Source: Phaeosaccion multiseriatum
Taxonomy: Eukaryota > Protista > Ochrophyta, other classes
Length of the DNA stretch: 64,000 nucleotides
Assembly (NCBI GenBank): GCA_965112735.1
Contig: OZ218953.1
Span: 3,348,001-3,412,000, forward strand
Direction of reading: 5' to 3'
The notes under the pieces are model-generated. The model was given only the letters and a program-made list of their open reading frames with translations. It was not told where the DNA came from and made no database searches. The position numbers and the translations under genes were made by a program. Positions 1 to 64,000 of the stretch are shown piece after piece (positions within the stretch are counted from its first letter, which is position 1; each line of letters starts with the position of its first letter).

Positions 1-19
1 TTCCCACTGTGCCATCCTT

Positions 20-64
<45 letters not shown>

Positions 65-85
65 CCTTTTCTCCACGACCACCAG

Positions 86-329
86 CTTGGTGTTCTCGCC
101 CAACCGTTACTGGCTGTGCGCCGCCACCACGCAGGGTATCAAGATCTGGGACCTCGAGTCCAAGATTGTCGTGGACGAGCTCAGGCCCGACTTCCCCCAG
201 ATCTCCACCACCACCCGCGCCCTCATCCCCTACTGCACCTGCCTGTGCTGGTCCAGCAACGGCTCCATCCTGTACTCCGGCTACACTGATGGCGTGATTC
301 GCGCGTGGCACGTGGCTGGCACCATGTAA
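86..329 (+). CDS. RACK1: RACK1 (receptor for activated C kinase 1, WD40 ribosomal protein), last exon only
   Basis: After a (CT)n tract and CAG acceptor: [31 protein letters not shown]...[21 protein letters not shown], the RACK1 C-terminal WD repeats. TAA at 327-329. Confidence 0.95.
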
Positions 330-787
330 ACAGCAGCGCATGAGCATCCTCACATGACTTCAGCGTTGTTGAGAGTTTGAGAATTGAGAGTGCACTTCTC
401 AACTCCTGGGCTCTGCTTTGAATAATGAAGGCCTTTTCTTCCCCCTTTCCTCTTATCTTACTATTGCGAAACCTTTATTGTATTTCATCGCAATAGTTAG
501 CTCATAATTGTATTGCAAATGGGACGCATGATCGTGTCTACGCACGCAGGCCGACTGAGCATTGCTCTACCGTGAAGGAGAAGAAGAACCACAGGCATCG
601 ACTCCTGCTGAGCTTTCCGCTCATGGACCCGCCTCGCCTCCTCCTAGCAAGCTTCTGCCCCAGCCAAACCTCATGGGTGAACTCAACTAACCGCCCCAGC
701 CCCCCCCCCCCCCCCATACACCTTTCCCTCCGCCTTGATACACTTGTCGGGTCAGTCCTGAAAATAAATACATTGACATTACCCCCG

Positions 788-1386
788 TCACGGCGTCGCA
801 ACGCGGGCGGAAGAGGAAGAGGCGGCAGGGTCTGGGGGAGTTTCGTTGCCGTCTCCGCCCAAGCTGACGTTATTGAGCACTGCCCATATGATGATGGCCA
901 CCACGAGCACGACATTGATGCACCCAAAGCACTGCAGCCCCAAGAGGAGGGTGGAGGGAAGGAGTCAAGAGGGGCGTTGGAGGGAGCAAGGAGGGAAGGC
1001 GTCACGTAAGCAAGCCAAGTCAGCCAGTTTCAGTGGGGGAGAGGATAGGAGAGGGGAAGTAAGTGGGAAGGATAGGATGAACTTAACTTAAACAAACACC
1101 CTACGCCGCAACACAAAGTATTGGCCCAACAGTGGTGCACTCACCTGAATGAATTTGTCGGTCATCATGCGCTTGCTAAATACCATGATGAGCTTGTCCG
1201 CCCGCTGCATTTGGCCCTCGATGTTTCGCACGCCTTGGTTGGCCGACTCAATCTTTTCTCTATTTGCCACCATGCCTGCGAGTGCCTCGTCTCCCACTTC
1301 GTTGGCAGCCTGCGCGTGGCTTACAATGTTCTTGAATTTGTTCTCAATGTCGTCCTGCACTCTCCCCGCCTCATCCAGCTACACCA

Positions 1387-1437
<51 letters not shown>

Positions 1438-2271
1438 GAGAGCACGCGGTGCGGTGAGCACGAACAGATGTGCAGGAAGGGGTGGAGGTGGTTGAGGTCA
1501 GGTCGGGTGGGATGTGGGGGGGGGGGAGTAGGGTGGAAAGGGGGGGGGGGAGGTGGATGGGGTGAGGTGATGAGGGGACGCACACAGGACACGAGTGGGA
1601 AATAAACCTAGGAGGAGAGACTGACTCCCCATAGAAACAAGCGCAGAGAGAGATGTCTAACCTTTTCCTCCGCTGATGCTTTCTGCGGCTCCTCCTTTGG
1701 TGAACCCCCCCTTCCCGTCAGCCCCACGAAGAGCTCACTCCTATCCGAAGTTGTGGTCTTTGCCTCTTCCAGCGTCTGCTTCAACGCTGCAAACTCCTTG
1801 TCTTTCCGGTCCTTGTCCCCGCTGTATCGCGCCTTCTGAACAGCGTCGCGCATGAGCTTGATCTCGAGGCCGTAGCTGCGGCGCATGTTGTCTATTCGGC
1901 TAACGATCTTCGAGGCCTGAAGAAGTGTAGAGGCGGAGGCATAGGGGGGGGGGGAGGGGGCAGGAGGAGGAAGAGGAGGAGGGGGAGGAGGAGGAGGGGG
2001 AGGAGGAGGAGGAGGAGGAGGAGGAGGGCGGGCAGGAAGAAGAATGAGAATGCCCCCTCTTAGCCGAGTGGACGATGTGGGGACAGCGAGTGACATTTCT
2101 CTTCCACCTGCCCCTCTACCTCCCTCTCTCCCCCTCCCCTCTGAAACAGACACGCACCTCCTTTATACTCTCTTCCCGCCCCGATCCACCCTTCCCCACA
2201 GTGTCCAGACATGTTGTAAGTTGACCCAAAGCTTTTTCATACGACTCTTCCCAGAATTTGACGTCCGTCAT
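788..2271 (-). CDS. Qb-SNARE, NPSN (novel plant SNARE)-like, 4 exons
   Basis: Exons 2271-2158, 1916-1662, 1378-1145 and 931-788 join in frame through GT-AG introns. N-terminal helical domain, SNARE coiled coil, then KRMMTDKFIQ|CFGCINVVLVVAIIIWAVL transmembrane anchor, as in NPSN. Confidence 0.8.
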
Positions 2272-2808
2272 GGCTCCCGAGAGCTGCTACTTCCTGAACA
2301 CAGAGAGCAATGCGGAGAGGGGGAAGACAGGCTGTTAGAAGAGTCGAGGTGAGAACCGAGAGATTTTGCAAGAGCGAGAGACACACACACACACAGAGAG
2401 AGAGAGAGAGGGAGACAGAGACAGAGAGGTTGTTCGTGACTCGAGCGGGGATTCCAGTAAGCCGGTTGGAGGTGGCCCCACTTCAGCGTGGAAAGCGCAG
2501 CCGGGGGCTGAAAACACAAAGGAATCCTCACTTTGTTTGAAGGAGCCAAGGAAGGGGGTGCAGGAAGAGGAAGAAGGGGTACTTCGTCGAGGGAAGCGGA
2601 CCGACAATAGGAAGCAGCGACCGTGGAAGCTCAATCAAATGCTACTCTGTAGGGAAGGAGGGGAGAGGAAGGGCGAGAGCGAGCGCAACAGCACATCGAT
2701 ATTAAGTTTCAGGTCTCGATATTTGCTGACTTACTCCCCATTCGCGCCTCTATTTTCACCTTGCACCCTTCACCCAAAGGAACTCCAGGCTCCTTCTAAG
2801 CGCCTACA

Positions 2809-5777
2809 ATGGGGAGCCTATGTCGGAGTATGGGTTGGGTCGCGTGTTCCTACTGCTGCTGCTACTTGCTATGCGTTGTGGTGTTCAAGAGCCACGCGCT
2901 TATTGTCTCGAATCCTGCCCCAATGCGTCGCTCTTGGGTAGGACAGCACCGGCCGCGCGGAGGCATGACTATGAAAGGGAAGGGGGGAGGAGGCGGAGGT
3001 GGAGGCGGTGGTAAGGGCAAGGGCAGGGGGAAAGTCAACCCGAAGCTCCTGGAGGTTCTGGAGAAGTGGGAGCCAGTGATTGGGGTGGAGGTTCATGCGC
3101 AGCTGTCCTCCAAGACCAAGGCGTACTGCTCGTGCTCCACGCTGTACAACCCCACGCAGCCCAATACACAGGTCTGTCCGGTGTGTGTTGGCGAGCCCGG
3201 ATCCCTGCCAGTGCCGAACAAGCGAGTGGTGGAGCTCTCGGCCAAGGCGAGCATGGCGCTGGGGTGTGACATCGCCAAGGAGACTAAGTGGGACAGAAAG
3301 AACTATTTTTACCCTGATACACCCAAGAACTACCAAATAACGCAGTACGACAAGCCGATTGGGTACAGTGGGGCCATTGAGCTGCCCAGCGGTAAAAAGG
3401 TGTGTGGGTGGCGGAAAAAAACTGAAGTGGCAACCCTTCAGAACAAGTGTGTTTACCAAACAAAAAGACGAGAGAGAAATCATCCCTGAAGCACGATGTC
3501 CCTCCCTTTATTCCTTATTTAAAAAACAACCCTCAGATCGGAGTTACTCGACTGCACATGGAGGAGGACAGCGCAAAGATGAACCACCAAGGTGCAACCG
3601 CATTGGCGGGCTCCACACACTCTCTGGTGGACTTTAATAGGGCGGGCACACCGCTCGCTGAGATTGTGAGCGAGCCAGACATGAGCTCGGGCGCGGAGGC
3701 AGCTGCTTACGGGAAGGAGCTCCAGGGAATCTTGCGCTATCTGGGTGCCAGCGACGGCAACATGGCGGAGGGAAGCTTCCGACTTGACGTCAACGTATCT
3801 CTCCGACCGAAGGGCGCGACAGACTTACAGACCAAGGTTCGGACACGATACAGATAATACGGGGGTGTGTTCTGCCTCTGTTTTTGTGCTTGTGCTTCTT
3901 GTGCTTTTGCTCTCGCTCGTGCTTCTGAACATACGCTTCCCCGGCCTGACGGGCGACACTCTGACACCTCAACCTCCTCGCGTCTCCTCCTTGCAGGTGG
4001 AGCTGAAGAATCTGAACAGCTTTAGAGCCGTGCAAGACTCCACAGACTTTGAGATTATTCGGCAGGCGGCCTGCTATGAGGAGGGAACTCCCATTCGCCA
4101 AGAGACGCGGCTGTGGGACGAGAAAGAGAAGGTAAGGAAGGTTCCGGTCCAAGGAAAGAGCCGTCGCGGGTTGTAGACCCCTGAGTGCCCCCCCCCCCAC
4201 CCCCCAAGGCATTGAAACCTGTATACCCTGCCCTCTCCCTCGTCCCTACACCGCACGGCAGATTACGAAGGTGATGCGAGTCAAGGAAGGCGAGAGTGAT
4301 TATAGGTACTTCCCAGAGCCGGACATCCCACCCCTGCGGCTGTCCCAAGAGCAGTTGGACACGTGGAGGGCAGAGCTTTGTGAGCTGCCGTCCGCCAAGA
4401 GGACGCGCTACGTCGAGGAGTTCAAGCTCAATGCAGAAGACGCCAAGAATCTTGTGGAGGACAAGGTTCGTTCGTTCGTTTGTTCGTTCCTTTGACACAC
4501 GATCGCACATCTGCATTTTTGTCCTTGTTTTGTAACAACGAGACCACAAACTTAGGTAAGCTCTTCCTCTCTCGCGCTCGTTCGACGTCTTTGTGTGGCG
4601 TCCCTGGCCTGCTTTGCGGTACCTCACTCTCACCTCAGGAAGTGGCCAAGTATTTCGAAGAAGCCGTGGCCGGGGGCGCCGACCCCAAGGAGGCGTGCAA
4701 GTGGATAATCGGGGACATCATGGGGTACCTGAACAAGTGAGTCTATCTGTACGTCTGTCTGTTTGTTTCCACCTGCATCATGGAAGGAGGGCGTGGCTGG
4801 CTGCTGGGTACATGGCATCTGCTACCGCTGCTGCTTGCTGCTGTTGTTGTTGGCGTTGGTGTTGTTGTTGTTTTTGTCGGCCATGGCTATACAGCCTTGC
4901 TCTTGCCTTTGCTCATTCATCGATGTGCTTCGTTTCGTGTTGCTTGCTCGCCGTGGTATTAATAACTCGCAGCAACAAGGAGGGGGGAGGCATCTCTGAA
5001 GTCACTCTCACCCCCGCCCTTCTGGGCGAGCTAACTGGGCTCATCTCCACCGGCACCATCACCGGCAAGATCGCCAAGGAGTTGTTGCCAGAGCTGCTCG
5101 ACGGCACGTGGAAAGGAGGCGTGGAGGAGCTGGTGGAGGAGCGCGGGATGAAAGGTGGGGGTGGGGGTAGGGGTGGGCTTGGAATGATGACGTCGGCTCT
5201 TGCTATTGGTAATAGTAGTGCTCTCTCCTCTCTTTCGATAAGCTGGTTTTTTTTTTCTCCTTGCTCTCTCTCTCTCCTTCTCTGCCCATCCGAAGCCCGG
5301 GCTCTGTTTTTTTACCCTCTCCCCCCCCCTTCCCACGCACTCTCTCTCTGTCTCTCTCGCAACTGTGCGCAGCTATCTCCGATCCTGCAATCATCAAGGG
5401 TATTGTGGAAGAGGTCATCGCCGCCAACCAGGACAAGCTTGAACAGTACCGCTCTGGCAAGACCAAGCTGGCGGGCTTCTTCGTGGGACAGGTGAGCCAA
5501 GACTGCCCCTCGCGGAGGGGAGGGCGGGGTGTGCGTGTGGGTGTGTAGGGGGTGGGAACTACGGACGACTAAGAGTATGTACTGCTTCATATGCGGTGTG
5601 AGGAGTGTCAGCCAACCAGCTGGCTTGATCCCATCTATCTAACGTGGTTCGCCCCTCTTGTGCTGTGCTGGTGTGTGTGCCCCATACATACACACGCAGG
5701 TCATGGCCAAGTCAGGTTCGAGGGCGGACCCCGCCACCACCCAACGGGTCACCAAGGAGCTCCTGGACGGCGCCTAA
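2809..5777 (+). CDS. gatB: Glutamyl-tRNA(Gln) amidotransferase subunit B, organelle (probably plastid) targeted, 8 exons
   Basis: Motifs [92 protein letters not shown]. All introns GT-AG. N-terminal hydrophobic signal plus basic transit-like stretch. Confidence 0.96.
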
Positions 5778-6005
5778 CGCTGCATCGCGGCGTGCGATTG
5801 AATCAGAAAGGAGCTGCAGCAGCTGCAACTGCAGCCACAGCAGCATGAGCAGCAGCCGTATCGGCAATACAGTACAAACGGTCTATATACAAACGTATGT
5901 CTTAAATGCTCTCTTGAATATCTCCCCCATTCTCTTTCTCTCTCTTGAATGTCTCACTCACTCTCTCTCCCTCTCTCTCTATTCCTCTGTGCACAAAAGC
6001 GTTAG

Positions 6006-6632
6006 CTACATGAACTGAGGGTCGAGCTCATGATGAACCGCACTCTTCGGCGTGCTTGTGCTCAGTCCCATATCTCGATACTTGATGCCATTGAAGCTCT
6101 TACTAAAAGCTTGTTGTCGCGCATGCCTCTCGAAGGTAAAGGTGGCCGCCGTAGGCTTCTTCTGGCCAATGTCTGCCGTGGTCGTGCTATACAGAGGGTT
6201 TTGGGACTTTGGTGTGTGACGGAAAGACTCAAGTAGGGCATCCAATGCCGCCTTCTCCTTTGGCAGCACCACCTTAGATGTCCCAAACTCCCCACAAAAC
6301 TCTGGCTGGTTTGCCGCTGATGAAACAATGATTGGCCTCTTGCCCAAGCTTCGTTTCCGGGCTCGCTCTCCCAACGACGACCTCTGTCCCATCGTCTTGG
6401 CCTGTCGGCTGTCGCTGTGAGGAATACCCTTGCCGACATCGTCGCTGGTGCGCGAATACATAAAGCTCCAGTCTATGTTCATCCCAACCGGGTCTGGCTT
6501 GGGCATCAGTCTCTTCACTTCTGGCGCGTCGAACGACTTGGCGCTGCTCACCTCTACCATCCTGCTCGTGGTCACATAGAAGGGGTCGTTGGAGTCCTTC
6601 ACCTCCAGCAGCCCTCGCCCTCGCTGCGCCAT
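6006..6632 (-). CDS. PIERCE/DUF4490-like ciliary microtubule inner protein, intronless
   Basis: C-terminal NPLYSTTTADIGQKKPT...RQQAFSKSF.GIKYRDMGLST resembles the PIERCE1/2 (C9orf116/C15orf65) motif as I recall it. Normal coding complexity. Confidence 0.65.
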   Translation of the reverse strand: MAQRGRGLLEVKDSNDPFYVTTSRMVEVSSAKSFDAPEVKRLMPKPDPVGMNIDWSFMYSRTSDDVGKGIPHSDSRQAKTMGQRSSLGERARKRSLGKRPIIVSSAANQPEFCGEFGTSKVVLPKEKAALDALLESFRHTPKSQNPLYSTTTADIGQKKPTAATFTFERHARQQAFSKSFNGIKYRDMGLSTSTPKSAVHHELDPQFM

Positions 6633-6921
6633 AATGAAGCACTGCCTACTGCCTCACGAATTTGCTATTGTTCTCTCCTTTCCTCTCTCTCTCTCTCTCT
6701 CTTTTCTTCCCTCTTCCTCACTGGGTAACGCCCAAAAAAGCAAAATGGTTTCCATTACGGCATGGAGCACCCCTTTTTCCCTCTCATCCACTCTTTTGAT
6801 CTCCTTTCCCCAGACTCTCTCCCTCCTTCCTTCTCGCAAGTCTTGGAAAGCCTTGGGAGTATCTTGGAAGGGAGAGGAGAAAATTAGAATGAGAGAGCAG
6901 AGAGCGAGATGAGAAGCGCAG

Positions 6922-8431
6922 ATGCCTATGGCGGCCCGTGCTCTTGTTCCCTTCTTCGTTGGCCTCTTACTTCTCTGCAGACCATGCACCGGCCGGCCAA
7001 GGGATGGAGAGGGGGGAGGAGGAGGGCCAGACACGACCTTCCCCACAATGAGTGCCCAGGACAAGGCGGCCCTCCGAGAGGAGGCCAAGAGCATGTTCCA
7101 GCACGGATACGATGGCTACATGCAGCACGCCTTCCCTCAAGGAGAGCTGAGGCCTGTAAGTTGCACAGGACGGGACTTCGACTTGGTCGAAATACCAATG
7201 CTTTCGCTGGTCGACTGCATGAGCACGTTGTGCATCATGGGGATGCACGAGTGAGTGAGAGATGGAGAGACAGAGGAGGAGAGGGACAGAGAGAGGAAGG
7301 GGGGGGAGGGTGGGAAGGCGAGAGGGGGGGAGGGAAGGAGAAAGAAAAGAGAAGGGGAGGGGAAGGGGAGGGAGATGGAGGGGATCCCATCCTCCTGTGG
7401 TGGGCTGGACCCTGTTCTCACGCCTTTTGTCTTTTTGTTCTCGAATCGCCCATCGCCGGGCTGTGTCCACCAGAGAGTTCAGAAGAGCGGTTGGTCTCGT
7501 GTCCAGCCTACTGCACTTCAACTTCGATCTGAATATAAGCGTCTTCGAGACGACCATCCGCATGCTAGGCGGCCTGCTGTCGGCCCATATGCTCGCCCTG
7601 GACCCGTCTCTTGGTCTGTTTGCGGCTGAGACCGGCGAGCACTACGATGGAGAGCTCTTGGACTTGGCGATCGATCTGGGCGACCGACTCCTTCCGGCGT
7701 TCGACACGCGAACAGGTGCGTGGGTTGGTTCGACGAGAAGGGCGACTGACGAAGGGGCACGTCCCCACGACGCTTGTGACTGACACAATGAACGACGAAT
7801 GAAATGAAGTGAGAAAACATCTCTCATGTAGCGTAGCGCGTGTTGGAACCCACTCTCATCAACCCTTTCTTGCAGGCATTCCCTTCGGCACTGTGAACTT
7901 AATGAGGGGCGTTCCGAGGGGGGAGAGCGAGTTGGCGAGCTTAGCAGGTAAGAAGGCGAGAGACCAAACCATGGATGGATGGCGCCCTCTCCCTGCTGCT
8001 GCCTAAGCTGACTGGACAGCAAGTCATTGAGTGAGTGTTTCCTCATGACGCTGCCCCTCCCCCTCTCTCCTCTCCTCTCCTCCTCTCTTCACAGGGGCGG
8101 GCTCCCTGACGCTGGAGTTCACGACGCTGTCGGCCCTGTCGGGGGACCCACGGTATGGGCAGGCGGCGGAGAGAGCCGTCCGAGAGCTGTTCAGCAGGAG
8201 GACGGCGCTGGGCTTGCTGGGGAAGCACATTAATATACAGGTGCGTTGTGTGTGTGTGTGTGTGTGGTTGATGGGGGTCAAGCATAGCAGCAGCCATACA
8301 TAGCAGCGACCCCCGCAACGTCCGTCTGCCCCGTCCCGTCCCGTATATCGCTGCTCCTCCTTACTCCCTCTCCTCCCCCTCCTCCTCCTCCTCGTCCTCG
8401 TCCTCCTCGTCCTCCTCCTCCTCCGATGATG

Positions 8432-8494
<63 letters not shown>

Positions 8495-11400
8495 CTGCAG
8501 ACGGGGCTCTGGTCGGAGTCTGTGTCGGGCATCGGCTCCAACGCAGACTCCTTCTACGAGTACCTCCTGAAGCTTTATGTGTTGAAGGGGGATCAGGACT
8601 TCCTGCATATGTTCATGGAGTTGTTCTGGCCCATACAGGTGAGGAAGGGGGATGGGTCAGTGGGTGGGTGGGTGGGTGGGTAAATGAGTAAGATGAGTGG
8701 AATGTGATTCTTCTTCGGCCAGACACACCCACGGCATGTACGCTTTGATCTCATCAACTCGAGTTATTGATTGGTTGTTTCATCGCCGTTCTTTTCTATT
8801 GTCTGTCACTCATTCTCTTCCCATGCCACAGCAAACGCTCAGACGGGGAGACTTCTTCGCCGAAGTCCACATTCAAACAGGGGACGTGACGAGAGAAGCC
8901 TTTGAAAGCCTCATGTCGTTCTGGCCGGGAGTGCTTACTACGATGGGCCAGCTCAAGGAAGCGGCAAGGGGTCTCAACGCGGGCTTCAAGGTGTGGAGGG
9001 ACTTTGGGGCCCTTCCTGAGGAGCTCAACTACGGCACCTGGCAGCTGGGCATGCACGACGGGGGGTTGGTGAGTTTTAGCTTCCAGAAAAGCAAGCAAAA
9101 GCTTTTAGGGGCTTGGGGCTCGCTGGCTAGTGGGCTGGTTGGTTGGTTGGTTGGTTTGTTTGGGGCGCAACCGTTACAGTTGGCATTCAGAACTCGAAAC
9201 AGTGTTTGTATTTCCCGTTTCGTCTCTGGTCCCTCGTCTCTTGGGGGGCACAATCGGTGTGAAACGATCCTACCCCTACCACCTGTTTCACTCGTCCGTC
9301 CTTGCTTCCCTCCTTCCCTTTCCTCCCTTCCTTCTTTCCGTTCCATCCTTCCTCCCTCCCTCCCTCTCTCCCTTCCTTCCTTCCTTCCTTACCTCCTCCT
9401 TTCCGTTCTATCCACACGCGCAGCTGTACCCGCTCCGCCCCGAGCTCATCGAGAGTACCATGCTCCAGTACAGGGCCACCAAAGACGCGTCCTGGCTGTG
9501 GGCAGGGGTCGAATTCATGGCCTCCATTCAGAAGCGCTGCTGGACGGAGTGCGGTTACGCAAGCTTACTTCGGGGGACAGACCATAATGACCACCGTGTG
9601 CTGCTGGACGAGATGCCCTCCTTCTTCCTGGCAGAGACTTGCAAGTACCTCTACCTGCTCTACGATGAAGACAACTTCATACACAGCAGCAAGGGTGGGG
9701 GATATGTGTTTACTACCGAAGCCCACCCTCTGCACATTGGCGCCATTCGTAGCGGGGGCTTTGCCGAGGCGAGGGAGGGGGGGGGGAACTCCTCCTCCTC
9801 CTCCTCCTCCTCCTCCTCCTCCTCCTCCTCCTCTTCCTCCTCCTTCCTCTCCAGCAAGCCCCGCAAGGCCCATAGTAGCCTCGGTCTCAACTTGCGCCAA
9901 GCGGGTCAAGCACTAAAGACAAAGCTCTTGACGTACATGTTTGGAGGCGAGGACGCTTCCAAGCCCCCCCTGCAGCGCTCCGGCTCAGCTGCTGCGTTAG
10001 CCACTGCGGCTGCGGCTGCGGCACATCAATCTGAGGGGGCGCCGGCGTCGGAGCGACTGAGGCAACAGCTGCTGCACTTGATGCTACAGCAGCAGGAGCA
10101 GCAGCAGCAGCAGAAAAAAATACAGCAGGGGGAGGAAGAGGATGAAGAGGAGGAGGAGAAAGCAAGGGTTCTATCCAGAGACTATGCGCGTATGGCGGAG
10201 TGGGAGCAAGGCATCAGCGAAGTGGGTGAGGGTGGGTACTCGCAGTGCCCGGCCCGCAAGGACTGGTGGGACGTTCCGATGCCGTACTCGCGCAACTTTC
10301 GCGTCACAGGTGCCTACCAAGGGGTGGGAGGTCAATGTGTGGAGCCGAGGTGCGTGAGCGTCGGGAGGGGGGAGGGGGGGGCTGCAAAGGGTTATGAGAC
10401 GACACAGGAGCAAGTGCTGCCGAGTGAGTTCAACCATCCTCTCTTGTGGCTCAACGCCATCGCCCTCTCATCCTGTTCCCATCTCCTCCTCCTCCTCCTC
10501 CTCCTCCTCGTCCTCCTCCCCCCCCCCTTCCACCTCTTTACCATCCAGTCACGTGCACTTCAGCCTGCCTGGCGTGGGGACCTTCCGCCTGCAGCCCCTC
10601 GCTGGCGGCTTCAGAGTGGTTCACGAGAGCAGCGGAGATGTGATGTTGGTAACGCAGCCCGAAAGGGGTCCTTTTATCATTTGGTATACGCCAGGCTATA
10701 AGGGAGCCGACACCTTCGTTACTTTGTCCGATGCGGAAGGTAGGTGTGGTGGCTACATGGAGGGTGGCGTTGGGGCGAAGGGAAGGGTCGTCTTGCTTGT
10801 CAAAGCCTGGCACCACCAGCGGCTGCCGTCACTGCTGCTGGTGCTGGTGCTGCTGCTAGTGCTACTACTACTGATGCTGATGCTGCCGATACTGCTGCAG
10901 CGATCGTCGTGCTCTGTTCTCTTATCGTCGTCTGCGCAGCGCTCTTCCAACGCCTCTGCCCCTTCCCATTCCCTCCCTTCCCACGTCTTTCTCTGCCGTT
11001 GTAATTGCACCATACCACATACGCATGTCCGATGTCTCACAGGGCACTCCACGAGGTGCCAATTTCGCTGGAACTCTCGGTCCTTCCCGTGCCTCCCCGG
11101 CAGCTTCTCGGACAGGGGCGCCGTCCTGAAGGGCAGGCGGGTTTTCCTTGCCAAGGATGGCTTGTTGGGATGCGAGGACGACATCCCCATTGATCCTGCC
11201 GCCAGGGAGAGTGTATACGTCACTGTTCGAGGAGCTTGCACCTTTGAGAGTAAGGCGCGGCGAGCAAGACGGCAAGGCGCGGCGGCACTCGTGGTGATCA
11301 ACAGCAGCAGCGGAGAAGGTGGGGAAGACGAGGTGCTGATCATGGCCGGAGACGGCGGTGGCGGCGTTAGCGGTGGCGGTGGCGGTAGCCGTGGCATCGG

Positions 11401-12027
11401 CAGCAGCATTCGAAACAGCGTCCTTGGGGGGGGCGCGAGAGAGGCCGTGTTGCCAGCGGCTATGCTGAGCGCGGCGCAGGGGCGGGAGTTGCTGCGAATG
11501 GCGGTGGCGGACGACGAGTTCGAATTGGATTTGGATCTCGTGACGTGTCGCGGCAGCAATTGCAGCACCGCCGTGGAAGCGAGGGTGAGTTGTCCTTCAC
11601 ATGGAGCACGCACGCACGCGCACACACAAGGAGACACTCGTCATGCTTTAGCGAACGAACACTCTCCCTCTCTCCATCCCTCCCGCCCTCGAGCGAACGA
11701 GCGCACGCACGCGCCCACACAGAGAGACAATGCTTTAGCGAGCGAACACTCCCTCGCTCCATCCCTCCCCTCCTCGAGCGAACGAACGGACGCACGGGCT
11801 CCCTCCCTCCCTCCCTTCCGTCCCTCGAACGAACGAACGCCCTCCCTCGACCTCTGACCCTCGACCTCTGGCCTTTGACCCCTATCTCCCACTCATTCTC
11901 GTCGCAGGTGCTCAGCAGACGGGAGGGTAATATCCGCATCAAGGGGCGAGGGCCTTGGGGCGTGCACATCTCGACCCTGTCACCTTCGGGCGATTTGCAG
12001 CTAGTCTTGACGCTGGAAGACGACTGA
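6922..12027 (+). CDS. EDEM-like GH47 alpha-1,2-mannosidase with C-terminal PA domain (EDEM3-like), about 10 exons
   Basis: Signal peptide. Motifs MFQHGYDGYMQHAFP..ELRP, SVFETTIRMLGGLLSAH, GSLTLEF, GIGSNADSFYEYLLK, YPLRPELIEST, DEMPSFFLAETCKYLYLLY, FTTEAHP. PA domain RGACTFESKARRARRQGAAALVVIN. Confidence 0.93.
8425..8493 (+). repeat. (GAT)~23 microsatellite immediately upstream of an EDEM 3' splice site
   Basis: Read directly. The acceptor CTGCAG ends at 8500. Confidence 0.95.
11607..11835. repeat. Imperfect ~87-bp tandem duplication in the last EDEM intron
   Basis: ATGCTTTAGCGA(A/G)CGAACACTC..CTCCATCCCTCCC..CCTCGAGCGAACGA occurs at about 11643 and 11730, with a third partial copy. Confidence 0.8.
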
Positions 12028-12182
12028 ACTGAACTGAGCCAAGGAAACCAAGATGCTCTAGCTATATTCAGCCCTTAGTGCCATAGACACAACCAGCGGG
12101 TGGAGGACGATGTGACATGAGATGACATGAGGAGCTATGGTACAGCTCTCAGACCTTGCTCAGCTCTCTCTCTCTCTCTCTC

Positions 12183-13959
12183 TCACAGCCGGCAGGCATC
12201 TCGAATGAAGCCCCAGACATCGCTCCTGCCCTTGCCGTTGACGGAGCTAAACGGAACTGGCATGTCGCCGGGGAGATGAAAAGCCTCTCGTATTCTGGGG
12301 ATGTTGACAGTGTTCTCCATGCTACTGAGCTTGTCCACCTTGGTCGCAGCCACCAGCAGCTTGTAGTTACATTCTCCGTCCTCCGTGCTGTCCTGCACGA
12401 AGCTGATGATGTCTTCGTCGACCTCCAGTGGCTCTCTGCGGGAGTCCACAAGCAGGATAAGGAGCTTGAGGTTGGGCCTGTTCTTGAGGTACTTGTCGAG
12501 GAACACCTGTGTTGCGGGGGTGGGTGCGTGCGTGTGTGTGCGTGTATGCACATTGCATCACAGGCCAGGGCAGAACAGATGGGGACGGTGTGAGTAATGG
12601 AGATGGGACACACACAACCAATCATTGAAGAGGAAGAGGAAGAGGCAGCAGGAGGAGGAGCGAGGAGGAGGAGGAGGGGGAGGACAATACATGGCTGCCG
12701 CCCCTCCCTCTCTCTCACTCTCTCTCTCTTTTCACCACACGCACACACCTCAATGACCCTCTGATTGCTCTTGCCCATCTTGGCGTAGCCGTACCCGGGC
12801 AGATCGGCAAACCAGCAGATCTCTTTCCCCTTGTCATTCAGCGCTTTGAACAGGTTGATCTGGCGGGTCCGCCCTGGCGTTTTGCTCACCTGTGGAGCAA
12901 AGCAAGGCAAGGCAAGGCAAGGCAAGATTAAAGCACGACGGTGTTGATGCTTGGAAGGAAATAAAACATTGGGCACAGTCAAGTCCGTCTTGGATTGCTT
13001 AGGGAAGAGCCCCCCCCCCTCTCTCTCTCACTCCGGATGTGAGAAACACTAGCGCACGTGCCTTTCCCTTCCTTCTTCTCTTACCTTGGCTGCCTTCTCT
13101 GCAAAGAGCGTATTCAGCATGCTGCTCTTGCCTGCGGGGGCGGGGAGTGGGAGGGAAAGAGTTGGTGTGGTTACGGCAGCTTGCACTTGCTCAGGTCCCC
13201 CCAATCTTCCTTCCACAGCTAATTGCTTGTACTTTCCTTACCAACGTTTGAGCGCCCCAGAAATGCGATTTCTGGTAGAGTGGTCGACGGCCACTTGCTT
13301 TCGTCGTCTACAAAACTGCCGATGAACTCAATGGACTTGACGTCGATGGGGTTGAACCTCTTCTTCTGCACATTCTTCTTGGGGTCGATCAAGGGGTTCA
13401 CTTTGCTGACTGCCTGAAGGATTGTTTAGTAAGGGGGGGTGAAAGGAAAGCAAGGCATTGTACATGCGAGTGATTGGATTCAGCCAAGTGCAGCGGCAAA
13501 CGTGTAGCGTTCTAACATCTTGTTTGGCATCCACAGAAGAGAAGGAAGGCAGTTAAGCAGACCAAGTCCCCACTTACATACCTTGAAAGGGTTGTCCATC
13601 ATCCTTGGAGCGGCGTCTTGCTGAGAGTTGCGCTCGCCCCTCTCTCTCTTGCGACCCTTCTTGGCCTCCTTACGGGCTTCCATTTTAGAGTATGTTTGGG
13701 TGGCCTTTATCATCTCCTCCTCTTCCCAATTTGGGTTCCCTCCTTTCCGCCCTTTGCCTTTGCCACCCGTCTTCTTTTTACCCCTGCCCTTCCCTCTTCC
13801 CTCCGCTCGGAGGGGAGAGCATTCATGGTGCCTGGCCTTGTGTTGAGCAAGGGGTGGCGCGACGAAGCCCAGCCGTGATGATGATGATGATGCACTAGCT
13901 GCAGCCTTTCCCACTGGAGCGCTCGCTAGGATAAGCCAGAACAGGTCAGAGCCCTTCAT
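12183..13959 (-). CDS. engB: EngB/YihA/YsxC ribosome-biogenesis GTPase, organelle (probably plastid) targeted, 5 exons
   Basis: PEIAFLGRSNVG|KSSMLN, VSKTPGRTRQINLF, DLPGYGYA, LLVDSRR and TKVDK (G1-G4). N-terminal signal-like leader with GFVAP. Confidence 0.93.
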
Positions 13960-13960
13960 T

Positions 13961-13994
13961 GTCTCTCTCTCTCTCTCTCCGTCTCTCTCTCTCC

Positions 13995-14068
<74 letters not shown>

Positions 14069-14358
14069 CTCTCTCTCTCTCTCTTTCTTCTCTCTCTCTC
14101 TTTCTCTCTCTTTCGTTCTCTCTCTTTTCTCTCTTTCTCTTTCTCTCTCTCTCTCCCGATCCCTTCCTCTCTCTCCCATCGGTTGCCATCCTCTTCACTC
14201 CTTTGTTCTTACCCCGACTAATCCCGACTATCTACCCCTTCTGTTTGTTATTTTTTATTATACGCATATGCCCTTTATTGTATGATCCATGTCATGAGGT
14301 GTCTTGAGACCCTCGTGAGGACGGCGGAGAGGAGGTGAGGACTTCTTCCGTCCTCCGG

Positions 14359-14453
<95 letters not shown>

Positions 14454-14496
14454 CTCTGCCTCTTCCTCCCTCTCTCTGTCTCTCTCCCTCTCTCTC

Positions 14497-14541
<45 letters not shown>

Positions 14542-14790
14542 CTCTCCCTCTCTCTGCCTCTCTCTCTCGCTCTCTCTGTCTCTCTCTCTTCTTTCTCTCT
14601 CTTCGCCCTCTCTTTCTCTCCCCCCCCCCCTCTGTATCTTTATCTTTCTCTCCCTCTCCCTCTCCCTCTCTATCCCTCTCTCTCTCATCTCCTCCCTCTC
14701 TCTCCTGCTCCCTTTCCCTCTCCCCCTTCCCCTCCCCCCTCCCTCTCCTCTCATCTTCCATCGCCCCCCCCCCCCCCCCCCTCTCTAATT
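13961..14790. repeat. Long (CT)n/(GA)n polypyrimidine tracts (engB leader and first intron of the hydrolase)
   Basis: Read directly: tracts at about 13961-14180 and 14361-14790. Confidence 0.95.
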
Positions 14791-17700
14791 GTGCTTGAAC
14801 CCTCCAGCTCGCCGCTCTCTTTCCTTCTACTTCGCCTGCCGTGCGTGGCGGACAAACTCGGGCTCCCATGGGTCCTCCTGCTCCGCTCCCCGCAAATGAT
14901 TGTCCCCCTCGCTCTGGCGCTGTATCTCATTTTCCTCTTCATCTGGGTAAGTCGTGTCAGGGCCGTTCGTAGCAGCTCTCAGAGTCGTGTGGACAAGCGG
15001 TATGCGTAAGAGCCTGACATTTGTGCTGGCCACCCCTTGCTTGCTCTCGCAGGGCCCCCTGTATGTGGTATCGTGCGTGGTGACGAATACAGGAGCCGTC
15101 TTATGCGCATCTCTGGGTGTGTGGAAAGCAGGGAAGGAGCTCACTGTCCTTCTAAGCTATCCTGGTGAGTGGAGGAGGAAGAAAAGTTGATGGCCATGGT
15201 GCCCTTCGCACGGGTTTCTTCCCTCTACCCCCATAGGATTTCTTCCCTCTACCCCCATCCCGATGTTCCATCCTTTCTTCCCTCTACCCCCATCCCGATG
15301 TTTCATCCTTTCCACTCACTCGCGCCCGCCCCTCTCTCTCTGTGCGCCCACATTTACCTTCCATTTCTTATAGGAAAGAGCAGGTCGCTACAGAGTGATA
15401 TCACAAAGGAGTACGGCAAGAGTGTCACCTCTCGGCTGGTGAGTGTCGTCCTAGCTAAGCCTACGCCCTCTCCCCTGCAACAGGAAGACTCAAGCCATGA
15501 GGGAGCCTTTTTGAACCTTACCATGGGCCTCCTCCCCCCCTCGCCACTGCTGCTGATGTACCCCAACCAGATCTCTTACACCAACTGTGTTCGCATGTGG
15601 CTGCAGCTGGTGTGCACAACCGACGCCTTGCCAAAGTGAGTGAGTCGTGTGTCGTGTCTTGGAACAAATTTCCCTGCGAGAAGAATGCATGACAACACGT
15701 TAGAACACATTAGCACCCAAGGAATGTTTTTACCGTAAGGGATGCTTTACCGCAAGCTTTGCCGTCTATCAAACGAGCGCCCTGACTTCCTTCCCGCGCC
15801 CTGACTTGACCCTCTCCGCCCCGCCCGCCCGCTCCCCTCCCTCCCCATCCCCGCCAGTGGAATGCCCCAGTACCGAACCCTGAGCGCAGAGGTGCAGCAC
15901 AGGGCCTTGTCGGCCAAGGGAGATATGCACATCCTCTGCAACGCTCTGCAGGTGCTGGTGCAGACTTGCAGGGACGAACAGGTGCGACGTAGGTGGGAGG
16001 TGGAACGGTCGCATTGTATGCCGCCTCCGCCCAGCACCCCCCCCCCCTCTCCTCCTCCTCCTCCTCCTCCTCCACCACCACCATCACCACCACCATCCCT
16101 ATATGACACTGTCTCTCTCTCTGGCCTTCACAGACGCATCAGGTGCCACAGCCTTCCATGTGGCAGAGGCTACTGGCGTGGGGTAGGAGGTGCAAGACAG
16201 CAAGAAGCGTAGGAGGTGCCGCTAGAGCGAGCACTTCAGGAGAGAGCGCAAGCGCAGCCTTGCTCGACCTGTCCGAAGAGGGAAAGCACGGGGCAGCCGC
16301 GCTGCTGGCAGAACTCTCGGAGCTACGACGTGCTCTGGAGCAGGCGCTAAATCAGGTTCGAGTCAGGCGTTGCGTTGCGAGGTTTTCCTTCCTTTTCTCT
16401 CATTCATTCACTTACCCCAATTCTCTCTGCTCCTCTTCCTCCTCCTCCTCCTCTTCCTCCTCCTCCTCCTCCTGCTGCTGCTCCTCCTCCTCCTCCTCCT
16501 CCTCCTCCTCCTCCTCCTCCTCCTCCTCCTCCTCCTCCTCCTCCTCTTTCTTCTTCTTCGTCTTCTTCTTCGTCGTCTTCTTCTTCTCCTTCTCCTCCTC
16601 TTGCTTGTTGTGTTGGGGCGCGATAGGCGAGCACTTTGGTGACTGCATCAAGTGTCGCGGAGTTTGACGCGCGGAGACGGGAGCTTTTGCAAGGAGCGCG
16701 AAGAAATGGAATTGGCGGGATGGGTAGCAGCAGCAGTAGCAGCACTAGCATCAGTAGCAGCACTAGCAGCAGCAGCATCAGCAATGGTGGCGCGCTTGAG
16801 GTGGGCAAGGGGTCTGGAGGATCGGAAGACTTTTCCGCCACGCTTCAGCAAGCAGAAACCGCCGTCAGGTGCGCAGCAGCAGCAGCAGCAGCAACAGCAG
16901 CGAAGGAAGGCCCATGGGCTGCTTGATTTGTATCTCTCAGTTCCCCAACATGTCTCTCACTCTCTCTCACTAAACTAACCCTCTTTTCCCCTTGTGCATC
17001 TTACGCGACAACTCCCTTGTTGCTTGACTTGGCTTGGGGCGGCTCGGAGCAGGGCGGTGCTGGTGCAAGCGCGTCTCCTTTGTCCAAAGAGGAAGGAGGC
17101 GGGAGTGTTTCCCTTGACGCAATTGAAGGCGTGGTGGGAGAGCAATTTCCCGTCCGGGTGCCCCGTATCCCTGGACCTCATGCGAAATGAGGTGGGTGAG
17201 GAAGGCGTCGGGGTACTCACGACGATGTGTGTGCTGTTGCCTTCCATTGAATTGCTCTCTCTACTCAAAGTGAATCTGTGAACTGAATCCCATCCCACCC
17301 CGCCCCCTCTCTCCCGCCCCTCTGCCCCGTCTTTCATATCATGCCATGTACTGTCAGATGCTGGGCAAGTACAGTGCCGAGCAAGTGTGGCTCACAATGT
17401 CGGACGGGGTTCTACTGGATTGCTGCCACGTGCCCGCTAGGAGGCCTGCCGGAGTGACGGCGGAAGGGCAAAGGGCAGCAGCAGCAGCAGCAACAGCAGA
17501 AGCAGCAGCAGGAGGAGGAGGAGGAGAAGTAGCAGTGCCCGGCTGTGTTCTGTTCTGCAACCCAAACGCAGGTTTCTCCGAGGCCCTTGTGGCGTCTGGA
17601 CATGGCGAGGGCGATTGGGTTACCTTCTATACCTCTCTGGGGTGTGACGCGTTCCTCTTTAACTATAGAGGATACGCAAGAAGCCAGGGGCGGCCAAGCC

Positions 17701-19627
17701 CCTCCAGAATCAACCAGTGAGTGCGTGAGTCAGTAATTGTGTGAGTGAGTGAGGGAGGGAAGGAGGGCGGTGGGCTCAACTGAAACTGCCGAGCTTCTTC
17801 CGATTCCGAGTCTTGACCCACGCCCGTACCTCTGTACCTCTACCGTTGTTGTTGTTCTGTTGCCACCAGGGATGTGATTGAGATTGCCACATACCTTCGC
17901 GAGCACCGCGGAGTTAAACGCCTGGCCCTACACGGAGAGAGCATTGGAGGCATGGCAGCGGCCAACGCAGCACGCCACGCAGAGGTAGACTTGCTCGTCC
18001 TCGACCGGACCTTCGGCTCCCTCACCGGGGCAGCACAGCGCCTCATCGGCGCATGGACTGATTCCGCCATCCGCGCCTTTACGCAGTGGACAACAGACGT
18101 CGCCTTAGACTACCTCGCATGTCGCTGCCCCAAAGTGGTGGCCTGCGACCCCGATGATTCAATCATCCCTGACCCGGCGTCGCTCAAGGCAGCAGTGGCG
18201 GTGCGCTTGGAGCTGGGGCCGGCAGCCACCATTGGGGTGCTTCCCCTGCCCTACGCGTACGCTCTTGCGGACCATTTGGCCAGCCCTCCCCCGCTCCCAC
18301 GGGGAGGAGCGGCGGCGGTTCCCCATGTGCTATCCCATGACCGGTAAGTGAGGCGTGCTCTGGCTCTGGTTTCCGCCCTGAAGAGGCTGTCCGTTGTCCC
18401 CATTCTCGTCCTGTCTCTGAGATGAATGCCCATTGTCACTAAACTAGCGCAGAACTAACGCCGAACCTCATTGGATTGGCTCACGTGCGAGCACCACCCA
18501 CCCTCCCTCTCACCCTCCCTCCCGTCCCTCTCCTCCCTCCCGTCCCGCCCCTCCCTCTCCTCCCTCCCTCCCTCTGCAGCTTGTCTGAGGCTCAGGTGGT
18601 GCACTTCTCGTGCTGCTTGCGCTATGTGGCGCTGACGGCTTCGGCCAAGATCAAGAGTGCGAGAGTGCAGCAGAGGACCGCAGAGTGGTCGCGAAAGAGC
18701 TTACTGAGAGAGCGGACCGGGACCGGGAGCTCCTCGGGCAGTGGGTGGAGGGCCACAGATGGTGTGGAGGCCGGGGAAGGGATGGGCGGTGGGAGCAGCA
18801 GCAGCAGCAGCAGTGGCTCTGCCAGCATAGCTGACGCAGAGGGTATTGAGATGGTGAGGCTCAACGTCGAGGGCACGAGCGCGGACTATCAGACCGAAGA
18901 GGAAGAGGAAGAGGACGAAGAGAGGGTGTTGCTTGATGTGGATGACGGCAGCGGTGGTCCTGCCGCAGCTGCGGCCTTGAAGCAGCCGGTGGTGGAGCTA
19001 TGGACGCTGCTGGCAAGAGCAAATGGACTCTCCGGAAGGCTGCTGGGGGCCGCTGTTGCCAATGGAGGCGACCATGTTCGGGCATGGGTGTGCAGTTTGC
19101 TTGTTTGGGGGCCTCACATTGGCCAAGACGATATCCTCAACAGCCCCGCTGGAATTATGGCTAGGAGGCAACCCAAGGGGCTGCCGGTGGAGCAAGTGCT
19201 GGCCCAGGCGGAGCACCTCATTGAAACGAACCCTCTGGAGCTGGGACCGGAGGACAACGCAGCGTACATTGTGGGCACTCTTCGCTACGTGTGTCAGCGC
19301 CTGTCAGACGCCCGTGCCGCTGTTGATGCCACCACTCGTCAGCAGCAGCAGCAGCAGCAGCAGCAACCTCCGCCCGGCCACCTCTCCGATCTCCATGATG
19401 AGCAAGTGCTGGGTCGGCTACTACCGCTGCGGTGCGGGCACAACAACCCGTACCATCCGCAAGAGAGGGACATGCTACGGCAGCACCTGCAACTCAACGG
19501 CTGGGTTTCCGTGTCCTCCGCTTACAGCACCACGGCCACGGCTCCAACTAGCGCTCTCAGTGGGCACACGCGGGTGGCAAGTGTGTACGGCAAGAAGGGG
19601 GGGGGCTCAGGAGACACCTCGGAATAG
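14282..19627 (+). CDS. Membrane-anchored alpha/beta hydrolase (ABHD13/BEM46-like core with long extensions), about 11 exons
   Basis: VLFCNPNAG, FNYRGYARSQGRPS, nucleophile elbow HGESIGG, DRTFGSL, DPDDSII and CGHNN (catalytic His). N-terminal TM segments. ATG 14282 splices in frame across intron 14335-14807. Confidence 0.85.
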
Positions 19628-19828
19628 CAGAGCTATGGCTTGCTGGCGCAGCCAGTCAGCCAGTCAGTCGGTCAGTCAGTCAGTCTGGTATGCTTCTTAA
19701 AACCCTAACATATTGGCCTCGCGCACTCTTATGTACATATAATCTTACGGCAAAAATGGAATTGGAGAGCGAATGCCCAACCAGCAGCAGCAGCAGCAGC
19801 AGAAGCGGCGAGCTCTGTCCCAGAGTGT

Positions 19829-21169
19829 TTACGAGTTGGGTACACCCCTCCGCAGGAGCAAATCAGGTGCACCGGAGTTCTCCCTCGCCACCATAATGTC
19901 ATCATCCAGGTAAGTGATGAAGAGGGTGCGCTTCCCTCGCAGCCGCTTAGGCACGGGAATGGTTCGCCCGGCAAATACCAATTCCTCAATCTCCTCCACG
20001 AGTCGAATGTCGCTCTCGGCGTGCAGACGGGTTCTCACGCGAATCGTCCGTTCGCCCCCGAACAAGGAGACTGTCACTGCGCCTTCGACTCTGTCGTGTG
20101 TGAGGGAAGAGAAGAGAAGACGTCGGTATTGTTGTTGTGTGTGTCAGGCGTACAGGGGGGGGCGCTGATCGTTACTTGGAGGTACGTCGCTGTCTTTCCG
20201 GTGTCAGATGAGACATCATCATTCTCGTCTCACCTCTGCTCTTCCTGGTTGACGGTGAGTGTGACCATCTTGAGGTCAAGCAGCCCGCCCAGCCTCTTGG
20301 CCACCTGAGGGAGGACGCAAAACGAAAGAACGACAGGCGGGGTGAGTGGGGCACCTGCCACCCAAGACAACACCCCGCCTGGCCAAGAGAGCACAATCTA
20401 CTCTCTGATCGGCTTCAGATGCCGTCAAGTCCGACACGAATAGACGCAGGATCTCGGGGCTAGCGCTACGGCGGGTGTGTATATGTACACATGTATTCGC
20501 TCTCTCTTACCTTGCTCAATGCCTGCACGCCGAGCATTCCAGGAGACATGCCACCGGTGTACAGGAACTCCCACACCCCGTTCATGGCGTCGGAAGAGGC
20601 AGGCCTATCAGTTGGGTTCATAGGCTCGAGCTTCAGCAAGAGCTCGTTCACATACGTCCTGTTTTCGAGGAAGGGCAAAGCATTGCGAAGAGAGCAAAGA
20701 GTAAGCGCCCCGCGGGAGATCACATTGCTCTGTAGCCTAGCCAGCCGTTCAGGAATGCACTTTCACGCTTTGGACTCAGCGGAATGTGCAGAAGTAACGG
20801 ATCCAAGGCCTACCTCTTGGAGGCAGAAGTCGCCAAGTCAATCTCAGCCAGAAGGTCGTCCTTCAGGCTGAATCCGTCTCCATTGTTCTTTGCTGGCACG
20901 CGCAGAGCAGAGGTGGCCTCCTCCGCCATCCTCTCTGCGCCATCGTACATATCACTCGCTACATCCACTGACGCAAAAATCCTCGGACTGCCTCTGCTCC
21001 TGGCGGCGGGGCTGGCACTCCACGATGACTCAGACGCCGAGAAACAGCTGCTCCTTCTCCCGCTGAGATCACTGAAGCGCGCGTTCAGTCCCGCGAGCGA
21101 TGGCTGAGAAACGAAGGCCGAGCACGCAGTGAGGGACAGCAGCACGGCAGTCACAGATAGGGGACTCAT
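19829..21169 (-). CDS. Plastid lipid-associated protein / fibrillin (PAP), 4 exons
   Basis: MSPLSVTAVLLSLTACSA|FVSQP bipartite presequence. ELLLKLEPMNPT..MNGVWEFLYT and C-terminal ITYLDDDIMVAR typical of PAP_fibrillin. Confidence 0.9.
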
Positions 21170-21352
21170 CTTGAAAAGCCTAGGGAAAAAATGGAGAAAT
21201 TGGTGAGGTGCGTTTCAGGGTAGTCGCCTGCTGTGAGACCCGATTCCAACACGCCAGCAAGAGGAGGAGGCGGAGCAGGCAAGGGATATCGATAATCAAT
21301 TACAACATTATCCTGTATTCGATGAAGCGGGGAGCACAGACTGGTACAAAAG

Positions 21353-23343
21353 ATGGAGGCGGGCGAATCAGAAGGCACCGCAGAGCGCAATGAAGCCACT
21401 CGCTTCTACAGAGCCGGCGTGCTCCTTGCGCGAGCGGGGAGACACGACGTGGCTGCCGCTTCCTACGCCAAGCACCTTGAAGCGTGTCCCTGTGATGCGA
21501 AGGCTCTCCACAACAGGGGGGTCTCTCTAGCTGCTCTGGGGAAGGCAAGTGAGGCCTGCTGGGGAGGGCAAGGGGGGAGTGTTGTGCCTCTGAGTCGATC
21601 TGAACGTGGGAGACACAGGGCGCAAGGCGAGCCTTTTCGTTGATCTGTGTTGGCCCCCTCCCCCTCCCTCCCTCCCTTGCAGACTGACGCAGCTCTCAGC
21701 TGCTTCGAGCGTGCTTTTGCAGAAAATCCCTCCAACACCGACGCCGCTGTGAATGCCGCCGGCTGTCTCATCCAGCAAGGAGAAGGTACGCGCCACTCAA
21801 CTCACTTCAGGTGCTCAGGCGTGTCCCTGACCCTTTGTATCCTCAACCGCAGAGCCAAATCCCCCACTGAAACTGCGTTCCAGGCGCGAAGGCGGCAGCT
21901 CTGTCCCGGACTGCTCTGGAGGTGACGCCTGCGCTTGCGCAGGCGTGGTACAATCTCAACACGGCGTTGCGGATGGATGGCCGACTCGTCGAGGCGGTGG
22001 ATTTGTCGTGGTCTTGTATTCGCAAGGCCCGCGGCTGCGAGTCCGACGAGCCGATGTCTCCCAAGGCGACGAGGGTGCGCCTCTCCGAGGATGTGGCTGC
22101 TGCGGAGAGGGTAGTACTGACTCCAGCGGCAGAGACGGGTGCAGGGCCCGGCTCGGCCATGGACGCCGCTAGAGACTCCGTGGGTGCCACGGAGCCGAGA
22201 CGTCCGAGTGGCGGCGGCGACGGCGACGGCGCTGCGGTCACTGTCGTGTGTGTGAAGTGGGGCTCCAAGTACGCGTCGACCTACGTCAATCGACTCGCCA
22301 GAGGACTCAAGCGGTACCTCACCCTTCGCCACCGCCTGGTGAGGGAGGCACAAAACACTTGAATACTGGTGCTGCTGGTGCTGCTGCTGACTCTTTGTTG
22401 CTCATCGCCCTCTTTCCTGCCTTTCTTATTGGAATCGCTGCCAGATCTGCTTCACGGACAGCGAGACAGACATCGACCCCGGCGTGGAAGTAAGGGCCCT
22501 TCCTGTAGACACGCCTTGGAAAGGGTGGTGGCACAAGGTAAGGCAGAGCACTTTCGGGGAGTCCTTCCTTCCATGCCCCCCACCCGTTCCCTCCCCTCTC
22601 CTCTCTGTCTCTCGCTCTCCATGCTCCGTCCTCTCTAACCTCTCATCCATGTCCGTTCCATCTACTCAAGGCCTGGTTGTTTTCTCCCGAGGCGAAGTTG
22701 AGTGGAAGGATATTCTACATTGACTTGGACAGCGTCATTGTGGGGCCAATGGATCCCATCGCGGGCTATGCCGGTAAGCTCCCGAGGCTCGATCCGAGTC
22801 CTGTCATGCCCCGCACTCTCCATGGAGGGTGGGAGGGCGCATAGCTCGGGTGGTGGGTAGGAAGTGCACTTACTGCGTGCTTTGCACTCTTGACGTCACC
22901 CATCCGGGCCACACAAATGTTGTTTCGATTCGATGCCCTTACGACTACATGTGCAACTGCATGCAGGCGCGCCCTTCGCCACGCTTTCCGTCAGGGGCAT
23001 GGCCAACGAGAAGCGCGAGCAAGGCTACAACAGTAGCGTGATGCTGTGGGACGCGGACGGGAGCTTGTCCTCTATACACGGGCTCTTATCTGGGCTGTGG
23101 ACCGAGGTGACGGGCTGCATGTACAAATTTGACCACTGGTTGGAGATGTGTGTGGACCAGGCTGCTCTCCTCCAAGACGTGCTTCCTGCTGGCCTCATTG
23201 TTGAGTTCAAGTCTCTCGGCGAGGGGAGCCCCGGGCCGCCAGAGGGAGCCAGCCTTGTGTGCTTTCCTCTCCGGCCAAAACCGCACGAGTGCTCGGAGGA
23301 TTGGGTCAGGCAGGCGTGGGGATGGGCTCACATTGGAGAGTGA
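21353..23343 (+). CDS. TPR-repeat + GT-A-type glycosyltransferase fusion, 6 exons
   Basis: 3-4 TPRs (ALHNRGVSLAALGK|TDAALSCFERA; QAWYNLNTALR), then VCVKWGSKYASTYVNRL..|ICFTD..WKGWWHK|AWLF..YIDLDSVIVG..YNSSVMLW..CFPLRPKPHE. Confidence 0.85.
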
Positions 23344-23458
23344 TTGGCACTCAGCTGGCTCCTTTGGGGGGAAGGGGGGGTTACTCGTCGTGTGGGTCTC
23401 GCTGACCTACTTGGCGCCATCGATTTGAATCCGTCTCCAAAAACTCTGACTAGTCTTT

Positions 23459-24725
23459 TCATTTAAGCCGTATATCATTTCTTCTCCTCTCCTCTCCCCA
23501 CCGCACAGGCCGGCCAGCATGATATTGGTCGGGCTGCCATGTGTGTTTCCGCCGGTACTTTTCCGGATGAAGGATGGCGTCGCGAGCTCTCCGCCGACTC
23601 TGCTTGGGCGCACATTCAGTTTTATCCGCATAGAGAGATACACAGAAAACACACACAGAAGAGAGAGGGAAAGGGGAGAAGAAGATTGAGATAACGCACC
23701 TTTTCCAAACTACCCTACCAGACGAAGCGACGAAGCAACCCACCCACCCCCCCCCGCTACAGGACTACCTTCTGGTCCACCTCCCTGCTGCCCGACAGCC
23801 TTCCGGACCATTGGACCACTCCTCCTCACCTTTTCCAAGTTCTTTTCCGTGGTGGCGGCGAACCTGCTCCGTTGGCGCCTCCTGGCCTCCAGTAGTTCCA
23901 TGTCTCGCTCAGCCCGTCTCTCGATGCCCCCCACCACCTCCTCCACGAGTCTGCCTTGAGACCGTCCCAAACTGCGCTGCTTCTTGGTCCATGAGCACTT
24001 GGCTTCGAACCACACCTCCTCACTCTCCGCGTCGAACACAACGCTGAGCTTCCAGCCGCCCTCCCATCCGCTTCGAGGGAGGCTTGCGAGCTCAATGAAT
24101 GTTTCGTACTGCGCCTTGTCCACCACACGAGATTTCAACGTTTTCTCCTCCTTGCTGCTGCCGCTACTGCTGCTCCTCCGTCTCCTCCTCCTCTTCTTTT
24201 TCTTCTTCTTGCCCCCCTCGAGATCCTCCTCATCTTTCTCCTCACCTGCACTCCTGCCCTTGCGCTTCCGGCCCTTTCTCCGGCGGCGGGGCTCATCCTC
24301 TGACTCCTGCGCTACTTCTCCCTCCTCCTCCTCCTCCTCCTCCTCCTCCTCCCCAGCCAATTCGGGTGAAGCCTCGGGAAGCTCCATGGCTCTCTCGACG
24401 ATCTTCATATGGCAGAGATGCCACAGTCCCATGTGGCGCTTAAGCATGGCGACGGCCAGTCCCTCCGCCTGTCCATCCGCCTCCTCCCCTCTGACCAGGT
24501 CGACCCCATCGGCCTCATCACACAGGCCCTCCACGCGGAGTACGTCCATCCCAATCTTGTGGTAAAGCTCCAGGCCTTTCCCCACCAGGCGCCTAGAGCT
24601 CTTGGTCCGCTTCCGATCCCTTCCTTCGCGTTCACCAAAGCACTCCATGGCCTCTGGTGTGGGCTCCTCGTCCTCACACGCGTCAAGCTGAGAGCAAATG
24701 AAATCATCGGGGGGCTGGCATGGCA

Positions 24726-24766
<41 letters not shown>

Positions 24767-25101
24767 GAATAACGAACAGCAGAGTGGTGTTCTTCAGGTC
24801 GGACACCCACGGAACACGTGGAATCATTGCGAATGGGCTTTGATTGGTATAGCAGAGGACGTACCAGAGCGACGCTGAGATGCGGACAAGATTTCACGAC
24901 GAGACCGTTCCGCGGGACTTGATGGGCCACGTAGAGAGCACTCGTGGAGAGCACCGCAGCCCCGAGATAGAGCTTCGGATGCTGAGCCACTGAGCTCGAC
25001 ACTCCGCCGGCCAGTTGAAACAATCGAGAAGGGGGAGGCGTCTGCTGTTGCGCTCGACAAGTGCTTAGGAGCAGCAGCGCCGCTGCGAGGCGCGCACGCA
25101 T
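23459..25101 (-). CDS. Hypothetical protein with signal peptide, charged low-complexity insert and basic C-terminal helix
   Basis: MRARLAAALLLLSTCRA signal. Probable intron 24864-24715. LEK|SRRRARDAILHPEKYRR splices in frame to a stop at 23459. Confidence 0.65.
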
Positions 25102-25290
25102 CTCGCCAGTTGGGCAGCAGAAAGGTGATACTATTCGACCAAGCAGGCAAAAGAGCCTTCTGTCGTGAGGAAGAGCGAAGGATTATGGAAGATTGAGGGG
25201 GGATGGCAGTGGATGGTTCCCGCGCGTCGTCGATCGATATCCCTCTCGTCACCACGCGGACAAAATTAAAGGGCGTGTCCCCCACCCCGG

Positions 25291-27190
25291 ATGTTCCGAA
25301 GCAACAGCACGAACACCAGCAGCCTTCGTAGAGCTCAGCAGTCCTTATTCTACATCCTCTCCATCTTCTTGTTGTTCTTCCAGCCGCTGACTCAAGCCTT
25401 CAGCAACGCCTTGCCCTTGAAGGGAACACAGAGCGCTATTGCCAACCCTTCCCGAGCCGGAAGGACGCCAGCCCGAGCAACAGCATCAAAAAGCATGGCT
25501 GGTCCATCCGATTCCAAGGCGTACGATTTGGTGAGAGCCGCGAGAGGCCTCTGAGGCTGCTGGAATGCGCCGCTCCCTCCCGACCCATTTCTCTTCCCGA
25601 CACGATTTTCCATCCCTTGTCGCACCCCTCTCACCTTTGCTTGCAGGTCGTGTACGGCGCCACGAGCTTCACAGGCAACATTGTCTGTGAGTACCTCTTG
25701 AAGGAGTACGGGGCGGAGCCTTCGGACTTTAAGTGGGCGGTGGCAGGGCGCAACAAAGAAAAGGTGCGGACGCAAATACCACAAAAGGTTCATGTTGAGC
25801 TGAGACACGAGGGCACGGGCAAGGCAAGCTGCTAAAAGAAGCCACAGAAAGGCCTCTACCCGCTACTTACGCCGCTGAACTGCTTTGTCCCTATCTAGAA
25901 ACCCCTCTACCTGGTCTAAATGGTCCTCTCCCCAGTCTTTCCTTTCTTCCGAGAGAGAGCAGCTTTGCCCCTCCCCCAATCTCCTATCCCCCCCTTTCTG
26001 TCTATCTACCCCCTTTCCCCTGATGTTCCCTCCCACCTCCCTCCCTTGGCACACCTCTATCCTGCATGGTGCTGCTGTGAATGCGTCATCCGCCTGCCCC
26101 GCCCTCCCCTCGGAGCAGCTGGGTCAGCTGAAGGCCGATTTGGGCGAGCAGGCCAACGACGTACCTGTAATCATTGCAGACAGTGACGAGCCCGACACTC
26201 TGGAGCGCATGTGCCAGCAGGCCAAGTGCATCATCACCACCGTCGGGCCTTACTCGCTGTGAGTAGTGAGAGTAGGCGGGGTCGGACTAGAGGTGGATGG
26301 TTATTCGTTCGTTCGTTCCTTCGAGGGTTGTCCCTCCAACGTCGGCGTACACATCATGGAGCGCAGTGTGGGCGTGTGCGCCCCCTCCCCTCAACTCATA
26401 GTGGTCTTTCTTTCGTGCCTTCGTTTGCCTCTGTCAAAGGTACGGAAATGACCTCGTGGCTGCAGCAGTACGTAACGGCGTGCACTGCTGCGACTTGACG
26501 GGCGAGTCCCCCTGGGTCAGGGACATGATCGACAGGCACCACGAGGAGGCCGAGAGGACAGGGGCCAAGATCGTGTGTTCGTGCGGCTACGACTCTGTGC
26601 CAGGTCAGCAGCGCCGTTGGCGAAGGGAGGCCTCGCCTTTTGTCTTGTCTTGTGTGTGCAATCTCCTTAATAGATACTGCCCCCTCCTTTATTCCCTTTT
26701 TGTAACTCTGTCTATGTGCTAGTCTGTCTCGTCTCTTTTGTATTCCTTTCTCACCCACTCGCTACTCCCTCCGTCCCTCTCTCGAGTCTCTTTCCCTCTC
26801 TCTCACTCTCCCCGTCCCTCTCTCCCTCCCCCCCCCCCCTCTCTCTCTCTCCATCTCTTCTCATTCATCAGCTGATCTGGGAGCCTTCATGATGAGGGAG
26901 CACCTCAAGGACAAGTACGGCAAGGCCATGCGTGAGTGCAAGTAAGTACGCACGTAAGCCCCACATAACCTTACGTCAAAGACGAGAGGAGGGGAGTAAG
27001 GAGGCACAAGCCAAGCATGCTGACCTCCGCTCGCCGTACCGCCCACGCCCACGCCCACGCCTCCTCCCTCCCCTCCTCTGACTCTGACTCGTCGACAGAT
27101 CTTACATGGCTGAGAATAGCGCCGACACCAATGAGGCGGGCCTGAGCGGGGGGACGAGCAACAGGTGGGAGGGAGAGAAGAGAAGAGAGG

Positions 27191-27237
<47 letters not shown>

Positions 27238-28324
27238 TTTGTTTGTCGGGGAGGGAGGACGGACAGGGTGTGTAGTATTCCGGGGCGGCCAATGCTCATG
27301 CTGACTGACGCTAAGGCGCTTCCTTTTCTCTTGCTCTGCTCTACCCATGTGCCTCTGCTCTACCCATCCGCCTCTGCTCTACCCTTCCGCCTCTGCTCTA
27401 CCCATACGCATCTGCTCTACACATATGCCTCTGCTCTACCTATATGCCTCTGCTCTACCCATACGCCCCTGCTCTACATGCTTCTTCCCTGCTCTGCCCT
27501 GACCCTGTTCCGTCCCCTGTCCCTGCTCTCTGCTCTCTGCTGTGCAATAGTATCGAAGTTATCGCCAAGATGATGTGGGAGGGAGGCATGAAGACCATCA
27601 AGCAGCTATCGAGCCCCCTCTACCTTACCACGAGCGACACCTCTGCCCCTCTACCCGAGGGTCTGTCCCGCTCCGTGACGGGGTTTGGCTACGACAAAGA
27701 CGCCAACAAGGGCAAGGGAGGGTGGACAGGCCCCATGCCTCTCGCCAATCACGACGCTAAGATAGTACAGCGGTCCAGCATGTTGCTCGGTGAGGAAGGG
27801 AGGGAGGGGAGGCAAGGGAGGGCTTGAGGGCGGGAGGGCAGGGCTTTGTCTCTCTTTGATTGAGCTTCTCGTGTGTGGAGCTTAGTACTCCTCGTCCCCA
27901 CCCTCTTGCTCGGATACTTGTCTCCCCAGGGGGGTACGGCGGCGCGGACAAGCCCTGCTCGTACTCCAACTCCATTCTCATGCCCGGGAAGATCGCGGGC
28001 TTCTTTGGTAAGTGTGGCATCAAAAAGACATGCTTTCTTTCCTTTTGATATACTTCTTTCCGCTGCTTGACCCCCACCCCTGCCCCTACCCCCTCCTCCT
28101 CCTCCTCCTCCTCCTCCCTCCTCCTCCTCCTCCTCCTCCTCCTCCTCCTCCTCCTCCTCCTCCTCCTCCTCCTCCTCCTCCTCCTCCTCCTCCTCCTCCT
28201 CCTCCTCCTCCTCCTCCTCCTCCTCCTCCTCCTCCTCCTCCTCCTCCTCCTCCTCCTCCTCCTCCTCCTCCTCCTCCTCCTCCTCCCTCCTCCTCCTCCT
28301 CTTTTTCTTCTTCTTCTTCTTCCT

Positions 28325-28355
<31 letters not shown>

Positions 28356-29152
28356 TCGTCCCCCCTTCGCAGCCGGCCTCGCGTTGACCTCGGTGATCAA
28401 CGTTTTCAGCGCCCTCTTCTTTCTGCCTCTCACTCGCCCCTTCGTGCGCAAGCTGCTGCCCGCCACCGGCAGCGGCCCGAGCAAGAAGTACCGCGAGTCG
28501 AGCAAGTGGTTCCTCGACTTTGTTGCTCGCTCCTACCCTGGGGAGGACGGCAAGGAGGTGGCCATCAGAGGAAGAGTGGGGAGCGACAAGGGCGACATGG
28601 GGTGAGCGAGGGAGGGGGTGAGCGTTAGGATGAGGGAGGAGGGAGGGAGGGAGGGAGGGAGGGAGGGAGGGAGGGAGGGAGGGAGGGAGGGAGGGAGGGA
28701 GGGAGGGAGGGAGGGAGGAAGGAAGGGCGTGAGCGAATATATTGAGTGAGGGAGGAAGGGAGTGCTCGAGTGAGGTTTTGAGTGATTGAGAAAGACATGT
28801 GTGAGGAAAGAGGGACTGATGCCGATCTCTGGGGAAGGGGAGTTAGTGTGTGCGTGTGTGTGTGGTCCGAGCTCTGGGGATGGGTAGTGGACGACAGGAC
28901 GGACTCGGCTCGAGCCCTCCTGCCTGCTGACCCCACGCAACTTACACGTCCCTCACGCTCACGCACCCACACAGGTACAACGAGACAGCAAAGATGCTCT
29001 GCGAGAGCGGCTTGGGCCTCGTCCTCGGTGCCCAAGGACAGGAGGCACCGTCCCCCCGGGGGGGCGTGTTGGCGCCCGCTTCTGCGCTGGGACATGTGCT
29101 GCTGGCGCGACTACGGGCAAAGGGAATGACCTTCGAGGTCACCGAGGGGTAA
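25291..29152 (+). CDS. Saccharopine dehydrogenase-like oxidoreductase (SCCPDH/trans-acting enoyl reductase family), 10 exons, probable plastid presequence
   Basis: YDL|VVYGATSFTG, WAVAGRN, TTVGPYSL|YG, DLTGE, SCGYDSVP|ADLG, GLSGGT, GSGPS, DMG|YNETAKMLCESGL, GGVLAPASALG. In-frame ATG at 25291 adds signal + QA|F. Second Met at 25495. Confidence 0.92.
27334..27478 (+). repeat. 19-bp minisatellite (CTCTGCTCTACCCATNNGC) x ~8, intronic
   Basis: Read directly. Confidence 0.9.
28093..28350 (+). repeat. (CCT)n microsatellite, intronic
   Basis: Read directly. Source of the poly-P/L/G ORFs in the track. Confidence 0.95.
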
Positions 29153-29684
29153 AGAGTGACATCAAGGGGTGCAGGGTGGAGCCACCCTGCCAGGGAAGTG
29201 ACTGACTCCCTCATGGGGCGGAGGTCTACACGTTCACGGCCGTTGTGCCGCCTGCGAAGGGCCGAGAGTGACTTGCACGGAGCTACAAGTAGTGACGCGG
29301 AAAGTCAGTAAGTCAGTGACTCAGTTTATCTGGCAAAAGATCAGTGAGTCAGCAACTCAGCAAGTCAGTGAGTCAGGCACTGGAGCCGCTGGCAGGGAAA
29401 GGCCTCAGCGCGGAGGAGCCACATGCAAACATGCCCACATGCTCGGATAGGACCGTGGGACCATGCGACAGTCCCACCGTGTGGGCTGTGGGATATGGGA
29501 ATACACCATGTGGGCTGTGGATTATCAAATATCGGAAGAAGAAGCCACAGATGATGATAACGTGTGTGTGCAAAGGGAAGCCAAGGCAAGGCAAGGCAAG
29601 CAAAGGCAGTCCAAGTATAGGTTATAGATTGCAAGCATTTAATTTTTAAGCCTTTCTATTTCTATTACTGTTACTACTCTACTG

Positions 29685-31060
29685 TTAGCCACGCGCAGTC
29701 GTGACGATGGGGGGTAGAGTGGGTGCACTCTTTGGTATGTTGGGAGTGCGTGGGGTTGGTGACCCCGCCCCACTCACGCTGTTGTTGTCTGTATGGAAGC
29801 TGGCGCTCCTGAGGTTCTGTCTCTCTCTGTCGTCGAGTGCGAGCGGTTTGCTGTGACAGAGGCCGGGTGGAGGGGAGGGGAGGGAGGAAGAAAAGAGAGT
29901 CGGAGGGAGGAGGAAGGCGAACAAGACAACACACAGAGGAAAAGGTGGAGTCGTCTAAAGCACGTATATATATTCTCGCGCATACTCGCACCCACGCAGG
30001 TACGCACACACATAACACTCACAAACCACACACACACACACACGCACACACATAACACACACACCCACACACACACACACACACACACAACACTCACAAA
30101 CCACACACACACACACACACGCACACACATAACACACACACCCACACACACACACACACACACACAACACTCACAAGCCACACACACACACACACAGCAT
30201 GCAGCATACACACACATGCACCCGCATCATCGCGGCAAGCGAAAGAGAGTCACGCAGAGCCTTAGAAAGTCGTCCCCTGCCCTCTGCCCTCTGCTGCCAT
30301 CCCCTCTCACCTGCCCAGGCTGCCCCTAGTCCCCACTGCCTTGGGCCGCTGCTCGACGCTGACCTCTATCTTCTGCTCCCACGGCGGCAGACTGGTCCAG
30401 GGGGGAAGGATTTGTAAGCCGTGGATGAAGCGACAACGGAGGTGTCATGACCGGCGAGAGTGGGGGCAGCCACAACCGAGAGAGAGAAAGAGAGAGAGAG
30501 AAAGAGAGAGGTAGAGGTAGGAGAGAGAAAGAGATAGAGAGAGATCCACTCCATGTGCCCACCCACACGCACGCACGCAGGCCTACACCCGCCCCACACT
30601 TACGCACCTGTACTGCGGCTTGAGCGACAGCTGCGCCTCGGCGGAGGCCCCCATATCGAGGCTATCGAAGCGGGACGGGGTACTCTCAACTGAGTCAGAC
30701 GCGATGGCCGGCTCCTGCAGCGTGATGTCTTGCACCTACAGCAGTTGGTGATACACCAGCATTTCCGAGGGAGGAAGTCAGGGTGAGTGGGTCAGTGGGT
30801 GAGTGAGTGAGTGAGTGAGTGAGTGAGTGAGTGAGTGAGTGAAAACGTGGGTGAGTGCAAGGGGTGTACGAGTAAACAGACCCCGCACATGGTGTAATAG
30901 ACTGGCCCCACCAAGTGGCTGATGCAAGAGTAGTAGTGAGCACGGCCTAGCTTACCTGTATCTTGTCCCATTTCACTGTGTGAAGCTCTTGGTCCTCAGA
31001 TGCGTTCTGACTCGACTCGCGGCAGCTAATCGCAAGGGACGAGAGCACACACACACGAAT

Positions 31061-31130
<70 letters not shown>

Positions 31131-32690
31131 AGAGAGACAACAAGAGGAGTCATTAAGTGAGTGGATTGGGTCCTCTTCTGTTGTGCAGAGGCGAGGAGGA
31201 GGAAGGCGCGGAAGGCGCGTGCCACGCCGAGCCCGACTCTCACCTGTCAAGAAGACTCTCATTGAGTCCCAGGGGGGGCAGTGGGGAGCTCCGACTCTCC
31301 ACCATGACGCCTCGGATATCGTTGGACCACGACTCAGCCTCGATGTCGCATAGAAGCTCCGTGTCGATGCTGAGGGAGTCCATCTCAACGTTCTGGTACG
31401 ACGCATCGGCTTAAAGAGAGAGGGAGGAGGGCAGAGGGCAGAGGCGAGGAGGGGAGGAGGGGAGGAGGGGAGGAGGGGAGGAGGACAGAGGGGAGGAAGG
31501 GAGGCGAGGAGATGAGGGGGAGGGGTAAGAGCAGAACTTCTGGTTTGTTTGGCACGAGTGTGAGTGGGGTAGATGAAGGGAGCTGTACTGTTGTATATGT
31601 CAGGACTCACGCGCACACGTACGCAAATACGCACCAAGTATAACGTCGACAGCGCCGCAGTCGATGAGCACCTGCCGAATCTCCTTCTTGCACGTAAGGC
31701 TCCTCAGTGCGCTGGCGCAGTTGTTGCGCACCAGAGAGTCACCGAGCTCGGCAAGACGCACCAGGCAGGGAATCACGCCCTCTTCGGCCTGGGGGGAGGG
31801 AGGGAGGGAGGGAGGGAGGGAGGGAGGGGAGGGAGGGAGGGGAGGGAGGGAGGGAGGGAGGGAGAGAGGAGAGGGAGGGGAGGGTGTGTGGGAAGGAGGG
31901 TGCATGGGAGAGGGGAGTGGGCGCGTGTGTAGCATCGTGTGGCGTGGCCTGGCGTGAAGTGGAGTGACGTGGAGCGAGATTAGTATCACTCACCAGCTGC
32001 GTGTGATTGCCGGATATGCAGAGCAGATTCCGCAGCGCCGCAGAGGCGCGGAGAGGCACGTCCACAAGCTCGGTCGAGGGAGAGCTGTCCAAAGTTAAAG
32101 CACATCACATCATGTAAGCGTACGGAAGGGGCGGGCGTGGGCGGGTGGGTGGGTCCGTGGGTAGATGAGTTGGTGGGTGAGTGGGTAGATGAGTAGGTAG
32201 ATGAGTTGGTAGGTGAGTTGGTAGATGAGTTGGTAGATGAGTTGGTGGGTGAGAGAGTGAGTGAGTGAGTGAGTGGGTGAGAGAGTGAGTGCTGAGGGAT
32301 AAGGGCGCGACTCAACCTTCACATGTGACGCGCGTGTAGCAAACACACACATGCGTACACACACACACACACGCACACACGCACACACGCACACACACAA
32401 GCACACACACATGTACACACACACGTACACACACAAGCACACACACATGTACACACACATACACACACATGTACACACACATACACACACATACACATAC
32501 ACACACATACACACACATACACACACATACACACACATACACACACATACACACACACACTCACACACACACACACACACACACACATCCACACACACAC
32601 ATCCGCACACACACACACACATACACACACACACAACACACACACACACACACACGCACACATGCACATGCATACACATACACACATACA

Positions 32691-32743
<53 letters not shown>

Positions 32744-35700
32744 GCATACCTATGTACGAGGTCCATGATGACGCTGCCCGCTCCGTGCTGCACCATCCGT
32801 GCCGTGTTGACTTTACCCATCGACAAGTTGCACAGTGCCAGCGCCTGGTGGTGATGGGGGGGGGGGGCACAGAGAAGAGCAGAGCAGAGCAGAGCAGACA
32901 AGGGCGGAGGGGGGTGGGAGGGGGGTGAGAGGGACAAAGAGGACACACACACACTCACGGGGACTCCCTACCTGCTCTCTACGAATGTTGCTAAAGTCCT
33001 GTACTTCCTTGCTCGCCCTGCGACTGCCGCCCCCCCAACCGCCGCCTGCAGCATCAGCAGCAGCAGCAGCAACAGTTGGTGATACACCGCCACCAGTACC
33101 CGTCTCCGCCTCCTCCGCCTCCTGCATCGCCTCCCCACTCTTCTTCCACATGAGGAAGCAGAGCCTCGCACACCCCTTCCTTACGGCCTCCTCCCTGGCC
33201 TGGTCGCAGCAGCTCAAGTTCAACGTTACGGCGCTGAGGTACTTTAGTGCGGCGCTGGGCAGGGTCGGCGCCTTTGGAGGGGGGGGGGGGGGGGCAGGGG
33301 AAGGGGGGAGGGGGGAGTAGGTAGGGGTGAGTTGGTAGGGGTGAGTTGGTAGAGGGAAATAGGGAGGAAGAGGAGGGGAATGGGTGGGTGGGTGGGCCAG
33401 GGCTGAGCATCATTTCAACTTTGCGCGTGTCCGTGTCTCTTGACGGCATGTGTGCATACGTAAGATGACGTACTTGCAGGAATATGCCGATGAGGGTGAT
33501 GACGTCATGGTCCGTCACGAGGGCGCCATTGTCCGCCCCGCAGGAGCTCGCGTACAGCACCTTTTGAGATGAGCGGAAGGCCAAGCATGCAGGCATATGG
33601 GCAGGCAGACAAACGAGAAGAGGCATATGGGTGGGGAGGGGAGAGGAGAGAGAGACCGCAGGGCAGACGAAGAGGAGGGGGAGGGAGAGGAAGAGTGAAC
33701 CGTGACTCTCCCACTCGGGAGCGAGAAAATACTAGAAGACTGCAAGGACTGACTGACTGACCGACCGACCGACTACTTTCTTTCGGACTGAAAAAATGTC
33801 TGACTTGAGGTTCTGAGCACTGACCTGGGCGAGCTGTGTGCATATTCGCTCGCTGAGCATGGAGAGCTCTCCGAAGGCGGAGAAGGTGCCGGTGTCTAGC
33901 ACGGCGTTCCTGATTCGGGCATTGCATGCGGTTGGGCCCAGGCAGTTGGAGTTGGAGTTTGATATGTAGGGCCCCGTGGGGGTGTCCGTTGTTTCCGTAA
34001 AGAAGTAGGCAGGGGAGGGCCAGTAGAGGAGTGGAGGGGGGGGGGGGGGGCACGATGATTGGGGGGGGGGGGAGACATCCCGAGGCAGAAACCCAAGTGC
34101 GCACACACACACACATACACACCTTGCGTTGACGTCAAGAGCCAAGTTGGTGAGCATGCAGCTGTAGGCGAACAGGAGAGGCTCCATCGACTGCCATCCC
34201 AGCCAAGGGAGGGGGAGAGATGCGGACACGGGTAGGGAGTGAGTGAGTGAGTGAGTGAGTGAGTGAGTGAGTGAGTAAGCGAGCAAGCGAGCTTCAGCAC
34301 AGCAATACCTGCCCTCCTGCCTCCCCTCCTCCCCACCCTCCTGCCCACCCAAACCCACCCACCCACCCCCCATTGACATAATCCGCCCACCTTCTCCTGC
34401 ATGATGTCGTCCATAGCCAGCTGCTCGAGTATGCGGTGCTGCAGCATCTGTCCCCTTGCCTTGGCCACTGTGGACACGAGGAAGGCAATGCGCAGGCCAG
34501 CTCGACGCACCTCCACGTCTGTTTGGTGAGGGCATATGGGAGGCATATGGGAGGGTATGGGTGGGTATATAGTTATGTAGGTATGTGGGTGTACGTATAT
34601 GGGCAAGGTTTACGGGCAGGTATTAGGTAAGGGCAGGCATATGGGACAGATGGTTGCACGCTCGCTCGCTCGCACGCACGCATGCACGTACGCACGTGCA
34701 CATTCAGGATCCGTCAAAGCAGCCACGAGGATACGACAGACCAAAACCAGAAGCCATGGAACGGAAAAGAATCCATAGCATTGAGCCTCATACAGGCATA
34801 CAGGCATACAGGCATACAGGAGTGAGAAAGGCGCAGGCATATGGGAATGCAGGTCGATGGGAGGCTAATGGGCAGACAGGATGTGGTCGGTCGGTACCTT
34901 TGCTCTCCAGTGCCGCGGGTAGGATGTGCACGGAGTCATAGGACACGCGTTCGAGCCTCTCCAGCTGCCGGACAGAGGCTGCTGTCTTCTTCACCGGGAT
35001 GACGGACTTTGCGAGGCCGTCGCCGGAGCTCGCTCTGGGGGGAGGGGGAGGTGAGGAGTGAGGGGAAGTAGAAGGGGAAGAGGAAGGGGAAGAGGAAGGG
35101 GAAGAGGAAGGGGAAGAGGAAGGAAAAGAGGAAGGGGAAGAGGAAGGGGAAGAGGAAGGGGAAGGGGAAGGGGAAGGGGAAGGGGAAGGGGAAGACGGAG
35201 GGGAAGAGGGCAGAGGAAGGAAAAGAGTGTCAAAGGGAGCGCAAGGAGGAGAAAGGAAGGAGGTGGAGGAGGTGGAGGAGGAGGAGGAGGAGGAGGAGGA
35301 GGAGGAGGAGGAGGAGGAGGAGTTTGGGGAGGGGGAGGGGGCTTAGCTGTAGCTGCACTCATCGCTGCGAAGCTGCTGAATCATAGACAGGCTTCTCTGC
35401 TCTGCTCTGGTGTGTGGTGCGGTGATGTGTGCCCCTGCCCATAGGCCCATACATAATGATACAACGTTGTACAATAGCTTCCACTCACTTGGCCAGGAGC
35501 AGGATGTTGTTGATGGTCTTGACGGCCAAGCGGCAGGTTTCCGCATCCTCGCTTTTGCACAGCGTATACACCGCCGCCATTGACTTGGGGGTGGCGATCT
35601 CTGTCCAGAACTTACGGCTGAAGGGAAAGAGGAGGAGAGGGGAGGGGAGGGTGTGAGCGTGTGCGTGTGCGTGTGTGTGTAGGTGGAAGCGAGGAAAGGA

Positions 35701-36860
35701 CTCTCACTTTCGCTTTCTCTCTCCCTCTCTCCTGCCCCCCCCCCGGTGGTACTTGGCCCATCTATGTCAGTGCGCACATCCCAACCCAACCCAACCCAAC
35801 CCAACCCAACCCAACCCGGCCGAGCCCAGCCAATGCAGTAGGCCCCACTGCCCGACCAATCAACCAACCAACCAACCTGAGATGGCAGAGGGCGAAGGCG
35901 CAAAGCCTCTGCACTTGCAAGTCCTCGTAGCCCGACATGACCGCCAGGCCCCACACCACGCCATCTGTGACCATCCCCGCGTGGGCGCTCTCCGCAAACA
36001 GGAGGTTCATGACCGCCTTGGCGCAGAGGCAGCGGCAAAGAAGGGAGTCGCAAGCCACCATCGCTGTGATGAGAAGCACCTTCACGCCTCCAACACTGGT
36101 TATGGCCAGCTCCTGCGGTAGGGGGTAGGTGGGTGGGTGGGTGGGTGGGCAGGAGGGTCGGCAGGAGGGTAGGTGCTGCTGTGCCAATTGTCCCATCACT
36201 CACTCACTCGCTATTTCACTCACTCTCTCACTCACTCCTTCCCTTCCTCCCTTCCTCCCTCCCTCCCTCACCTGTCCTGGGTCGGAGGAGAGGTTGCACA
36301 GAATGGCGGCACACCCAGTCCTCATCTCCTCATTGGGCTTGCTGATGAGGCGAATGAGATGTTCGGGGGCGCCAACTTCCATGAGCAAGCGCCGACCCTC
36401 CTCTTCACGCGAGATGAGGAAGATGGATATGACGATGCGCTGCTGAGTGTCGATATGTTCGAGTCGGGAGAGCTCCTGTAGAGTGCTCACAAAGCTCTAA
36501 GGGGAGGGGGGGGGGGAGGGAAGCGCTTAGCCTTCTGCTTCGCTTTGACGTGCATTGCGAGTAGCGACATGCCTCAGTCAAGCAGCTAGCAACTGCCATA
36601 AAGCAGTGTGCGCGTGTGCGTGTGTGCGTGTGTGCGTGTGTGTGTGTGTGCGTGTGGCCTCACCTTGGTGATGACCCCAGCGGGAAGGGTGTGCGAGAGC
36701 AACATGCGCTGGAGGATGGACATACATTGGACCTTCGTGTGGAAGCTCCCCACCTTTGTGGAGGTGAACGAGCAAGGTCATCGCACAGGGAGGTACGGTA
36801 ACGTCATTCGAGCGGTGCAAGCATATGAGAAGGAACAAGTCAGGGACCTTCTCCGCATGT

Positions 36861-36896
<36 letters not shown>

Positions 36897-39456
36897 GCGT
36901 GTGCGTGTGCGTGTGTGTGTGCGTGTGCGTGTGCGTGTGCTGTGCACGCATACGCGTAAGTATACATGCATGCGTGGGTTGGACGGTGCTGCCCAAGCGT
37001 ACGTACCTCTGCCAGGCTGATGATGGGAAGGAGCGCTCCCGCCTCGATCATGATGGCGCAGTTGAAAGGGTTCCGCGCCAGTCCGTACAGAGCAGCTGCG
37101 CAGTCCGCCTGTTTGGTCCAAGGGCGTCGGGACAAAGGGCGTGTGAGGGCGTGTGCGAAGGAGAGAGGAAAGGTTGCAGAGTGGAAAGGCTCGCTGCCAT
37201 GTGCCCGACTCAGACTCAAGACCAGCACAAGTGGAGAAGGAAGACGGGAGACGGGACCCCCGAAAAGGAGGTCTCGCATGTACCAAAGGGGTGCATACGA
37301 CTGGGCCCTTGCTCTAGCGGTCCCGCCCTGCCTTGGAAGCCCAACTCTCTGCCTCTCTCTCTCTCTCCCTCTGTATCCCTCTCTCTCTCGCTGTATCTCT
37401 CTCTCTCATTCTTCGCCCTTCTCTTCCTTCCTCTCTCCGTCTCTCTCCCCCCCTCTCTTATCCCTCTCCCTCTCTCTTCCTCCCTCTCTCCTTCTCTCTC
37501 TCCCTCTCTCTCTCTCCCTCTCTCCCCCTCCTCCCACGCGTGCTGACGGACGGACCTTTATCTCTGCGTTTCCTTCCTTTTGGAGCAGATCCAACAGCAC
37601 CAGAATGGCGTCCTGCGCTCGCTCAATACAGGGGTTGATCTTCGTGAGAGTCCAAATCGCCGCCACACAGAGCTTGCACACCACGGTGTTGCCCTCCTGC
37701 GGTCACGGAGGGGGGGGGAGGAGGGAGGGAGGGAGGGAGGGAGGGAGGGACCAGTATCAGCACCACTCTGCCCCTGACAGTCGCGTAAAGAGGAGGCAGT
37801 AGAAGAAGCAGCACCAGCAGAAGCAGTTGGGGATACAGCAACTCTCCTGGCCTCCCCTCCTGTAGTGCCCTCTCGTTTCCTTACGCTCAGGTCAGCCGAG
37901 AGGGAGGGAGGGATAGGACTAGCTGGTCTTACCTTGGCCATGCCCAAGAGAGCGGCGACGATGGCCCCGTTGCTGACGAGGGGAGCATCAACCATACCGG
38001 GTCTGAGGAGTAGGGATAATTGCGAAGGGAGCAGGGAACAGGGAGCAGGGAGAGCAAGGCGATGAGAAGAGTCCCAGGGTCAAGAGTGTCACGATTTAGG
38101 TTCAGTCCCGGTCACGTACCACCTACCTCATGCCCACACACACACATGCAGCACACACGTGCACACACGTGCACACACACACGCGCACACACACGCACAC
38201 ACACACACACGCACACACACACAAACCTGACGAAGATGAGGTACATGGCGAGCGCTGCCCAGGCTTTGGTCTCCTGCCAAGTGGCCCTCGCCAGGGCTAT
38301 CAAAGCCCCCATCACACCCTTCAGTCAGAGGGGGGAGAGGGGAGAGGGGAGAGGGGAGAGGGGGGAGGGGAGAGCCCCGCTGGTCAGACTCGGAGGGGAA
38401 AGGGGTGGGGGAGGGTCTTGGCGGCCCGTGTGCCTTCGTAGGAGCGTCCTGTAGCTCTGTCGCTCTGATTCGATGTATGTATGAATGGATGAACGAATGG
38501 AAAGCCTGTCTTCCCGTCCTGCCCCTTGCCGAGGCGAGATCTCCCTACTCACCCGACTCACCCACCTACCCACCCACGCACCCACCGACCCGCCCACCCA
38601 CACCCACGCACCCACCCACTCACGCACCCACTCACGCACCTGCTCGAGGAGATAGTCAAGGTCCATACCGCTCTTGATCAACGTGCAGAGGCAGTGCGCG
38701 CAGTGCGCTTGGGTCTCTTCGTCGTTGCGCCTGGTGCATGTGCATGGGGGAGGAGGGAAGGAGGGAAGGAGGGGAGGAGGGGAGGAGGAGAGGAGGGGAG
38801 GAAGAGAGAAGGGGAGGAGAGAAGGAGAAGAGGAGGGGAGGAGGGGAGGAGGAGAGGAGGGGAGGAAGAGAGAAGGGGAGGAGAGAAGGAGAAGAGGAGG
38901 GGTGGAGGAGAGGAGGAGAGGAGGATAGGAGGAGAGGAGGAGAGGAGGAGAGGAGGAGAGGAGGGTTGGAGGGGTGGAGGAGAGGAGGAGAGGAGGGAAG
39001 GAGGAGAGGAGGTGAGGACTTGTCTTGTTCCCAACGGAAACGGAGACGAACGGCCCTATCCCACAGCTCCTTTCTATCTCCCTCCCTCCCTCCCTCCCTC
39101 CCCATGAGTAGAAGCAAGTGGTCCTCCATGATAATGCCAGAAGAAGGCACCGTACGGCCGAGCTGCTAGCACAGTCACCCCGGGGGGGACGAGAGGAGAC
39201 AAGCTCCGAATTGGCGACGACGATACCGACCAACCACACCACGTCCCTCACTCACCCACCCATCCACCCACCCGCCCACCCACCCACCTGCTGAGGAGCA
39301 GCAGGGCAGGCATGGCTCCCCCGGCCACGATGAACTCTGCGAAGGGCTTGTCTTGCGCCAGTACCACAAGCGCCAAAGCGCAAAACCGCCGCACGATGAC
39401 GTCAGCCTTGGGGGGGGGGTCGACAAGTCGGCAAGAGGAAGAGGATGTTGTGGTGG

Positions 39457-39541
<85 letters not shown>

Positions 39542-40251
39542 ATGTCAGCGGAAGTAGTGGACATGGTGAGTTTAGTCTGGTGCGGGCATGAGAAGGGAAG
39601 GGAAGGTGTAGCCCTACCCTTGGTTACGCAACACCGCGCCCGTACTCAGTTTCAGATGGCTGGAGTGGGTTAGAATCGCATGACATGAACTTGAACTTTA
39701 GCAGTACCTTGAGGTCCTTGCACATGGTGATGACTACGGGAATGATGCCGAAATGCAGCATCTTCTCCCGGCACGTGCTCTGGAAGGAAAAGGGGAGAAT
39801 TGTGAGAGGCATGTGCGTATGGGGAACAAGAGTGAGTGCCTCGCCTCCCCTCCCGAGCCATTGCATCCGTTACGAGCAAACACGCACGCACACACACGCA
39901 CGCACGCACGCACGCACGCACACACACGCACACACGCACGCACGCACACACAGGCACGCACACACGCCCACGCACCTCCGTGGCCAAGAGCGCGATGGTG
40001 TGTGCCACCTCTCTCTTCACTGCCACCTCCTCCACATCGCAGAGCAGCGCGATGGACTTGGTGGTGCTGCTGTCCGCCATCTTGGTGCGGCAGCGGGCGT
40101 CAGCAGCGAAGTTGCACAGCGTGTGCGCACACAGCCGAATCGTGGCCGGGCTGGCCCTGTGCTCGACGAGAGGGAGGGAGGGAGGGAAGAAAGGGTGCAG
40201 AACTGAGCTGGTACGACTGCTGCTACTCCTCCTACGGCACTACTGCTGTTG

Positions 40252-40328
<77 letters not shown>

Positions 40329-40340
40329 ACAACTACTACA

Positions 40341-40379
<39 letters not shown>

Positions 40380-42495
40380 CTACTACTGCTACTACTATTA
40401 GCTGGCTCATTAAGACCGGAGAGAGCGATACAGGGGCGTGGTCAACAAGCCCCCCTCCCTCACGCCCCCCCTCCCCTCAAGGAAAGAAGCCTGAACTCAC
40501 CCGTTGTTGTCCGCCGCCTTGGCCACAATGCGTATGGTACCCTCCTCCACCAAAGGCTGCTGATTGTTCTTCAGGGAAGAGAGGTTGCAAACCAACTGTG
40601 ACACACCAACCACAAAGCAAGAGATGCGGTAGATGATGAGGAAGAAGAAAAGAACACTCGTGTCAATAACTTCTCTCTGCACCACCCCTGTGGAGAGTTG
40701 TCGCTGGGTGGATGCTCCCTGGGTCGCTGTCACTCCATCAGAAACACCCAATTACACCCTCCCTCCCTGATAGATTGACTGCCCCTGCTGTCACTCCACC
40801 AGAAACACCCAAGCACACCAACTACCATCCCCTCCCCAAAGCACACGTGCCTGCAGCAGAAGGTGCTCGTTGTAGGACCCGCTCTCCGTGACGGTGGACA
40901 GGTGGATGGTCGCGTCGTTGATCTCGTCCACCTTGACCAACATCTGCTCACGGGCACACGCGGCATACAAGCATACGGGCATACGCGGCATACAAGCATA
41001 CAGGCATACGCGGCATACAAGCATACACAGAGAGGTATACGCATATGACGCGAAGGGCTCTGACTCTCGCACTCAAGCGAGGTGTTGAAACAAATTAAAT
41101 GGTCAAGGCTGATACCGTGATGTAGGCCTTGACTGCGCGGTAGGCTGGCTGGCTGTGACGTAAGCATGACGTCAGCAAGAAGGGATTTTCCCAAAGCATA
41201 CCTTGCAGGCGGACATGTTGATAAGTGTCTTGAGGCACAGCTCCAGCAGGTGCGGCGCGGCCCTGTGGATGGCCAGCACGGCGGAGGGCAGCCCGTCGGA
41301 CACCAGGCGGTTCTCACAGCCCTTCACGGCAGCCAAGTTGCACAGTGCCTCCAGGCAGGTCTTCTTCAGCGCCTGCGTAGCGTGGGGCCGGGGCGGGGCG
41401 GAGTGGGGTGGGGTGAAATATGGGGCCCAATTGAATTGCGCGGTTTAGGCCTTTGGAGGCGTTCCTCTCGCTCGTACCTTGCTGTGTGTGGTGAGGGCGA
41501 GGGCGATGATGTGCAGATGCGCCTCCTGATCGATCATGCGCTGCCGCACCTGGCTCTCGCTGGCCAAGTTGTTGAAGGCGAGGCCACAGCTCATGCGTGT
41601 TCGACTGTCCGTGCAGTGCGACAGTTTGGACAGGGCCGCGATGGCGCCCTTGTCCACCACACCCACCCGCTTCTCGGGCTTCTCCGTCAGTGTGGCCAGC
41701 GAGACCGCCAGGCGGCGCAGTCGGGCGTCGCCTGCTGCGCGCTGTGCCATGGAGGCTTCGGTCGTGACGGCCTCCTCGGAGGTCAGCTCTCCGTGCAAAG
41801 ACTCCTTCCTCTGGGCACCCTCCTGGAGAAGGAGGAGGAGGAGTGCAGGGTTTACAGACAGACAGACAGGCAGACAGACGGAAATAACGGAGACACAGAT
41901 CGCGTTGCGGAGTAAGTACAGCGCATACAAAGATGCTTGTTTGAACAGGACCAGGCTCGGCAAAAGCAAGCAGATCTGAGGGAAACGCTTACTGTAGATA
42001 TGGTATGGGTTCACGTCTGCTACCTCACATCTCCTCACCTTAGTGGCAGCCTTGGCCTTACGCGGGTCCCTGCTCGGATCGAGGCGGGAGAGGTAGAGGA
42101 GACCCTCGTCATTCTTTGTTCGCTGGGAGAAGAGGTCCCCATTGTAGGGCTTGAACAAGCGGGCGATGTACGCAAGCCTTTTCTTGGTCAACACCTTGCT
42201 CTGGTCGTCACCGTCGCCGCCACTGCCATCGAAACTACTGCTGCCACCACCTCCACCACCTCCACCACCTCCACCAGCAGTACCCCCTCCACTTTTTTCA
42301 TCATTGCCCCCTCCGCCGCCTGCACTCTCGCCGTCATCGCCCCCTCCAGCGCCTCCGGGGTGGGAATCTGCGCCCTGATTGCTACTGCTAATACTCTTCG
42401 TATTGAGGCCCTTCCCCACTGAAATACTACTACTCACCCTGTCAGGGTGCCGCCTCCCGGCTCCCTCCTTCGCGGTGCCTTCAAAAGCGGGCATG
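29685..42495 (-). CDS. Large armadillo-repeat protein (Vac8-like giant ARM), about 27 exons; start codon uncertain
   Basis: Exons splice continuously in frame and give many ARM helices (GAIAALSKL..SCGLAFNNLAS; CLEALCNLAA; CAHTLCNFAA; CAAILCNLSS; ALALCNLS; NCASALRSLT). Stop TAA at 29685. First in-frame ATG at 42495. Confidence 0.85.
32158..32746. repeat. Compound intronic satellite: 12-bp (GTAGATGAGTTG)n plus ~400 bp degenerate (CA)n
   Basis: Read directly. Confidence 0.9.
39455..39541 (+). repeat. (GTT)n microsatellite, intronic
   Basis: Read directly. Confidence 0.95.
40252..40396 (+). repeat. (CTA)n microsatellite, intronic
   Basis: Read directly. Confidence 0.95.
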
Positions 42496-42741
42496 CTGGG
42501 GGAAGCGGGGAGGTGGACGTCCTCGTCCCTCTTGACATGCCCATATTCTCCCAAATTGTAACGCTACCTAAGTCAGGGAAGGATGGCAGTCAATGGTCAC
42601 TTTACTTTTCCGCTGTTTTCTTCACCCCACAATAATGGCCTATTTCCGCGGGCAGTCATGAGGGGCGAAGGACAATGGTTATAGGTATGGGGATCTGATA
42701 TAGTGATGCGGTAGAGGCTAGTCTCTGGGGCTTGTAGATGT

Positions 42742-45700
42742 ATGGCTAGGTCCAGTAAGAAGAGAAAGAGGCCCGGGTCCCCCTCCTCCACCGCTACTGC
42801 CGCCCCAGCAGCCGAGCCCAGCGCTGGTCGGGCTTCGGAAGGTGGGGGTGTCGCTGGGGACGACAATACCTTGCTGAGGAGGTCGAGGAGGCGTGCGCGA
42901 GCTCCGTCTCGGGCTGACGATGGTCCCGAGACGCCTGCTTCCGCCCCGACGGGCAAGAGGGGAGAGAAAAGGGCTCGCCCACAGGCATCTGCCTCTGCGA
43001 TTGCCGCGGCCACTGCTGCTGCTGCTGCTGCCTCGGCCGCCATTGCAGAGTTAGGATCTCCTACTGCAGGGATACGTGGCACTTCCGCGGCTCCGACCTC
43101 CGTCAGTGAAGGCACCGCCTCTCGGGCGACTACGCGCTCATCACCACCACCAGCATCGTCGCGATCATCACCACCACCAGCAGCACCAGCAGTAACGCCA
43201 GCAGCGCCAGAAGCACCAGCAGCAGCGGTTCCGTCACTTTGTGTGGCCTCACCCCGCCTGCCAGGCTTCAGCTCACCTCCCACAGGGGCTCCAAAGCGGC
43301 GGATTCGCGACTACTCGGGGCGAGACCATTCCAAGCGGAAATCGCGCGCCAAACCAATCGACCCCTCCAGACCACCGCCCATGCTCCGCGCAGAGGCAAT
43401 GGCGTGGGCTGCCGCGTTGGGCAAGGACGCCCTCGAGCACGTGAGAGAGCACGGCAGGCGGCACGTGGCGGCAAAGAGGGCGCTGAGAGCGGCGAGCCCC
43501 ACCTGCCCCGCGCACATGCACACACTGCAGCTCAACTTTATCGTGTATCGAGTCGCAGTGAGGAGGAGGGGGGGATGGGGAGGGGAAGGGAGAGGGGGGC
43601 GAGAGGAGGGAAGGAGCAGCCCCAGCAGGAGCACCAGGGCGGGTGGAGTGAGGAGTGGGAGAGGGCAAGGAGGTGATAACGGAGGCGAAGGTGAAGAAGG
43701 TGGTGCTTTCGTTTCCGTGGTGGTCGAGCACTTTGTCGACATCGCTGAGGCCCTTGAGCTCAGCAGAATGGCGCTGACCAGGGCTGAGGCCTGCGCTGCG
43801 GCGGTGAGGGCCTCACCCCACACGGCGGAGGGCCTCCATAGGGGCATGGTGGCCGGGTTCGAGTACCGCAACATATTGTCGGTGAAGGACATGATCAAGA
43901 GGCAACATGTGCCCGCGGAGGAGAAGGTAGCCAAGGCGGTGCGCTCGGCAGAGGCAGCGGTACGTGTGTGGTGTTGTGTGTGTGGTGTGTGGTGTGACTG
44001 CCACGCCACGCTCCCTATGCTGGAGGAGGTTAGGGAACGAGCGAAGGGCAGACAAGTGCTTTCTGTCTTCCTTGTGCTTTTGCAGGGCTCGCTCATGCCC
44101 CCTCCCCTTGATGTCCCGTTTCATCTGCCCTCCGGGACAAGAAGGTCACTCAGCTACCCCATGCTTTCTTCCTCTTCCTCCCCCCCCCCCCCTTTCCATG
44201 TCGAACAGGTACGCAGCGCTGAGGCTCTGTCACGCCAGGCAGGGGAGGCTGCCGTCCATTCCGCGAGGGAGCGGGGAGACGCAGGTGCCGAGTATGTGTC
44301 CATAGAGCTTGCCCTGCCATACCCCCTACCAGTGGCGTGTACGTGCGGGCCGCCCGTGGGCCCGTCGGATAAGGTGTCGTCCGCGGAGAAGGGGTGGCGC
44401 TGGGGGGGGGGCGTTGTAGATGCTGCTGCTGCTGCTGCTGCTGCTGTATCGCCAAAGGCTGGTGCTGCTAGAGGCGGTGGTGGTGCTGCTGCTGCAGCTG
44501 CCAGCGGTGAAGAACAGCAGGAACAGGAGCAGCAGGAACAGGAGCAGCAGGAGCAGGAACAGGGGGAGAAGACAAAAGGCGGCGGGACGACGCGAGGGAA
44601 GAGCAAAGGAGGAGAGTCATCATCGCTAGAGACAGAGGCAGGGAGTAGGAACGCGACCTGGGCCGAGCGGCAGGAGAGGGCTTGGCTGAAGAACCTCCCG
44701 CCCCGCCCCAAGAGCACGAGGGTGCTGGCCACGGCAGCGCAGACCCTCTTGGAGCGAGATGGGCCCTTGCGTATCTCTCGCGAGCTTTTGAAGGTCAAGC
44801 TGCGCCAGAGGCTCGCACAAGAGGTGCGCAGGGCTTTTGTGCAGCTCAAGGGCGTAGAGGGGATGGGGCTGCTGGCCGCGACGACAGAGTCAGGGTCAAG
44901 ATCAGGGTCAAGATCAGGGTCAAGATCAGGGTCAAGATCAGGGTCAAGATCAGGGTCAAGATCAGGGTCAAGATCAGGGTCAAGATCAGGGTCAGGGTCA
45001 GGGTCAGGTTCAGGGTCAGGGTCAGGGTCGGCGGTCTCCCCCTTTGCAGCGGCCTTGGGCCCCGTGCTGCGGGCAGCTCTGCCGGAAGTCGTGGAGCAGA
45101 CCCTAGCCTACGGACGGGGGCGCTACGCAGAGGCGGTGGAGGACGTGACGGAGTATGCAGAGCGACTCCCCTCCACACGCAACGACCTTTGCCGCAGCGG
45201 GGGCGTCGCGCGGGGGGGTGGCAGAGGTGGTGCTGGTGCTGGTGATGGTGTTGGTGGTGCAAATAGCGGTGCGGGGGGCAGTGGGGGCGGCGGGGCGGCG
45301 AGTAGTGATGGCAGTGCTGCCACGCAGGGTGACGTGGACACCGCTGCTTCTGTCGCTGCTGCCGGGGCTGCCGCCTCCATTGCTGCTGCGGCCGCTAGCG
45401 AAGGGTCCGCAGGTACTACCACAGCGACTGGTGCTGCTGCTACATCACCCAGTGCTCCTTCTAGTGGTGCTGCTGTATTACCCACTGCACCAGCTGGCGG
45501 TCGCGCTGTCGTGGCCGAAGAGGCCTCTAGCACAGCAGCAGCCCCACCCCCGGCATGGAGCACCTCCAAGTGCGCCAACTGCGGCAAGTGCTTCGGTCAA
45601 GGAGGAGGAGCAGCATTTGTTGGTACAGCAGGAGCACAAGCAGAAGCAGGAGGAGGAGGGGGCGGCGGGCGGCAGGGCCTCCTTTGCACGTGCACCGATC

Positions 45701-46767
45701 GCAGCTTCACTCGCGCCGAGAAGCTCCTGCGTCAGGAGGAAGCGCTTGTGGGGGAGGACTGGGTCTGGAGAAGGGCCAAGGGCAAGGGCAAGAGTGTCTT
45801 GCTTCCCGGCGAGGCCGGTCCGGGAGGGGGAGGCACTAGCAATGCAGGCAGTGCCCTTATCCACGCACTGTGCATGTCGTCTTCCGCCACTCTTCCTCCT
45901 ACTAGCCCTCCTGGTCGTGGGCGTGGGGGCAGCAGCAGCAGGAGGAGGAGGAGGGCCAGCGGAAAGACAACAGGCATCCAGCAGCAGCAGCAGCAGCAGC
46001 AGCACCTCCTCCAGCACGAAGATGAGGCAGTGCAAGAAGCAGCCTTGTGGCGGCTCCACTTTTCCACCGACTACGAGCCTGCGATTGCGCAGTGGTTCGC
46101 GCACGGCCCCTCCTCCTCCTCCGGCGGCGGCGGCGGTGGCTCTGAACGGGAGGGACAGGAGGCGTCCTGGGGCGGAGCGGGCGGCAATTTCCCCTTCGCA
46201 GCAGCAGCAGCAGGTCCGGCTCCGGCTCTGGCTCCTCGTCCCGACCCCTCTGTGCCTGAGAAGAAGAAGAGGGGTCGAGCAGCCGGCTGGGGCTACAAGT
46301 GCATCCCTCCCCCTCCCTCGCCGCCAGCCCCCGTGGCTGCCCCCGTTCTCCGACCGTCCCGCGGCCTGCTCGGCTATTTGCACCTCCTGGCAAGTCAAAA
46401 GACAGAGGGCACGCCTCAGCTGCGGGGCTTGATGGACGAGTCGGCGTTGCTCGTGTCGGGGGTGTTGCTGGAGGAGATGATGGGGCAGGTGGTGCGGCGG
46501 TGGAGGAGGAGCAGGTACAGGACGGAGGCGGGCGGGGGGGGGCACGCCGCACTGAAGGAGGAGGAGCAGGAGGAGGAGGAGGAGGAGGAGGAGGAGGAGG
46601 AGGAGGAGGAGGAGGAGGAGCGACAGAGGCGGACCGTAGCGGGAGCGGAGGAGGAGGATGATGAAGAGGAGGAGGAGGAGGAGGAGGAGGAGGAGGAGGA
46701 GGGGGAGGAGGGGGAGGAAGAGGATGAGGAGAAGGACGAGGATGAGGATGATGATGAAGTCATGTAG
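42742..46767 (+). CDS. Large, mostly low-complexity, probably nuclear protein with C-terminal Rrn10-like motif and acidic tail
   Basis: 1341-codon open frame with N-terminal NLS (KKRKRP). Probable in-frame intron 43960-44208. CANCGKC...CTC Cys cluster. RPSRGLLGYLHLLASQ...LMDESALLVSGVLLEEMM. Poly-E/D end. Confidence 0.7.
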   Translation: MARSSKKRKRPGSPSSTATAAPAAEPSAGRASEGGGVAGDDNTLLRRSRRRARAPSRADDGPETPASAPTGKRGEKRARPQASASAIAAATAAAAAASAAIAELGSPTAGIRGTSAAPTSVSEGTASRATTRSSPPPASSRSSPPPAAPAVTPAAPEAPAAAVPSLCVASPRLPGFSSPPTGAPKRRIRDYSGRDHSKRKSRAKPIDPSRPPPMLRAEAMAWAAALGKDALEHVREHGRRHVAAKRALRAASPTCPAHMHTLQLNFIVYRVAVRRRGGWGGEGRGGREEGRSSPSRSTRAGGVRSGRGQGGDNGGEGEEGGAFVSVVVEHFVDIAEALELSRMALTRAEACAAAVRASPHTAEGLHRGMVAGFEYRNILSVKDMIKRQHVPAEEKVAKAVRSAEAAVRVWCCVCGVWCDCHATLPMLEEVRERAKGRQVLSVFLVLLQGSLMPPPLDVPFHLPSGTRRSLSYPMLSSSSSPPPPFHVEQVRSAEALSRQAGEAAVHSARERGDAGAEYVSIELALPYPLPVACTCGPPVGPSDKVSSAEKGWRWGGGVVDAAAAAAAAVSPKAGAARGGGGAAAAAASGEEQQEQEQQEQEQQEQEQGEKTKGGGTTRGKSKGGESSSLETEAGSRNATWAERQERAWLKNLPPRPKSTRVLATAAQTLLERDGPLRISRELLKVKLRQRLAQEVRRAFVQLKGVEGMGLLAATTESGSRSGSRSGSRSGSRSGSRSGSRSGSRSGSRSGSGSGSGSGSGSGSAVSPFAAALGPVLRAALPEVVEQTLAYGRGRYAEAVEDVTEYAERLPSTRNDLCRSGGVARGGGRGGAGAGDGVGGANSGAGGSGGGGAASSDGSAATQGDVDTAASVAAAGAAASIAAAAASEGSAGTTTATGAAATSPSAPSSGAAVLPTAPAGGRAVVAEEASSTAAAPPPAWSTSKCANCGKCFGQGGGAAFVGTAGAQAEAGGGGGGGRQGLLCTCTDRSFTRAEKLLRQEEALVGEDWVWRRAKGKGKSVLLPGEAGPGGGGTSNAGSALIHALCMSSSATLPPTSPPGRGRGGSSSRRRRRASGKTTGIQQQQQQQQHLLQHEDEAVQEAALWRLHFSTDYEPAIAQWFAHGPSSSSGGGGGGSEREGQEASWGGAGGNFPFAAAAAGPAPALAPRPDPSVPEKKKRGRAAGWGYKCIPPPPSPPAPVAAPVLRPSRGLLGYLHLLASQKTEGTPQLRGLMDESALLVSGVLLEEMMGQVVRRWRRSRYRTEAGGGGHAALKEEEQEEEEEEEEEEEEEEEEERQRRTVAGAEEEDDEEEEEEEEEEEEEGEEGEEEDEEKDEDEDDDEVM
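44890..45027 (+). repeat. Coding minisatellite (TCAGGGTCAAGA)x8 + (TCAGGG)n encoding (SGSR)n(SG)n
   Basis: Read directly. Confidence 0.92.
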
Positions 46768-47037
46768 AGGGACGGCATTGAAAGCTACGAGTTTGATGCA
46801 ATTTGCGTGGTCGGTTCCGCGAATGAATTGCAGTCATAGTTTTGCATTGAGCCTCCCTCATTCTGGCTTTTCTTCCTTTTCCTATGTACATCTTCTCTAC
46901 TGGTTGGTGTCTTCTGCCTCCTCTCACTCGAGTTTGGAGATCCGTCGTCCCCTGCACTGCTGGTGCTGCTGCTGTGCGTCCCGGTTCCGCGCCCACCGTG
47001 CCGATATCTCTCTTTCGGTGTGTGAAGACGGATCCAT

Positions 47038-47164
47038 ACTCCTCGACACTGTGGGAATCCCAGGGTTTGAGTACTTGGGCAAGTACAGAAAACCCGCAAA
47101 CTTACTATAGAAAGAGTTCGCGGGTTTTCAGTAAGTGCCGGGAATTCCCACAGTGAGGAAGAGT
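47038..47164. other. Imperfect inverted repeat / branched hairpin in a convergent intergenic region
   Basis: CACTGTGGGAAT (47047-58) pairs with ATTCCCACAGTG (47144-55). TACAGAAAACCCGCAAACT pairs imperfectly with AGTTCGCGGGTTTTCAGTA. Side stem GTACTTG-GG-CAAGTAC. Confidence 0.8.
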
Positions 47165-47404
47165 GCGGACCAACACACACACACAGAGAGAGAGAATGAG
47201 CGCTAATAAAAAACGCGAAACGCACAAATCGAAGTTTTTGCCCCCCTCCCTCCCCCCCCCCCCCTCCACGACAGGCATGCAGAAGCAGCCTCCTCTCCAA
47301 GCAAGCGCAAGGAGAAGGTGTAGCTATAGCGCGCTAGTTCGACCACGCAAGTGAGTGAAGTGAGGTAGGTGTGTGCCGGTCTACGCACTACCATCCACTA
47401 CCAT

Positions 47405-49831
47405 CTATGCCAGTGCGTGAAGGTCGGCGGGGTACTTGATGATGCCTTCTGAGAACCTGGGCTCTGCGCTGACAATGTAGGCCCCCCCGTCGGAGGGAGT
47501 GGTCACGAACACTTGCCCCTCCACCCCTCTATCACGCGCCGCCTCCAGCATAGCCTCTGCCACCTGCGGCGATAGGTAGACAGGTAGACCGGCCGGCAGG
47601 CAGGCAGGCAGGCAAGCGAGTAGTATGTCAGACAAGGCCAAGTTGGTAGTACGTCAGGCAAAGATCAAGTGAGTAGAAAGTCAGGCAAGATCAATGTCAG
47701 GGTCAGGGTGAAGGCCAGGCACAAAAAGACATGCCCAAACTTTGCCAAGAAGAAGGCCGTCCCTCCCTGACTCCCTCTCCGCTTTGCGCACCTGCCTATC
47801 CACTCTCTCTGCCTCTCTCTGCGTGAAGATGTCCCCACTGGCTCCGCTCGTAAGGGCGGCAACCGTCGGACCCGCTCCACTGAGATATGCGCCACACGCC
47901 CCCGCCTCCACCGCAGCCTGTGGAGGGGAGGGACGGAGGGAAGGGGGGAGGAGATGTAAGTCGATGAATGGAAGCGCGAAGGTCAGAGCGCAGGGCAGGT
48001 CAAAGGACAACAGAGCCAAGCCAAGCTTCAGCGGCCATAAAGAGCACGGCGTGCTGGCCCGTAGCAGGGGAAACACAGGACGAACAAGGCCGCCAAGAAG
48101 ATAAGCGAGCGAATGAACAACCAACACGCGAAGTACCTCCATCATGTCGTTGAGGTAGGGATACACCGCCGCTGCCCGTTGGGGCTGGTGGAGGGCGTCT
48201 TGGAACCCGCACTGGTGAGGGAGGGAGGGAGGGAGGGGGGGAGGATAGACAAGGAGCGGGGGCGGGGTGGTGGATCAGCCTAGCTCGGACTTGCCGGCCT
48301 TTCGTCGTGGTCGGAAGGAACAGTAGTATAGTGGAGAGGAGAAGTAGCGCACTACGGCTTGCTGTGAGACCCCACAGCCCCACCCTCACTGCTCGCCATC
48401 GATCGAAAACGACATATCCATATACCTTCAAATTGTCCAGGTTGCCCGAGCTCAGCGCGTTGATGAGCCAGGCCACTCTGCCCAGCGTGAATTTGGCCTC
48501 GTCTCGCGTGACCGTATCGTTGAGCACGCCGCGGGCAGTGCTAGTCTTCCCGATGAAGTCGGGGATGAAGAGCACCACCTGCCGCACATCACAAAGAGCA
48601 CAGTACGGTCGAAGGAGAGCAGTGGGGCGACAGTGGGGGGACGGGGAGGACAGGGGAGGAAGACACAGACACACCCGCGTGAATGAATCAATGTTGAGAG
48701 AAGAGCAAAGGACAAGACACTCATTTCATCTTCTTCCCCTTCGCGAGAGATTCACTCTGTGCAGGCACAGCCCTACTCTTGGTTCCCTCCTGCTCCCTGC
48801 CGTCCCTTCCTGCACAAGGGCTCCGATGGGCTGGACTATGGGATAGACAACGCCTCCTGCCGCCCCCTCGCCCCCCTTCCTCTTCCTCCCACACGGGCCG
48901 CACCTGGAGGCCTGCTGGTAGCGGCACCCTCTCTGACTGCCACCTCTCTCCATTGTGGATGCCCATTTGGCACCCGCCGTAGATGACCGGGGCGACATTA
49001 TCGGGATGTCCCTCAATCTCGCAGGCCAGCTGCAGCAGCTCCTCGCTTCCCCAGCACGGCAGCCGATGGCCTGCCAGAGCCAGGCCTGCAATCAGGCCTG
49101 CGGCAATGGCTGCGCTGCTGCTCCCCAGCCCTCGGGCATAGGGAATCCTGAGGGCAGCAGGCACCACAGACAGCGGACAGAGAGAAGGGTGCTTTGAGCC
49201 AAGAGGGGCTAGAGACAGCAAGAGGGGGAGGGAGAGACAGAGAGATCGAGTGACGCGCCCAGCCCAAAGTGACCCATGCCAAGCACCCACGCGACTCACC
49301 TGTTGATGACTTTGTACTTGAGGACGGGCATCTCCTTCCCGGCCGACTCGAAGGCAGACTTGAGCCCCACCACGATGTAGTTGCTCTCGTCCAGAGGGAC
49401 CTTGGCATGACACGAACGGAGGAGAGGGGCGTGAGCTCCACAAAGTCGAGGGAGTTGTGGTCGTATGGGGCCACTCGCGGCAGCTAAGCCTCGCGTCCTT
49501 GTCGACCTCTCTCCCCGCGCGCCTCCCCTCCGGCCACCCCCACCCTCTCAAACGCACACACTTACCTCCTCAAAGCCCTCTCCCTCGTAAACCATCTCGA
49601 ACTTATCCGCCCTCTCGACGGTGACCTCCGACCACATGTTGAGGGCCATACCCAGGCAGTCGTAGCCCGGGCCCATGTTGGCAGAAGTGGCGGGCACGCG
49701 CACCGTCACCTTGGTTCTCTCCTGTGGAGGCCGGAGTGTAGTACAGTACAATACATCATGGGTGTGCAATTGGACAAGAATGGTCAGAGATGGTAGCCAG
49801 CAGGACGGATGAGGCCACGCCACGCACGCCT

Positions 49832-49888
<57 letters not shown>

Positions 49889-50345
49889 CACATACCTGCG
49901 CGGCTTCAAGCATGATGGCCTCACGAATGTCAAGCGACGACATCATCTTGGACAGCTGTCTCTCTAGCCGTACGGACGGATCCCCCTCGTCCGTCCCCTC
50001 CTTCCCTCCTGACTCGCCCAGCTTCTTACTGTCAGGAGTCAAGTTCCTCTCGATGCGGTCTCTCATCTTCGCCTCGTGCTGATAGGGCATTGCCATTCGC
50101 GTCCCGTCCGCACTGCTATTCGACGACCCCCGCGCATCCCTATACTCTCCCAAGCTGCTGCTCCGTTGCTTTCTCCTCTCTGTCGCGTCCGCGTTGCCCT
50201 TGTTCGTGCTACCTCTACCGCCACCGCCGCTGCTGCTTCTGCTGCTGCCACATCTCCGCTTGGACAGCTGGGCAGCAGACAGGATTAGTGCGCCTGCCAC
50301 CGCCCCTGCTGCAAGCAGCAGCACTTTCTCTTTGCTTGACGACAT
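47405..50345 (-). CDS. thrB: Homoserine kinase (GHMP family) with N-terminal membrane anchor, 8 exons
   Basis: [51 protein letters not shown] and LSGAGPT. Confidence 0.95.
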
Positions 50346-50382
50346 GGAGGTGCTGCTGGTGTTGCCCCCCCCCCAATTCTTT

Positions 50383-50417
<35 letters not shown>

Positions 50418-50781
50418 CCACTTTCCCTCCCTTCCTTCCTTCCCTTCCCACTTCACCTCCCCTGTCAGAAGTCTAGCTTTAGCTTTGCTGTAGCCTATTT
50501 GGACGTCCACTGTACAGGGCTTTTACAACGCCCTCCTCGGTTTTAAGGCGATTTGGACGTACCACAGTTTGGGCCCCCGGGGTTTTTGGGTCACAGGGAG
50601 ATCATAGAGAGAAAGAGCAAGCAATAAGAAAAAAAAAATAGAAAAGGAAAGAGAGAAGAAGTGAGAGAGCCTTTTCCTATAAAGGAGGCTTTTCATTTGC
50701 TTGGCCGCCACTGAAGTGATCAGCGGAGGAAGGAAGGGCTGAGCGGAGGCGGGGGGGTAGGGCAAGCCGTCGGCGGTCAAG

Positions 50782-53700
50782 ATGGTGAGTAGAGCGATCG
50801 GATGGCGTCTTCGCTGCCCTTGACGGCTGCTCCGTCTCCTATTCGCAGTAGGACAACTGGACGAAGGGGTCCCGAAAGTGGACACGTTTGCGTGTCTGAA
50901 GCTGTCTATCTCCTCCTCTCGGTCTTCCCTTGCGCCCGACTGACTCCCTTCCAGCTGTTGCCCGTCCTTGTGTCCCTCACCATTCGCCCTCACCTCACCC
51001 AGAGGGTACTACGACCTCCTTCTCTACCCCTTGTCTACATCCCTTGTGACTCCACTCCCCCTTCATCCGCCGGACTCATCCCTCTCCGCTCTCTCGCTCT
51101 CTCGCTCCCTCTCCACCCCTCGAGCGGCCCCCGCTGAAGCGACTAAAACGACCTCTCTCTTCCTCCTCTTTCCTCCCTACCAGGCGGGCACTGGAGAGCG
51201 CGGGGCGGGGCTGGCGGCCGACCTGAATATGCGCAGCTGGGAGGAGGCGGAGTTCCCCATCCTGTGCGAGACGTGCCTGGGAGACAACCCGTATATCCGC
51301 ATGACCAAGGAGAGGGCAGGCAAGAGCTGCAAGGTGTGCGAGCGGCCCTTCACAGGTGAGAAAACCGTAAGCTTGTCAGCTCTCTCCTCTCCGCGGCCTA
51401 CACGCTGCTGCTGGGTGCTCTTCACCCACCCCTCCAACCCATGCATCCTGATTTCTCCATTTCCGCACTCCGATACGATATCGGAAAGTGGGAAGCCCCT
51501 CCTCTGAGCATAACAGCCAACCAATCCGTCCCTCTCTCTCTCTCTCTCCCGTCCTTGTTGTGTGTCTTGCCCGTGCCTTTGCCCGTTCTCCCCAACGAAG
51601 CGTTCCGCTGGCGGCCTGGGACGAATGCCCGCTTCAAGAGCACTCAGCTCTGTCAGGCGTGTGCCAAGATTAAGAACGTTTGTCAGACGTGCGTGCTGGA
51701 CCTACAGTACGGTGAGTAGTGTGTGTCCTTACGTAACTGGGTGCTTGTCTCAACAGGGAGGGAAGGGTGCACGCAGTAACATGGTGCTAGTGTGTACTGC
51801 TCATGTGCTAACATTGTACTGATGCTGTGATGTCCTACCCTCCTACCCTACAGGCTTGCCGGTGGAGGTGCGGGACCGCTTCTTGGCGGAGGAGGAGAAG
51901 ACCATGGTGCCCACGAGTGATGCCAATAGGTGAGCTGGGTAGCACAGGAGAGGAGTTGGGGGGGCCAATTCCATTACCCTCTTCACTCCCCGCCGTCGTT
52001 GACTGAGCAACGCTATGTTTACACATGGGTTTTCTCCTCCTCCTTCGCTTTGCTTTATTTCCCCCATGTCCCTCTCTCGCACACACGCACGCACAGAGAA
52101 TGGATGCAGCAGCAGCAGCTAGCGAAGCTGGCGAACGGCGACAATCCCTACGAGGGCCAGAAGCCCAACGAAAAGCTGCTGCGCATGGCGCGCACTCAGC
52201 CCTACTACAAGCGAAACCTCCCGCACAAGTGCTCCTTCTACGCCCGCGGGGAGTGCAACAGAGGAGACAAGTGCCCCTTCACGTGCGTGTGTGGCAACGA
52301 TCTGTTTAGCGTGGGTGTGCCTGTCTGACATCCTTCTTGTGCCATGTGGTGGAGTGAGTGGGTTGCCGCTTGAGGGAAAGCGGCGGGTGGGACTGGACAT
52401 GGGAGCGTAGAAAGAACGAGCGAAGCCCACCTTAAGCTTTGTGGCCCTCTTTGGGCGCCATTTTTTGGGACATGCGTGGGACAGGCGGGCCTGCGTCCTC
52501 CTGCTGTGGCGCTGAGGACAACGGGGAAGGACGTCTATGGAGGCAAAGGCCCTATGGACAGAGGAGCTGATACTTCGCCCTTCCTCTGGGTTTCTTCTCC
52601 CCCGCCCCCTAATCACCCTCCATCCCTCCCTGCCTGCCTCCCTCCCTGCCTCCCTACCTGTCTCTCTCCCTGCCTCCCACCCTCCCTCTCTCCCTCCCTC
52701 CCTCCCTCCCCACTACATCGTCACAACCTCACACACAACACAACCCACAAACACACGCACACACACCGCAGACATGAGATGCCCAAGGACAAGAGCGACC
52801 CTTTGCACAACCAAAACACGCAGGACCGCTTCTACGGCAAGAATGACCCCGTGGCGGCCAAGATGTTGAAGCGGATGGAGGAGAGACCGCAGCTCAGAGT
52901 GCCGGACGACAAGACCATTTGCACGCTGTGGGTAGGGCTGGAGAGGCTGCAGGGCTCCTCGCAGCAAGACCTAAAGGACGCATTTTATCACTTTGGTGCG
53001 TGGGGGATGAAAGGCATCAGAAGGAGGGAGGGATAGTGGGAGATGGACTTGGCATTCCTTTTCGTTGTTGGGTTTTGGTTCTGTGCACTCCCTTCTCGTG
53101 TTCCTCAGCAACCCCCGTCCGTCCTCCCCCCCCGTCCGCTCAACGCATGGTTTGGTCTCCGGTAGGCGAAATCAAGTCCATCCGAATGAACCCAACGAAG
53201 AATTGCGCCTTTGTGGAGTTCACCACAAGGGAGGCGGCGGAGGCAGCGGCCAACGCAACGTACCGAACCCTCGAGATCAAGGGGCAAAAGGCCAGGGTCA
53301 ACTTTGCGTCCTTTGTACAGAGCAGGGGCGGGGATGGGTCTGAAGAAGGGGGTGGCAGTAGAGGGGGTGGCGGTGGGCAGCAGCAGCAGCAGGGTGGTGG
53401 TGGTGGTGGTGGAGGAGGAGGAGGAGGAGGAGGAGGAGGGGGCGGGGGGGCACCAGCAGCTCCTTCGAATTACCTGCCCCCCCCTCCGGGCTTGCCTGCA
53501 CACCTCGCCGTCCCCGCCCTGCCTCAGCTGCAAGCCTACCAGCCCCCTGCGATGCCCTCTTACGCAGCCTTCGCCAACAGAGGGGGGCCGGGCCCGCCAC
53601 CGCAGATGATGGGGGGGGGGAGGGGAGGAGGGCCAGGGGCGCCGGGGCCGGGGGCGGGGAGGGGGTACGGGTATGGGCCCGTGCGAACGGGGGGTAGAGG

Positions 53701-53833
53701 AGGAGGGAGAGGAGGAGGAGGAGGAGGAGGAGGCCGGGGCTACGTGCCTGTCAATGTGCCCCGCCCCAACTATCCAAGTATGAACTCCAAGAGGATGGGG
53801 GCGTCCACGTCCTCTAACCCTGCCCAGGCATAA
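50782..53833 (+). CDS. RBM22: Pre-mRNA splicing factor RBM22/Slt11 (Zn fingers + CCCH + RRM, G/P-rich tail)
   Basis: [97 protein letters not shown]. First coding exon inferred to be ATG only. Confidence 0.95.
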
Positions 53834-54148
53834 GTATTGTAGGGACGAGCGTGGCTGTGCCCGTGCTGGCTCTGCCGGTGGTGCGCTGGGCCAGGCCTTC
53901 CCTCCATAACCCATAAATTGAAAAGTCGAATTCATCAAAAAAGTCACAGGCTGTCGTTGGTTGTCGAACAGCCCAAGCAAACTGAAACTGAAAGAAAAGT
54001 ACCAACCGTCAAACAACTTTTAAGTACCTTGGTGGTACAGAGGCTGGACGACAGGCTTGTCGAGAAGGTCCGCCAAGCTTTGGGCATATCGGGTTGGGAG
54101 TAGTCTAGCGATACGCTTGCTGAGAAGTTCCCTCATTTTTCCCTGACG

Positions 54149-57100
54149 ATGACCTCCTTCAGCAAGAGCACGACGCCGCGAGAGTGCATGAAGGACCAAG
54201 AAGATGAAGCGGAAGTTCTTCCAGGTCCAGGGCACTACGACGTGAATTTCATAGATGGAAAAGGTCTTGGTGGGGCGGTAAGCTTGTCTTTCACCGGCAA
54301 GAAAGGCACCTTGGCTGAGCTTTCGCAGGAGGCCCAAGCGATGTCTTCCTTCTCGTCAAGAGCTTCACTCTCACATAAGGACATCAGGCGTATGTCAACC
54401 GCGGCTCGGGGGAGCAAAGCAACCAGGACAAGGTCCATGGGGCCTGCCGCCTTCCGAGCAGCAGCCGCAGGACTGGCCAACGGCGAGGGAGGAGGAGGGG
54501 GAGGGTCGTCGAGGAAGGCACTGGTGGAGCTGGAGGAGAAGAACAAGCAGCTTGGGCTGGTGGAGAGAGAGAGAACGAACCTCGAGGGGGCCTTGGAGGT
54601 GAGCTATTGTTGTGCATCCTGGTGTTCCATACCTCACGACTGACTGCTAGAGTCTGAAGAAGCAGACATGATACAGCATTGCCGCATCGAAGATTTCTAG
54701 GCCTGACTCTGGGGAGGCACCGTTGCCCCCGAGAAAGCTCTACCGTACCGTCCAATGGTCGGGAAGACCGCTACTCTTCCATTTGGCGCGATATACGCGG
54801 CGCCTCTCGGAAAGGCATCTCAATTGCCTGTCGGTCACCTGCCCTCCCCCCACACCTCTCCCTGTCTCCTAAATTATACACCTCAATAGGCTCTGCGTCG
54901 CGAGAGGGAGGTCCTGGTCAAGCGGGACAGAGAGGCTAAGAGAGAGATTGACAGCCTGTGTGCAGAAAAGGTTTGTATCGCACTTGTTTGAGTTTCTTCG
55001 CAGTCCGCTCCCTCTCCCTACCGCCCCCGCTTCACGCGATTTCTTACCACGCTGCTCTTCTTCCCGTCACCCTGCGGCTGTGGCTGCTGCTGCTCTGACT
55101 GCTGCAGGTCCGTCTGGAGAAGGCTCAGCGCCTGGCCCTGCGCCAGGTCGAGGAGCGGCAGAGCGCCAAGCACGTGCAGCAGCTCGAGAAGGAGAACGTC
55201 GCCAACGTCCAGCAGGTACACCTCCTCACCTCTAGGTTGGCAGAGCTCGTAGCTTTCGATGCTTCTTAACCTCCTCTTCTACTGTAGCTGTAGTCGTATC
55301 CGATGCGTAGAAAGACGTATGGAGACGGACGAGTCACACCTCCACGTGGTCACTCAGCCACATCGTTGTGTCTCTGACGTGACACACCTGTGTACGTGTC
55401 GGTGCTGTGAAGGTGAAGCACCTGGAGGAGGAGAGGGAGGGGCTTCGGGAGCTGCAGAGCCAGCTACAGGCGGAGGTGCAGCGCATCGGAGAGGAGGCCG
55501 AGGGGGTGGAGGAGGGCAGGCAGCGCTGGCTACAGGAGGCCCAAGGCATCGCCAGCGACCTGCTGCAGGTGAACGGGAGGGTGTGAGTGCGTGGGTGGGT
55601 GCGTGGTATCTCGCAGGGCACGAAAGGTGTCGTTCTCAAGGCATACATACACAATCGGCCCCCCCCCCCCCGCTTCTTTACAGGCTCCCCTACTTGGTAG
55701 ATCGTCCATCTGATGCCCCCCTTTCCCTCTTCCCCTTGCTCGGTAATGTGTTTTCGATATGTACATTCGTGCATGTGTGCGTGCGTCTGCGGCTGCCTAC
55801 CCGCCACAAATACGACAGGCAGAGCGAGCTAACGACACCCTGATGGGGGAGTGTGCCATCGTCGAGAAGGAGCGTCAGGAGCTGCTACGCGAGAAGGAGG
55901 TGCTCACCTCCCAACTGGAGGCCTCGGCAGAGACAGCCAACTGCCTGCAAACGGAGATACAGCTGCAGCGTGCGGCGCAGGAGCAGCTGGAGGAGGAGGC
56001 CGCCCACCTCAAGCTGTCGCTCAAGGAGCAGGAGCAAGGGCACGCCTCCGAGATGGAGGAGGTGCAAGCGGAGGTTGCAGGGGCGCTCAAAGTCACGGAG
56101 GAGCAAGTCGCACAGCTCAGGGCCAAGTTGGAGGCGTCGCGTAAGGAAGCGGACACGCTTGGCGAGGTGAATGGCATCGCCCGCCAGGAGAAGGAAGAGG
56201 TGGAAGGGCTGCTGCACTGCACCGAGGCCACTCTGGAGGAGCTAGCAGAGGCTTATGAGGAGCTGCTGGAGACGCATGAGAAGCAGGGGGAGGAGGTGGA
56301 GGAGCTCGCGGGGAAGCTCGAGCAAGCCGGGGAGTATTTGGAGCGCCTTACAGAGGAGAAGGAGGGCCTCACAAAGGAGAAGGAGGGTCTTACAGAGCAG
56401 AAGGAGGAAGCGCAGCGCGAGCTGTCGGAGGCGCAGCGAAGGCACATGGAGGAGATGGGAGACGGCTCAAAGAGGGCGGCGGAGGAGAAGGAGAAGGAGG
56501 TGGAGGCCGCAAAGGAACGATTCGAAGAGGAGCTCGCACGGACGAGAGGGGAGGTGGACACGTTGAAGGGGGTAAGGGTGCACCTGACCGAGGCGCTGTC
56601 GGCGGCGCATGAGCAGGGGCACATGGCACAGGAGGATCTGGAAGAGTGTAAGAGGAAGGCGGAGGAGCTGAGCCAGGCCCTGGAGAGAAGGGAGCAGGAG
56701 AAGGAGCAGGTGAGCGGTGCGCTCAAGCGGCTGACGATGACGCACGTGGAGCGGGCTGAGCAGATGGCCCGATTGGAGGGCCTCCTGTCGCAGAGGGAAG
56801 GGGCGGCCCAGCAGCTGCAAACCACGTTGCTCATCAGCGAGGAGGAGAACACCAAGGTCAGTAAGCCAGTAAGATTGAGTATTGTAGCGGCGGCGCCTCA
56901 AAATCACCATCGCACGGGCTGGGGAGAGAGACCAGAGGTGCTTGTGTGTAAGCTTACGTAGGAAATTTGGCGGACCGACGCATGTGCCACGAGTGTGGGA
57001 GTCTCTTGTCTCACTCTCTCACTCTCTCCCTCCCTCATGGTGCTGCCCCAATGAGCGGGAACGCCACTCACCTCCCATTTTTTCTCCCTCCCTTCCTCCC

Positions 57101-60100
57101 TCAGATGCAAACACAAGTGCAGGACAGAGACGCTAGGATCGAGAAGCTCAAGGGCGGGCACGTCATCGCCAAGCGCCTGCTGGACCAGCTCAAGCTCAGC
57201 CTGCAGGAGAGCCAAGGTAAGCCCGGGCGGACAGACCGACATACTGACGTGGTAGGCGTGTGAGGTGCACTTGTCCCCGCTCCCGGCGCAGGCAACAGAT
57301 GAAAAGCGAGGACAGCATGCCTTCCTCCCCACCCCAACAAAGCCCTCTCACCATCTTCCCTCCCTCCCTGCGTCCTTGCGTGCGTGTGTGCGTGCGTGGG
57401 TACTACTCCCTCTCTCTCTCCCCTCTGTGGGCTGTGTCATGCCACTCCACACGCACGAAAGACGAGCTGGCGACTGCCCAGAGCGACATTGAGGTGCTTC
57501 AATCCTCCGTCAAGGAGAAAGAGCAGCAAGTGCAAGACTTCAAGGAGCGGGCCGAGAGCGCGGATGCGAAGGTACGGAAGGGGATATATGAGCATGGTGA
57601 ATAGAAGGTGAAGAAGGTTCTACGAACTGTGATGTATGAGAAGGGCCAGAGGCAGGCACACATTATTCTTCTTGTTTCACCCCTTCCTGCGAGTAGGTGG
57701 ACGCTCTGAGCGAAGAGCAGCGGCAAACAAAAGAGCAGCTGCAGACAGTCAAGGCTGCCTCCTTGGTTGCCGAGGAAGAGGCGCGGGCCAGCGCTGAGAA
57801 GGCGGTCCGCGAGAGAGAGGCGCGCATCGAGGAACACCGGGTAGAGATTGGGGCCGTACACGCAGAGCTGCAACGGGTCAGAGTGGAGCAGCTGCGGCAG
57901 ACGGAGGACAGCTGGGGCAAGCGGGTGAAGACGGTGGAGGAGGAGAGAGATGGTTTGGGCAAGAGAGTAAGGGAGGGGGAGGAAGAGAGAGATGCGCTGA
58001 GCGAGCGCCTGCGCGAGGCAGAGGAGGCGAAGGCAGCGCTGGAGTATCGCTGCTCCAACATTAGGGAGGAGGTGAGTGAGCGACACAGACGCCCCAAGTG
58101 GATTACGGATGGGCAGACTGACTGACTGACTGACAGAAAGGTAGCAGCTCTCTCTGGACGCTTGTCTCTTTTCTTTAGGAAACTCCGGGGGGAGGGGGAG
58201 AGAGGCCTCTGATGGACGGAAGATAGAGAAGCTCAGCTCGCATCCGCCCCCTCCACCCTCTCCTTTCAGAAAGTGCTCAACTCACCTTTGGGCGGCCCTC
58301 CCTGTGCCCTGTCGTTTGTGTGTGTGCTGCCCCTCGTCCCTGGCCATCAATGTGATGCCATGGACCAGCTTCTGGTGGGACAGTGTACCGTCGAGGAGCT
58401 GCAGCAGGAGCTTGAGAGGGTGCAGGAGCAGGTGCAGGAGCAGGCCTCCCTCGGCGCGGAGCAGCAGGAGCAGGTACAACATCTTACCCTGCAGCTTCAA
58501 GAGATGGCGGATCAGCTTCGAGCGGCCAGCGACAAGGCAGAGAGGGACACACAGGCACATGACGGCGAACTGGCTTTAGAGAGAGAAGCCAGAGATGCAG
58601 TCGAGGGCACGGTGCGTGAGTGTGGGAGTGAGGGAGTGAGTAGGTGCGGGAGTGAGGTGTGTCCCTGAGCGTTGCCTTACTTACATTTCTGGTCTCTGTG
58701 GGTCTTTCCCCGACAACGTGTTGTGTGCATCGCCGTTGATCGACCTCGGCATTGTTTCTCTCTCTCTCCTTCCCTCCCCTCCTCCCTTGTCGTCTATACC
58801 CTCAGCTGAGGGAGCTGGAGGAGGAGCTGATCCTCCTTAGAGAGGCGCACGAGCAAGCCGAGCAGGGCAGAGAATCGGCGGAGGGCGCGCTCGAGCTCCA
58901 GACAGAGGAGCGACGCGCCAAGGAGGATGCTTACAAGGCAGAGCAGGAGCAGCTGCAGCAAGAGCACCAACGGGAGAGGGAAGTGCTACTGGAGACGGAG
59001 GAGACTCTCCAGCTGGAGTTGAGGGACTTGCAGGAGGACAAGGAGAGGGCGGAGGAGGCGCAGAGCTACCTGAAGGAGGAGGTGTGTCAGCTCAAGGAGG
59101 AGCTCGAGAGCTTCCGCGCCGGGATGGACGCCCGCAGCGCGGCCCACAGGCAGGAAGAGGAGCGACTCAAGTCACTGGTGAGTGGGGTGGGTGCCTGCGT
59201 GCGTGCTTTGTTGTGTGTGGGCCTAGTCGTCACTTGTTCATGCCACACCGCACCCCCCTCCCTCTTTCCTCTCCCCTTCTGACTTGTGACGGAATGAACG
59301 AACGACGAACGTACCGCCCACCAGGTGCAGCAGCTGGAGGAGCAGCGCCAAAGTTCGCAGGCCGAAGCCGCCGCCTTGCGCGAGGAAGTCGCGCAGAGCC
59401 GAGGGGGCGTCTCTGCGCAGGACCACGTGGAGGCGATGGAGGCTGCGGCTGTGGCGTCGCGCTCGCTGGCCCAGAGCGAGGAGCAGAGGCGGGAGGCCGA
59501 GGGGCGGGTGGAGAGACTGAAGGAGGAGGTCGACGCGGCCAGGTGATGCATCGAGAGAGGGAGAGAGAGGAGTAGTAGTCGCAAGTTTGAGTCCTGTGCC
59601 TGTGTCGGTGTCGTTTGTGTTGCCAAAGGCCGTGTGTCCGTTTGTGGTCGCCTGGCACCTCCCACTTATTTAGCTACTATTCCCCCCTTCCCCCCCGCTA
59701 TGGACACACACACAGAGAGGAGGCGCTTGCCTCGGTGGCGGAAAAGTGGCGTGAGGCAGAGGCGCTCTTACAGGAGGCCCGGGCCATGCGGGACGAGGCC
59801 CTGCAGGCATCTGAAGGTGGGCACTTTGAAGAGGGGGAGTAGGTAGTCGAGCGGGTTGTCCGGGACATGTTTATCGTGCGTGATTTCAGCGGAGGTGGGC
59901 AGGAAGGAGAGCAAAGAGAGATTGCGAAAGGCGCATAGGTCGGGGTGAGGCGCGCTCACATGGCTCTCAGCGGGAATATTTTCTTCTGGTTAAGCTTGTC
60001 GCCACACTTGGTTCCGCGCTTTGCGTCTTCCCCCTCGATCGTTTGACTTTAGGCACGCACCTGCTGCGGCGAGAGGCGGGCTCTGCGAGCAGAAGAGTGC

Positions 60101-60743
60101 AGCTCCTCACCAAGGAGAACGCAGAGCTCGCGGGGCACACCAACAACAGGCAGAAGATCCGCCACTTGCAGGTGCGTGCGTCGTGACGTACCGTCCGGTA
60201 GGCTGGCTGGGTAGGTGGGGAGGAAGGGAGGTAGGCAGGCAGGATTCAACTCAGTGTGGTGCAGCACGCACGACATGGGGAACGGCTCTCTCTCTCACAC
60301 ACACGCTGCTCTGTCTCTTTCAACTCTCCCTTTTCCCTCTCTCTCCCCTGCCTTGCGCATCATGGTGTATCTATCCATCTCAATGCCCACACGAAACACA
60401 CACACACACACCGCACACACAGGCGCTGAAGGAGGAGAACTGGGCTCTGATGCACGAGGTGGGGGTGCTCGATGACGATCTGCACCGAGCCGTGTCTCTC
60501 TTATGCCGCCTCGGCCTCGTGCCCAGCAGCATCCTCCCGTCCTCCTGCAGCCGGCCCTCCTGCGCCGTCGGCACCAGTGGGGCAGCGCACACGCACACGC
60601 TCAACAGCAAGAAGATACCGCAGGCACAGACAACACAGCGCCAAGAGCGGCAGTCGCTCGCGGCCCTCTCAGCCGTGGAGCGCCTCGACAACGCTCTCTT
60701 GTGGGCCAAGGTGCAGCAGGCGCGCCCCAAGGGCATTCACTGA
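54149..60743 (+). CDS. Long coiled-coil protein, HMMR/RHAMM-like (PGPGxY N-terminus, HMMR_C/kinesin-12-tail motif), about 14 exons
   Basis: PGPGHYDV near the N-terminus. About 1000 aa of E/Q/K/R heptads over in-frame exons. LAGHTNNRQKIRHLQ|ALKEEN near the C-terminus. Confidence 0.75.
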
Positions 60744-61012
60744 TGCGCGTGCGTGGAGGGAGTAGCTACGTAGTATAGGTAGGGAGAGCGACTTACAGAC
60801 GAGGAATACATAGCTAGGGAGAAGGGAGGGGGGAGAGGAACAGGACAATGCCTCTATACCATACGGCCGTGCTGCTTTACTCCCGTCGACCCTAACCTCC
60901 CGTCGACCCTGGAGGTTACAGTGTGCGCCGGCCATAATCAGTAATCAGATAACCTTGTCCAGGGACTAGGTTGAAGGTAGCAGCTAGTTGGCCGGTGGCC
61001 GGAGCAGGTAGC

Positions 61013-61133
61013 ACGTCGACCTCTCCCTTTTCTCTCCCCAATAGCTCCAGCAGGGGAAATAATGTTACGTGTCGGCTGACGTATTTTCTCCTCCTTACGT
61101 AACGTTCACATTTAGCGCGAAATTTTCACGTGA
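61013..61133. promoter_or_regulatory. Cluster of six ACGT cores (incl. TGACGT, TTACGTAA, TCACGTGA) plus E2F-like TTTCGCGC
   Basis: ACGT at 61013, 61067, 61079, 61097, 61102 and 61128. GCGCGAAA at 61115-22. About 150 bp upstream of ATG 61280. Confidence 0.4.
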
Positions 61134-61279
61134 TGCCATGCACGCATTTTCGTCCCATCATCTCAATCCTTCACAATACTTTCCCCCCCAAGGATCTACC
61201 CAAGATAGGATATCCCCCCCCCATTGATTAATACCCCCTCCACTCTCTATCACTATTTCAGCCCCCTCCGAGGCAAAGA

Positions 61280-62877
61280 ATGTCTGACACTCGTGACACT
61301 GGAGATGTCATTGAACAGCTCCTCCGTTGCTCGGAGCTCCAGACTTTATGCGATGAGACGGCGTCGTGCGATATTTGCCAGGATGCCGAGGCCGATGTGT
61401 CCCTCGTGTTCCGGGGATTCACTTACGACGCCCCCATCTCTGAAGACTACGATCCGGGAGCCTGCGGCGGCGTAGAGTGAGTGAATTGAGAGGGGACTGG
61501 GGGCTGTTCAACTTGGCTGTTCAACTGGTGGGGGCCAGAGGGCGTGTTTGCACTGCGTGTTGAGGGGGCGGCTGACTGAGAAAGGCACTAAGGGAGGGTG
61601 ATGAACAGAGGGGGAGCGTTGAAGAGCAGTTTTCTTATATGGTGGCTGCTGACTGGTGGGGGCGCAGAGGGGGCAGGGTCATTATCAGGAGAAGTGCTGA
61701 CAACGGAGATTCAATGAGGAAATGCAGCCAAGCAACGTGTCCTTTGCTAACTTGACTGACGCCCCATCCTCTTATGCGACGCACCCTTGAATACACAGGA
61801 ACGATCAGTGTCTACTGTTTGGCCCTGTATTGTTTGGGGCGGATGCCGCCTCTAAAGGCTGCAGCACCACGGAGGGACTTCATGTCGACGTTTTGAACTG
61901 TCTCGCCAACGTTACCTGCGGATCGACCGGCTTGGATTTGACCAAGTGCGCGGTTCGGCCCACCGACAGCACGCCCGCCCCCGCTGCGAGCACCACCCCT
62001 GCCCCTGCTGAGTCCGAGCCCGACACCAGAAGCACCACCACCACCCCTGCCCCTGAGTCCAGCACCACAAGCACCAGCACCACCCCTGCCCCTGAGTCCA
62101 GCACCACAAGCACCAGCACCACCCCTGCCCCTGAGTCCAGCACCACAAGCACCGACTCCACCCCTGCCCCTGCTGAATCCGACACCAGAAGCACCACCAT
62201 CACCCCTGCCCCTGAGTCCAGCACCACAAGCACCGACACCACCCCTGCCCCTGAGTCCACCACCGGCAACGAATATACCTCGTTGACGCTGGACGACGAT
62301 GTCTGTCAGGCGGAGTACGATGCGCTCTCTGCATGTCTTCAGGACGGCTCGTGCCCATGGTGCTGGGATGACCGCGACCAGGACATCGACTCAACGCCTA
62401 CGGACATTGCCCCAAATTCTCCATTTTTCTCAGGCCCGGAGTTTAGGACGTTGGCAGACTTCTGCGCAGAGTGAGTTCCATGTGGGGGCAGGGGCGATGG
62501 CTTGCGCATGCTCTGCTCTGCTTGGTTGGGTCAAGTACTTACCCCGTGTCCGCCGACTTGCTCCCCTCCCTCCCTCCCTCCCTCCCTCCCACGCGTATAG
62601 CACCGGGCACTGCGAACGATTCGCGGAGTCTTACTCCGTCTGCACGGCGTCGGATAGATGGTTGGCTGTCGTTCAGTGCCAGTACCAGGCCATCTGCAGC
62701 GCGGCGGGCGTCAGCGTGCCCGACATTGGCGCGTGTGCCGCGGGCACTGTCCGGCAGAGCGACAATGCTGCAGCAGGCCGATTCCCCCCTCTGGGAGGCT
62801 ACGGCGTCACACAGGCACTTTCCGCCACCCTCACCGCCGTGCTCTTCCTCAAGGGTCTCCGCTTTGGCGGGTGGTAG
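61280..62877 (+). CDS. Cys-rich mucin-like surface protein (two 10-Cys domains, T/S/P stalk, GPI-like C-terminus)
   Basis: Exons 61280-61476, 61799-62470 and 62601-62877 splice in frame. TTPAPESSTTS repeats. Hydrophobic C-terminal tail. Confidence 0.75.
61975..62262 (+). repeat. 39-bp coding tandem repeat (TTPAPESSTTSTS) with higher-order variants
   Basis: ACCACCCCTGCCCCTGAGTCCAGCACCACAAGCACC repeated. Confidence 0.9.
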
Positions 62878-63605
62878 ACCCGCGCACGGGGGATGGGGAT
62901 GTGAGACTGTGAGACTCGGGTTCTTGGGCATTATTTACGTACATGCATTTCCTTATTTTGATTTTTAACTTTTCGAGGGCGGACATGTTGTTTCTTGTGG
63001 ACCTCACTGCCTAATCCAGTGGGTCAAGTAGTTTAGTTTATGGGAGGAACTTGGAGTACCCACTGGCTGATTCCGTCAGTGCGTGCTTCTAACAGGCGGT
63101 GCTTGCGTCACCACGTAATAAACACCACAGTAAACCCTCACCTCACCCCACGGCGTCGCTGCTCGGCGGAAGGGGCTCCGCCCCAGAAACCGCTCTGCAC
63201 GTCCCGATTCTCCGACGACGTTACATGCAGACCCTTTCTCACTGGCACTGCCAGCCAAGACAGCAAAGGGATGGCCTCTCCTCAGGTCCTTCTGGCGAGG
63301 GCTCACTCATGCCCTGTCCAAACAAGTGCACGCCCACCCTCTCTAGGTAGGTACAGCACAGGTGGGGGGGAAGTAGAGCGTGGCCGTGGCCGGTTCCGCC
63401 CGAGCAAAGGGGGCGGGGGGGGGTCCTCAACGGTACCATCCACGGACACACGGGTGAACACGGGAACACGGTGGGTGGGGAGCTTTGGCCTCCACAGTCC
63501 TGACACCCAGTCCTGACCCCCACCTGGGGTGCGATGGCTCCTTCGCTCTACCAATGGTGCTGGCCGTAGGTAGGCGGCCTCGCGCTTACATTCTGTAACT
63601 GTCGC

Positions 63606-64000
63606 TCATCGTCCCTGCGCCTGTGATGGAGGCAGGCTAGAAGGACCGGAAGGCCCTTGCTCCGCGTCAGAAACTGCCTCTGCTGCTAGCCCTTGCTGCA
63701 GTGAGTTGGGTGACCCGTTGGTACCGGCTTGTCCAATGTCTGTGTCTGTCACTACTGCCCGGTCTAAATGCAAGCCGCCCCCTACTGCCAGCGAAGCGGA
63801 GGAAGGAAAGCCCTTGCGCCGAGGGACGCGCATGCGAGGTGCGATCCTGTGCAGACAATGAAACGAAGCAGGAGAGGGAAGGGGAAAGGTGGTTTCAGAA
63901 ACGACGCAGGGGCAAAGCAGGCACCAGCGCTCCTTGTGCCTTACCATGAGGTGTATGTATTAATGTCTCTGATGCACAGAGGCACCGTCACAAGGATGCC
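63606..64000 (-). CDS. 3' end of an unknown (possibly membrane) protein gene continuing beyond the window
   Basis: GILVTVPLCIRDINTYTSW|IAPRMRVPRRKG...GR* joins in frame via a GTAAGG...CACAG intron (about 63944-63847). Confidence 0.5.

Follow-up and report, generated by a model that had tools for sequence, protein, structure and literature searches.

A conserved C-terminal module with possible kinship to the Pol I factor Rrn10 at the end of a long open reading frame of Phaeosaccion multiseriatum

Detailed knowledge of the machinery that recognizes Pol I promoters is available for yeast and mammals only. In yeast, Rrn10 of the upstream activation factor (UAF) has an H2A-like histone fold that is devoid of helix 3 and is paired with the H2B-like fold of Rrn9, and homologues of UAF are known from a number of fungal species (PMC9020658). 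UAF has been described as unique to unicellular fungi, and no RRN-type factor was found in alveolates (PMC12235521); an earlier note on the DNA analysed here, which had given UAF as generally regarded as fungal, agrees with both sources, and our literature search found no mention of an Rrn10 homologue outside fungi. Rrn10 is one of several factors with which the algal module described below can be compared: TAFs, SAGA subunits, CENP-S/T/X and NF-YB/C have the same predicted helix-loop-helix(-loop-helix) layout, and several TAFs, like the algal module, carry their fold within a larger, largely disordered protein. If an Rrn10-type module truly existed in stramenopiles, it would offer the first handle on how these algae select their rRNA genes, and histone-fold factors of the UAF type would have an origin wider than the fungi. 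Were the module in addition a true Rrn10 homologue within a UAF-like complex at the rDNA promoters, UAF would not be a fungal invention and would either descend from an early ancestor of eukaryotes or have been acquired across supergroups.

The window, by which we mean the whole stretch of 64,000 nucleotides of P. multiseriatum DNA that was analysed, contains an uninterrupted open reading frame (ORF) of 1341 aa that is by far its longest, the second-longest reaching 523 aa (Table 1). The earlier note had reported a peptide at 46351-46767 (+) as the end of an NLS-bearing protein, and its reading was exact: these positions translate to RPSRGLLGYLHLLASQKTEGTPQLRGLMDESALLVSGVLLEEMM, followed by the basic patch, the Glu/Asp tail and a stop, together the last 139 residues of an ORF whose start, MARSSKKRKRPG, is NLS-like with a cluster of the KKRKR type. 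Low-complexity runs of poly-Ala, poly-Gly, poly-Ser, poly-Gln and poly-Glu are abundant throughout, and the 3-bp imperfect repeat behind the acidic tail comprises 63 copies at 46556-46748. The run encoded by the 12-bp repeat is rich in Arg and Ser, a type known from splicing-related proteins. Searches of Pfam with the whole ORF and with four consecutive pieces of it returned no family beyond low-complexity noise. The exact 1341-aa product was absent from the protein collection in which it was looked up, as were the products of the seven window ORFs looked up in all. Public sequencing runs containing the locus were genomic contigs of one organism only; these contigs break at the (GSRS)n repeat and at other simple repeats of the locus, and the apparent joints in four of these runs, compared with the window over 5,201 nucleotides, were rejected as an intron signal and attributed to artefacts of the simple repeats.

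Table 1. Positions of the long ORF, its C-terminal module and associated sequence features (window coordinates).
Feature	Positions	Strand	Remark
Uninterrupted 1341-aa ORF hosting the module	42742..46767	+	Translation; gene model predicted
KKRKR, NLS-like basic cluster near the N terminus	42757..42771	+	Translation; NLS role judged from composition only
Tandem repeat with a 12-bp unit (11.7 copies; 96% matches)	44890..45029	+	Encodes (GSRS)n; inside the 1341-aa ORF
Cys cluster CxxCxxC ... CxC	45550..45696 (about)	+	Translation
Conserved pre-helix block R..W.G[YF].C ... AP...P..L.PS	46255..46368	+	Common to brown algae
Core motif LGYLHLLASQKTEGTPQLRGLMDESALLVSGVLLEEMMGQVVRRW	46369..46503	+	Helix-loop-long-helix; aligns with yeast Rrn10 residues 68-114
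Basic patch RRWRRSRYR	46495..46521	+	Stands in place of the brown-algal SPMVDGRTTGYKR loop
Glu/Asp tail	46556..46764	+	Coding sequence is a trinucleotide repeat of GAG type, imperfect

To compare the C terminus with known proteins, a phmmer search with the translation of window:46018-46560 was run against 1.84 billion representative proteins, yielding a single match, P0001, a protein listed for Ectocarpus sp. 12 AP-2014 without a product name, with E=5.7e-6 and 45% identity across residues 83-160 of the query; direct comparison of the window peptide with P0001 by BLASTP gave E=1e-13. Because the motif is kept in brown-algal proteins at these E-values, the likeness goes beyond chance, and the module is, judged from the sequences, almost certainly real and conserved. 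A word search started from P0001 added eight further proteins, of which six belong to unlabelled assemblies, one is a second Ectocarpus protein and one comes from Hapterophycus canaliculatus. Word-index searches with ORF regions 1090-1265 and 1196-1262 among proteins of 738-2347 aa gave no relative, the search with region 1090-1265 being flooded by low-complexity words, and two metagenome scans, one with the three-row alignment A5 and one with the window peptide, confirmed none.

The conserved unit amounts to about 80 residues (roughly 46255-46503) and includes the whole motif. Over the 55 columns of its core the window sequence and the brown-algal relatives share 52% identity, and in 27 of these columns the window and Ectocarpus do not differ. 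Outside the module, nothing in the 1341-aa ORF was detectably common to the brown-algal relatives, which carry the module in host proteins of well over 500 aa and continue after it with a tail rich in Gln, Glu, Arg and Lys rather than in Glu and Asp. The Cys cluster and the chaperone-like acidic tail, which the earlier note had named as parts of the larger protein around a UAF-like module, are thus present in the ORF, but neither is common to the brown-algal relatives, and they therefore do not count as conserved UAF-like design.

The gene structure of the relatives was read from genomic sequence by tblastn, which revealed the module spread over four exons in five brown-algal-type loci (...PRLEEWPGFPCPSKAFARAAPMENPKGVLPPSPQVLRFIHQ / VASAKAEGTPALYGLLDESALxAVG / VLVEEMLEELVSPMVDGRTTG / YKRATPASVARELEMLGRMENRNS..., with slashes at the exon boundaries), unlike the window, in which its reading frame is continuous and unsplit. 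Automatic gene models of the brown-algal orthologues (P0004-P0009; L003:1348-2049, L004:1754-2509, L005:537-1163) read on past ...VLRFIHQ into the following intron and finish in meaningless sequence; the conserved motif is absent from them because it sits in the next three exons, past the misread intron. The annotated Ectocarpus and Hapterophycus gene models are partial at one end. Upstream of the module, the brown-algal loci have a further well-conserved exon, ..EWRMPPTCY[IV]CHLPLASxCECTAxSLxxER (L002:2164-2283, L003:489-608, L004:232-351), which by its residues is a putative CxxC...CxC zinc site; it corresponded to no Pfam family and had no significant counterpart in the window ORF. A collinear arrangement of the Cys cluster and the 'WRLHF / FRMEH' block with brown-algal exons A-C was considered and rejected by a shuffle test, in which 445 of 2000 shuffles matched or beat the score of the exon-A profile on the window ORF; profiles of exons B and C had no match to this ORF.

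Conservation in spliced genes also bears on whether the peptide belongs to a protein at all. The GC content around the ORF end is 60-68%, and three ORFs in other frames (216-425 aa) overlap this end, at 45155-46432 (+), 45478-46545 (-) and 45902-46552 (-); these look like by-products of 65-68% GC and trinucleotide repeats and not like genes. The peptide could likewise have no real protein behind it and reflect a frame that happens to stay open in DNA rich in GC and in repeats, as overlapping ORFs of 355-425 aa, the purely genomic origin of the public runs and the missing database entry would allow. Yet the proteins of annotated, spliced genes in brown algae keep the motif, and a frame of 1341 codons far exceeds any other in the window. 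We consider this explanation highly improbable for the peptide, and for the module itself it is effectively refuted already.

Next, the real and conserved module was compared with Rrn10, to which the earlier note had likened its motif. The Pfam profile UAF_Rrn10 (PF05234) had no match at E≤10 in the window ORF or in five C-terminal pieces of 60-188 aa, so that the HMMER check of the C terminus proposed in the earlier note came out negative for the window's own peptide, and a phmmer search with this peptide against all PDB sequences likewise returned nothing at E≤10. For the brown-algal homologues, the best or only Pfam family was UAF_Rrn10. The strongest match was that of the trimmed domain P0002:180-250 (E=8.6e-4, 20.0 bits), for which it was the only family listed among 24,736; the longer piece P0002:151-270 gave E=0.0029 (18.3 bits) and P0001:40-110 gave E=0.011 (16.4 bits), the full-length proteins P0002 and P0001 gave E=0.015 and E=0.16, respectively, and other brown-algal scores were 15.9, 15.2, 14.7 and 12.6 bits. 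No other histone-fold family, nor any other Pfam family, competed for these homologues. Neither the window protein nor any brown-algal homologue reached the gathering score of PF05234 (20.8 bits), the best falling within one bit of it, and the matches were confined to profile positions 66-116 of 122 rather than covering the whole domain (1-122); the matched part corresponds to residues 68-122 of yeast Rrn10. Low-complexity parts of the 1341-aa ORF produced meaningless Pfam matches at E-values of 0.02-0.03.

Results of this kind might be expected from a lineage-specific ochrophyte helical interaction module with no evolutionary link to Rrn10, whose sub-threshold matches would reflect chance or convergence between amphipathic helices carrying DE[ST][AS]L..G.L.E. 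All Rrn10 matches lying under the gathering score, the alignment of just half of the profile and the silence of the window's own sequence in both Pfam and PDB speak for such a module, as do the structure database searches with sequence profiles. The family profile A4, from which short last-exon pieces that had been misaligned in A2 and A3 were left out, ranked yeast Rrn10 (7z0o_F, residues 68-122) first among 177,635 PDB sequences, at E=0.29 and with plainly spurious runners-up (LprG and PBP2x); P0002 alone placed it third (E=1.1), and the three-row alignment A5 did not list it, making the PDB match one of noise level that is unstable across search variants.

A module unconnected with Rrn10 is harder to reconcile with three other observations. 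Rrn10 is the only family recovered for the trimmed brown-algal domain across the whole of Pfam. The homologues also resemble Rrn10 more closely than does the window sequence from which the comparison started, which argues against a chance likeness picked out by eye; the idea in the earlier note and the later profile matches nevertheless share one and the same similarity and are not independent. Finally, a family HMM of seven rows gave the yeast Rrn10 piece 16.1 bits (E=5.9e-7 per sequence), a value reached by none of 20,000 composition-matched shuffles of that piece (maximum 8.7), and the yeast match is thus more than an effect of composition. By manual count on the HMM alignment, yeast has the identical residue in about half of the columns in which the window and the brown algae never vary (L, H, A, P.L, DE..L, G.L.E), and almost never in the variable columns; as far as the alignment can be trusted, this concentration of identities in the invariant columns is as homology predicts. 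The cited literature, which treats UAF as fungal, counts against kinship. Weighing both sides, we regard the absence of any link to Rrn10 as a possibility to be taken seriously, if one that we would on the whole doubt, and kinship of the module with Rrn10, as read from sequence comparison, as an evenly balanced proposition. The earlier note had allowed that its idea would fall if profile or structural similarity to Rrn10 and conservation of the motif in other stramenopiles were both lacking. Brown algae keep the motif, and their proteins match PF05234 with E-values down to 8.6e-4; what stood of the Rrn10-like motif is thus the top-ranking Pfam family of the homologues, and what did not stand is a match above threshold or any match of the window peptide itself.

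Set side by side, yeast Rrn10 and the algal module share, within yeast residues 68-114, the pattern L..xH..A[ST]......P.L....DE[ST][SA]L...G[VL]L[VI]E, and both lead from one helix through a long loop into a second, long helix, those of the window being predicted. The low-confidence models suggest a further likeness, the window version being, like yeast Rrn10, without a clear third helix, and a difference, the brown-algal versions seeming to add one. The two also differ in that nothing in the algal module corresponds to positions 1-65, the N-terminal half of the profile, and in that Rrn10 of yeast stands alone as a protein of 145 aa whereas the window module forms the end of a 1341-aa ORF.

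The fold of the module was predicted with AlphaFold2. For the window piece alone, helices were placed at 46360-46395 and 46414-46530 (mean pLDDT 53, helices about 60), positions that, in this low-confidence model, would be those expected for histone-fold α1 and α2. With an alignment of 13 rows, P0001:11-130 was given helices at residues 40-54, 66-88 and 100-119 (pLDDT 54), a three-helix layout of Ectocarpus that, with the same low confidence, appears histone-fold-like (α1-L1-α2-L2-α3). The two-helix version of the window may fit an Rrn10 devoid of helix 3, which is a matter of consistency only. Foldseek searches of the PDB with these models had no match and VIA-align returned only generic helical hairpins (Z≤5.1). 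Models of pLDDT 53-54 are too poor to carry a fold search, and these searches were uninformative; a fold left unconfirmed in this way would also suit a module with no link to Rrn10.

In the ESM Atlas, the named neighbours of P0001:40-130 all belonged to histone-fold families (CENP-S/T, TAF, TFIID-18kDa, CENP-X and NF-YB), with scores of 0.76-0.79, a range often reached by shuffled proteins and below the level at which the tool counts a match as more than a lead. The neighbours of the window piece, GAF and SpoVT_C fragments, were taken as noise on account of low shared counts. The Atlas neighbours of the Ectocarpus domain, and the third helix that its model appears to have and yeast Rrn10 does not, would suit a histone fold of another kind (TAF, SAGA, CENP or NF-Y), kin to Rrn10 at the superfamily level only and with a role in Pol II transcription or at the centromere. 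Scores within the range of shuffled proteins lend this little force, however, and no Pfam profile of the TAF, SAGA, CENP or NF-Y histone-fold families matched even at E≤10, whereas UAF_Rrn10 did; we judge a fold of this other kind to be quite improbable.

Taken together, these comparisons suggest that the module most likely represents an Rrn10-like half-domain of the histone-fold type (α1-L1-α2). The conserved module of ~80 residues is encoded by the last ~170 codons of its host, a long protein that is mostly of low complexity and probably nuclear; a short lead-in containing Trp, Gly and Cys is followed by a predicted helix, a loop of roughly 10-15 residues and a long helix, to which the brown-algal relatives appear to add an extra loop and a third helix after α1-L1-α2. 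As a histone fold, the half-domain would form a 'handshake' pair with a second protein of that fold, the part taken by Rrn9 or its H2B-like fold in yeast UAF, and the handshake would anchor the large disordered host protein in a chromatin or transcription complex. Of the other UAF subunits, Rrn5 combines SANT with a histone fold, and Uaf30 is of the SWIB type. It is in this sense that we infer all four of the histone fold, the heterodimerization, the nuclear location and any link to Pol I or rDNA. A UAF-like role of the module at rDNA appears unlikely, and similarly doubtful is the full proposition that ochrophytes keep a true Rrn10 homologue within a large disordered nuclear protein as part of a UAF-like complex at the rDNA promoter. 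The claim of an Rrn10-type module is directly testable in Ectocarpus, a genetic model whose orthologue lies at the CAM9805817.1 locus; should the similarity be due to chance, an ordinary lineage-specific protein module would remain.

Downstream of the long ORF, the neighbouring gene lies on the opposite strand and is a multi-exon GHMP-kinase gene, recognized at 48724-49557 (-) by a match to GHMP_kinases_N (E=1.3e-11). It probably extends over about 47400-50500, and its motif looks like that of the homoserine kinase type, to which we presume it belongs.
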